Part shown: positions 1 through 64,000 of the stretch, piece by piece
How the letters are laid out: each line of letters starts with the position of its first letter
Numbering within the stretch: position 1 is the first letter of the stretch
Assembly (NCBI GenBank): GCA_951406725.2
Contig: OX597824.1
Span: forward strand, 94,984,001-95,048,000
Direction of reading: 5' to 3'
Length of the DNA: 64,000 nt
Source of the DNA: Octopus vulgaris
Lineage: Eukaryota
Translations under genes and position numbers: made by a program
The notes under the pieces: generated by a model
The model's database searches: none
Told to the model about the DNA's origin: nothing
Seen by the model: only the letters and a program-made list of their open reading frames with translations

Positions 1-449
1 ATGACTGATGAAGAATGCATGCCATAACACTTCACGGATGAATGGGTTTCTCTTATCATTACAGAGTGTCTCTAGATTCTATGGCTTCCCTGCCTCGCTC
101 CATTCCTTTTTCTTTGTCAGTTTCCACATATAGATCAGGTGTAGCTATTTTATAACACTAATTACTATTATCAGATCAAATAACCTGGAAGATCAAATAA
201 CTTATGGTACTTTGGTAATTATTACCTGGCTGGTCATTAAACTCGTACCATTATGTAAATGAGCTGCTCCTGATCAAGCACATGTTTACGTATTAATTGG
301 CAGTCTTTTATTACTCATGATTGGCATTTTGGGTCGGAGAGACGAGCAGATTCTAATGAATTATTAAACGACAATGGAGCCACTGAGTTCAATTGTCACC
401 AATTCAACTACAGCAAAAACTTCCATCTGGCCTAATTCTATAGCAACAC

Positions 450-725
450 TAAATGCACCGTCCGAACGTGGCCGATGCCAGCGCCAACTTGACTGGCTTC
501 CATGCCGGTGGCACGTAAAAAGCACCAACCGATCGTGGCCATCGCCAGCCTCGCCTGGCACGTAAAGAGTACCCACTACACTCATGGAGTGGTTGGCATT
601 AGGAAGGGCATCCAGCTGTAGAAACACTGCCAGATCAGACTGGAGCAGCTTCCTGGCTTCCCAGACCCCAGTTGAACCTGTCCAACCCATGCTAGCATGG
701 AAAACAGACGTTAAAGGATGATGAT
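450..725 (+). mobile_element. RTE LINE 3'UTR fragment (representative of ~15 copies)
   Basis: Same 3'UTR and (GAT)n tail. Other copies (approximate): 6845-7086+, 8316-8790-, 12631-12920-, 24280-24792+, 25378-25568-, 29174-29410-, 33868-34210-, 37370-37845+, 41255-41430+, 41980-42195+, 49246-49440+, 50948-51233+, 53506-53860-. Confidence 0.85.
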
Positions 726-743
726 TATATATATATATATATA

Positions 744-1127
744 GGCGCAGGAGTGGCTGTGTGGTAAGTAGCTTGCTAACCAACCACATGGTTCCGGGTT
801 CAGTCCCACTGCGTGGCATCTTGGGCAAGTGTCTTCTGCTATAGCCCCAGGCCGACCAATGCCTTGTGAGTGGATTTGGTAGACGGAAACTGAAAGAAGC
901 CTGTCGTATATATATATGTATGTGTGTGTCTGTGTTTGTCCCCCTAGCATTGCTTGACAATCGATGCTGGTGTGTTTACGTCCCCGTCACCTAGCGGTTC
1001 GGCAAAAGTAACCGATAGAATAAGTACTGGGCTTACAAAGAATAAGTCCTGAGGTCAATTTGCTCGACTAAAGGCGGTGCTCCAGCATGGCCGCAGTCAA
1101 ATGACTGAAACAAGTAAAAGAGAAAGA
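744..1127 (+). mobile_element. tRNA-derived SINE family S1 with CORE-like segment and internal microsatellite
   Basis: A box TGGCTGTGTGG, B box GGTTCAGTCCC, CORE-like CTTGGGCAAGTGTCTT, internal (TA)n(TG)n, 3' TAAAAGAG repeats. Confidence 0.9.
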
Positions 1128-1829
1128 TATATACATATATATACACACACACACACGCACGCATGCAGCACACACACAAAACAAACATGGCTAGAGTATT
1201 CGGCTCGAGCCAATGCTCAGAAACTGTTATGAAGATAAAACACTGTTTAAATAACATTGCAGGAAAATATCGTGGTTGGTACGAACTTTACTAATAAATA
1301 AATAGTTGAAGTAAAAAAAAAAAAAAAAATCTATTTTGGATCGATGATCGATGATGGCATAACATCCCCCCCTCCCCTGTTCCCTGGCATCTGTCTCTGT
1401 TCTTTGAAAATACTGGCTTCTTCACAGCTGGCCGGCATTATATTGGGGAATATTTAAACTAAGTCGTATACAATGCAGTCGGCCGATGTCTAGGTCACCG
1501 AAAGCTGCGACGATGTCAGACAGAACTTTCAGGGAATAAACACCTTGAAGAATAATAATCGGAAGGATTCCTCAAAGACATAAAAGGGAGAATGGTCCAT
1601 CCGAATTCCACCGACTTCATTTGTCTATGGAGACAATAAAGGTTTTAATATTGTTAATAGCACCGTCGAAATAAGTTGGGAAAAGTCATTCGTCTCAAAG
1701 AATGTCAAAGTATTTGGAAGCAGATCACCGAGAGAAAAGATGCAATTTTTATTATCTGCTGATGCGGCTGGTTGGTGGTAATCGATAGAAATAGGGAGGA
1801 GTTGCGTCATTTCCCCTCTAACCCTTTCT

Positions 1830-2451
1830 CCTTCTTTCTCTCTCTCTCTCTCTTTCAGTCGCTCAGTTTAACTCTCTTCCCCCCACCGCTATCTCTCTCT
1901 CTTAATCTTTCTCTCTTTTAGTCACTCAATTTAACTCCCTTTCCTGCTCTCTCTGCCTCTCTCTCTCTCTCTCAATCTTTCTATCTTTCAGTCACTCAGT
2001 TTAACTCTCTTCCCTTCTCTCTCTCTCTCTCTCTCTCTCTTTCTATCTTTCAGTCACTCAGTTTAACTCTCTTCCCTTCTCTCTCTCTCTCTCTCTTTCA
2101 GTTTAACTCCCTTCTCTCTCTCTCTCTTACTGCACCTCTAGTTGAGTTTCCTCTCTCCTTCATTCACACTTTCAGTAGTCTCCCTTTCTCTCACCATTCC
2201 TCCCTCCGTCCCTCCCTCTCTCTCTCGTTAGTTCGTCGAGCGTGGGGGAGAGGGGGAGGCGACCGCTGCCTCTGCTGCTGCTGCTGCTGCCGTTTAACGC
2301 TGCTGCCATTGTCTGCGTGAGTAGGACAGTGTGTGACTGTAGTCGAGTCTTCGCCACTAATGTAGCCAGTAGTCGGCCTGACCGAGGAGGAGCAGGCCTG
2401 TCGAGATAGGCTAGCAAGCTGGAGAAGATACCGGATTATCTCAGAGATACT
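1830..2451 (+). promoter_or_regulatory. Putative MOB2 promoter and 5'UTR
   Basis: (CT)n tracts and repeated TCAGT initiator-like motifs, then a CpG-retaining segment with a (CTG)n run leading to the ATG at 2452. The TSS cannot be determined from sequence. Confidence 0.55.
1850..2128 (+). repeat. Tandem ~60 bp units (TTTCAGTCACTCAGTTTAACTCTCTTCCC plus (CT)n)
   Basis: Four full units and one partial unit starting at about 1852, 1915, 1985, 2046 and 2095. Confidence 0.85.
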
Positions 2452-2468
2452 ATGGACTGGTTTATGGG
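2452..2468 (+). CDS. MOB2: MOB kinase activator 2 homologue, coding part of exon 1 (MDWFM-G, phase-2 donor)
   Basis: ATG GAC TGG TTT ATG GG|gtcagt. MDWFMG closely resembles the vertebrate MOB2 N-terminus MDWLMGK as I recall it. The phase-2 donor joins in frame to the acceptor at 58597. Preceded by a GC/CpG-richer 5'UTR-like segment. Confidence 0.85.
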
Positions 2469-5400
2469 GTCAGTATCAAAACATTAAAAATATATCAACA
2501 TTACACACATAAATATTACATGTGTGTATGTATATATATGTGTGTGTATGTATGTATGTGTGTGTGTAAATGTAAAACTCGGATTGGTTTCGTTTTTCGT
2601 ATTCGTATTCCGCCCCCTCCCTCCTCCACTGCAGACAGTGCTTGGCTTGTTGTGTCTCAGTTTCTAATTCATTCAAATCCCCTCTTTTCTTCTTTCTTTC
2701 TTGTTACTTTTATTTAATAATATTTATTTTTCCACAACCAAAACAATTATTATTTCCTCAACACAAACTGAATATTTCATTTTATTTCATTTCATTTTAT
2801 TCCAGTTGACACTTTGCCTTTCAGCTTTTTATGGGAGGACTTCATAGAGGCACCTATATACATGCTCACATAGACACATACATACATAGAAATATATAAT
2901 ATATATATACATATATACACATGGATGTATATTTATTTAAATTAACATCTTACTTGACCTGGCTTTCAATCACAGATGCCTTTATAATATCAATTCTATT
3001 TGATGTATTACCGCTAATAAATGAGCATCTTTCAATAATAAAGTGCTTTAATATTAGTTTAGATTTAATGTAAACACAAATAATCAATATACACATTTCT
3101 ATTTATATACTAACTTAACACAGACCAGTCGTTTGTCTGTGATTTCATAATTCTATCTCTCATTCCATCTCGTCTTTCCTATTTTCTCCAAACCTATATT
3201 TATTTCTTCATTCATTTCTATAATCTAAACACCATCATCGTCATAATTATTTTATTATTTATCTCTCTCACACAACACAAACATCTATATATCCTTTGTC
3301 ACACAGGTACCCTCATCTGGTCTTTCTATCCTACCACCACACATTACACTGCTCCTTTTACACACACATAAATGCACAAAGTTTGTCCTTGTGTACATTC
3401 TCTCAATATCTCAGTTAAAAAGGTTAGAAATTTATATCTAATTTCGATAGTGAAACAATTCTGTAGCTAGCCAGCCATTCGCCAAAAGTGTAGAAACTTC
3501 AGCCATACTCTCCCTATATTCAATCATTAAATTACTGTCCATTGTCTAATTGCTAAATTAAAACTTGTGTTTGTTGTATAATTAAGGTGTCCAACTTTTC
3601 CCCCGGTTCCTAGTGTTGTTGCACCTACAACAGGAACACCCAGGCCTTCAATGAATACTTTTAAACTTACCCCATACTAGACAGACAAACTGCTTCTTGA
3701 AGACCGGTTTTTGGTTAGGTAGAATGGAACTAAATTATGTTAGATGTATCGCATCTAACGAATTTATCTGTAAATTAAAAATTTAAAGAACTAAAAAATA
3801 AAATAGATGTGCTACCTGAGGAAATTGCTAATGTTTTGGATAAAGGCCTTCCTTGTTGAGGAAGGGATTGTTACCGGTCCAGACAGTTTCACCTCTAAGA
3901 GTCTTCTGGACTTCTGGTGAATTCTAAGTTTATTCTATTTAACTTCTTTAAAAGTTTATTTTATTGATAATGCTGACACTTCTGTATTTAATATCGAATT
4001 TGGTAAAGATAATTGAAGCAGTCGTTCGCCGAATTAATAGCATTTTGGTCCCATACTCTTATATCTATGTCCGAAATCTAACGCAAGGTCAGTTTTCGCT
4101 TCGTTCTCCTGGAATTGATAAAATAAAGTGCTTGATATGTTGGCGCTGATTCGATCGACTCATAACCATTTCTATTTTTACGAAAGCTGGTCTGGTATTT
4201 TGTGTGCAAAGAAAATTCCCATGTCATAATTAATAGCTTGTGAATAGTTTTATATCATTATCTTCATATAATTAGCATGCGGCATCACCAAAGTCTACGA
4301 CTCTAGATTCGATCGGTCCACACTCCTGCCAGTTATACCCATTAAGTTTTGCCAAGTCTTCCCAGAGATGCCAAACCATTATTATTTACACGAATAAACA
4401 AGGAATTCATCCCCAACTCTCAATTATACACCCGCAGATGCTCGATATTGACAACCAATTAACAATTTTTAACCCGGGCACTTTTTTCATCGCTCATTTT
4501 ATTTACTTCTCTTCCTTTCCAGAACATTTTGTTTCTTCATTAATATCCTCATTACACAGTTTGTTTGTTTTTTTCCTTCTTTAAATATATTTCGTCTTCC
4601 CATGTTCTTGACATTTCACATTTACAAAAGTCATCTTGATGGGGTTTTGTTTTTTTGCTTTGTTTTAATAAGAAAACAGTTTTTACTCCCACGAGAAATT
4701 AAATAGAAGCGATCCCAGGAATGTGGCGCAAACAATTACAATGTTCGGCGACACGACACAAGGACACACAGTAACTAAGAGGAAGTGTATAACCAATTAT
4801 TAGATCGAACCCCAGTACATGACTGGTACCTTTTAGCGACTTCGGTAGGGGAAAAAAAGCCAAATTATGAAATTAAATTAAAGCCACATTGCTTCTCTAA
4901 TATGAAAGTGGTTCTTTGTTTCTGGTATAGTATCTTGTGTCCTTAATATATCAATCATGCCCATATTGTATTCATTTCAACCCAGTTATAAAAATCACAT
5001 CATAACACAGACTATATATATATATATAGATGGATATAGATAGATAGATACGAGCCAGAGATAGTATTATGTTATTTTAATATATTATTAGTTGTTCTGG
5101 AAGCCTTATGAGGTTTCTAATGAGCAAAATGTGAATGGTTTTCTTTTTCTCTTTATCGATATGGTGTAAATATGTTCTGTTTGTGTCTGTCCCCTTTGTT
5201 CTCGTTATTTAATAACCTACGGATGTTGAAACCTTCGTCCAACATCAATTTCTGTTTATATTCGAGAACCACGAAGAATCCTCGCCAATTATTATTATTA
5301 ACCAATGTTACTATCAAGGATGATGATAAAACGTAAAAATTGTTTATCGAGCACGAGCAATTTACCGTTGTTTTGTTTTGTTTTTCCCACATCAGAATAA

Positions 5401-6732
5401 ATAATCTTGGGGAAAGTTGATATAAAGGCTTCCTCGATGCAACTGGAAATATTGTGCTGATGATGTAAGAGAACAACAATATGTGGTTTAGTCACTGAAT
5501 GAACGAGGTGGGTGTTTCAAGTTGTAACCTAAGCCAAATAAATTATGGATGTGTAAATGGCAGTTTTACTATTATTTATTCACAACTCATTGAAACTCAA
5601 TAACGAGAAAAAAAAACAAACTAAACCACAATATTATCCACTTAATTATTTACCATTGTTCTCTTGGAGCTGGTGTACTCTTTGACATTGGTGCTTCTTA
5701 GCTGGCATTAGAGTGACATGGCAAGAATGGTGTTGATGATGATGATTGCGTGGAATATGTGGCTAGATGACCATTAATGAATTGGTGTTGATGGTGTGGA
5801 TGTGGTAGCATCAATGAATGAACAGTCATTTGAAAAATTTGAGTTTAGAAAAGAATTTGACATATTTTATCGACACCTGACATACATATTATACATCTGC
5901 ATGTGTGTGTGTGTGTTTACATTTGTGTGTACATGGTATACCTACTTATTTACACTCACTCGTACAACCGTGTGTACTTTAAAAACTAAACGTAAAAAGC
6001 CTGTTTCCACCTGTCTATGATTCTTACGACTGTCCCTTTTTATTTTTTGTCTCTCTTCTTTAGCTTTGTCTTCATATGAACATACAGACACACACATAAT
6101 ATAAAAAACAACAACAACCCACCCCCAAAACATGCGCATATATATGTGTATATGCATGTCTACATGCAAACGTATACGATACACCCTCACATACGTGCAT
6201 GATTCAGTTCTTTGGTAATTATTTCGTGTCCTTGCATTTGATAGACAGTATAACCTAAACAAGTACACCGCAGTTCTTTTGGTAGTAAGTCTGCAATTGG
6301 TAGCCACTGCTTTTATTGGTTGGACTACTGATAAGGTAAAAATATCCATCGTGTACTTTTCCGGTGTGTAAAGTATGTACTTATCTTCGTGTGGCTTTGT
6401 ATGATCTCTGGTGTTGTGATTACATTCCTCGCAAAGACCCCAGACCATATTGTCCTTAAAAGGTACCATGAGGAACTAGAATTCACTTGTTTTATTTAAC
6501 TATTGAACATAGATTTTTTTTTTATTTTGCAAAGTGTACTTTGTGTGGAACGAATTCATTTTCATTCCGACATTCGTTTTGTGAGTCATGGTCATTTGAC
6601 GAAGAATATTCTGTCTGAATAAAGGAAGCAAATATTGCAAGAAATATCAACTGATGCTAAATGGTTTAACATTGAAGAGGAACTATTTATATTCTTGTAC
6701 ATGTTTGTCCTTTCAGCAAGTTTAAGGAATAT

Positions 6733-6780
<48 letters not shown>

Positions 6781-8374
6781 CTGTCTTCCACAGCAGAAGT
6801 ATTAAAATCCCATCCCCTGGTGAAAAGGATTGGTCTACAAGAGTCTTGTGCCAGTGGCCACATGCTGGGCACTTGTGCCAGTGCTACATAGAACCACTCA
6901 TGCCAGTGCCACATTAAAAGCATCCACCACACACTGCAAGGTGGTTGGCATGAAGAAGGGCATCCAGCTGTAGAAACCAAGCCAAACCAGATTGGAACCT
7001 GGTACAGCTACCTGTTTTGCCAGCTCTGGTCAAACCGTCCAACCCATGCCAATATGGAAAACGAACATTAAAGGCTGATGATGATGCTATACATACACAC
7101 ACACACACACATATATATATATAAATATGTATGTGTGTTTCTAGCTTTGTGTTTTTCCCCTGTCACTGCTTGACAACTGGTATTGGTTTGTTTATGTCCC
7201 TGTAACTTAATAGTTTGGCAAGACAAGCCACTAAAATAGGTACTGGGATCGATTTGTTTGACTAAACCTTTCAAGGCGTTGCCCCAGCATGGTCACAGCC
7301 CAATGACTGAAACCAGTAAAAGATAAAAGCCAAAAGATACATAATTAGACAAATCCAGGGTGACATCAAAAGTTTCAATGGTGGTCGCTTGTCAGACTCT
7401 CACACTTGATTCGTTAATTGCATCGTTAAGCATCTGCCATTCCTTTGATTATTATCTGTTCTTTATATTGTAGACAAGCTATTTGCTTAAAGCATCTTGT
7501 GTTTTTATTTCTAGCAGTCGGTTGGTTGGTTGTGGCAGCTGGTGACGAAGCATCTTGTCTTCAATGATGTCTTCCTTCTGTTTTGATCTTGGCTCTATGA
7601 TGCTGGACTTTTTATCTACATCAGTTTCATCATATGAACAGCCAGTTGTTCTATCGACTGGATGACCTCTTCATTGAATTAGCGTGCAAAGTGGTTGAGT
7701 ACTCCACATTTATGTAATCCTCTGGCAGAATCAAGTGTCTCAAGGCTGAAGCTTTGAATTACAGACACATTTCATGTGAAAGGCTTCTATAGGGATTCAA
7801 TGTACTTCATTTCACTCATAACACTTTAAGGTTAGGGTGAAATGCATTTTCCCAAGTTGTCATATTGTGGGGTTGAACCTCAGACCTCATAGTTACAAAG
7901 TGGACTTCTTAAGAACCACTCAGCCACGGACCAAGGTATGAGTCATATGTCTGACAATAGTGGCATTATCGATTTCATCAGTTGGTCTGAATAGTTGAGT
8001 TAGTTATCTTATTTGTTTCATTCATTAGACTGTGGCCATGCTGGGGCACTGCCACGAAGAATTTTACTCAAATGATTTGACCCCAGTCCTTCTTCTAAAG
8101 GCGATGCTTCTTCTGGTTTGGGAAGTGCCTGTGATGATAGTGACATGGGGTAGCAGGATCAGACTTATAGTGATGAAAGGTCCTTTACGAGAAGTACTCG
8201 ATTTATTAAGGCTGGGGGCCTTTATGTTTTCAAGTAGGGGTGAAAATACTCGTGTTATAGAGATGTACGAATAAATTCCTATTCTGATATATCGTGTGTG
8301 TGTGTGTATATACGTCATCATCATCATCATTTAATGTCCATTTTCTATCCTGGCATAGATCGGATGGTTTGACA

Positions 8375-8608
8375 GGCGGCGAGCTGGCAGAATCGTTAGC
8401 AAACCGGGCGAAACGCTTAGCAGTATTTCGTCTACCGTTACGTTCTGAGTTCAAATTCCGCCGAGGTCGACTTTGCCTTTCATCTTTTCGGGGTCGATTA
8501 AATAAGTACCAGTTACGCACTGGGGGTCGATGTAATCGACTTAATCCGTTTGTCTGTCCTTGTTTGTCCTCTCAGTGTTTAGCCCCTTGTGGGCAATAAA
8601 GAAATAGG
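8375..8608 (+). mobile_element. tRNA-derived SINE family S2 with Nin-like domain
   Basis: GGCGGCGAGCTGGCAGAATCG head, GAGTTCAAATTCC B box and Nin-like GCCTTTCATC.TTTCGGGGTCGA..AAATAAGTACCAG. TSD ggtttgacagg at 8366-76 and 8607-17, inside an RTE tail. Other copies (approximate): 31483-31866-, 36190-36365+, 39330-39772+, 56117-56321-, 59870-60070+, 60663-60845+. Confidence 0.82.
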
Positions 8609-9128
8609 TTTGACAGGAGGTGGCAAGCCAGAGTGCTGCACCATGCTCCAGTTGTCTAATCTGGCATGGTTTCTACAGCTGGATGCCCTTCCTAATGCCA
8701 GCCACTTTACAGAGTGTACTTGGTGCTTTTTAAGTGGCACTGGCACAGGGGCATTTTTACACAGCACTGGCACGGGTGATTCCTGGGTGGGGTCCGCATG
8801 GGTGCAGTTTACATACTCTGGCATATATATAAATGGCAGAACAGTTAGTGTTTTGTAGCCAAGAAGACAAGATGTATTACAGCCTTGTAAATTGTAGAGT
8901 CCCTGAGCCTTTTGCTTATGTATTGTATTTATCTGTTAACATAACAAATTCTCTCTTGATCTGTTTAATGTTATATCTTTGCAAATATTTTACTGCATAG
9001 CATTATCTTAAGAGTCCTTTCGTGTAGGTGATAAAATGTGATGTGAGGAAGATTTGGTTACTATTTCTAGCAAGTTGAGTGACTGCAGGAAAGCTCCTCC
9101 CTTGTGTGTCTATGGCTGATGTGCTTAA

Positions 9129-9349
9129 CCCTTTAGCGTTCAGGTTTCTTTGTGAAACCCAATGCTTATTTATTCACACTATTTTGAATTAATCATGCAT
9201 TATTTTGTAGCCATGAAATTTTTAATGTCATTATTGTTCAATTTTAGAATGACATGGTAGGATAGGTGCAAGAGGCTGGATCTGGCTGGTTTGAATATAA
9301 AAGAGGTTGAATATTTGGGCTGGACATGGTCAGGTTGAATGCCAAAGGG
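9129..9349. mobile_element. piggyBac-type MITE, family P2
   Basis: TIR CCCTTTAGCGTTC...GAATGCCAAAGGG with TTAA flanks. Related copies at 33262-33439 and 45408-45882; fragments at ~23670-23805 and ~33762-33848. Confidence 0.8.
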
Positions 9350-10721
9350 TTAAACTTTACTCACAATGCCTCAGTCCACTGAACTGTAAACAGGCCCCAC
9401 ACACTGTGAGCAACCATGCAACATCAACAAATCTTGCTGTGCACCACTAAAAATCCCAAAGCTGTTGTTTAGCCCTACATCAGCTCCTGATTGAGCAGAC
9501 CTATGACCAAAATTGCTCTAGCTACGACCATCTTGTCTTTTTTTTTTCAGGCAGGAATTACAACCGTGTTTCATGGTCTGTTACCACAACAGCTCCTTTA
9601 TAGGATCCAGTTAGCTCAAGACATCATCAAGAGGAACCATGTCTGGTTTCGGCCCCTACTCCTCTACCGTTTTGACGTGCCCCCCCCCCTTTCGGAGGTG
9701 TCTTCATCTCTGGTGTTGGGTGTATGTCTTTCTTCTTCTTTCTTCTGTTCCTTGGCCTCTTCGATGTAGCATCAACGTGTGTCAGTGGGCAACTGCCTGT
9801 CTTGTCAAATTTCCCTTTAAATACCTGCTGCTAGGCTCCAGCAGGCAGCCCCAGCAAGTTGTCATGTGACACTGTCTAAACTTTAACTGACCAATGAAGG
9901 CGCGTAGTCTTAGCCCATGCATTCTCTAAACGACCGTCACCTGTCAGTCAGCGAAGCTAATTCAGTGTCAGCTTGTCTCACCTAGTGATGCTATTTCCCG
10001 CCAGCATGTTGTGACTTTCAAGCCATTTTCAGTCTTCTCGCTTCAGCCATATATAGAAGCTGGTTTTTTCGACCACCTCCTGTACTCTCCTTATTAGTTT
10101 TCTCAGCTCCGAGCTAGAACCAAATTATCCAATACGTCCTTCCATTTTTAAGATAGTAAACTAGTGATAAGAGGGAGATTTGGCCACTGTTTTTCACAGG
10201 TCAAGCAAGCCATAACATTGTATAGAGGTGGAGGGAGCGATGAACATGGAATCGTTTTCAATTTCAGGTTAGCCTTTATCAAGCAGATTTATAATCAAAA
10301 GTGTTCAGCTGTGACAAATCTTATCTATTTATTTTTTACAGACTTAGTTTATCTAAAACTATACTAAGTTATGTACACATTTTTTTAAAGATAATAGAGT
10401 GTGATTTGAGTGAAATTTGGCTGCTGTTTGTATCGGGTCAAGTCTCTGAGGCTGTCTCATTGACTTGAGAATCATGATGTTAGGTCTCTAGTACAGGCAA
10501 ACTTTATCTTTAGCTCAACAGTTGCTGTTCTTCACATTGTAAGTCTGGTTGAATTGAGCATGGTTAAGTCTCCTAAGAACTGGTTTTTAAAGTCAGAAAC
10601 GGTGGTGGGGAACACACATATTCACACACACATATATATAATTGTTAAACAGGACAGCAAACATTAAGGCAAGGCAAACATCTCAAATCGTATACAGTGT
10701 TATTATTGGAAGAAAGTCAAA

Positions 10722-10777
10722 GTCTTACAACTGTTTCTGGGATATCCTCGAGTATGGGATATTCCATCATCAGAGAC
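10722..10777 (-). ncRNA. Minimal type I hammerhead ribozyme motif (Penelope-like)
   Basis: - strand reads gtct-CTGATGA-TGGAATATCC-catactcga-GGATATCCCA-GAAA-C-AGTT-G-TA|agac. Helix I is 4 bp, helix II pairs 9/10, the core is intact, the cleavage triplet is GUA, and helix III ACAGUUGU is self-complementary with GU pairs. Confidence 0.75.
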
Positions 10778-11356
10778 AAATAAGGAAAATGAGAATGGTA
10801 TATATTAATGAGGTGACGACATAGAGGAAGAGAGTAAAAGAATAAGGAGATGGAAAGAAAGAAGAAAAAAGAAGCATATAAGTTCATAGGTCATAGCCCC
10901 AGTAATCTGTTAGAGCACTTACCTAGTGTACCTAATCGTTTAGATCACCTGTGAACTAAACCCCCATACTTTGCGCACACACACACACACACACATATGA
11001 ATACAGCCATGCATTGATATACATGTGTGTATATATGTGTATATACACATATATCTGCTCAATCTGGGATGACCAGAGTTATACAAAATCAACAGCATAT
11101 GTTTATGCCTACGTAAACACATACATTCATAATTATATATGCATATACACAATATGTATATATGTGTGTGTGTGTATATATAATTATGTATCCATGTTTT
11201 TATGCAAACAAACATATGCTATTATTTTTGTATAACTCTGGTCATTCCAGATTGAGCAAACCTATCTAACGTAAATAGATATCTACATATGTTTATAATT
11301 GAGTTGGCATTCACAACCACACACATCTTCCCCTATCTCTTTCTCTCTCTCTCTCT

Positions 11357-11389
<33 letters not shown>

Positions 11390-11393
11390 GTAT

Positions 11394-11793
11394 AGGTGCT
11401 GCAGGAGTGGCTGTGTGGTAAGTAGCTTGCTAACCAACCACATGGTTCCGGGTTCAGTCCCACTGCATGGCATCTTGGGCAAGTGTCTTCCGGGCCGACC
11501 AATGCCTTGTGAGTGGATTTGGTAGATGGAAACTGAAAGAAGCCCGTCGTATATATGTATATATATATATATATATGTGGGTGTGTATATGTTTGTGTGT
11601 CTGTGTTTGTCCTCCTAGCATTGCTTGACAACCAATGCTGGTGTGTTTATGTCCCTGTTACCTAGCGGTTCGGAAAAAGAGACCGATAGAATAAGTACTG
11701 GGCTTACAAAGAATAAGTCCCGGGGTCGATTTGCTCGATTAAAGGCGGTGCTCCAGCATGGCCGCAGTCAAATGACTGAAACGAGTAAAAGAG
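11394..11793 (+). mobile_element. SINE S1
   Basis: Full-length copy flanked by long direct repeats. Confidence 0.9.
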
Positions 11794-11847
11794 TATGTAC
11801 ATATGTTTATAGTTCAGTTGGCATTCACAACCACACACATCTCCCAC

Positions 11848-11915
<68 letters not shown>

Positions 11916-12212
11916 GCAAAGATAGGAGTTATGTACAGCTAGATTCCATATGTTTATAATCTTGTGCCCTACTTCAAGCTTTCTTACCAGCTGGTTCTAA
12001 TTTATTGGCACCTCTCAGCTAACTTGAATAAATACGGTTTCACTTTTTAATGATAATTCTTCCAGTTTTCAATAAACTCGTTGGAATTCCTTTCTGTTAC
12101 CTCATTAATGTCTTAATTTATTCCTCTTGGCCACATTAACAAAGACACAAACGTTTTTATATCTATCTATCTATCCATTCCTATATCCACCTGGATGGAT
12201 CTCCATATGCAT

Positions 12213-12590
12213 CTTTTATCTTATACTTGTTTCACTCATTTGACTGTGGCCATGCTGGAGCACTGTTTTGAAGGGTTTTAGTTGAACAAATAGGCCCCAG
12301 GACTTAATTTTTTGGCTGAACTGCTAAGTTATGGGGACATAAACACACCAACACTGATCGTGAAGCGGTGGTGGGGGGACAAAGATATGCACACACAGAC
12401 ACACCCACACACATTATATACACACACACACACACACAACAAGCTTCTTTCAGTTTCCGCCTACCAAATCCACTCACATGGCCTTGGTTGGCCCGAGGCT
12501 ATAGTAGAAGAGTTTTGGCCAAGGTGCCATGCTGTAGGACTGAACCTGGAACCATGTGGTTGGGAAGCAAGCTTCTTACCACACACCCAC
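12213..12590 (-). mobile_element. SINE S1 (older copy)
   Basis: Diverged reverse-strand copy. Confidence 0.8.
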
Positions 12591-13050
12591 GCAGGCATGG
12601 GTGTGTCGTAAGAAGCTTTCTTCCCAACCACATCATCATCATTTAACATCTGTTGTCCCTGCTAGCATGGGTTGGACGGTTTGACCAGATCTGGTAAGCT
12701 GAGGGGCTGCACCAGACTCCAGCCTGATTTGGCATGGTCTCTACAGCTGGATGCCCTTCCTAATGCCAACCACTCTGAGAGTGTAATGGGTGCTTCTCCT
12801 TGCCGCCGGCACAGGTGCCAGTTACGTGACACCAGTATCTGCCACAACTACGATTACACTTTGTTTGATGAGTCTTCTACTCAAGCACAGCCCATTGCCG
12901 AAGGTCTTGGTCATTTTATAGATACCTACTCATTCGAGGGTGACAAGTTCAAAAGAAGCTATGTCCTGGCACTTGGAATAAAGTACTCAAAGATAAATTT
13001 TGAGAATGAATCAAATGTTTAATCCGTAACCATAAGTTTGACAAAATATA

Positions 13051-13449
13051 GTTTGGTGTAAAGATTGTTTGCCAACATAACATGGCAGTCCTGGTTTAGG
13101 ACGAATGTTGTTGTAATTTAGCCCCAGGAGACATCGTCTACAGCTGGCTTTACAACACGATCTGTGTCCTTATGTTTTCGAACAAGGGAATCTAGCACCC
13201 CCACTCAGCTCAAAACAATATCTGTGTATCATGATTTCTGCATCATTTCCCTTCATCAGCACAGAATAATCGTTCAGCTAGAGGTGGCGCTACCAAATTC
13301 CCGTTCGAAATATATAGTTTGAAAATATAAGGACACAGATTGTGTTGTATAACCAGCTGGAGACTATGTCTCCTGGGGCTAAATTACAGCAACATTTGTC
13401 CTAAACCAGGACTGCCATGTTATGTTGGCATTTAATCTTAACTCCAAAG
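13051..13449. mobile_element. Fold-back (long inverted repeat) element, possibly TA-flanked
   Basis: 13070-13183 is near-complementary to 13318-13430. Weaker pairing continues inward (13176-13210 with 13276-13310) and outward to TA dinucleotides at 13049-50 and 13450-51. Confidence 0.75.
13221..13265 (-). ncRNA. Minimal type I hammerhead ribozyme motif at the apex of a fold-back element
   Basis: - strand reads tctgtg-CTGATGA-agggaaatgatgca-GAAA-TCATGA-TA|cacaga. Perfect 6 bp helix I, intact core, palindromic helix III (ATCATGAT), AUA triplet. Helix II is poorly paired. Confidence 0.6.
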
Positions 13450-14298
13450 TACTGTTGCTGAATATCTCTTGTTGTGAGATTTAAAAATAGTAATTTTCTA
13501 AAATACAGTTTGCTTCACCTATTGGCCATTGGGAACTCAGTTTAGCCATTGTTAATCTATTATTAGATGAAGGCCTCAACATACAGTTCTTGATGATTCA
13601 CTGTCACCTGTTGTAAAAGCTTGACGTGTGTGTGTCTGTGTTGTGCAGGAACAAATTGTGGTTACCTTCAACGTATCTAGGAGAGGAGGAATGACCCAAG
13701 TAACCAATGCCACCAGCATTGAAAACAAACATAAAAGGATGCTGATGCTGTGTCCACTTTGATTCAATAATTACATCTTTAGCATCAATTAACAGACCTG
13801 TTTGATCTGTATCTTTTGTGTGTCTGTAATTGTACAGATCTCTTTGCTCATGGTATCGTATCTTACCTAACAGTTAAAAATTACCATAAACGTTTACTGA
13901 TACAATTCACACAAAACGCTCTCAGTTCTACTCAATACCTGATAGCTCTCTTACGGTATTTCATCCTACCTATTTATAATTTCATATCTGCAGTCATCTG
14001 TTTTTATTCTCTCTCATCCATTCTCTTCCCATATGCTCTGGTTCACACACATTGTTATCTTATCTGTTTGTGTACGTAAACACTGACAGTTACAATACAG
14101 ACAACAATGGGAAAAACAAAAAAAATTAAATGAGTAATGACAATCTGTAACAGGAAGCTGCATTTTCATGCTAGAAATCTCTTAAGTTTGGAAGCTTTGG
14201 AATTTTATTGTTTTGATATCTTTTTGTTTAAAGTACCTGTATATCATAACAAATGAAGTACCATTAGTGATTACCTTTATCTTCGTATTGTAGGTTAA

Positions 14299-14520
14299 CC
14301 CTTTCGTTACCGTATTTATTTTGAGATGCTCTGTGTTTCTCTCAACGATTTTAGATATAACAAAGAATTTAGTACAATAGCTTAGTTATCATTAAGCTAG
14401 TGTTAGGAACATTAATTGTGACTAAGGTTTGGTGGAAGATTTTTATTCAGAACTTATGAAAAACAAGACATTTCTACTACAGAACCGGAGGCGGTTTCAG
14501 CCAGGTTGGTAGCGAAAGGG
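14299..14520. mobile_element. piggyBac-type MITE, family P1
   Basis: TIR CCCTTTCGTTACC...GGTAGCGAAAGGG with TTAA on both sides. Partial copies at ~15658-15744 and ~51255-51378. Confidence 0.88.
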
Positions 14521-14998
14521 TTAAAGGCAGTGGTGGTAGTGGTACTCTCTCATAGCCTTTTCTGTCCCTATAAGATTTGAAATCTGTGCTACAATCTAAC
14601 AGTGTTTATTACCAGTGGAAAGAGTATTAGTCCAAAATAGCATTCTGTATATCTTCCTTAATGTAGATATATACAGTTGAAAGCCACAAAACTGCGGTAT
14701 TCATCTTGAGAGTAAGAACCTTGTAGAGATGTATAATGCTGAAAAGCAGAGAGGTACAGCTGCAGCAGACAAAAAGTGCTCAGCAGTAAGCTGTGGAGTT
14801 ACTAAATCTAGATTTCTGCTTCTTTGAGCATCATTAGTAGTTTCTGCATGCTTTTCATCTTCTACTGATATAGTCTGTATTTCTTAACACCATGTGTCCA
14901 TACAAGACACTTTCTTGCGATGGATACTGCAGTTTTGTGACTTTCTACAATATATCCACATTGAGTAAGATCTATTTTTTAATTAAAATCTTCCACTA

Positions 14999-15383
14999 AG
15001 GCATAGGAGTGGCTGTGTGGTAAGTAGCTTGCTGACCAACCACTTGGTTCTGGGTTCAGTCCCACTACGTGGCATCTTGGGCAAGTGTCTTCTACTATAG
15101 CCTCAGGCCGACCAAGGCCTTGTGAGTGGATTTGGTAGGCGGAAACTGAAGGAAGCCCGTCGTATATATGTATATATATATATTTATGTGTATGTGTTTG
15201 TTTCCCCAACATCACTTGACATCTGATGTTGGTGTGTTTACATCCCCGTCACTTAACGGTTCGGCAAAAGAGACCGACAGAATAAGTACTAGGCTTACAA
15301 AGAATAAGTCCTGGGGTCGATTTGCTCGACTAAAGGCGGTGCTCCAGCATGGCCACAGTCAAATGACTAAAAAGAGTAAAGAG
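14999..15383 (+). mobile_element. SINE S1
   Basis: Full-length copy flanked by a ~112 bp direct repeat. Confidence 0.9.
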
Positions 15384-15744
15384 TCTGTATTTCTTAACAC
15401 CGTGTGTCCATACAAGACGCTTTCTCGCGATTAATACTACAGTTTTGTGCCTTTCTACAATATATCTACATTGAGTAAGATCTATTTTTTAATGATATAG
15501 TGCCCTTGTTGCTTATGATGCTGAACTGTCGCTCCTGCCTCATCGTCTTTGCCAGTGATATAGAACTGATGAAGGGTTGCAAACTGCTTATCTTAAGACA
15601 TATAGGGTTTGTGATTTGTATTGACTTGGGATGTTATATGTAAGTTAAATTTCTTAACCCTTTTGATACCAACTCGGCTGAAACAGCTTCTGGCCCTGTA
15701 GTACAAATATCTTCTTTTCATAAGTTTTGAATTAAAATCTTCCA

Positions 15745-16034
15745 AGGCGTAGGAGTGGCTGTGTGGTAAGTAGCATGCTTATGAACCACATGGTTCCAGT
15801 CTCAGTCCCACTGTGTGGCACCTTGGGCAAGTGTCTTCTACTATAGCCTCGGGCTGACCAAAGCCTTGTGAGTAGATTTGGTAGACGGAAACTGAAAGAA
15901 GCCCGTCGTATATATGTATGTATATATTATATATATATATTGTGTGTCTGTGTTTGTCACCCCAACATCGTTTGACAACCAATGCTGGTGTGTTTACATT
16001 CGGCAAAAGAGACTGATAGAATAAGTACTAGGCT
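15745..16034 (+). mobile_element. SINE S1, 3'-truncated, abutting a truncated P1 MITE
   Basis: Homology to S1. Confidence 0.85.
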
Positions 16035-17137
16035 ACTTGAATACATTTGCAATGTGTCTTTCTTCCAATCTTCATTGTACTATTCTTTTACTAGTTTTAG
16101 GCAACAGTCTGAAGCCATGCTGGGGGTATCCCCATAGTTTTTTATTTGTTGTTATTATTTGTTAATTTTTCTCTGTCTTCTTTCACGCAAGTCACTTACA
16201 TCTCTCCATTTAACTGTATCTACCTTTTGTAGTTATTTCTCTTATCACCCACATCATCTGTGCATCATCTGGCATGTATATATACCATTGACAAGAAACT
16301 GTAGAATTGTCTGAGATGAAATCTCTTCAAAGACTTCATTTAAAACACTGTATACATCAAGTCAAGATGAACGTTGGTCGCTGCAGTGACTCATGAGAAC
16401 GACAGATGTTATTTTGCCTTTGTTGAAGCTTGTCGATGCTGTGCACTCGATTCTCACCTGTTTAAATGAAATTCGTCTGTCATTCACGTGAGTCACTGCA
16501 GCAGTGATGTTTGTCTCACGCTGATGTATTTTGCATTTGTAACACAAGCCTATGAAGTGATTTTGGTGAGGGTTTCTTGGGCAGAAGTGGTATGAGATTG
16601 GCCAATTCCAAATCAGTACAGGCTACATCAGTAGGGGTAGAAAAGGCAAAGGGGTGAGAGCAGATTGTTGCCTGGAGGCTGGAGGGTGCTAATGAGCAAT
16701 TTCATGCCAACCAGTTGGATGGGGATTTTTTCTTTTATATATGTTGTATAGGATGTTTGGTATGTGTAACATTTGTGAAGGTGTGTGGCTTAATGATTAG
16801 GGTGTTCAGCTCACAATCATAAGGCCGTGAGTTCGATTCCCAGTGGTGCATCATGTCCTTGAGCAAGACACTTTATTTCATGTTACTTAAGTAACATGAA
16901 ATCTTATAAGTCATAGGACTCAAAATTTAAAAAAAGATGTCTTTGAGAATGCATTTGTTCTACCTGAGAAATCACCAGTGATGGTTGGGCCTAACATCTG
17001 TATTAACCTTGAGGTTTCTATTTGGATTTTGTTCATATTTGGGGAGGGTTATGATATGAATATCAACTTTACAGGGGTTTGTGGTATTATTTCTTGAAAC
17101 AAACTTATATTACTGCAGAACTTAAAAAAATAAACAC

Positions 17138-17512
17138 AGTAAGTAGCTTGTTTACCAACCACATGGTTCCGGGTTCAGTCCCACTGCATGGCACCTTGGG
17201 CAAGTGTCTTCTACTATAGCCTCGGGTCGACAAAAGCCTTGTGAGTGAATTTGGTAGACGGAAACTGAAAGAAGCCCATTGCATATATCATCATCATCAT
17301 CGTTTAGCGTCCGTTTTCCATGCTAGCATGGGTTGGACGGTTCCATATATATATATATATATATATATATATCATCATTATCGTTTATATATGTCTGTAT
17401 ATGTGTGTGTGTATGTATATATGTATGTGTCTGTGTTTGTCCCTCCCACCATTGCTTGACAACCGATGTTGGTGCGTTTATGTCCCTATGACTTAGCGGT
17501 TTAGCAAAAGCG
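17138..17512 (+). mobile_element. SINE S1 with an RTE-tail fragment inside its microsatellite
   Basis: S1 homology interrupted at ~17288-17345. Confidence 0.8.
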
Positions 17513-18288
17513 ACTCACCTTCCTTCTACCCTGAAATTGCTGGCCTTGTGCCCAAATTTGAAATTATTATTGTTATTCACATATATGTATATATATAGTC
17601 TTTACTTTCCTTAACAATCAGATCAAGCCACAACCACCACCATCATCACCATCACCATCATCATCTCTTGAGAGAGCAGTGTTTCTATTTACATACAAAG
17701 AAGTAGGTTTATTTAGAAATTATGCAGATATTTCTCTGTTTAAAGAATCTGGTTATTTGTCTTTATCTGGAGGTCATGTTTCTCTGTGGTAATCATTCCA
17801 TAATATGCATACTGGAATAACCTGTTTATTTCGAGCTTTCTATTAAATGCTAACCAGATGTAGGAACAAATGTCCTCTTTCACTGCTGTAGATTGGTGAT
17901 TCTTGTTTAATTAACCTTTATTTTTTACACCCATGTGGACACACTAGATATGCACACAAACACACTTATTACTCTCCCCCCTACACACACACACAATATG
18001 CTTTTATGGGTTTTTGACACCGAACCACAGTTGGAGAGAGAAAATATTAAAAGTTGATGGGGAACTGCAGACTTTGGTTAATATTCCTTCTGGCTGTTAA
18101 AATGAAATATTTTGTGATATTAAAATATTTACAGAGCACCATAAGATAAGATTTCTCACCCAGGAATTTATGAAAATGTCTTGTGTCAAAAAGGGTGGGT
18201 GGGTGCTGTGTGCAGTTACTCAACCTGCTAGACATAGCAACCAAATCTCTTTCAACTCTTACTGCTTGTAAAAAAATTAGCACTTTTA

Positions 18289-18760
18289 AATAATAATAAT
18301 GAAATTATTGTATACAGTGCTGAGGTGCACCACAACTTGTCAAAAGTGCGTATAAAGCATATGCAGTAATGTACAAATGTCTGGGAAGTGAACAGTGTAT
18401 GAGTCAGATACATGCTTGTATGTATGGAGGGGAGAAAAATCAGGTGTAGTATTGGCGAATCTCAGGAAGCATGGAAGTTTTGAAGGATGCAGTGCTCCGA
18501 CAACTAACAACTGATGCCAGCAGTTTGTTCCATGCTTCAGCAACACTTAGCATGAAAACATGTTTCCGAATGTCATGGAAGGAGCTGTGCTGTTTTCTGG
18601 TTTTGTAAACATGTCCACAGGTGTTAGACAGGTGGAGTTTGAAAAGAGGCTCAGAGTTATTGTTTGTAAGATGGTTAATAATTTTATGGATGTCTGCCAA
18701 GTCAGCTGCCAGACGTCAGAGTTTCAATGTGTCCATGCCCAGTAATGTAGTCATAGATAC
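18289..18760 (-). mobile_element. CR1/L2-group LINE 3' end
   Basis: HKII...LF...NTCGHVYKTRK...RKHVF...VAEAWNKL...VV...FK matches the CR1-type ORF2 C-terminus (TRGH.YKL...R..FF..RV...WN.LP..VV...FK); (ATT)n tail. Further pieces at 20305-20472, 21241-21297 and 44895-45145. Confidence 0.85.
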
Positions 18761-19270
18761 ACTGTATGTGAAACGAAAGACATGATGGGCATAGGTGGAA
18801 TGCTTTTTGATCATAGTTCTTCTTCATCAGGTTGTTTAACCCAAAGTTATATATAACAACTCGCAATTATGTAAATGTCTCTCTGGTCAGATTTTAAATG
18901 TGAAAAGTCATAACAAGGCTTTGGTTGATCTGAGGTGTTATGCAGTGTGATTGAACCAGTGACCACATTGTTTGGGAAGCAAGTCTCCCAAACATACACC
19001 TATGCCTGCATCTATTAAGTAAATGGTAAAAAGAAAAAAAAAACCAAAAGAAAAAATACACAACATTCTGGTCCAGGAAGAGTTGTTGATGATTTGCTGT
19101 ACCTGTTTGTGATTGGTGAACTGTGTGGAATGAACGGAATGAAGAGTACACAGATATACAAAAGAAAATCCTGTAGTATATTTGAACTCAAGACCCTTGT
19201 GTTATGATTGTATCATATTTACATAACCGCAATTTCCCCTTTACCCAATATAACATACTGAATGTATATA

Positions 19271-19652
19271 AGTGCAGGAGTGGCTGTGTGGTAAGTAGCT
19301 TGCTTACCAATGACATGGCTCCGGGTTCAGTCGCACTGTGTGGCACCTTGGGCAAGTGTCTTCCACTATAGCCTCGGGCCGACCAAAGCCTTGTGAGTGG
19401 ATTTGGTAGACGGAAACTGAAAGAAGCCCGTCGTGTATATATGTTTGTGTGTCTGTGTTTGTCTGCCCACCATCACTTAACATCCGATGCTGGCATGTTT
19501 ACATCCCCATAACTTAGCAGTTTGGCAAAAGAGACCAATAGAATAAGTACTAGGCTTGCAAAGAATGATTCCTAGAAACGATTTATTCAACTAAAAGTGG
19601 TGCTCCAGCATGGCCGCAGTCAAACGACTGAAACAAATAAAAGAGAAAAGAG
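19271..19652 (+). mobile_element. SINE S1
   Basis: Full-length copy. Confidence 0.88.
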
Positions 19653-20468
19653 CTTGTTACACACCAATTGTTGCCTTTTCACTTAACACAGAATTGGTAG
19701 TTTTATAAAAATCTCTCTCCCCCTCTCGCTCTCTCTTTGTATATAACTGTTTTGTGGGTTGGGTAAAATCCAAGCTGTGTCCTCTTGAAGCACATCTGCT
19801 TCTTCCAGTGTTACAGTCTGGTATGTAGTTGTAATTACGTGAGGTAAACCAGGAAGTTGGAAAATGTTTGCTGACTTCCTCTTTTAATGTGTGTATGTAT
19901 GCACGTATGTCATTGTTCAATTTTATTTCAAGATTTCCTGCCAAGAGAGAAAGAGCCGGTTTCTAACCTAGATCCAAGGCTCCTTCACTGGAATTTCAAT
20001 ATCAACTACAGTGTATTTTTGTTTGTGTGTATGTATGTGAAGGTGCATGGCTCAGTGGTTAGAGCATTGAACTTGTGATTGTGAGGTTGTGAGTTTGATT
20101 GCCGGACCATTTTTGATGTATGTATTTATGTATGTATCTCAGTTGTAGAATAGGTACACTGTGATCCTTTGTGTTGTAAGAGGGGACTAAAAGGGCTGGC
20201 ATCAAAAAGAAGATCCAGTGTAAAACACTGCTTCAGAGAACCTGTCCAACTCATGGTTACAGGAAAAAGTAAAACGATGATGATGATGATAATCATATAT
20301 ATATATATACAGTGCCCAGGTGCACCACAACTTGTCAAAAGTGCGTATAAAGCATATGCAGTAATGTACAAATGTCTGGGAAGCCAACAATGTATGAGTC
20401 AGATACATGCTTGCGTGTGTATGGAGGGGAGAAAATCAGGTGTAGTGTTGGTGAATCTCAGAAAGCAT

Positions 20469-20842
20469 GGAAGTGGCTGTGTGGTAAGTAGCTTGCTAAC
20501 CAACCACATGGTTCCAGGTTCAGTCCCACTGCGTGGCATCTTGGGCAAGTGTCTTCTGCTATAGCCCCGGGCCAACCAATGCCTTGTGAGTGGATTTTGT
20601 AGACGGAAACTGAAAGAAGCCTGTCGTATATATGTATATATATATATATATATATATGTAGTTTGTGTGTCTGTGTTTGTCCCCCTAGCATTGCTTGACA
20701 ACCGATGCTGGTGTGTTTATGTCCCTGTCACTTAGCGGTTCGGCAAAGGAGGCCGATAGAATAAGTACCGGGGGTCGATTTGCTCGACTAAAGGCAGTGC
20801 TCCAGCATGGCCGCAGTCAAGTGACTGAAACAAGTAAAAAAA
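20469..20842 (+). mobile_element. SINE S1 fused to a CR1 fragment
   Basis: S1 homology; inverted partner at 21085-21242. Confidence 0.88.
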
Positions 20843-20995
20843 ATATATATATAAGATATTCTATAATTATATACATAATTATAATAAGGGGTCAGCTAGA
20901 TGCCTCGCCACATACTGAATTAGAAATAGACACTAATGTCTTTTCTACCATAAAATCTCCAAGACAATAACACACTTTCAATGTAGGCAATGTAC

Positions 20996-21028
<33 letters not shown>

Positions 21029-21296
21029 TTTAACTTCTTTCCATGTTTCCAGCAACAACACTACATATATATATACATATATACAACAGGCTTCTTTCAG
21101 TTTCAGTCTACAAAATCCACTCACAAGGCATTGGTCGGCCCGGGGCTATAGCAGAAGACACTTGCCCAAAATGCCACACAGTGGGACTGAACCAGGAACC
21201 ATGTGGTTGGTTAGCAAGCTACTTACCACAGCCACTCCTGCACTGCATCCTTCAAAACTTCCATGCTTCCTGAGATTCACCAACACTACACCTGAT

Positions 21297-21329
<33 letters not shown>

Positions 21330-22672
21330 TATGTGGATAAGAAGCTCATTTTTCAGCCATATATATACCTTTTGAATTCATAATTCAATTGTTAATTGTA
21401 AAATGAATGAAGGTGGATACTGAAACGATCTTAGGCCTCATGTAATCAACAGGTATATAAATAAATTGATTTTGCTGTTTTCAGACTCTCCATTTTGTTT
21501 ATATTACACTACTATATTGGTGTGTGTGTGTGTGTGTGTGTGCAGGTGCCATTGTGTTTGTCTCTCACCTGTAACTTAGCAGTTTGGCAAAAGACATCAA
21601 TAAATTAAGTACTGAGGTCAATTAAATCTACAAAATGCTTCAAGGTGGTGCCTCAGCATGGCCACAGTCTAATGATAAAAACGAGTAAAAATACGAAAGA
21701 TAAAATTCTTTTTTCTTTTCTTTTTGTTGTTTTAAATAGAAAATTATCTCCTCTCTTAACTTTGTTTATAGTTAGAAATAAAAACAAAAAAACAAACCAT
21801 ACCTAACGAGGTTAAATAATGATAAGATGGCAAAATATTCATCTTTTAACTTCTTTCCATGTTTCCAGCAACAACACTATTTGTGTGGCTGACCGATAAG
21901 CTGTGTGATTATTTTGAAATTCTTCTAAGTTTGCTAACCAGATATTTTGAACCAGTGAGAGAGTCTCCATGCAGTCACTCAAGTTGCTAGAAATAGCAGT
22001 CAAGTCTGCTTCGAATCACACCTTGCTGCCTTAAAAATTGAAGGACACAGATAAATTCAAAAAACATGCTAAGACTGTTAACTTCACTCAAACATTTATT
22101 ATTTATTGTCAAAATTTTCATTGCACCAATTGCAACCTGGTCACTGGCATGGTTCTACTGAGTTGAAGTTAATAGTTTTTGTGCGTTTTCCAGAGTCTAA
22201 CGTGTCTTCCAGGATGCAACTGTATTTGTTTCCACACACTGTCTCAAATCAAACCACTTGCCTGAGACAATTACATCTCTTGTATTACTTAGTGCCTGGA
22301 CAAAAATAAGGAGAGAAAAGAGTGGGAACATCCTTGATTATATGCCTGCTGAATCTGTCCTGGGACTAAACAGCAACTAAAGTTCTTCTAAATAACATAT
22401 TTATTACACCATACATGACAACAATAATAATAATAATAATAATCTGACAAACTGTAAGCTCAAGATTTAATTAAAATGTTGGGTTTTTGAAGTGTTTTAT
22501 AGTTTGTATGCTGCATTATATCCCTAGATAAGACTCAATTTTTTTTTATCAGGATATTCAATTCAACATTGTTATTGATTAACTCCAAGTAAACTCTAAT
22601 TCTGCAGACCTGTGACCAAAAGCATTGTAGCCATGGTAATTTTTTTTTTTTCAGGAATTGTGAATCTGTATA

Positions 22673-22928
22673 TTCTGTTGTGTCTGGGGTGAGTCATTTT
22701 CTTTTTGTGCCTTATAATTTAACAAACTCACTGGTAAAATTTCCACTTATTTCTAATTTCTATTTTCCCAAAATTTTCGTTGCGTCTTGCAAACCTTTTC
22801 AATTTACCGGTGAGTGTATTAAATTATAAGGCCCAAAAAGAAAACGACTCTCCCCAAACACAACAGAATATGCTTCAACACACAAACTCATATAAAGAAT
22901 CTTGCAAACCGAATCCAAAAACGAAATA
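22673..22928. mobile_element. Fold-back insertion with ~68 bp inverted arms and ~12 bp TSD
   Basis: ~22670-22739 is inverted relative to ~22803-22871. Flanks are tgaatctgtata (22661-72) and tgaaactgtata (22929-40). Confidence 0.7.
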
Positions 22929-25900
22929 TGAAACTGTATAGTTTTTCCCTTTTTATGACAGTATGGCGTGGTTTGAAGGAGATTTGACTGTTATTTCTAG
23001 CAAGTGTAGTGACTGCATATCCAACAGGCCGACTTTATCATGTTGGCTAGGTTTGGCACAGTAGGCAGCAATGGCGCTGACAAATATCTGTAATACTGTG
23101 TTTAACTCCTAATATGACTAAGCTTATGATAGACTGGCATTGCTGTCTCTGTAGTTAAAATATCTCGTAATAACAGAGAAACTCCAGTACACTCTGCCTA
23201 ACAACAAAGGCCTGCTTCTCAGACACTGTTATTGTATTAAAAAAAAAATATGGGATGAAAGATTCTGCACAAATTAAGTTCATTCACCAGATCTCTCTAT
23301 CCCAGACCTATCAATGCCCCTAGCCAGCCCCACCACTGATCCTTTTCTCTGTTTGGTTGAACAAGAAGAAAGGGGTGAATGATTCATGCATCCTTCTTTA
23401 CTAAAATAGTTTGTGATTCCTTAATCAAATAAAAACAAAAAGATCAATATCTATTGATCTCTTCAGTCGGCTGGAGTTTGATTAAAAGCAATTTGTCCCT
23501 TTTACAAAACCAACATGTCGGTCGGTTCTCGAAGCCGGCGCTTAGCTTTCGTTGTCTGTTTAAAGTTAAACTGGTGCAAGGGAGCTACATACTCCCACCC
23601 TATAAAATGCTAATCTATTTTATCCTTTGCATGTTTCAGTCATTGGACAGCGACCATGCTGGGCGATGCTTTTACTCGTTAGCATTCAGATTCTGTCAAA
23701 TGCAACATTTATTTATTCACATTATTTTGAATTAATCATGGATTATCTCAAAGCTTCAAGATTAGGATGATGTGATTGTTTATTTTTAGAATGACATTGC
23801 ATGTTTAGCTTTCCATTGCTAGAATTTCATTAAAATAATAAAGTTCAACTCAAATTGAAAGGCTAGTGGTTGGCATTAGGAAGGGCATCCAGCTGTAGAA
23901 ATCTTGCCAAATCAGATTGGAGCCTGGTGCAGCCACCTGGCTTGCCAGTCCTCTGTCTGTTGTGCGTATGTTATGGTTTTCTTGCCTTGACAGCTCTTGA
24001 TAGATGTAAGTGCATTTCGTCGTCATGCAAGTGTGGTGTTATTCATTTTTGATCTTTTGTGAAAACGTGTGTGGTCATGGAGGAAATATTACCTTGATTG
24101 GAAACAGGAGAGGGTTGGTGACAGGAAGGGTATCCAGCTGTAGAAAATTCACCTCAATTAATTCTATCTGAACCATGCTATCATGGCAAAGCAGATGTGA
24201 AAATGATGATGGTGATGTAGCTGAGATTTGGCACTTAAGAATTATTCTCAAACATTTAGTTAGATGTGCTTGAAAAGACACTTCAAGCTAAGTAAAAGCA
24301 TGCTTGCCCTTGCATACAGGCTTGTCCCTTGCAACCCTCTCCAGCTGAGTATCCATAATCTTGCGGGCTCGTAAGTGCTGGTGCCACATAAAAAGCATCT
24401 GTACATTTGAGCGAGGTCGTTGCCAGTACCGCCTGACTGGCCCCTGTGCCGGTGGCACGTAAAAGCACCCACTACACTCTCAGAGTGGTTGGTGTTAGGA
24501 AGGGCATCCAGCTGTAGAAAGTCTGCCAGATCAAGATTGGAGCCTGGTGTGGCCGTCTGGTTGGCCAGCCCTCATTCAAAATCGTCCAACCCATGCTAGC
24601 ATGGAAAGCGGACGTTAAACGATGACGATGATGACTGGTGCTGTGTAAAAGCACCGAGTTCACTCTGTAAAGTAGATGGTGTTTGGAAGGGCGTCCAGCC
24701 ATAGAGACCATGCCAAAACAGACATGGACCCTTAAACTGGTCAGCTTCTGTCCAACCCATCCCAGCATGGAAAACGGACAACATAATGACGTAATACTCC
24801 TTCCTCCTAATCAAAAATGGCTTCAGAAGGACTAATTTTCTATTAATTAGGGACAGGTGTTGTTTTAATCATTGAGCCTTTTTATCACTTACCTGAACTT
24901 TATCTCTGTGACCTATTGCGGTTGATCAGACATTTATGTGGCAGACAGCTATTTCAAGGGCAAGTTATCTTTGCAGAACCACTTACCAGGAGACGTTTGA
25001 CCTTGGCACAGAAAACTTAACAAAACACTGGTCGGTTTTACTATGCTCCTACTATTGACTAAAGCGACTTCTGGTACTTATTTACAGCTTGGTCAGTTGG
25101 TAAGAGACCAAGTACAAGGATTACCAACTTAGTTTTTTGTCACTTATGAAAGCTTATGAAATTTAGACACATTGTCAGATATATTTGAGTTCAAATTGTC
25201 TTAGTTTTGTAATTCCTGAAGTTTAAGGGGTTAACATCAGTAGCATAGGTGGAGTGGGGTGGGGGAGAGAGGGACAATCTGCTCTGGGCAATGCTTTGAT
25301 GGGAGAGACACATTTTGGGTCTGTTGCATAAGCTTGCGTAGGGGTGGCGACTTGAGAGGGGAAGCAGCTGAAAGGCTACCACTCCGAGAGTGTAGTGGGT
25401 GCTTTTTACGTGCCACCGGCACGAGGGCCAGTCAGGTGGTACTGGCAATGGCCACACTCAAATGGTGCTTTTTATGTGCCACCTGCACAGGAGCCAGTCC
25501 AGCGGCACTGGCAACGACCTCGCTTGAATGTTTTTTCACGTGCCACCAGCACAAGTGCCAGTAAGGCAACATATATATATATATATATGTATGTATTTGT
25601 GTGTCTGTGTTTGTCTCCCTAGCATTGCTTGACAACCGATGTTGGTTAGCGGTTCGGCAAAAAGAGACCGATAGAATAAGTACTGGGCTTACAAAGAATA
25701 AGTCCAGGGGTCGATTTGCTCGACTAAAGGCGGTGCTCCAGCATGGCCACAGTCAAATGACTGAAACAAATAAAAGAGTAAAAGAGTATATATATATATA
25801 TACACACACTCGCACACACACTCACACACATACACACTTTTGCATACACATATGCACATATATATAATGGTCTCACCAGATTTTGCTTTGTTAGTTTGCC

Positions 25901-26114
25901 CAATGAGTGTGTGACCAAGGCAGTAAAACACTGAATATCTCAGAAACCTAATGAATTTGCCTCCTTCTTTGTGATGGGTTCTGTTTTTCTGGATTCTTCA
26001 TTCCCATTTTATTTCTTTCACGTTGACATTTCTCATGGCTCTAATTAATTTTTATCTTGCCATAAAACAGCCTCAGAGATTGATAAACGAATTAAGAAAG
26101 TGCACTTAGGTCTG

Positions 26115-26732
26115 TCTCACACACACACACACACACACACACAGCCACATACACCCACGCACATACACACACACTGTACATATAATGTGTGGTGTGTATA
26201 GATATGTAAAGCAGGTGAAGTTGTATAACAAGTCTATAGAATCTTATTTGCATACACACACACACACACACACGAATATGCTCAATACGCATACTTACGT
26301 ACACAGAAATACACAAATACGCATACATGCACACATGCAAATACACATACACATATACATACATTAACACATGCACAAATACACACACCAAATACATGCA
26401 TACAAATACACATACACACACACACAAATATGCACACATACGCACACACATAAATACGTATACACAAATATATACATACACAAATACCCATATATACATA
26501 CATACACACATAGGCACATGCACGCACACACATATACACATGCATACATACACAGAAATACACAAATATGCATACATGCACACATGCAAATACACATATA
26601 CACACAAATACACACACCAAATACATACATACAAATACACATACATGCACACACACACAAATACTCATACATACATACACACACATGCACACAAACATGC
26701 ACACACACACACAGACACACATACATACACAC
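26115..26732. repeat. Degenerate (CA)/(TACA) microsatellite with an internal duplication
   Basis: Directly visible; source of the His/Thr- and Cys/Val-rich spurious ORFs. Confidence 0.9.
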
Positions 26733-29700
26733 TAATAATAATTATTTTTAGCAGTTTAATCCAAACTCGAATGAAAATATTTTGTTTATTTATGTAATAA
26801 ATATTCCCGACAGAGACCCCGGAATCTCCAGTCATATCAGATATTTTCAGGGTTCTCTTTGCGATCCCCTTTCTTCGCTTGCTGCCATGGATACGCTGTT
26901 AGCCTGCATATCAAGACTGTATTGTGCAGTCTCCTTAGCTTTCTTCCCCTCTCCCATCCCATGCCTATTTCACCCATCATTAGGGAGTCTGAAACCCCCC
27001 CGCCTCCTTCTACCTTACAATCTTACCCACCCTATCAGTTACTGCATCTTTTTAATTCCCCCCCCCCGTATCTTCTTCGAGCAACCACCCCCATCTCACC
27101 CGTGCTCTTTCACATACCCAGGTGCAATCGCAGCATTCTCCATTCATCTACTCGTAGTTCTACCCTTGAAATTTCATCTCCCTTTATTTATTTCAGCAAA
27201 GTACTCCCCCACCACGACCACCACCCCTAAACTTTGTTGTTGCCCCTCCTCCGTTGACTGTAGATTTTAAGCTGTAATACCTTGCCGTTTCTTTAGCATC
27301 ACACCCTCCCGCTCCTCGCCACTGTACCCTTCTCACACCCACCTATTCCATCGTCATTCTCTCGTTTGCCGGTAACTCGCTGCTCCGCATCACTATTTCA
27401 GCTCACCTTCCCGACACAACTCATTTTCGCCCTTCTTGCTACATCACTTCATCTTCCTTCTTTCTTTCTTTCTTTCTCTTTTAAAAAATTTCTTTTTAAT
27501 CATCCGTAAACCACCTCTCTGTGTCTTTCGTGTCTGCCTCCCTCCCACACTGCAACGACTTCCACACATCCTGTCTTTCCAAGTTCTAGCTTCTCTGCTA
27601 AACCTTTTCCCCACCACCCAACCATCGTACCATTACTCTAAGCAAGCAGGGTTTTCCTTCTATTTCTTTCAGCTATTTTCGTTATCATTGTTGTTGTCGT
27701 TATTCTTGTTATTAATCTTTTTAATTTTGTCTTTTTCTTCTTCTTCTTCTTCCCACCTCACCCTACCAAGCTCTTCTTTCTCACTCTACACTTGGCTGTT
27801 GGTACTGATTAAAAATATAGCATAGCTTTGTAGCACACAGTTTGCAAAAGAGCAATGCAACTCAGCTTCTTCTTCTTTTTCAGGATTTACCTGACATTTC
27901 TTGCCATTCCTCAGTTTTTAATATTATTATTTATGTCTCTATGGCAAGCGCTAAACTCTCATTTGCCAAGTCTGCAATCCATTTCTTGTTGCCAGTTGAA
28001 ACCATTTCATAAATTTATTTCTAAACTTTATTCCCTGCTACATTATTGCAAACTATAAATGGCATCCTCGATCAGGCTTTCAATGGACCGGCCACTCGCT
28101 CTCTGCGTTTATGATGTGATGGGTTTCAAAATTGGCATCTGTGCAATTTAGGTAGGGTAATTGTTGCAGGGTATTTTTTGTTTGAAAGCACCAGTTTTAT
28201 TGCCAATGTTTACATCTTTGGCTGTTTATACATCAGTGAAAGACATTTACATGCATAAACATATGTGAAGGTGTGCGATGTATACACACATGCATTTATG
28301 AAGGTATGTGGCATATACATAGATACACCCTTACATATGAAGGTGTGTGATGTATGTGTATATGGAAGTAATGTATTTATACACACACGTATATATATAT
28401 GAAGGTGTATGACATGTATATACACACATATATATATAATTTTATTTGTTAGGGAATAAAAATTCCGGCATAACTGGGGTTCAAATTATTCTCAATGAGG
28501 AAATATATATATTCATTTAGAGATAGTAGGCCCCTTCATGGTGAGATGAAGGGGCCTATTATCTCTAAATGAAAATATATATATATATGGCAGTGTATAC
28601 AATGTATATACACACAGATGTGAAGGAGTGTGACGTGCATGCACACACATAGTGTATGTGACGTGTGTGTGTGTGTATAAACACACACACACACATGTAT
28701 GCATGCACACATGTGAAAATGTGTAGTATAGTAATTAGGGCACTGGTTTCATGGGTTCAATTACTGGACCAAGCTGGACATCATATCCTCGAACCAGGCA
28801 CTTTATTTCATATGACCCAAGAATTTCTCAACTGAAATAAGGGCCAGCTAAGTGCTGGTGTAGCCATCACTTTCTCTTCTTCTCCACCTATCACATGCAT
28901 ACAGTTCCATTGGATAAAAGGTGAGAATGTGTCTCTATGTCTGCTCACGACTACACAGGCAGCTAAAATAATTTGCGAAAGCATGGTACGTACATTCAAG
29001 TCCTACTCCAGTTTCTAGTGACAGCCATAGTAACAGTATTTGATGTGGAGGCATGTGGCTTAGTGGTTAGGGTGTGGAACTCATGATCGTAAGATTGTGG
29101 TTTCAATTCCTGGACCAGGCAATGCATTGTGTTCTTGAGCAAAACATTTCATTTTATGTTGTTCCGATCCACTCATCATCATCATTAACATCATCATCGT
29201 TTAACGTCCGTTTTCCATGCTAGCATGGGTTGGATGGTTCGACCGGGGTCAGGAAGCCAGGAGGCTGTACCAGGCTCCAGTCTGATCTGGCAGTGTTTCT
29301 ACAGCTGGATGCCCTTCCTAATGCCAACCACTCCATGAGTGTAGTGGGTGCTTTTTACGTGCCACCGGAGGCTGGCAACGGCCACGATCAGTTGGTGCTT
29401 TTTACATGCAATCCTTTAAGGCGGTGCCCCAGTATGGTCGCAGTCAAATGACTGAAACAAGTACAAGAAACAATAAAAAAAAAAATCTATCAAACCTGAT
29501 GGCCTTGCAATTTAATGAACATAAATCAATATCATGAAAGATAAAAGATAAAAGACGTTGGAGTCTTTGCTCTTTTCTTGCATTGTTTCTTAACCTTCCT
29601 TTGTACGACCAGTTTTCTTTCCGACAACATGTCTGTTGTTATGAAAGGACAAATCATGCTAAATGTGTATTACCAGCCGGTACTAATTGATTTGGTATCT

Positions 29701-30182
29701 TCCGGTTTTGTATTTGTTGTCTTGCTATTCCCTTTGCCATTGGTAATTACTTCGGTCCATAGTCGGTAAACTATGATAAAAAGGTTCTAATTATATAGAC
29801 ACATGCCCTGTTTGAATGTGTTTTTATTTCAGCTCATTTTCAAAGTAAATATCAAAAAGGAAAAAAAATGGCCTTCATCAGCTTATTTATCTCATGTTTG
29901 TTCATTATATATAGTTTATTGCAAGCGTGCAAGTCATGTGAGTACATATGCATTTGTGCGTGCTTCTGGCTATATACATACATGCATGCATACATACATA
30001 CATACATAAATATATATATATATTATTCAGCCGAAATTGTGAGGATGATCCAGTTCTTGACTGAGGATAAAAAGCTTCGAATGGCCCGTCCTTGTTTTCT
30101 TTATATTGTTTATCTAGATGTTTTTTTGTCCCTTTTTGTATAACTTAGTTGTCCGGATGTTTTGCGTTCTTGCCCCATTTTG

Positions 30183-30230
<48 letters not shown>

Positions 30231-30318
30231 CGGAGATGTACTTGCATAGCAAGTGACCTGATCTGAGATTGTGTGCTGGTTTATATATATATAGTGGCGT
30301 ATGCACACTTTGTTGTCT

Positions 30319-30357
<39 letters not shown>

Positions 30358-32272
30358 CAATAAGAAAATGGAGGGGTCAAGAGGTGGTATTCATCAACTT
30401 TTAGACATTATATTATGTCTATTTATGTATTTAAAAAAAAACCCATTATAACAATATACATACATGTATAGCATATTCTGCTTTACATATTCAATATATA
30501 AAAAATACCAGTAATTATTAAAATATATAATGTAGATCACAAAAGATAGATAATATCTTACAGCTGTTTCAGCCAAGAGGTCAAAGTACCCCCAATCTAC
30601 TTGTATCCTTTCAATGAACTGAAGTATTTGGCAGATAAGATTTAGGTACTTGGGTGTGTCTCTGGGCTTTGGCAGAGAGCTTGGAAAGTTCATAAGGTTA
30701 AATTATAAATACAAATACATACACATATACACACTTATACATATGTACACATAAACATACATAAACACATGTACATATATTTCTCTGTTTTTATATTCAT
30801 ATGTATATGTATATGCTTACCAAGGAATCAATTATTATTATTAGGTGTATTATAATATTCTTATTAGATAAAGTATAAAAAGAGGAAGGAGAAAGTTATC
30901 AAAACAGAAATAATCATGGAATGTAAAAACAATATATTCTAAGATTATTGTAGTTATGTAGGAATGAAAAGGTATATAAATGAGAAATACATACATATAT
31001 ATACATATACATACATACATACATACACATATATACATACATACATATATATAAATAGGGTGCAATGGGTAGATTATCGCCATTTTATATTTTTTATTTT
31101 TTATTGACTACACACTATAGCAGGGTCAGTTGGTCACCATCTGTGAGATAAGCAGCACCATGATGCAATTCCCTCTGCCAGAAATTTGGAAATGACTGGA
31201 AAGGAATGGCTGAAGAAAAAGTTCTTGCTAAGACAGGAGAGTGTAAGAGAAGGAGGCATCAGTGTGTGTATGTATGGGTATGTGCATGCACACGCACACA
31301 TTCACACGTAACATCATCATTATTGTTTTAGTGTCAATTTTCTGAACTTGCTATGGCTGGATATCTTCTCTGCCACTAATTTTTGCCTATTTCCAAGTGA
31401 AGTAATATTGCTCCATCATCCAGACAGACTGATTCAAAATGAAGGGCATGCCTGGCATGACAGCGACACTCACATCTATCCCTTGGGGACAAACAAGGAC
31501 AGACAAATGGATTAAGTCGATTGTATTGACCCCAGTGCATAACTGGTACTTATTTAATCGACCTCAAAAGGATGAAAGGCAGAGTTGACCTCGACGGAAT
31601 TTGAACTCAGAACGTAGCGGCTGACGAAATACCTATTTCTTTATTACCCACAAGGGGCTAAATTCAGAGAGGACAAACAAGGACAGACAAATGGATTAAG
31701 TCAATTATATCGACCCCAGTAAGTAACTGGTACTTAATTTATCAACCCTGAAAGGATGAAAGGCAAAGTCAACCTCAGCGGAATTTGAACTCAGAATGTA
31801 GTGGCTGACGAAATACCGCTAAGCATATCGCCCGGCGTGCTAACGTTTCTGCCAGCTCACTGCCTTAGTCATGAGGAAATATTGCCTTACTTCAAAACAG
31901 ATGAGAGTTGGTGACAGGAAGGGCATCTGGCCATAGAAAATCTGCCTCAACAAAAAAGTGGGCATTGAAATGATGACGATGACAATGATCATTGTATTAT
32001 TGATTCATTCATGCAACACTCTGTCTATTATGTCTCTCTATTGTCATGTTGTCATCATAATTGGATGCCATTTGTAATGACAACAATACACCAGTCTAGC
32101 TTATGACATGAACAGAGGAGAAACTACACAGTGTGATAAATCATTTGTTGATGTGTTATTTTGAACTGGTTATCTTTGTTCTGCTCATAAAAACACATTG
32201 TTAGTGTATCTGGGCTATGAAGTAACTAGATTTCTAAAGCAAGTATTTTACTAGGTGTATACTGTCCAGCTG

Positions 32273-32530
32273 TGGAGGCACGTGGCTTAGTGGTTAGGGT
32301 GTCAGCATTATGATCGTAAGAATGTGGTTTCGATTCCTGGACCGGGCGACACGTTGTGTTCTTAAGCAAAACACTTCATTTCACGTTGCTCCAGTCCACT
32401 CAGCTGGCAAAAAGGAGTAACGCTGCGATGGACTGGCATCCCATCCAGCTGGGGAACACATACGCCATAGAAACCGGGAAACCAGGCCCATGAGCCAGGC
32501 TAGGCTTTAAAAGGGTGCATTTATTTATTT
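32273..32530 (+). mobile_element. tRNA-derived SINE family S3
   Basis: GGAGGCACGTGGCTTAGTGGTTAG...TTCGATTCC head, CTGCGATGGACTGGCATCCCATCCAG body and (ATTT)n tail. Heads also at ~16777, 20038, 29047, 41048(-) and 56648. Confidence 0.85.
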
Positions 32531-32767
32531 TATACTGTCCGGCTATCACCATCATCGTTTTAATGGTCACTTTTTCTATGCTCGCATGGGTTTGTCAGAA
32601 TTAGCTGAGATGGATTTTCCTACAGCTGGACGCCATTCCTGTCTCCAACCCTCACTTATTTATGTGAAAGATCACTGTTACTGCATTATATTGTTATACA
32701 TATAATATTTTGTTTCTGAATGGAGAGAAAAATGTTTATGTAATTGTTGAAACTCACTTTGCCAAAC

Positions 32768-32805
<38 letters not shown>

Positions 32806-35054
32806 GCTTTTGGTTATAGTAGTGATAGTATTGATTTGGCACTGTTTCAACTTATTCACTATCATAATTGTCACTCTCAGAATTGAACAAAGAAATAATC
32901 CTTACAGATTACAATTCCACCACCCAAACGCTTTATAATCCCTTTTTTATCTATTGCCCCCCTCCACCCACACCTAAAATAAACTGTAGTTCTGTTTGTA
33001 TTTGAAACGTGGACAGAGAGCAACTATTTATATATATTATTGTATTGTTAAGTTCTGTGTACACAGGAGCTCCGGCATTATTATGCTGACTGACTGCAAT
33101 GAACTACCTTTAGGTCTATTTTGTTAAATTGCCCATTGATGAAAGAAAGGCTTGAAATGGAGCCAGAATAGTGTGTTTGAATAGCCAAGGTGTTTTAGGG
33201 AATCTAAATGAAATTTATTGTCAAAGCTAAGATGAATTGATGGCCGAGAATTAGTTATTAACTCTTTAAGCATTCAGATTACTCATTCAAATGTAATCCT
33301 CATTTATCCACATTGTTTTTAATTAATCACGGGATTATCTCATAGCTTTGAGATTTCGATGACGTGGTTGTTTATTTTTAGAATGACATTGTAGGGTAGG
33401 TGTGAAAGGCTGAATATGGCTAGTTTAAAGTCTAAAGGGTTAACTCATATTCCCTTTACTCTCATTTACAATGTTGCTTGACTTTATTCTGAGTTGACAA
33501 AATGAATTTATTATTCATCGTCAATTGTTGCCTCATGCTATTTTGGAGTTAATTAGACTGCAGTGTGATTAATTAAACTAACACTCATCAGTTCCTGAAA
33601 AACCAATTAAATATGTCTTTCACTGGCCTCTTTCACTATAATGACGACAGTTTCTGTGTCTCCCAGTAATTCTGTAATTGCTTTTCCTCAAAACCTTTTA
33701 TTCACAAACATTTTTCAGAGTTTCTCTCTCCAAATGTCTTCCTGTAGCCATGCGGATTCTTTAACTCTTTAGCATTCATATTATTCTGTCAAATCTGGTG
33801 ATGCTTATTTATTCGCATCGTTGTGAATTTAATCATGTATTATCTCGATAATGATAACGATGATGATCGTCATCATTGTTTAACGTCTGTTTTCCATGCT
33901 GGCATGGGTTGGATGGTTTGATTGAGGACTGGCAAGCCAGGAGGCTGCGCCAGGCTCCAATCTGATCTGTTAAGGTTTTTACAGCTCGATGCCTTTCCTA
34001 ATGCCAACCACTCCGAGAGTGTAGTAGGTGCTTTTTACATGCCTCTGGCATGGGAGTCAGTCCGGCAGCACTGGCATTGACCACGCTCGAATGGTGCTTT
34101 TTACATGCCACCGGCATGGAAGCCAGTTAGTCGCTCTGGCAACGATCACGGTTGGATGGTGCTCTTAGCACCCTACCCGCACGGGGCAGAAGTGCCAGTA
34201 AGGCGACGCACAGTTACATACAGATACACACACACACACACACACACACACACTACAAGCTTCTTTCAGCTACTGTTTGTCATATCCACTCACAAGGCTT
34301 TAGTTGCCCCACAACTATAAATGAAGATACTAGCACAAGGTGTCACACTGTGGGACTGAACCTGAGACCATATGGTTACAATAAGCTTCTTAACCACACA
34401 GCTATGTATCTATATTAAAATTATTTTTAAGGCATTTATCAAAGGAGCACTGAAGTTGAATTCAGCACCCGAAGCCTGGATTCATTAAAAACAGGATTCT
34501 TTGACTTCCAGAAATGCCAAATTGTGTTTTATTTACTGAGAAGGGAAAAAAAATCCTTTAAAACTTGTATTTATCAAAGGTTTTATGTTGATTGAAATAA
34601 AAATAGATTAACTGGCATAGTGTTGAGTGAGAACTTCAGCATATCTTACATTCCTGGCACAACTAACTCTCCAGCTGAGGAAAATTTAGAATAGACAACA
34701 TTGTGTGTAGAAGTCGTAAAGCATGGCATTCTTCTGTAATTAGTGGGTGCACTGTTTAACTGAAGAGTGTTTTATTGAGCTTTACAGTTTCATATTGCAA
34801 TATCCAAATTGCCTTCTTCAGGTTGTAAGGAACCGTAAATGGTGTTAGAACATTGGTATTACATTATCTGTTAAAGGCCAGCACGTACTGTCAACTAACC
34901 AATCCTCCATGTGTTTGACTTAGATAATTAATTAAGAAATTTACACTGATAATGTTATTTAAATTTCCTGTGTAATGACCAGTCAGTGTTAGTTTTGGTC
35001 CTGGTTAGGAAGAGATCGTTAGTGCAATTAATTATAATTGTTAACTTTCAACAC

Positions 35055-35375
35055 CACTGTGGATATCTTTGGGATAATTAGGGCAAATAGAGTGCGGTGG
35101 TATGGGTATGTGTTGAGGAGGGATAAGGAGCATGTTCTGAAGAGGATGCTAGGGTTTGAGGTAAATGGACAGCAGAAGCGGGGTAGACTGAGGAAAATAT
35201 GGAGGGGACAGGTGGGGGAGGAGATTGGGAGGGTTGGCTTGAGAAGGGGGCACACCCCAAACCAGGCAAGAAGGCGAGATGGTGTGAGGGCTGTTGTTAC
35301 GGCATTAAGGTTGATCCAGAAATCCCCATGAATGAGGACAAAACCTGGATTCAAAATGATGGATGGCGATGATAA
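35055..35375 (+). mobile_element. RTE-clade LINE 3' remnant (second family)
   Basis: IIRANRVRWYGYVLRRDKEHVLKRMLGFEVNGQQKRGRLRKIW matches the RTE 'RLRW.GHV.R...G.R.RGRP...W' C-terminal motif. Confidence 0.8.
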
Positions 35376-35379
35376 TATA

Positions 35380-35835
35380 TCTTTTATCTTTTACTTGTTA
35401 CAGTCCTTAGACTGCAACCATTCTGGAGCACTGCCCTTAAAAAATACTTAGTTGAGTGAATTGAACCAAGTACTTGTTTTGTTTTCTTTTAAGCCAGGTG
35501 CTCATTTTATTGGTCATTTTTGCTAAACTGCTAAGTTGCAGAGATGTAAACACACCAACACTGGTTGTCAGACAGTGGTGAGGAACAAATACAGACACAC
35601 ACGCGCACGCACACACACACACACATGCACACATAACATACACACACATGCACACACACACACACACACACACACTGGGCTTCTTTCAATTTCTGTCTGC
35701 CAAATCCACCCACAAGTCTTCGGTCAGCCCGAGGCCACAGTAGAAGACACTTGCCCAAGGTGCCATGCAATGGGACTGAACCCGGAACCATGTTGTTATG
35801 AAGCAAGCTTCCTACCACTCAGTCGCACCTGCACC
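35380..35835 (-). mobile_element. SINE S1 (older copy)
   Basis: Reverse-strand homology. Similar copies at 34250-34405 and 46515-46970. Confidence 0.8.
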
Positions 35836-36832
35836 ATATACAGATAGCGTGTGTAACCTGAAGGAGAACAAACAGTAGAGATAACACATTGTTAATAAGC
35901 TGGTCAGTAGTTGGAACTGCAGTTCCTTGTTAGTAGTTTGAGAAAATGCCATATTTACCTGGCAGTGAGGTACAGTATTCCTATGTAACATTTAGCATTT
36001 CTTTTTATATCATTTAGAAGAGATGGGAAAGGAGCCATGACCTCTGCAGGTCATGACCTGCACGACCTTGATGAGATTAATTTGGTACAGTTCTCATCTG
36101 GTCTGAATCACTACAAGTCGGCGTCTGCTGCGAAAACACAAGTGAGGAATGAAATTCTAGGAAAGAATAAACTCTGCTTAATAACCAGTGAACGGTATTA
36201 CAGAAGTATTTTTTCTGACTCTTTAGGTTCTGAGTTCAAATCCTGCTACGGTCATCTTTGTCTTTCGTCTCTTCAGGGTCGATAAAATAAAGAACCAGTC
36301 ATATCTTGGGGTTGATGTAATCAACTTGTCTCCTCGTCCTCCTTTCCAAAATCGATGGCTTTGAACCCTGCAATGGACTGGCATCCCATTCAGGGAATGT
36401 GATCACAGTCACTTGTAGACCATGGAAACTGAGTAACTGGCCTAATGAGTCCAAGGGTTAAATAACAATTTTTATATTCCTGTCTTTTGTAGCATATAAA
36501 CTGACATGGTATATAGCATGAGTGGGCCCCTTAGAAATTCCAAGTTGGTGCCTGGTGTGCTGGAACACCACTGGGTATGAGGCACCCCTTAACCCTTGTT
36601 AAAGCATGTCTCTAGAATCTGCTTCAAGCATAGGCTGTGTATGCTATGATAACCAGGGGTGACTTGGCCAGTGAATCCTTTGCAATGGTCAACAATCGAC
36701 AGCAAGATAAACCGCTATGGATCACATCATCCCAAAGTCTGCATGTGATGGGGAACTACATGGCAACTTGTATTCCCACTGAAACTCCGAGCTTGTTGAT
36801 CAGATCCAGCTTAAGTAGGTAGTAGTAGTAGC

Positions 36833-36957
36833 CAGGGCTGTGGAGTTGGAATCGGAAACAATTAAGGGGTTCCTGGAGTTGGAGTCGGTAAAATAGACCA
36901 CAATCACTTAATTACATAGAGGAGTCGGAGTTTTTTTGTTTTGACTCCACAGCCCAG
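36833..36957. mobile_element. hAT-type MITE
   Basis: TIR CAGGGCTGTGGAGT / ACTCCACAGCCCAG, internal GGAGTC/GGAGTT repeats, and an 8 bp TSD gtagtagc/gtagcagc. Confidence 0.75.
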
Positions 36958-37957
36958 GTAGCAGCAGTACATAGTATAAACAATTACACATCATCACTAC
37001 CTTTCTAAATCCTGCTGCATTTCACATGGAATTTTTGGTGGAAGTTTTGGTCCTCTAAAGCCATCTTGGTGTGTAAGTCAACCTGTCATTTTTGACTGTA
37101 AATTCTGGTCTGAAAAACTCAACTTGTATGCCAAGAAAATACAGTTAGTGCAGTCGGCATAGATTACGAGTGTTACTGACATTCTAGGTTATTCTGTACT
37201 TTTAGGACAACTTCTGAATGTGATTAATTAAGACATGTAACGATTGACACATGGTTTGTGTCATGGACCGGATTCACTTTTCCGTCTCAAATTATTGCTT
37301 CTAATAACTAAATATCATGTCATATGCACTGCAATTTATAAAGGTTTATAATAGTATTTTCTGATATATTGAGTCAAGTACATCAACATCAAAATAAATA
37401 TCAAATGGAAATTGTAGATGTAATACCTGTGCCGGTGGCACATAAAAAGCACCATCCAAACGTGGCCGATGCCAGCGCTACCTTGACTGGCTTCTGTGCT
37501 GGTGACACGTAAAAAGCACCAACCGATCGTGGCTGTTGCCAGCCTCCCCTGGCACCTGTGCCGGTGGCATGTAAAAAGCACCCACTACACTCGCGGAGTG
37601 GTTGGCGTTAGGAAGGGCATCCAGCTGTAGAAACACTACCAGACGAGATTGGAGCCTGGTGCAGCCTCCTGTCTTCCCTGACCCCGGTTGAACCGCCCAA
37701 CCCGTACTAGCACAGAAAACGGACCCTAAACGATGATAACGAATAAATCAGACTGGAGTCTGGTGCAGCTTTCCAGCTTACCAACTCTGGCCAAACCATC
37801 CAACCCATGCCAGCATGGACAACGGATGTTAAATGATGATGATGAGGAATGAAATAATCTACCAGTACTTTAAATCATTAACGAACATTCAAGATTAGTG
37901 CTTAGTCACAAGAAGTTGTGGGGCCTCCAAAATGGTTCTTGTGCTACAAATAGATTT

Positions 37958-37993
<36 letters not shown>

Positions 37994-38239
37994 ATATTCA
38001 ACCTGAAAATTCAAAGTCAAGATTGCTAATAATGTTTTATATATTTATCTAAGTCCTTTTTTACTTGTTCGTTTATTTTTACTTCGTTGACATTGAAAGA
38101 ACCGATAAAGAACTTAGTAAATTGGATACCGTGAAAATGCTTATTGCATCGAGATTATTTAGTGTAATTTGAGTGTTATCAACATTTCGACATTGTGGTG
38201 GCGGCGGCGGTGGCAGTAAGAGCAATATCAGTGTAATCG

Positions 38240-38405
38240 TGGTGGTGGTGGAGGTGGTGGTGGTGGTGGTGGTGGAGGTGGTGGTGGTGGAGGTGGTGGT
38301 GGTGGTGGTGGTGGTGGTGGTGGTGGAGGTGGTGGAGGTGGTGGTGGTGGTGGTGGTGGTGGTGGTGGAGGTGGTGGTGGTGGTGGTGGTGGTGGTGGTG
38401 GTGGA
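38240..38405. repeat. (GGT)n trinucleotide tract with GGA interruptions
   Basis: Directly visible; produces the poly-P, poly-H and poly-V ORFs. Confidence 0.95.
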
Positions 38406-38607
38406 TTATGTACAGGAAACAGGAAAATAAGGTGAAAACTAATACCGGTGTGTTCTTTTTTTTTTGTTTTGTCTTTTTTTTTTCCATTACTATTCTTATA
38501 TCCAGAGAAGAAATCTTTCACCTGCAAATTGAAAGTTCTATTCATCATATATAAAAAAAAAAAAGGGTGTTACATTAGAAGACAATTTTAAACTGAAGCA
38601 TCTCTTT

Positions 38608-38665
38608 CTGTGTGTGTGTGTGTATATACATGTGTGTGTGTGACATATGTGTGTGTGTATATACA

Positions 38666-38697
<32 letters not shown>

Positions 38698-38887
38698 CAT
38701 GTGTGTGTGTGTGTGTGTATATACATATGTGTGCATGTGTGTGTATACATGTGTGCATGTGTGTGTATACATATATGTGTGCATGTGTGTGTGTATACAT
38801 ATATGTGTGTGTGTATATATATATACATATATATATGTGTGTGTGTATGTGTGTGTATATGTGTGTGTGTATATATATATATATATA
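38608..38887. repeat. Compound (TG)n/(TA)n microsatellite
   Basis: Directly visible. Confidence 0.95.
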
Positions 38888-40306
38888 AAATGTTTTTTCT
38901 AAATTTATTTTACAGATTCTTGTAATAATGTCAAGTTCTGAATGAATTTCATCTTAAAAAGTACGCTAAGGAGGAGGAGGAGGAGGAGGTGGTGGTGGTG
39001 GTGTAGTAACATGCAATCTCTCTAATCAGAAAGCAAATATTTTGTGCAATCAACCTTGTTTAAAAGGAAAAAGAAAATACAGGAAGAAAGAAAGAAAGAA
39101 AGAGGATGGCGGTGTGGGGGGGAGGAAGGCGAAGATTGTACTTTTCATAAGATATTTTATGCATTTAATAAACTTCAGTTGATGAAACTTCCTTAATAGC
39201 AAAGATAAGAGCTGGCTTTTCAGAGCCATCACAGTAGATACCCAGAATTCCCTGCAATTCAAATGAGTTTATCAGGCAAATAGTTTGTAGTATCTTTGTA
39301 ATATTTGTAATATCTTCGTATGACAAACGATAAGGTTGCTAGCTGGTAGAATCGTTAGCACGGCAAGCAAAATACTTAACGACATCCATCATTATGTTTT
39401 GAGTTCAAATTCTGCTGAGGTCGACTTTGCCTTTCATCCTTTCGGGGTCGATTAAATAAGTACAAGTTACACTCTGGGGTCGATGTAATTGACTTAATCC
39501 CTTTGTCCGTCCTTGTTTGTCCCCTTTATGTTTAGCCCCTTGTGGGTAATAAAGAAATGGGTATTTGTAATATCTTTATATGAAAAAATGATAAGGTTGC
39601 TAGCTGGCAGAATCGTTAGCACGCCGAGCAGAATACTTAATGATATTTCATCTGTCATTATGTTCCGAGTTCAAATTCCACCGAGGTCGACTTTGCCTTT
39701 CGTCCCTTTCAAGGTGTATCTGACTCCACCCCCCCCTCGAATTGCTGGCCTTGTGTCAAAATTCGAAACCATTGTTTGTTGTTGTTATTTGATGTTATTT
39801 GTGTTCACAACAGCTGATGGCTTTCTGTTATCTGTCCCGGTTTTAATCGTTTCCTCATTTGGGATTATGCAATATATTGTTTGTGTATGGATTGTGTAAT
39901 AAACACAAGGTATTTGGTAGTATTGGGGCAACACCACAGAGTTGTGTTTCAACATGAAACGGAAAATAATGCTGTGTTGTGGTTATTGTTTTAGTCTTGG
40001 ATTTCATAAATAGTGCTGACTTTTTGTAATTGTAGATTGGCAACAGTCCGTCTGATATGAATAATGTTTGTGACGTCTTGCAGTTAGTCATTGCATGTAA
40101 TCACATATATATATATATAGAAATATGTTAGGATGTGAGCCTCTGTGTGTGTGTGTGTGTATATATAGACATTATACATGCCTACTCAGACGCATGTACA
40201 TATATAGTTTTATGGTATGAGATATTTCTGCTTAGTTTTCCATGTTTCAGAGTTTGATATGTGGGTATATATGTTGTGTCTGTGTGTGCAGTGTGTGGAT
40301 ATATAT

Positions 40307-40850
40307 ATCATCATCATCATCATCGTTTAACGTCCGTTTTCCATGCTAGCATGGGTTGGCCGATTTGATTGAGGACTGGCAAACCAGATGGCTGCACCAG
40401 GCTCCAATCTTGATCAGGCAGAGTTTCTACAGCCGGATGCCCTTCCTAATGCCAACCACTCCGAGAGTGTAGTGGGTGCCTTTTACGTGCCACAGGCACG
40501 GAAGCCACTCAGCTGCTCTGGCAACGATCACGCTCAGATGGTGCTCTTAGCGCTCCACTAGCACGGATGCCAGTCATCGAATTTGATTTCAATTTTGATT
40601 TCACTTGCCTCAACAGGTCTTTGCAAGCAGAGTTTAGTGTCCAATGAAGGAAAGGTACATATAAGTGGGCTGTTTACACCCCTGGCATAGGCCACAGGTT
40701 ATGGTCTCATTTGGCTTGCCAAGTCTTCTCAAGCACATCATATTTCCAAAGGTCTTGGTCACTAGTCATTGCCTCGGTGAGGCCTAATGTTTGAAGGTCG
40801 TGCTTCACCACCTCATCCCAGGTTATCCTGGGTCTACCCCTTCCACCGGT
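40307..40850 (-). mobile_element. 5'-truncated RTE-clade LINE: ORF C-terminus, 3'UTR and (ATG)n tail
   Basis: - strand translates GRGRPRITWDEVVKHDLQTLGLTEAMTSDQDLWKYDVLEKTWQAK* (stop at 40707-09), an RGRP...W...DL...D..W RTE C-terminal pattern. It continues into the abundant AGGAAGGGCATCCAGCTGTAGAAA...(GAT)n repeat. Confidence 0.85.
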
Positions 40851-42791
40851 TTCTTAGGTAAGTGATCATCCCATTGAACAGGACACCAGTTGACCACAGG
40901 CTTACTTGCTTGCAGCAGAGTGGACTGGAGCAAAGTGAAATGAAGTGCTTTCCTGAAGAACATATTGTACTGCCTGGCCTGGGAATCGAAACCACCGTCA
41001 CACAATTTTGAGTGCAGTATCCTTACCACTAGGCTACACATCTTCCACCAAGCATAGACACCTGGACATATGTGGTACTATCTGAACTGAAATGACAAAC
41101 TTGGTCATTTTGTTAGTAACTACTGGCTTTTATGATGTTGGTGGTTAATTAATACAATAGCTTTTCATCAAGGAAAAAATTAAAATAAATTAAATTAAAA
41201 CAACTGAACTCACTTAAAGCTTACATATATATGTTGTGCTTCAGAAGATTCGTCAAGTCAAGCGAAACCGTAGCGGTTGCCAGTATCATGTAAATGACAC
41301 CTGTGAAATTGTAGTTGTGGCAGATGCCAGTGTCGTGTAAAAGGCACCTGCGCCAGTGGTACATAAAAAGCACCGATTACACTCTTGGAGTGGTTGCCAT
41401 TAGGAAGGGCACCCAAGTGTAGAAACCATGGTGCTCTAGCTTGGCCACAATCTAATGACTGAAACCAGTAAAGGACTGAAGACTACCTACACAGCAAGTA
41501 AGCCTATGGTCAACTGGTGTCCTGTTCAACGGGATGGTCACTTATAGGTCATGGAAACCAGGCAACCAGCCCTACATGTCTAAGGATTCAAGAGAACAGT
41601 GTCCATGGAAAGCAGACACTCAATGATGATGATGCAAACATATATATTACCTTATTGCTCCAGCTGGGTTAAAGAAATATCCACAGTACTTGTTGTTTAG
41701 ACCTGCAATAAAAACACTTTTCCATCCATGACCACTCAAAATATTTTAAGGATATATAGGGTGATCTGTGTATGTGCACCTTTTCCTTTTTCTAGATGCT
41801 AGGATGTGAGTTAAGGGAAATTAGGTTGCTATTTCTAGCAGATGATGACCATGTAGTGGCTTTCATATCGATCTGTTCTAGGGTACTTTTTAAAACCGAG
41901 ATGGAGTGACACCCCCCCCCCAACACACACACACCATTATGTACTATGCTGTCCTAGATGTTGGCTGTCCTTGCATACAGGCTTCAGGGTGCTGGTGCCA
42001 CGTAAATGCACCTGTTATAGTGCCGCATAAAAGGCACCCAGCACACTCTGTAAAGTGGTTGGCGTTGGGGAGGGCATCCAGCCACAGAAACCATGCCAAA
42101 GGGAGACATGGAGCCTGGACAGTTCTTCAGCTGGTCAGGTCCTGCCAAACCGTCCAACCCATGCAGCATGGAAAATGGAGATTAAATGATGATGAATAGA
42201 TTTATTTTAGGTAATTGTGTCTAGTTTTTTTAAAGTATTTTTTTCTCTATTCTTTATTCTTTTTTTTTAACTATTTAAATTCTTTTAAAAATTGTCCACA
42301 CCTACTTCAAGTCCATGTGGTTGTTCCTCTATTTGTTTCCGACTGGCACACTTGAAGAGATTCGTGTTGTGTATTTTCTAGATTCACTTGATGAAAGACA
42401 GAATTCGGTTGCCAAGGAAACAGCCGTTGTTAATGCTGAGATTATTTTTCATGAGGATTTGTCGCTAAGATGAATAAATAGCGAGGCATCTGTGTGTGTG
42501 TGCGTGTGTGCGCTTATTTGCGTATAATTACATAGAATAAAACATTCAATATGGAGAATGAATATCAAAGATATTTTTTTACAAAGAAAAGGTTGAAAGT
42601 GACTTTAACCATCAGTGAAGAGCTTCTGTCAACCTCTTGTTTGTGAAAGAAATCTGTCTGTCTGTTTGTCTGTCTATTTGTCTGTCTTTATTCATCCATT
42701 CATCTACGCATGCACACACAAATGCAAGTATACACATGCACAGCACACACACATATACATATGCACCCACGGACGTTAAACGATGGTGATG

Positions 42792-42830
<39 letters not shown>

Positions 42831-43244
42831 AAAAATATAAATTAGAGAGAAAACTACTATTGTGCAATTCAAGCAACGATAGACATAAACCAAATCATAA
42901 ATAAAAAATAAAATATATATAATATAATATATATATAATTGAATTGCATAATAGTGGGTTTTTTCTCAAATTTATATTTCATATATTTATATTGTGAAAT
43001 TTGATTTAATACTAAATTGAATTTTCCCCAGTAAGTTTGAAGGTATACTCCCCAATATTATTATAATTATTATTATTATTATCATATATATATATATATA
43101 TATATGTATATACACACATACATATGCATACATTATCACCATCATCATCCTTTAATGTCCATATTTCCTGATGGCTTGAGTTGGACCATTCAATAGGATC
43201 TGAGAGACTGGAGGACTGCCTTGAGCTCCCTGTGTCTTCTCAGT

Positions 43245-43594
43245 CAGACAAACTGACCCCAGGACTTATTCTTTGTAAATCTAGTACTTATTCTATCGGT
43301 CTGTTTTGCTGAACTGCTAAGTTACTGGGATGTGAACATACCAACATCGGTTGTCAAGCAATGGTGGTGGTGGTGGGAAAACACAGACACAAACCCACAC
43401 ATACATACATACATATAGGCGTAGGAGTGGCTGTGTGGTAAGTAGCTTGCTTACCAACCACATGGTTCCGGGTTCAGTCCCACTGCGTGGCATCTTGGGC
43501 AAGTGTCTTCTACTACTTGCCTTGGGCCGACCAAAGCCTTGTGAGTGGATTTGGTAGACGGAAACTGAAAGAAGACCGTCGTATGTGTGTGTGA

Positions 43595-43640
<46 letters not shown>

Positions 43641-43922
43641 GTTGTATACTGTCAATCTAACAAGAACATGACAATAGGGGGTACACCACCATATATATAT
43701 ATATATACATATGTGTGTCTGTGTTTGTCCCCCCAACATCGCTTGACAACCAATGCTGGTGTGTTTGCGTCCCTGTAACTTAGCGGTTCGCCATAAGAGA
43801 CCGATAGAATAGGTATGAGGCTTACAAAGAATAAGTCCTGGGAGTCAATTTGCTCGACTAAAGGTGGTGCTCTAGCATGGCCACAGTCAAATGACTAACA
43901 AGTAAAAGAGTAAAAAGAGAGA

Positions 43923-43960
<38 letters not shown>

Positions 43961-44118
43961 CAGTCTTTTTCAGTTTCCGTCTACCAAATGCACTCACAAG
44001 GCTTTGGTCGGCCTGAGGCTATAGTAGAAGACTCTTGCCCAAGGTGCCATGCAGTGGGACTGAACCTGGGACCATACAGTTGGGAAGAAGGCTTCTTACC
44101 TCACAGCCACACCTGCAC
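43245..44118. mobile_element. Nested S1 SINEs: a + copy (43417-43923) inside the microsatellite of a - copy
   Basis: - strand 3' half at 43245-43400 and - strand 5' half at 43958-44118, with a complete + copy between them. Confidence 0.85.
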
Positions 44119-44826
44119 TAACATTCCACATTATTATTTTTTTTTTAAATGAATTGAAATAAAAGTAAAATACAGAAGCAAAAATATGGTAACAAAAAGA
44201 TTAAACAAGGAAAGAAATTTAGCAAAATGAGAAACCTTTTACTTATGCAGCATTTTAGCAGAGCCTGTTTCCATGCTAAATTGCGGCTTATGACAGTTTA
44301 AACCAGTGCCTTCTTACTGCAGGTTTTCTCAGAAGCTTGGAATGAAGATCTTAATATGCCACACCTCTCATAACTGTGTATTTTGATATGTTGGCACTCC
44401 TAGCAACCGTATACATATGAATGCCACACCAAACCTTCATTTAATATACTAAAAACGGTTACTTTCACAGGAATAGAAAGAGATGCAACCAATGAAATGG
44501 TTTTTGTCACGAAATAAAACAGGATTTCATCAGGTGCATTCGAACACATCAGAAAAAGTAAACCAAACTATATGAACAGTTTATAGAATAAGGCACAGGA
44601 AGTGAACAGTGAATAAGTCTTCAAATAATAATAATAATAATAATAATAATATTTATCTTGATATGAGATCACCATGTCACGCAGATATGGTTGTGATGCA
44701 CGTGCCTGGTGTACCCTTATCAGACGGGTAGTCATGATAGGTATACTGGGCTTCGTATATTTTACCCCAGTGTCACTTTGATGGCATGCACTGCTCTCTC
44801 ACTCCATAATAATAATAATAATAATA

Positions 44827-44871
<45 letters not shown>

Positions 44872-45407
44872 GGGGTGTGGTTTGGGAATCAAGTGTATCT
44901 GTTGGTGAATTTCAGGAAGCATGGAAGTTTTGAAGGATGTTGTATCTTGACAGGTAACAACTGATATAAGTAGTTTATTCCCATGCTTCATCAATTCTGA
45001 GTGTGAAAACAAATGTTTCTGAAAGTCATGGATGCTGTGTTGTTTTTATGATTTTGTAAGCATGTCCATGAGTGTTAGATGAATGGAATTCAGAAAGGTG
45101 CCTTAGGTTGTTGTTGGAAAGATGATGGATAATTTTATAAATAATGATGAAAGATGTCGGCTACATTGTTTGTTTTAGCTAATGAAAGACAGGACCACTT
45201 GATGTAATATTTCCAACATAAATGTGTTTGAGATGTTTCTAGCCCTACCAAAATGTTACAGTTGTTAATCTTTATATCTAGCTAAATGTGGCTGCCTTGT
45301 CAGAACACCAATTACTGCGTTATTAGCCTTGAGAGATCCTCCTGTATAGGCACTTGCTGCATAAAAGCACATGTCACTAATAATTAATTAGAGTAATTGC
45401 TGTTTAA

Positions 45408-45882
45408 CCTTTGAGCATTCAGATTAATCTGTCAAATGTAATGCTTATTTATTCATATTGTTTTGAATTAACCGTTATCTTTTAGCTTCCAAATTTCAAT
45501 GATGTGATTGTTCATTTTTTGTGTGACATTGTAGGGTAGGTGTAAGAAGCCGGATTTGGCCAGTTTAACCCTTTCGTTGCCGTATTTATTTCGAGATGCT
45601 CTGTGTTTCTTTCAATTACTTTAAATATAACAAAGAATTTAGTAAAATAACTTTGTCATCATTAAGCTAGTTTTGGGAAGATAAACTGTGACTAAGGTTT
45701 CGTGGCAGATTTTAATTCAGAACTTATGAAAACAAGACATTTGTACTCAGAGCCGGTTTCAGCCGGGTTGGTATCGAAAGGGTTAAACATGAAACAAGAA
45801 TATTTGGGCCAAATATGGCCAGTTTGAGCATAAAACAAGTATAATATTTGGGTTAGATGTGGCTGGTTTGAATATTAAAGGT
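45408..45882. mobile_element. piggyBac-type MITE P2 (host of the nested P1)
   Basis: TTAA at 45404-07 and 45883-86; body homologous to 9129-9349 once the P1 insert is removed. Confidence 0.75.
45569..45782. mobile_element. piggyBac-type MITE P1 nested in a P2 MITE
   Basis: TTAA at 45565-68 and 45783-86; internal sequence matches the other P1 copies. Confidence 0.88.
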
Positions 45883-46144
45883 TTAAAGACACATCAACAT
45901 GCACAAGCACTCGACTGCCTACAAACACATGAATTGTGAATGCAATTATATGAAATGAAGGACATAGAACAAATAAATAAGGTCATGAAAACAAGAACAA
46001 GTTAAGTGGGCAATCATCCACCCCCACACTTAACTGTTTTGTAATCTGACTTCCCCACTTAACTTGGTCCAAAAGCAAAGCAGCCCAGAATCATTCTCTC
46101 CTCTTTTCTTCATCAACATAGCTTTATTTATTTATTTATCTGTC

Positions 46145-46390
46145 TCAGAGAGATATAATCTGGCAGGAGGCAGAAGACATGTCTGTACTGGGGGGTTTAT
46201 TCTTGTTTGATGCAGCAGCTGCAGGCTGGAGGATGCTCTGTGGCAGGCCCTGCACCAGATGGCTGGATGTATTTCTGGAAGATCTCCTGAGGCTCAGCAT
46301 CATCTTGGAGGATGCAGAGAGGCTGGTACAGGACAGACCAACAGCGATGGTGGCCACTGGTGCACCCTGTCAGCTTTACACATGATGACC
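46145..46390 (+). mobile_element. Decayed RTE-clade LINE 3' remnant (third family)
   Basis: GWRMLCGRPCTRWLDVFLEDL...AERLVQDR resembles RTE 'GW.R.RGRP..RW.D....DL...A..LAQDR'. Confidence 0.65.
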
Positions 46391-46723
46391 CCAGCCCCAT
46401 CAAGCAGAGAGGTGTTGGGTGGGGCTGGAGCTAAAGATGGGGGTAGAGTCAGATGTTAAAAGAAATGATGAGGATTGTGAAATAAGAAAGTTATGCTAAC
46501 CATTCTGTTACGTATCTTTTCATTCTTTTTTCTTGTTTCAGTCATTAGACTGTGGCCATGCTGGGGCACCGCTTTGAAGAGTCTTTAGTCAAAAAAATCA
46601 ACACTTGTACTTATTTTTATCTTATCCTATTAGTCTCTTTTGCTGAACTGCTATAGGGATGTAAACACACCAACATTGGATGTCAAGTGGTAGGGAGTAG
46701 GATGATAGACACAAACATCTGTC

Positions 46724-46815
<92 letters not shown>

Positions 46816-47250
46816 GACATGATGGGCTTCCATATAGTTTCCATTCTCCATCTACTAAATCATTCACAAAGCATTGGTCAGCCTGAGGCTATTGTAGAAG
46901 ACAGTTGCCATGCAGTGGGTCTGAGCTATAGAAACTGCACGCTTGCAAGCTGGGCTTCTTAACCACGCAGCCGATGTAGGTTAAGCTATATTGCTTAGTC
47001 AGCAGCCAAGTCTTGTGTTGATTTTCATCTTTAAATCAGGAATTGTGTTTTCCCTCTTATTTTTTAAAGATGATAATGAGATTCAATTCATTTTGCAAGA
47101 TTCCTGATGTGATAATGAGATTGTTGAGAGATTTGGCAGCTACGACGACAAGTCAGCTGACTAGGTGGAAATGTACTTACAAAGTTCTCTTTGCCTGATG
47201 GTGAGCAATAATGATGAGGATGATGGTGAGGACGATGATTATTATTATTA

Positions 47251-47445
47251 TTACCTCTGCCTTAGCGAAGGTGGAGGTATTGTTTTCAGTTGTGTTTGTT
47301 TGTTTGTCTGTCTGTGGACAAGATATCTCAAGAACCGCTGGATGGATTCAGATGAAACTTTCAGGGATGTTTGGCCTTGTGACTGGCACAAACTGATTAG
47401 ATTTTGGGATTGATCCAGTACTGGACAAGGATTCTGGATTATTTG
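47251..47445 (+). mobile_element. HINE/DINE-1-like (Helentron-associated) element, 5' part
   Basis: Subterminal inverted repeat TACCTCTGCCTT...AAGGTGGAGGTA followed by a (GTTT/GTCT)n tract, the typical HINE layout. Confidence 0.65.
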
Positions 47446-48344
47446 CTATATTTACTTTACATGAAGTATTATGATCTTATGTTCACTTTCAAGTCTTTCT
47501 CTGATTATCTCCCTTGAAAGAACACACCTGGTTTCCACGTAAATTATGGTGGCATTGCTGTTTCCAAAGTTTTATTTTTGTTTCTCTATTATTAATTTTA
47601 CTCGTGCCTCTATCTTCGTAGAAACTGATGGATAAAGAAATCAAACTACATAAACAAACGGCAGCAAAACCGTTCAGAATAATAATACTGTTACGAATGA
47701 GCAGAAGCTAGAAATACCGTTCCGTTCCATGAAATGCTTCTGGTTTCGTCTATTATTCTGCTTGTTTATATTTCTCTGTTCCCATTGTTCCAACACGCAA
47801 TTTTCATCTAAATCATCATCGTTATATATTGGGTTTGAAAATCACTCTTAATGCATATTCCTCTTAATAACAGGTTTGTCCAGTTTCAAACAGATTCTCC
47901 TGCATTTTCAACATATTTTGTTACGCTTGTGAGCAAATAGAATAGCTTGAGTAATTCTCTTCGTGTGGAGCAAGCCGACCAGAATGATGTTTTAGGGAGT
48001 GATACCACCGTACAAGCCAATGAAATTGCCCGTCTCGTTAAATGTAAAAGGATTTTACTAATTATAGCCATATTTGATTACTGCATAGATTTTGATAGCA
48101 AAGGTTGATTGGATAAATGAAGGCAACTGAGCTAAAAGCACGGCTAAAGAAATAAATCCTGTTTTAGTGTTAATCTCTTGCGTTATGCAAATGTGTGTCA
48201 TTACTTAAATTTTTTTAGTGATATATAAAAGGGAGTCTGTGTATATCTCTGTAGCAGTCTATGAAATAGTGTCTCTGGAAAGCCTGTGGTAGTATATAAA
48301 GTTGTACTTTTACATCTCAGTTTGACTCTGTCATAGTATATATA

Positions 48345-48739
48345 TATTCTTTTATTCTTTCACTTGTTTCAGTCATTGGACTGTGGCCATACTGGAACAC
48401 TGCCTTTAGTCGCAGAAATTGACCACTGGACTTATTTTTTGTAAGCCTAGTATTTATTTCCGAGTATTTATTTTGCTGAGCTGCTAAGTTACGGGGACAT
48501 AAACACACCAACATTGGTTGTCAAGCGATGGTGGGGAGACATACAAATACATACGTATATATATATATATATATACAATGGGATTCTTTCAGTTTCCATC
48601 TACCAAATCTGCTCACAAGGCTTTGGTCAGCCTGAGGCTATAGAAGAAGAAACTCGCCCAAGGTGCAATGCAGTGGGACTGAACTCGGAACCATGTGGTT
48701 GGAAAGCAAGCTTCTTACCACACAGCCACTCCTGCGCCT
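48345..48739 (-). mobile_element. SINE S1 directly downstream of tRNA-Glu
   Basis: Head AGGCGCAGGAGTGGCTG begins immediately after the tRNA T6 terminator. Confidence 0.9.
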
Positions 48740-48745
48740 AAAAAA
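48740..48745 (-). terminator. Pol III terminator (T6) of tRNA-Glu
   Basis: TTTTTT on the - strand 6 nt after the discriminator base. Confidence 0.8.
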
Positions 48746-48751
48746 TTAACA

Positions 48752-48823
48752 TTCCCATGCCGGGAATCGAACCCGGGCTGTCTGGGTGAAAGCCAGGAAT
48801 CCGAACCACTAGACCACATGGGA
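48752..48823 (-). tRNA. tRNA-Glu (anticodon TTC)
   Basis: 72 nt cloverleaf TCCCATG-TG-GTCT-AGTGGTTC-GGAT-T-CCTGG-CT-TTC-AC-CCAGA-CAGC-CCGGG-TTCGATT-CCCGG-CATGGGA-A. Perfect acceptor and T stems, intact A and B boxes, one C:A mismatch at the top of the anticodon stem. Confidence 0.93.
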
Positions 48824-50523
48824 GGAATTCTAACCACTATACACATGCATGCACACACAAGCTAATACTGACTGGGGAGAATGAGTGCTCAATGCTGCAT
48901 TGGTGGATAAATATTCTTTATTTGTGAGTTAACAAGGCTACCATTGGTTTCATGTTGAGAGTCCTCAGCAGTTATCAAGCCTATCATATGGGATGTTGGT
49001 ACACATCTCTATCTTATATATATATATATATCTGTTGATTCACTGGAAGCAATAAATTGCAGCACTCAATACGCATGTAAAGTATTCTTTAATACATTAT
49101 AACTGTCAGACTCCATTTCCAGTATTGAGGGTTACTCATTTCCAATCATCAGCTGTGGATATTTCTGAAGAAAATTAGGCTTGGTTTACCAGCCGATGAT
49201 CGGAAACGAGTAACTTTGAGCACTAGAAATCAGAGCCTTTGGACTCCCCTGGCACCTGTGCAGGTGGCACGTAAAAAGCACCCACTACACTCGCGGAGTG
49301 GTTGGCGTTAGGAAGGGCATCCAGCTGTAGAAACACTGCCAGATCAGACTGAAGCCTGGCGCAGACCCTGGCTTCCCAGACCCCGGTCGAACCGTCCAAC
49401 CCGTGCTAGCGCGGAAAACGGACGTTAAACGATGATGATAATATATATATAGTTTGATTTGAAATCCTTGGTACTCTGAGTTTCAAGCATGATGCTAATT
49501 TTTGTTCAAGTGGTACTGTTGTGGTTGTTTGCCCTTAGTTGTGTGGGAAGTGGTGCCCTCTGTGTAAGTTTCTCGTATTTTGCGTTTTGGTTGTTTTTCT
49601 AAGATATAACAGTATATAAAATGGTATGTTTTAGCGCCAGGTGAAAAGTAATCAAGCAGATTTATAATTTAAAAGTATTTTACACATGCTCATCACATTT
49701 GTTTAGGATTTCCTACATCTCTAACACCAAATGTGTCTTTTCTTCTTTTCAAACAATTTAAAGAAAATTTGGCTGCTATTTCTAGCTGGTCAAGTGACCC
49801 CGTAGAGGCTTCCTTGCTAGCTTATGGTTATTATTGCTCTAGCTATTGTTGATGATTAAATAAAAAAAAATTAATCTCCCTTAAGTATCTGATGTCTAAC
49901 ACAGGTTTAAAGGAATTATACAGATGAGATAAATCTTCTCCTAGGTAGGGCACTGTTGTCTTTAAGGCCAGATACCAGAAGATCTGGTGTTTTCCTAGTG
50001 AACTGAGGAATGTAGAATCAAATATACAGCTAAAATATACTCACCTCTTTTCTCCTAAAAAAAAAAACCTACAGTGAATTTCAGCTTGTAATCAAATACC
50101 ATATTCATTTAGCCTGTCCTTTCATTTGCACAAATGTCATTAATTAGATTGAAGTCGGCTCTTTTCACACTGATGTCTTATTGTACAGTGATAACTGAGT
50201 GAGTGTTTAGAGAGTCATACACATACATAGATCAAAGACAGCTGATGTGTTGTGTGTCTTTATCTGATCTGATCTATCACACTACGGCCTTTGTCAAATA
50301 GTCACAGTTGTGTGGGATGCAGCAGAGTTGTCAGTCAGCAGAATGAAATCTAGTTTTCTGCCCAGCATGCTTTTTATACAGAGTCTGTCACAAAATAGTG
50401 ATGCTCCTTCCTGTGTGGTGGGCGGAATGATGTAAAAGTTCTGTTGCATTAAATTTCTTGTGGCTTGACTAGCATTCTGTTGGAAATGTATTTTAATATG
50501 TCCCTTGTTAGGGAGGAAGCAGT

Positions 50524-50860
50524 GAAGGCACATGGCTCAGTGGTTAGAGCATCGATCTTATGACCGTGGCGTTGTGAGTTCGAATCCCGGACCGGGCTGC
50601 GTGTTGTGTTCTTGAGCAAGACACTTTATTTCACGTTGCTCCAGTTAACTCAGCTGTAGAAATGAGTTGTGACATCACTGGTACCAAGCTGTATCGGCCC
50701 CTTTGCCTTTCCCTTGGATAAGGTCGATGGCATGGAGAGGTGAGACCGGTATGCATGGGCGACTGCTAGTCTTCCATAAACAACCTTGCCCGGACTTGTG
50801 CCTAGGAGGGTAACTTTGTAAGTGCAATCCCATGGTCATTCGTGACCGAAGGGGGTCTCC
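50524..50860 (+). mobile_element. SINE S3 variant with a different 3' body
   Basis: Same head and CTTGAGCAAGACACTT segment; distinct tail ending in a GGTCA-TTCG-TGACC hairpin. Confidence 0.8.
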
Positions 50861-51449
50861 AATATCCAGTGTGAAACTCCTCAAATTGGAGGGTACAGAA
50901 TGGAAGAGTGCTGGAAAAAGGGGGTGGAGAGGATTTGTTTTGGCTCTCATTGCCAGTACCACCTGACTGGCTTCCATGCTGGTGGCATGTAAAAAGCAGC
51001 ATTCAAGTGTGGCCAATGCCAGTACCACCCAACTGGCCCTCGTGCCAGTAGCACGTAAAAAGCACCCACTACACTTTTTGGAGTGGTTGGCATTAGGAAG
51101 GGCATCCAGCTGTAGAAACTTTGCCAGATCAGATTGGAGCCTGGTGCAGTCTTCTGGCTTGCCAGCCCTCAGTCAAACTGTCCAGCCCATGCCAGCATGG
51201 AAAGCAGACGTTAAACGATGATGATGATGATGAGTAAATAAATATGACATGTGTCACAATTTATGTTCCTGACACTAGCTTAATGATAACAAAGTTATTT
51301 TACTAAATTCTTTTTTATATTTAAAATTAATTGACAGAAACACAGAGCATCTCAACAGAAATTCGGTAACAAAAGGGTTAATTCTTAACATAGCATCAAG
51401 AAATTATATTTAAGAATATGAATAATAATTCTTATTTCTTATCCTAACA

Positions 51450-51824
51450 CTAGCAGTATCGCCTGGCGTTGCTCAGGTTTGTAAGGGAAATAACTATAAA
51501 GCATTTTTAGAGAGTTATAGCCAAAAAATAGAAAAAAAATGATGGTAAATTTTTTTTTTCAGAGTTAAAAAAGGTGGAGTTGCGTCCCCTAGACGGTCTG
51601 TGGTTTGGGTTTCTGATTCTCAACCCCATGTCGAATTTATCGATTTTTTTCAGAACTGGGGGAACTTTTCAAAATTTTCGCTGCGTTAGTTTTGAATTAT
51701 GATATTGGGCTATGTGTGTGTCAAGTTTCATCAAAATCGGTTGAAAGCCGTGGTCAGAGTGAGGGTACGAGAAAACAGACACACAGAAAACGCACAGACA
51801 AACTGCCGTTTATATAGAGAGAGA
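51450..51824 (-). mobile_element. Non-autonomous Helitron (same 3' end, different 5' part)
   Basis: - strand begins TCTCTCTCTATATAA and ends CCTGAGCAACGCCAGGCGATACTGCTAG. About 65 bp of the 3' end is shared with 52503-53089. Confidence 0.8.
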
Positions 51825-51835
51825 TAAAGAAGTAT

Positions 51836-52125
51836 CATACATATACAGACACGTAATTATATACACATACATACAAATACAGATACATAATTATATACAC
51901 ATACATATACAGATACATAATTATATACACATACATACATATACAGATACATAATTATATACACATACATACATATATAAATACATAATTATATACACAT
52001 ACATACATATACAGACACATAATTATATACACATACATACAAATACAGATACATAATTATATACACATACATACATATACAGATACTTAATTATATACAC
52101 ATATATACATGCATACACAGACATA
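51836..52125. repeat. Minisatellite, ~30-38 bp unit TACAGATACATAATTATATACACATACA(TACA)n
   Basis: About 8 tandem units between the two Helitrons. Confidence 0.9.
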
Positions 52126-52396
52126 TAGAGGCTAACACAGAGAGAGGAGTTATGTGAAAATATTTCAAGTATTAATTGATGGTTCTTGAAATATTATATA
52201 ATGTGTCGGCCTATTTTAACGAGATAACACACCACAGCAGTAATAATTGTTATTTCTGTTATGTGTATATAGTATGACCTGTAAAATATGAGTTATTTTT
52301 CAAATGGCCTTTTAAATTGCACTGCACTTCAGTTCTGACTAGCTTTCTCACAAAAACTGTCTCTGTCTCAAGCTGGTTGTGAATAGATTACTCCTA

Positions 52397-52487
<91 letters not shown>

Positions 52488-52502
52488 GTATATATATATA
52501 TA

Positions 52503-53088
52503 TCTTTATATATAAAAGTGAGGTTGTGTGCTGTCTGTCTCCTACGATTTAGATTCCTAACTACTCCCACATTTTGCGGTGCAGTTTAACCAAAAGCGGG
52601 TATTTTATAGTCGTGATTCATATCGAGCCCTTCTGGGTATTAGCGCACGTCTACGATGAGTCTACGATTTAAAAAAAAATTTACCATCATTTTTTTCCAT
52701 TTTAATGCATTTTTTTCGCTATTATATAGGGAAGTAACTCTCTAAAAATGTCTACGATGAGTCAACGATTTTAAAAAAAGATTACCATCATTTTTTTCCA
52801 TTTTAATGCATTTTTCGCTATTATATAAGGGAAGTAACTCTCTAAAAATGTCTACGATGTCTACGATTTAAAAAAAAATTTACCATCAATTTTCCCCAAT
52901 TTTGGCATATATAAGGGAAGTAACTCTCTAAAAATTTATTATTAAATCTCAGAACGTAAAAAGCTACAGTAACACCACCACCCCCTTGTGGTTAACCATA
53001 TTGAGATGGCTATTATACTTTACATCTCTAAAAATGCTTATATAGTTATTTCCCTTACAAACCCGAGCAACGCCGGGCGATACTGCTA

Positions 53089-53089
<1 letters not shown>
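52503..53089 (+). mobile_element. Non-autonomous Helitron with internal tandem repeats
   Basis: 5' TC start after A, 3' hairpin CCCGAGCAACGCCGGG then CTAG before T, no TSD, inserted in (TA)n. About three ~90-100 bp internal units at ~52650-52935. Confidence 0.85.
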
Positions 53090-53138
<49 letters not shown>

Positions 53139-53892
53139 TTTCATACCTCATCAAGCAAATATCAACATCCACATTTTCGCACATGTCCAATATAATTACT
53201 CTCTTTCGACTAGGTCCTTTGCATGGGCAAAATGAAAGATTTGTTGTTCACTGGGACTTCAGGTTTTACCCCTGTAATGCCTCGTGCAGTTGAGTGATTG
53301 AATATTTGTTAAAATTTCCAGTTTTACAGATATTAACTTCACTATTTTCTGCACTGAAAATGATCAAATCAGATATAATACTTTCTATGATGGAGAATTT
53401 GGTAGATGCAATTCTATTTCGAAGAACCAAATGTTAGTAAGCTTTAAATATATTTGTTTGATTCAACTGTAATTATGTAGAGATATAGTGTTTCTTTGAT
53501 ATATATCATCATATGTCTATTGTCCATGCTGGCATGGGTTGGACGGTTTGCCCAGAGATGGCAAGCTGGAGGGCTGCACCAGGCTCCAATCTGATTTGGC
53601 ATGGTTTTCTGTGGCTGGACGTCCTTCCTAACACCACCACTCTGAGAGTGTAGTGGGTACTTTTATGTGCCACTGGCATGGGTACCATTTGCATGACACC
53701 AGTATCTACCATGAATGCAATTTTACTTGGCTTGATGGGTCTTCTCATGTATGGCAATGCCAAAGGTCTTGGTCATTGCTTCCTTGACGCCCAACATTCA
53801 AAAGGAACTCAGCCACTTTGCCTCTGTGAGGCCCAATGCTCGAAAGGAGCTCAGCCACTTTATTAGGGAAAGTTACTTTTCCAGAACATACA

Positions 53893-53973
53893 GGCTCTGA
53901 TGAAGCTATAGGATGTTATCCTGGTACTCAACTAAGGGTCCACCACATCTTGTCGCAGAAACAGCTGTAAGCT
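53893..53973 (+). ncRNA. Hammerhead ribozyme-like motif (Penelope-like) with a long helix II region
   Basis: ggct-CTGATGA-a-gc...gc-a-GAAA-C-AGCT-G-TA|agct. Palindromic helix III ACAGCTGT and 4 bp helix I with one GU. Helix II closure is weak. Confidence 0.5.
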
Positions 53974-55016
53974 AACGCAGTTCATAACATAACATTTGGT
54001 TTTTCTGATGTCATCTCTTTGTTTTCTGTATATATGTATGTGTGTGGTGAGAGAAAGACACAGAGAGAGTGAGAGAGAGTCAACAGGTGAGATCCAGAGA
54101 TGCTCAATATAGAAAACAGTAGCACTTAAATAATTTGAATTTACACTCCAAAACCTTTACTGAAGACTAAGCCTGTAGGTTAAGGAGTGGCTGTGAGAGG
54201 AATTCAGGTGAGCAGATATGGAGATAGTGAGGCAAATAAGCAAACATCTAGTCCAAGCACTTTTATTTGCTTATAAATAAATAAATAAATATATATATAT
54301 ATCGTAAAAACCCATACGCAGGTGATTTTTCAGGATAAAATTTATTAAATAAAAAGCTTCTACTCGTGTAAAATTTGCACCCAAAGTTTTCAGATTTGCT
54401 AATATGGCCAGGGGAGAAAAGGTTTTCAATTTAGTTGTATTTAGCATAATTTCACCTACTTATGATTAGATTTTATTAAATTTTCATTGAAAAATTTCTG
54501 TTTAACAGGTATCACATTGAAAGCTATTAAATTACGAAGTGTTTGTGTTGTTTATAATAAACTTTATTTTACATTTCTTGACCACAAAGGATTATGTCCA
54601 ATCTTTAGCATGTTGTTGAATGTCTTCTCAAATCAGGATCACAGGAAAAGTTATTGATAAGAGTTATCAACAAAAACAAAGCTGATTAATATGCACAGGT
54701 GTTGCAAATTATGTTAATTAACGGTTTTAGTAAATTTGCATAATACCATCCAGCATAAATAAAAGTCAACTTCGTTATATTTAAGTCATTATTTTTTCCG
54801 TAAAAAACTTTTCTGACATTAAATGAGTCAACTTCCGCTACAAATGTTTGTTTTGTATGTTTCTTCAACAACAACAGAAAAATAAATTTCTAAAACAATT
54901 CTTGAAATGATCTACTCATGTAATTTACGCAACCCTAAAGTATATTTTTATTTTTGCAAAAAATAATGCATAAATTACATGTGTTTTTACAGGATATCTA
55001 TATTTAATACATATAT

Positions 55017-55423
55017 AGGCGCAGGAGTGGCTGTGTGGTAAGTAGCTTGCTAACCAACCACATGGTTCCGGGTTCAGTCCCACTGCGTGGCATCTTGGGC
55101 AAATGTCTTCTGCTATAGCCCCGGGCCGACCAATGCCTTGTGAGTGGATTTGGTAGACGGAAACTGAAAGAAGCCTGTCGTATATATATATGTGTATATA
55201 TATGTGTATGTATGTTTTGTGTGTGTGTGTTTGTCCCCCTAGCATTGCTTGACAACTGATGCTGGTGTGTTTACGTCCCCGTCACTTAGCGGTTCGGCAA
55301 AAGAGACTGATAGAATAAGTACTAGGCTTACAAAGAATAAGTCCCGGGGTCGATTTGCTCGACTAAAGGCAGTGCTCCAGCATGGCCGCAGTCAAATGAC
55401 TGAAACAAGTAAAAGAGTAAAGA

Positions 55424-55424
<1 letters not shown>
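55017..55424 (+). mobile_element. SINE S1 (young, CpG largely intact)
   Basis: Near-identical to 744-1127. Confidence 0.9.
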
Positions 55425-55480
<56 letters not shown>

Positions 55481-55694
55481 GGGAGTGTGCAAAAGTAGGT
55501 ATACAGTAATGAAAAAAGAAAACACATACAATTAATTACACATTTATTTTCATCCCCAAAATTAAAAGTTACTATAAAAGTATTATAATAGTTATGACAA
55601 ATGTATTATTATGATTAATGACAGATGTGCTGATAATTTTAATTAATTAAATAGTATAACATTGATGTGGTACCTACTGTATACCCCCCTCCCC

Positions 55695-55732
<38 letters not shown>

Positions 55733-56871
55733 CCTTTTGATAAAAGTAGCCTCTTTTTGTAATTTTCTGGGTTCAGTTCCATTGCATGACACCTTGACTT
55801 GTATTACAGCTCTAGGCTGACCAGAGTCTTGCGAGTGGATTTAATAGGTGGAAACTGAAAGAAGCCCGTCGTATGTGTGTGTATGTGCATGCATTTGTTG
55901 GTGTCTTCTTGTCTTGAAATTGTGTGAATGTCGTAAATGAGTGTCACTGTCATACAAGTGGTGTTCGTCCTGTCCAATCTTCCATGAAAACATATCCATT
56001 AGTTAATCTAGGAACTAACTGTCCAATACTTGAGTTATTTCACAATTTCCACTCTCATCTCAATGTTTTTTCTTCTTCCTTCCATTTCTCACATAAAAAT
56101 ATTAACATACACACATACCTATTTCTTTACTACCCACAGGGGGCTAAACACAGAGAGGACAAACAAGGACAGACAAATGAATTAAGTCGATTATATCGAC
56201 CCCGAAAGGATGAAAGGCAAAGTCCACGTCGGCGGAATTTGAACTCAGAACGTAGTGGCAGTCGAAATACTGCTAAGCATTTCGCCTGACATGCTAACGA
56301 TTCTGCTAGCTCACCACCTTATTCTGCTGGATTCCCTTCCTGACACCAACCACTTTTCAGTTGTGCTGGGTGTTTTTACCTTCTTCATGCTACTGGAACT
56401 AATGAGGTTACCATATAACTTGTAAGAAAGGAAAAGAAAAGAAATGAAAAAAAAAAGTAGAGTTTATTATAAATGTGCTTTACATAATATGCAAAATATT
56501 TTATAGATACGCTCTTTAAATATGCTCTATTGATCAGAGTCTATTAAATTTAGATAATGTGGACTCTCTTGTCATAAACATCATGTGTGGGTTCTGCAAC
56601 TTCTTGCTGAACAACATTCACGGTTAATTTGTTTACAGTAAGCAAATGAGGTGCAATGGCCCAGTGGTTAAGGCAGCGGACTCGTGGTTTTGATTCCCAG
56701 ACCGGGCGTTGTGTGTGTTTATTGAGCCTGAGGCTAGGGAAGAAGACATTTTCTCAAGGTGCCCTGCAGTGGGACTGAACCTGAGACCATGTAGTTGCGG
56801 AGCATGCTTCTCACCCACACAACTATGCCTGAATATATATAGTTACATAATGAACAGGAGGAATATTCAAT

Positions 56872-56970
56872 ACAAATGTAGGTGTGTGTGTGTGTGTGAG
56901 TGAATATGTAGGTGTGTGTGTGTGTGTGAGTGAATATGTATGTGTGTGTGTGTGTGTGAGTGAATATGTA

Positions 56971-56990
<20 letters not shown>
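56872..56990. repeat. 30 bp minisatellite GAATATGTA(G/T)(GT)nGAGT
   Basis: About 4 units in exact 30 bp register. Confidence 0.9.
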
Positions 56991-57004
<14 letters not shown>

Positions 57005-57012
57005 CACACATG

Positions 57013-57312
57013 TGGAGGCGCAATGGCCCAGTGGTTAGGGCAGCGGACTCGCGGTCGTAGGATCGCGGTTTCGATTCCCAGACCGGGCATTGTGAGTGTT
57101 TATTGAGCGAAAACACCTAAAAGCTCCACGAGGCTCCGGCAGGGGGTGGTGATCCCTGCTGTATTCTTTCACCACTCTTTCTCCCACTCTTTCTTCTGTT
57201 GGCCTGCTCGCTTAGCCAGTGGGGTGGCGTCATTCAAAGGCTAAAACAATGCGAACGCATTGTGACCAGTGATGTGTAGCAACATCTGATGGCCTGGTCG
57301 GTCACATGATGA
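57013..57312 (+). mobile_element. SINE S3 variant (young)
   Basis: CpG-rich tRNA head followed by a GAGCGAAAACACCTAA..GCTCCACG body. Confidence 0.85.
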
Positions 57313-57724
57313 TATATATATATACATACATACATACACACACACAATCACATACACACTCACATGCATAGAGAAAGAGAGAGTTTAGTAACTATGAAAG
57401 CTGCTAGGAAATCAATTAGTTTAGGATATAAAAGCCTATTTATAGGCTTAAAACCTATTTAAATTAGCTGAATCCAATTTATAGCCAGCTTGTTCATTAG
57501 CTGTTCTTAACGAGCCTACTCCTCCCAAACAAAGAACACGAGAAGCTACACAAATGCCGAAGAGTGCCACGTTGCTCATCACTGGTAGATTGGCTGCCAG
57601 GCACCAAGCTTGATGAAAATTTGAGTCTCTAACGATAGTTTTTAATTAACTGCAAGTCCAAGCATGTTCTAATCCTATGAATATCTGTTAAACATATAAA
57701 TAGGCTTTCAGACAAACTGAACCG

Positions 57725-57768
57725 ATGTTAAACGAAGACTTGATATCAGCATGTTTAATTTGCGTGAG
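57725..57768 (+). CDS. MOB2: Candidate alternative MOB2 N-terminal exon (MLNEDLISACLICV-R)
   Basis: Open frame from ATG 57725 ending AG|gtataa, a phase-2 donor compatible with exon 2. In-frame stop upstream at 57701. A weak acceptor ctttcag|57712 would also make a 57 nt phase 2-2 cassette. Confidence 0.45.
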
Positions 57769-58093
57769 GTATAACATTTTATACGTCTGAGTAAATAAAG
57801 AAATTATTTTAGGCTTAAAGCTACAACAGAAACGGCTTTTTAAGGTAACTTAAAGCTTAAAATAATATCTTATATATTGACTTAAGGCTACATATCTTTA
57901 AAGATGGACATGGTCAAGTATTGTACACACGGTGTATGATAGGAAATTATTTCATTGATAACATTGAAGAAAATACATAGTTTTCTCTGATCAAATCTGA
58001 TCTCAGAATGTAGAGGGACAGAACTCGATTTAGAAAGGCTTTTAGTTTAGCCAGCTGTTGTTCCTACTCCTCTAATAACATCGTTACAATATG

Positions 58094-58136
<43 letters not shown>

Positions 58137-58596
58137 AGGGAGATAATATAGAGGTTTGATGCTGTGTTATTTCTAGCTGTCCACCACTTAGTCTTTTTCA
58201 TAACCTAAATTAATATATATGGAATGGTTTCTTTTTTTCCTTTCCTTTGCTTGCTGAGTTTGGAGAAAGGTGGTAGTAGCCATGGCTTTGACAGACTCTC
58301 GGACACTGGTCAGCTCAATGCCATTTATGTTCCACTTAAACTGTTGCAAAAAAAAAGATTCCAGGGGCCACTGTTCCAGGAAAGGACTTAGAACATGAAG
58401 CATGCAGTCCCACTGAGGAATGGAACCAGAACTTTGTAACCTTGTGCTTTTGTCTAGAATCATTGTGCTTGTCCCTTGTGTTTTTGTCCAAAGTTACTGG
58501 ACACACGCACCCCCACCCTATCACACATATACCATAAATTCATATGTATATATATATATATATATATATTTATTTATTGTTTGTTTGTTCTTTCAG

Positions 58597-58763
58597 GAAA
58601 GGGAGACGTAAAGACAAGGATTCTCCAAGCCCGCTTGTCCAAGATGAACAACGACAATATCTACAAGACCCTTGTGTCCAGGAGAGAATTATTCAAGCTG
58701 ATTTTGAAAAAATTGTTGATATTCCATTTAGTTTGGATTATTGCGAATGGTTAGCCACACATG
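58597..58763 (+). CDS. MOB2: MOB2 exon 2 (G)KGRRKDKDSPSPLVQDEQRQYLQDPCVQERIIQADFEKIVDIPFSLDYCEWLATH
   Basis: Pyrimidine tract plus tttcag| acceptor and CATG|gtaagt donor; 167 nt open frame. The 'V.(L/I)P..LD..EWLA.H' motif is the start of the MOB domain. The basic KGRRK...YL N-terminus matches the MOB2 subfamily (Drosophila Mob2 KARRKERD...LDYNEWLASH, from memory). Confidence 0.93.
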
Positions 58764-58868
58764 GTAAGTACTTTGATTGTTTTTTTATTATTTTAGTTGA
58801 TGCATTTAGGAGTACATGATTTAAACTGAAGGATATGTGATGTGAGGGAAATTTGGTTGGTATTTTAA

Positions 58869-59089
58869 CCCTTTCATTACCAACCCGGCCAAAACCACCT
58901 CTGGCTCTGTTGTACAAATGTCTTGTTTTCTTAAGTTTTGAATTAAAATCTTCTCCTAAACCTTAGTCACAATTTATGTTCCTAACACTAGCTTAATGGT
59001 AACTAAGTTATTTTACAAAATTTTTTGTTATATTTAAAATAATTGAAAGAAACACAGAGCATCTCAACAGAAATACGGTAATGAAAGGG
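58869..59089. mobile_element. piggyBac-type MITE P1 (opposite orientation)
   Basis: TIR CCCTTTCATTACC/GGTAATGAAAGGG with TTAA TSD. Confidence 0.88.
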
Positions 59090-60243
59090 TTAAGCAGATC
59101 ACTTGACCTTGCCCACCTGCCTCATTTTTTTCGTGGATATGTTTATGGTAGGGATTAAATTATCTCTAACTATACAACTAGCAAATAGAACAAAGGGCTC
59201 CTACTTTCTTTCTAACAATGGAGAATATAGCAAACACTTACTCGTTTTGTTTGCAGGTGTAATACAAGGTAGACATAAGATTTGAACCTGTGACTTTGTG
59301 GTTAATACTCCAGCTCTTTATACTCATCATAGCACACTGCTTCCCTTTCTATGTCAAATACTAATTGTTATTATTATTATTACTTCTCATAATAATTTGT
59401 GATAAGGGTAGTGGATGAGAGACTCAGTAAATCTTGTGATATCAACATTTCGTGTTTGGAACCAGGTGAAGTTCTCTTTCCTATTCTTCATTTCAAGATT
59501 GATAAAATAGGTACCAGTCAAGTACTGTAGTTGGTTATTAATCTGATACTTCCTTCCACCAAAATTTGGGGCTTTGTGCCTGTACAAACGACAGGAGGCA
59601 ATCCATCTAGGAGAGCAGTAACTCTAAATAACTGATACCAGATCAAAGCGACCCTTTAGTTCTTTATGATGTTGGGAGTATGATAAAAATGCATTCAGTC
59701 CATATTGTAAAGTAGGTCAGGAGAGGATGGTACCCTTTGGTACCAAATTTAGTACATGTTGCAAAATGATAAAGGACTACAACTGGAAGTGAGACCCATC
59801 CAACTAATGCACACCTGGAAAAAGGGACATAAAAATGAGGATTGTTGTTGTTCTTCTTACTTATTATTAGGATGGGTTTAGCATGCTGGGTGAAACACTT
59901 AGTGATATTTCGTCTGTTGTTCTGTTCTTAGTTCAAATTCCACCAAGGTTGACTTTGCCTTTCATCCTTTCGGGATCGATAAATTAAGTACCAGTTGTGT
60001 ACTGGGGTTGATCTAATTGACTGGCCCCCTCCCCCCAAATTTCGGGCCTTGTGCCTAGAGTAGAAGAGATTATTATTAGGACAATAGATAGGCATCATTA
60101 GACCATGGGACCAAAATGTTTTCTGATGTTTGTTCCAGCTCTTTGCATTCTGAGTTGAAATCCTGTTACGGTCAACTTTGCCTTTCATTCTTCTAGAGTT
60201 GATAGAATAAGAAACGGTCAAGTACTGGCATTGACATGGCTGT

Positions 60244-60550
60244 GGAGGCACATGGCCTAGTGGTTAGAGCAGTGGACTCGCGGTCGAGGGATTGCGGGTT
60301 TGAATCTCAGACCAGGCGATGTGTGTGTTTATGAGTGAAAACACCTAAGCTCCACGCGGCTCCAGCAGAAGATAATGGCGAAACTTCTGCTGACTCCTTC
60401 GCCACAACTTTCTCTCACTCTTTCCTCCTGCATCTTGCAGCTCACCTGCGATGGACCAGCCTCCCGTCCAGGTGGGGAACCTATACGCTAAGGAAACCGG
60501 GAAACTGGCCCTTATGAGCCAGGCATGGCTCGAAAAGGAACAAACAACAA
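60244..60550 (+). mobile_element. SINE S3 variant
   Basis: Middle resembles the 57013 copy, 3' part resembles the 32273 copy; (AAC)n tail. Confidence 0.82.
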
Positions 60551-60860
60551 TAAAAAAATTGACATGGCTGACTTTTGCCTCTTGCCAAAGTTTCTGATCT
60601 TCTGCTTATGTCAGCAACCACCATCATCGGCAGTAGCATTATCATCATCATTATCATTAATAAGGCAGCGAGCTGGCAGAATTGTTAGCACATTGAGGGG
60701 TGGAGGGGAACGCTTTGCAGCATTTCTTCCGACTTAACATTCTAAATTCAAACTGATAAATTAAGTACCAGTGAATCACTGGGGATGATGTAATCACTCA
60801 TCCCCTCTCCCAAAATTGTTGGCCTTGTGCCAAGATTTGAAACTGTTTATATTATTATTA

Positions 60861-61428
60861 TTGGGTTGTCCAGAAAGTTTGTGCCGATTTTTAAAGGAAA
60901 GAAAAAGGTCAATAAATACTTGCTATTACATTTTTAATCAACCAAATATGAACCATTTTGTTGCACAATGCGTCTCCATCTTTCCTTTAACTTGAAAGTA
61001 CCTTCTTCCCAGAATTGAAGTGGTTTCATGGCAAAGAATTCATCAAGGTATCCTTTTTATGTCATCCAAGGAATTGAAATTTTTACCATTAAGACTATTC
61101 TACAGAGACCTGAATAAGTGGAAATCCAAAGGAGCAATATCTGGTGAATATGGAGGGTGGGGTAACACATCCCTGCCAAACTGCAGCAATTTCTGTCTGG
61201 TTCCCAAAGCATCAAGTGCTGAAAATGAACTTTCTTATCTTCCATTTTAAAGGGTTACAGAATTAACACAGGTTATAGGAACATAAACCTTTTTTTCACG
61301 AAAAGATAGCTTAAACTGTGCTCTAAATGGAAGTGTAGTCAAATCCTATTTTATAGACTCAAACATGTTCTAAAATAAGTCGAAAGGTGAGCTACTATAA
61401 ATCGGTACGAACTTTTCGGACAACCCAA
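60861..61428 (-). mobile_element. Internally deleted mariner (DD34D) DNA transposon
   Basis: ~30 bp TIRs (TTGGGTTGTCCAGAAAGTTTGTGCCGATTT / AAATCGGTACGAACTTTTCGGACAACCCAA) with TA TSD. The - strand carries a transposase C-terminal remnant. Confidence 0.92.
60935..61210 (-). pseudogene. Mariner transposase C-terminal remnant
   Basis: Translates LGTRQKLLQFGRDVLPHPPYSPDIAPLDFHLFRSL*NSLNGKNF..., then after a frameshift YLDEFFAMKP...KLKERWRRIVQQNG. Contains the mariner YSPDLAP-type motif plus a stop and a frameshift. Confidence 0.88.
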
Positions 61429-61500
61429 TAGTAGTAGTAGTAGTGGCAGTAGTAGCAAAGATGGTAAGGTTCTGGACAAAATTCTTGATTGTGACTTTAA

Positions 61501-61721
61501 CCCTTTCGTTACCGTATTTATTTTGAGATGCTCTGTGTTTCTTTCAATTATTTTAAATACAACAAAGAATTTAGTAAAATATCTTAGTTATCATTAAGCT
61601 AGTATTAGGAATATAAATTGCAACTTAGGTTTGGTGGTATATTTTGATGCAAAACTTATGAAAACAAGACATTTGTACTACAGAGCCAGAGCCGTTTTTG
61701 GCCGGGTTGGTAACGAAAGGG
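61501..61721. mobile_element. piggyBac-type MITE P1
   Basis: Perfect 13 bp TIR CCCTTTCGTTACC/GGTAACGAAAGGG with TTAA TSD. Confidence 0.9.
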
Positions 61722-62940
61722 TTAATTTTTAGATTTATGGAGTACCAAACATTTCCAGAGTTTTGCAATCTAATCAGAAATACTTCTTGATTCGGTTAAT
61801 CAATGTATTTGTACTTGATAGATCTGGTCTCAATCCAATCAAATCTAATCCACCTCTATAAAAATTAACCTTGTGCTGCATTCAAAAGTAATCAATATTT
61901 TTACTTGAAAGGGAGTAGAGAAAAACCGAGGTCGTGGTTGTTGTTTTTGGCTGATTAATTTCAATTTTATGCACTGCAAAGTTGATCTGGCTTAATATTT
62001 CATTTCTGTTTTCTGGTTTTCCCCCCATTGTGTTTGACTTTGTTATTAACGCTGACTTCCTTCAGCTATCCTATCGCTTGTAGTTGTGAAGGGTTTCAAC
62101 TCCACTATCACAGACACCCTATTACATGCTATTGATCTATGGTGGACATATCATTTATCATGCAATGTCCAAGTGAACAAAGCTATTTGACTTTCAGTTC
62201 ATGACCTGTTAGTTCTGATATGTGACATTTTGGTGCCACGTATTTGGCATTGCTGATTTGATGCTGCCTTATTTGACATTAGATGTTGCAACATTTCTTT
62301 CATTCTCGCCATCCTTCTCTCTCTCTCTCTGTTTATGTGTGTGAGCACATTTCCTTTTATGCGTATGAGGAGAGGGAAACTGTTTGTGTCAACCACGTTC
62401 AATTAATCTCTCTCTCTCTCTCTCTGTATCTATATATTTATCTGTGTGTGTGTGTGTGTGTGTTTGCGTCCAGCAGCAAAAAGTACTGTTGCCAAAAACC
62501 AGCTGAATGTCCAGCCAGCCGTGCTGCCAAATCGTCTGTGTCCAGTCAGCCGCCTTAAATGGTATCAGTTCACATCTACCACAAACATTCTGCTGGGTCA
62601 CTATCTATACCCAGCTGGAAAACAGATACCAGAATTTTCCGGGGGAGCTACTTGCAGAGACATGCATATTACTGAAGGAGACATTTGTTTCATCTAGTTT
62701 CCACTACAGAAGCAAAAACTTTGTCACTATTGATTGACGCTTGTGGTTTGCGAAAAGGTTAACTAACAATCATGCTAGACCATCAGCAATATCCTATTTC
62801 ATTTGCTTTAATAATCTGTTAGAGTGTCACCACAGAAGGAACCAAAGTAGTACAAGAGTCATTTATCATTCTTTAATTCTTTTTTTTTGTTTTGTAACAT
62901 GAGGTCTTCATGAGAAATAGTATAAAATACTTTCTTTAAA

Positions 62941-63191
62941 CAATTGCAGCGTGGAAGGTGTTTATAAGCCATTTAAGAAACACACAAAAACCGTTAGATT
63001 CACTTCAACATTTAAATTTGTAAACATATTTGACGAAAATATTTTGAGAAATTAAATTTAAATGTTGAAGTGAATCTAACGGTTTTTGTGTGTTTCTTAA
63101 ATGGCTTATAAACACCTTCCACGCTGCAATTGTTTTCGTTCCAGCAAACGATCTCAGATCAGGTCACTTGCTATGCAAGTACATCTTCGTA
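62941..63191. mobile_element. Fold-back insertion with a perfect 82 bp inverted repeat and 12 bp TSD (Penelope-like architecture)
   Basis: 62938-63019 is the exact reverse complement of 63054-63135. Flanked by actttctttaaa at 62929-62940 and 63192-63203. The unpaired tail matches, in reverse complement, a fragment at ~30228-30280. Confidence 0.8.
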
Positions 63192-64000
63192 ACTTTCTTT
63201 AAAATTATTTTAATTGTAAAGTAACATACAGAATAACTGATTTTTGTTTTCGTTTGTTCAGGCATGAGATCTGTATTTTTACTTCTTAGTTTAAAAAGGA
63301 TCTGAAACTCATAATTGTCTTTCAACTTTCCTAAATCAAATAATGTAGTAACTGACTGATATCCTGCTTTGAGAAGAGCTGGTGTAGATCTTTCTTCACC
63401 TAAAGTATCCTTGCTGGCTGCCCTTAAAAATTCTGATCTGAAATGCCAAATGTGATATCTGAGGTCCTCATTTTCTTTCTGTTTACATTTCTACTTGGTT
63501 TCTTGTTTCTGGGCTTACTGACATCAAAACCCTGACAGAGCAGGGGTGGGGAAGGGGATTCCAATTTCCTCCTGATGTTCTAGAATCTTCAAAATATACA
63601 TAAACTCCCCCTGTGAGAGGGTAAATACGAGTCGGCTGCTTCTTCTTGAACAGCTGTAGTCAGTTCTATAATTGTAGACCCAGGGAAAAGAATCAACTGA
63701 TTGACTGTCTTAAAAGGATTCGTTTACTCTTCATTTTGGTCATACTATACGTAAAAACCGAAACCCTATACTCTCCATTTTAAATATATAAGGTGTAGCT
63801 GCGATATTCAGTCTGTGTAGAAGCTCCCTCGGTACCTGCAGTCGATTAGTTCCACTAGTTACATTACCCTGGCATCAACACTTTCCTGTTGAATATTTCT
63901 GATGGTTAGAAACATGATTATCGAAGAATCCCCTTAGCCCAGTAGTTTTCATTCTGATGTCACGGTTCACTGGAAATCAGGTAAAAGAATTACAGTGCAC

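What the first reader, a model, noticed from the sequence alone, without database searches (positions are those of the whole stretch)
13051..13449. Rod-like ~400 bp fold-back element with a hammerhead ribozyme exactly at its apex
Seen: the whole element is an imperfect palindrome. Arms 13070-13183 and 13318-13430 pair, and pairing continues inward to the perfect helix tctgtg/cacaga. The apex on the - strand reads CUGAUGA-N14-GAAA-UCAUGA-UA, a complete HHR core with correct spacing to helix I and an 8 nt palindromic helix III. Established: minimal type I HHRs with palindromic helix III occur in Penelope-like elements and can act as dimers, while MITEs normally carry no ribozyme. Inference: this could be an undescribed non-autonomous element whose transcript folds into a viroid-like rod capped by a self-cleaving ribozyme, with the long arms extending helix I. 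Caveats: helix II is poorly paired in this copy, and helix I pairing is partly expected from the palindrome itself.
Basis: partly seen in the sequence, partly recalled or inferred. Interest (0 to 1): 0.85.

Follow-up and report, generated by a model that had tools for sequence, protein, structure and literature searches.

The report
Fold-back insertion of a hammerhead retrozyme
This hairpin-shaped stretch is two shortened, head-to-head copies of a 354-base repeat that carries a predicted self-cutting hammerhead RNA, likely pasted in by a Penelope-type jumping gene; it is a known kind of element rather than a viroid-like rod, but its ends give direct-looking evidence of which machinery moves such repeats.

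Summary
The palindrome and the hammerhead motif are real. The rod is not the unit. The unit is a 354-nt non-coding monomer with a type I hammerhead, present as roughly 2,000 insertions and sometimes in tandem: a non-LTR retrozyme. The window copy (about 13053-13499, 50 nt longer than reported) is two 5'-truncated monomers joined head to head, inside a 13-nt target duplication. One arm ends at monomer site A (about 299), the other at site B (about 350). That A/B pairing holds in 20 of 25 loci picked without regard to the ribozyme; 12 of their 23 fold-backs have no ribozyme. Inverted truncated copy plus one-sided tail is the published insertion signature of Penelope-like elements, and intact ones occur in this genome. 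This copy's helix II has decayed. Cleavage, circular RNA and the mobilising partner were not shown. New member of a known kind; interest 0.35.

The parts
13053..13499 (.). Whole insertion: two 5'-truncated monomers head to head (ends uncertain by 1-4 nt because of overlap with the target duplication)
   Evidence: loose ends of other copies pile up at 13058 and 13501
13043..13055 (+). Left copy of the target-site duplication (13 nt, one mismatch; last 3 nt may belong to the element)
13500..13512 (+). Right copy of the target-site duplication
13049..13320 (-). Ribozyme-bearing arm, monomer positions 33-304, ends at site A, 94% to the family majority
   Evidence: L001 1499-1770
13317..13497 (+). 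Inverted arm, monomer positions 170-350, ends at site B, 94% to the family majority
   Evidence: L001 1767-1947
13448..13499 (+).
13317..13320 (.). Junction of the two arms, 4-nt overlap; out of register with the native stem, giving the 16-nt bulge in the rod
13221..13265 (-). Type I hammerhead: helix I, CUGAUGA, decayed helix II (13252-13239), GAAA, palindromic helix III, predicted cut 13227/13226
13171..13316 (-). Native imperfect stem of the monomer (13316-13261 pairs with 13226-13171) with the ribozyme at its tip
   Evidence: fold of the family majority, mapped to the window

Best explanation
The element is a head-to-head pair of 5'-truncated copies of a 354-nt non-coding monomer with a predicted type I hammerhead (a non-LTR retrozyme), likely inserted by the reverse transcriptase-endonuclease of a Penelope-like element. 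Shown: monomer, tandem forms, fixed 3' ends A and B, variable 5' ends, target duplication, ribozyme motif on a native stem. Inferred: a tandem locus is transcribed; the hammerhead (perhaps as a dimer through palindromic helix III) cuts the transcript to monomers that would be ligated to circles; the Penelope protein binds the conserved 3' domain, nicks both strands of an AT-rich target about 10 nt apart, and primes one cDNA at site A from one nick and one at site B from the other; both stop early and are joined at their truncated ends. The template is a circle or an uncut multimer, because arms run through the cut site. The rod is a by-product of insertion; this copy is decaying and is probably a poor ribozyme.
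For: Monomer and tandems: core-to-core period 352-353 nt, 354-nt majority; 35 of 119 loci cross the monomer junction, 4 of 119 hold two whole cores in tandem (the sample is enriched for junctions). Ends: 64 of 97 loci are A/B, 1 A/A, 0 B/B; ribozyme-blind sample 20 of 25 A/B, 2 B/B, 1 A/A, 2 solo (20 of 23 against 50%, p about 2e-4 by hand). Exact flank match of 7 nt or more in 46 of 64 A/B loci against 7.4% of 1024 mismatched pairs. 16 arms cross the cut site, 2 start at it, of 18 that reach it. Arms of one insertion share 6.9% of private variants against 1.9% across insertions. Published signature: inverted 5'-truncated copy plus tail at one end (PMC8557442, passages); two internal RT start sites, both strands nicked and extended, AT-rich target, ribozyme cleavage not needed (PMC11167929, parts 1-2 of 4). 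Intact 781-aa RT + GIY-YIG frames in this genome; one such element has a perfect 766-bp inverted repeat. Selection on the ribozyme: across three families 8 of 10 core letters are identical, the other two covary (C3-G8 to U3-A8), while the stem strands share 8 of 57 and 15 of 56 letters yet pair in each family, z -6 to -8.
Against: No autonomous element with a homologous terminal repeat among 29 GIY-YIG loci. The tail is 50-55 nt, longer than the published 30-40. Within the family the core (96.6%) is barely more conserved than flanks (95.5%, 94.9%), as expected for neutral decay but no support. Rfam gives no hammerhead hit. RNA reads show no pile-up at the cut site, and depth near monomer 20-40 is about 30-fold below the peak, so no dominant free circle in those libraries. 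The base of helix II is A.G, not the usual G-C.
Confidence: 0.85

Rival explanations
1. The copies are only the truncated terminal repeats (pseudo-LTRs) of an autonomous Penelope-like element not yet found, with no independent non-autonomous RNA.
For: Same insertion signature; most Penelope insertions are 5'-truncated (PMC8557442, passages). Only 29 GIY-YIG loci of 6136 candidates were examined.
Against: Upstream of monomer position 1 lies the 3' end of another monomer in 35 of 119 loci, not a reading frame; both sister families also close on themselves as 359-360-nt monomers.
Confidence: 0.08
2. One reading: the ~400-nt rod is the mobile unit, a viroid-like RNA capped by the ribozyme, and the arms are kept to extend helix I.
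For: Very stable rod; 34 of 35 two-arm loci picked by likeness to the window have one ribozyme near the axis; reads that change strand exist in RNA runs.
Against: That sample is selected. In the ribozyme-blind sample fold-backs span 139-672 nt, 12 of 23 have no core and 2 have two; junctions differ; arms diverge independently; the monomer folds as one long stem plus a branched domain, not a rod.
Confidence: 0.04
3. A MITE or fold-back DNA transposon in which the hammerhead motif is a passenger.
For: Short, non-coding, palindromic, thousands of copies, target duplications.
Against: Ends are unequal by ~52 nt, target duplications vary in length, interiors vary, tandem head-to-tail monomers exist, and the core covaries across families.
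Confidence: 0.02

Closest known systems
Non-LTR retrozymes of animals (Cervera and de la Pena 2020, PMC7229834; Li et al. 2026, 10.64898/2026.07.22.740005)
   Same: Non-coding ~350-nt monomer with a type I hammerhead, tandem forms, no LTR, target duplications longer than 4 bp, coexisting Penelope-like elements; mussel repeats are 350-390 bp.
   Different: Here most insertions are head-to-head fold-backs with A/B ends rather than tandem arrays, and over half lack the ribozyme; 'inverted' does not occur in the main text of PMC7229834. Circular RNA and cleavage were shown there, not here.
Penelope-like element insertions (Craig et al. 2021, PMC8557442; Frangieh et al. 2024, PMC11167929)
   Same: Inverted 5'-truncated copy, tail at one end, two fixed 3' ends, AT-rich targets, hammerhead not at an end of the copy.
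   Different: No reading frame; tail 50-55 nt rather than 30-40; each insertion pairs one A end with one B end, whereas the in vitro work saw no difference in start site between strands.
Canonical metazoan type I hammerhead (Cervera and de la Pena 2014, PMC4209133, passages)
   Same: 6-bp helix I, short helix II, palindromic helix III; the U3-A8 core variant of sister family 2 is described there.
   Different: Three G-C pairs plus a variable closing pair at the base of helix II (A.G, A-U, C.A in the three families); helix I extended to 42-49 pairs; no Rfam hit.
MITEs / viroid-like rods (recalled)
   Same: Outward look of a long hairpin.
   Different: Unequal ends, variable interior, branched monomer, one ribozyme polarity.

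Membership tests
Type I hammerhead ribozyme | Core CUGANGA, GAAA, UH with helix I closing the cut site | tested here: met
   intact core in 59 of 79 family segments
Type I hammerhead ribozyme | Paired helix II (family) | tested here: met
   three G-C pairs in the majority, paired in 48 of 79 segments; kept in both sister families
Type I hammerhead ribozyme | Paired helix II (this copy) | tested here: not met
   no fold, 0 kcal/mol
Type I hammerhead ribozyme | Match to an Rfam hammerhead model | tested here: not met
   no hit at E<=10 in window 12000-14500 or five loci
Type I hammerhead ribozyme | Self-cleavage | not testable with these tools
   no read-end pile-up at the site in three RNA runs, uninformative for fragmented libraries
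Non-LTR retrozyme | Tandem units of 150-450 bp each with a type I hammerhead | tested here: met
   period 352-353; 4 of 119 loci with two whole cores in tandem
Non-LTR retrozyme | Non-coding, low GC | tested here: met
   no frame of 110 aa or more over the element; 41% GC in the 2-kb bin
Non-LTR retrozyme | Target duplication longer than 4 bp | tested here: met
   46 of 64 against 7.4% control; 13 nt here
Non-LTR retrozyme | Expressed as monomer circular RNA | tested here: inconclusive
   family reads present, 59-65% run on into other sequence, uneven depth; library selection unknown
Penelope-like element (autonomous) | RT + GIY-YIG reading frame | tested here: not met
   none in the element; such frames lie elsewhere in the genome
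Penelope-mobilised element | Inverted 5'-truncated copy with a tail at one end | tested here: met
Penelope-mobilised element | Sequence likeness to the terminal repeat of an autonomous partner | tested here: inconclusive
   none in 29 GIY-YIG loci; sister family 2 shares the U3-A8 core and helix III with the 781-aa elements
MITE | Equal terminal inverted repeats, fixed length and fixed target duplication | tested here: not met
Viroid-like rod RNA | Unit of fixed length that folds as a rod | tested here: not met
   monomer is branched; fold-backs vary 139-672 nt
Viroid-like rod RNA | RNA-to-RNA replication | not testable with these tools
   no data

The most novel reading that the evidence does not exclude
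These three retrozyme families record a coupled two-site mechanism: one Penelope protein dimer on one circular RNA primes site A from one nick and site B from the other, so each insertion is a ready-made double-stranded-RNA gene. The ribozyme's long helix I and shared palindromic helix III let parasite and autonomous element cut each other in trans, and thousands of resulting hairpins feed A-to-I editing in the host transcriptome.
Probability: 0.15. Interest if true: 0.65.

Novelty: new member of a known kind. Interest (0 to 1): 0.35.

Why it matters
That Penelope-like elements move animal retrozymes has been argued from co-occurrence and likeness to terminal repeats (PMC7229834; 10.64898/2026.07.22.740005). 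This family carries the mechanical signature itself: inverted truncated copy, one-sided tail, ~10-nt target duplication. Short, abundant, AT-rich-targeted copies make the two start sites countable, and the strict A-with-B pairing is a testable constraint on how Penelope proteins finish an insertion. The genome also holds intact candidate enzymes for an in vitro test. As a single locus it is an ordinary decayed repeat copy.

Tried and rejected
Rfam scans: no hammerhead hit. Core-versus-flank conservation within the family: no useful difference, since copies decay after insertion; the comparison across families was used instead. Search for the autonomous partner: profile of the three families over 29 GIY-YIG loci hit only neighbouring retrozyme insertions. 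Sequencing-run search: no RNA holder listed on record; three raw RNA runs with the same species label as holders were laid instead. No RNA depth on this locus's unique flanks in one run read to about 6%; the run may be another individual or species, so this says little. An empty orthologous site was not seen in three contig sets. The flank of the most expressed copy was not found in G000 at 1 or 3 mismatches, so the A>G excess could not be tested against DNA. The tool alignment A1 misregisters helix I of family 2 by 2 nt, so pair counts were not run on it. Earlier findings: nothing. Supplement of PMC7229834 could not be read and bioRxiv supplements are closed; either may list this family. Literature searches showed no paper on this family; Repbase and Dfam were not available.

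Full report
Observation. The sequence is as described. The arms match at 104 of 114 positions, the minus strand folds as a rod with z -23, and the hammerhead motif lies at 13265-13221 with the predicted cut between 13227 and 13226. The strict motif appeared once in 100 shuffled windows. Helix II does not fold in this copy. Rfam found no hammerhead here or in five other loci. The host is a 2.8-Gb animal genome; its SINEs look like those of octopus from memory, which I did not test but used to choose literature terms.

The unit. A search of the genome gave 2,942 first-look candidates, 40 scored; the best match per locus was 83-90% identical. A 28-mer has 1,347 exact matches and is exact in 64 of 185 arms, so about 3,900 arms or 2,000 insertions (rough). 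Tandem loci show a ribozyme period of 352-353 nt, and pile-ups give a 354-nt monomer with the core at 94 and the cut after 126. Mapped on it, the window copy is a minus-strand arm 33-304 and a plus-strand arm 170-350. It therefore ends near 13499, and a 13-nt duplication with one mismatch flanks it.

Architecture. 3' ends are fixed and 5' ends are not: of 287 segments, 105 end at 291-310 (A) and 147 at 341-354 (B, which includes internal tandem junctions), while 5' ends spread along the monomer. Of 97 loci (3 duplicates dropped from 100), 64 have one A and one B end, one has A/A, none B/B; the rest have an unclassified or 5' end. Flanks share 7 nt or more exactly in 46 of those 64, against 7.4% of 1,024 mismatched pairs. 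Because the first 40 loci were chosen by likeness to the window, I took 25 distinct loci (30 hits, 5 duplicates) by a 3' motif far from the ribozyme. Of these 23 are fold-backs, 20 are A/B, 12 fold-backs have no ribozyme, 9 have one and 2 have two; spans of the fold-backs run from 139 to 672 nt. Caveats: they come from the first 5.6 Mb of one contig, and two-armed loci have two chances to be picked. Arms of one insertion share 19 of 274 private variants (6.9%) against 1.9% across insertions: a common template or some conversion, but no upkeep of the rod.

Ribozyme. The family majority has a 6-bp helix I, an internal loop, three G-C pairs in helix II with an A.G at the base, a hexaloop, and an 8-nt palindromic helix III. 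Core, helix I and helix II are all intact in 29 of 79 segments. Within the family the core is 96.6% conserved against 95.5% and 94.9% for flanks; CpG sites are at 72.9%. That is decay after insertion and neither supports nor refutes. Two sister families, found beside Penelope loci and each with about 2,800-2,900 candidates, give the real test. Their monomers are 360 and 359 nt and 51-60% alike. Eight of 10 core letters are identical and the other two covary as C3-G8 to U3-A8, a variant reported in PMC4209133 (passages). Helix I and III letters differ but stay paired and palindromic. The strands around the ribozyme share only 8 of 57 and 15 of 56 letters, yet form 49, 42 and 43 pairs, z -7.9, -7.6, -6.3. 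The 3' domain holding A and B is the best-kept long region, 79 of 172. So the ribozyme sits at the apex because of a native stem of the monomer, not because of the outer arms.

Mechanism. Craig et al. (PMC8557442, passages) describe Penelope-like insertions with an inverted 5'-truncated copy and a 30-40-bp tail at one end. Frangieh et al. (PMC11167929, parts 1-2 of 4) show nicking and extension of both strands at AT-rich DNA, two internal RT start sites that delimit the tail, and no need for ribozyme cleavage. The data here fit: two starts (A, B), one from each nick, early stops, joined ends. Of 18 arms that reach the cut site in the blind sample, 16 cross it and 2 start at it, so the template was circular or uncut. 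The genome has many GIY-YIG frames, some intact at 781 aa with RT and the CX2-5CxxC linker of Neptune/Nematis type. Their terminal repeats carry a hammerhead with the U3-A8 core and the same helix III as sister family 2. No sequence homology to the monomer was found in 29 such loci, so the partner is a candidate only. Cleavage, circularisation and priming are inferred.

RNA. In three RNA runs 1,433-1,864 reads of 11.5-12.9 million fit the monomer; 59-65% run on into other sequence, both directions are about equal, depth is about 30-fold lower near monomer 20-40 than at the peak, and no ends pile up. This looks like copies carried inside host transcripts, not a dominant circle; selection of the libraries is unknown. 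The window locus has no depth on its unique flanks in the one run laid.

Comparison. The element meets the sequence features of non-LTR retrozymes (PMC7229834: parts 2 and 4 of 6, section 14 and passages; 10.64898/2026.07.22.740005: parts 1-3 of 5) and the insertion signature of Penelope-like elements. It fails MITE and viroid-rod tests. In what I read, the link between retrozymes and Penelope elements rests on co-occurrence and terminal-repeat likeness; I did not see the inverted-plus-tail signature or the A-with-B rule reported for a retrozyme (searches; supplements unseen; Repbase and Dfam not available). PMC4209133 does note paired hammerheads on opposite strands 100-700 bp apart.

Verdict. 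A real feature, explained by known parts: new member of a known kind, interest 0.35, confidence 0.85 in the mechanism's outline.

Noticed in passing
L159:5437-5990 and L161-L183; L155:5577-5821 and L185-L207: Two sister retrozyme families (360 and 359 nt), each with about 2,800-2,900 candidates; family 2 is younger (97-99% to its majority) and has the U3-A8 core, so it is the better one for activity tests.
   Followed up: yes
L151:430-5672, L152, L153: Intact-looking Penelope-like elements: 781-aa RT + GIY-YIG frame, 456-bp terminal repeats 99.3% alike in L151, hammerhead with U3-A8 core and the same helix III palindrome as family 2; an upstream 333-378-aa frame (the 359-aa one of L151 has no Pfam match).
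   Followed up: partly
L155:1821-4983: A Penelope-like copy with a perfect 766-bp inverted repeat, the same fold-back architecture in a coding element; its ribozyme family has a U.U at the base of helix II (L104:2377).
   Followed up: partly
L031:2760-3113: RNA reads show 19-22 A>G places against 8-10 T>C; nine A>G sites at 23-36% where genomic copies have 0-5%. Could be A-to-I editing of a fold-back transcript or alleles of one highly expressed copy whose flank is not in G000.
   Followed up: partly
family 1, 26 CpG positions: CpG sites are 72.9% conserved against 95% elsewhere, which suggests germ-line methylation of these copies.
   Followed up: no
L050, L051, L054, L058, L065, L067: Fold-backs with two facing ribozymes; many arms stop at monomer 67-91, just past the core, as if the stem stalls reverse transcription (sample chosen by the core motif, so biased).
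   Followed up: no
L159:2968-4752: Another repeat: three tandem 594-bp units, over 99% alike, with inverted pieces.
   Followed up: no
L152:5530 (-): A second hammerhead-like motif on the strand opposite a Penelope terminal repeat.
   Followed up: no
L029:1950-2520: Sequence between two family pieces that resembles a mariner-type transposase fragment (recalled, untested).
   Followed up: no
window 752-1143, 11418-11814, 12400-12800, 15008-15405, 19279-19666, 20472-20853, 55026-55438 and others: Many copies of SINE-like repeats and long microsatellites throughout the window.
   Followed up: no
window 10773 (-): Weak hammerhead-like motif with a 4-bp helix I; it fails the strict scan and is probably chance.
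   Followed up: partly
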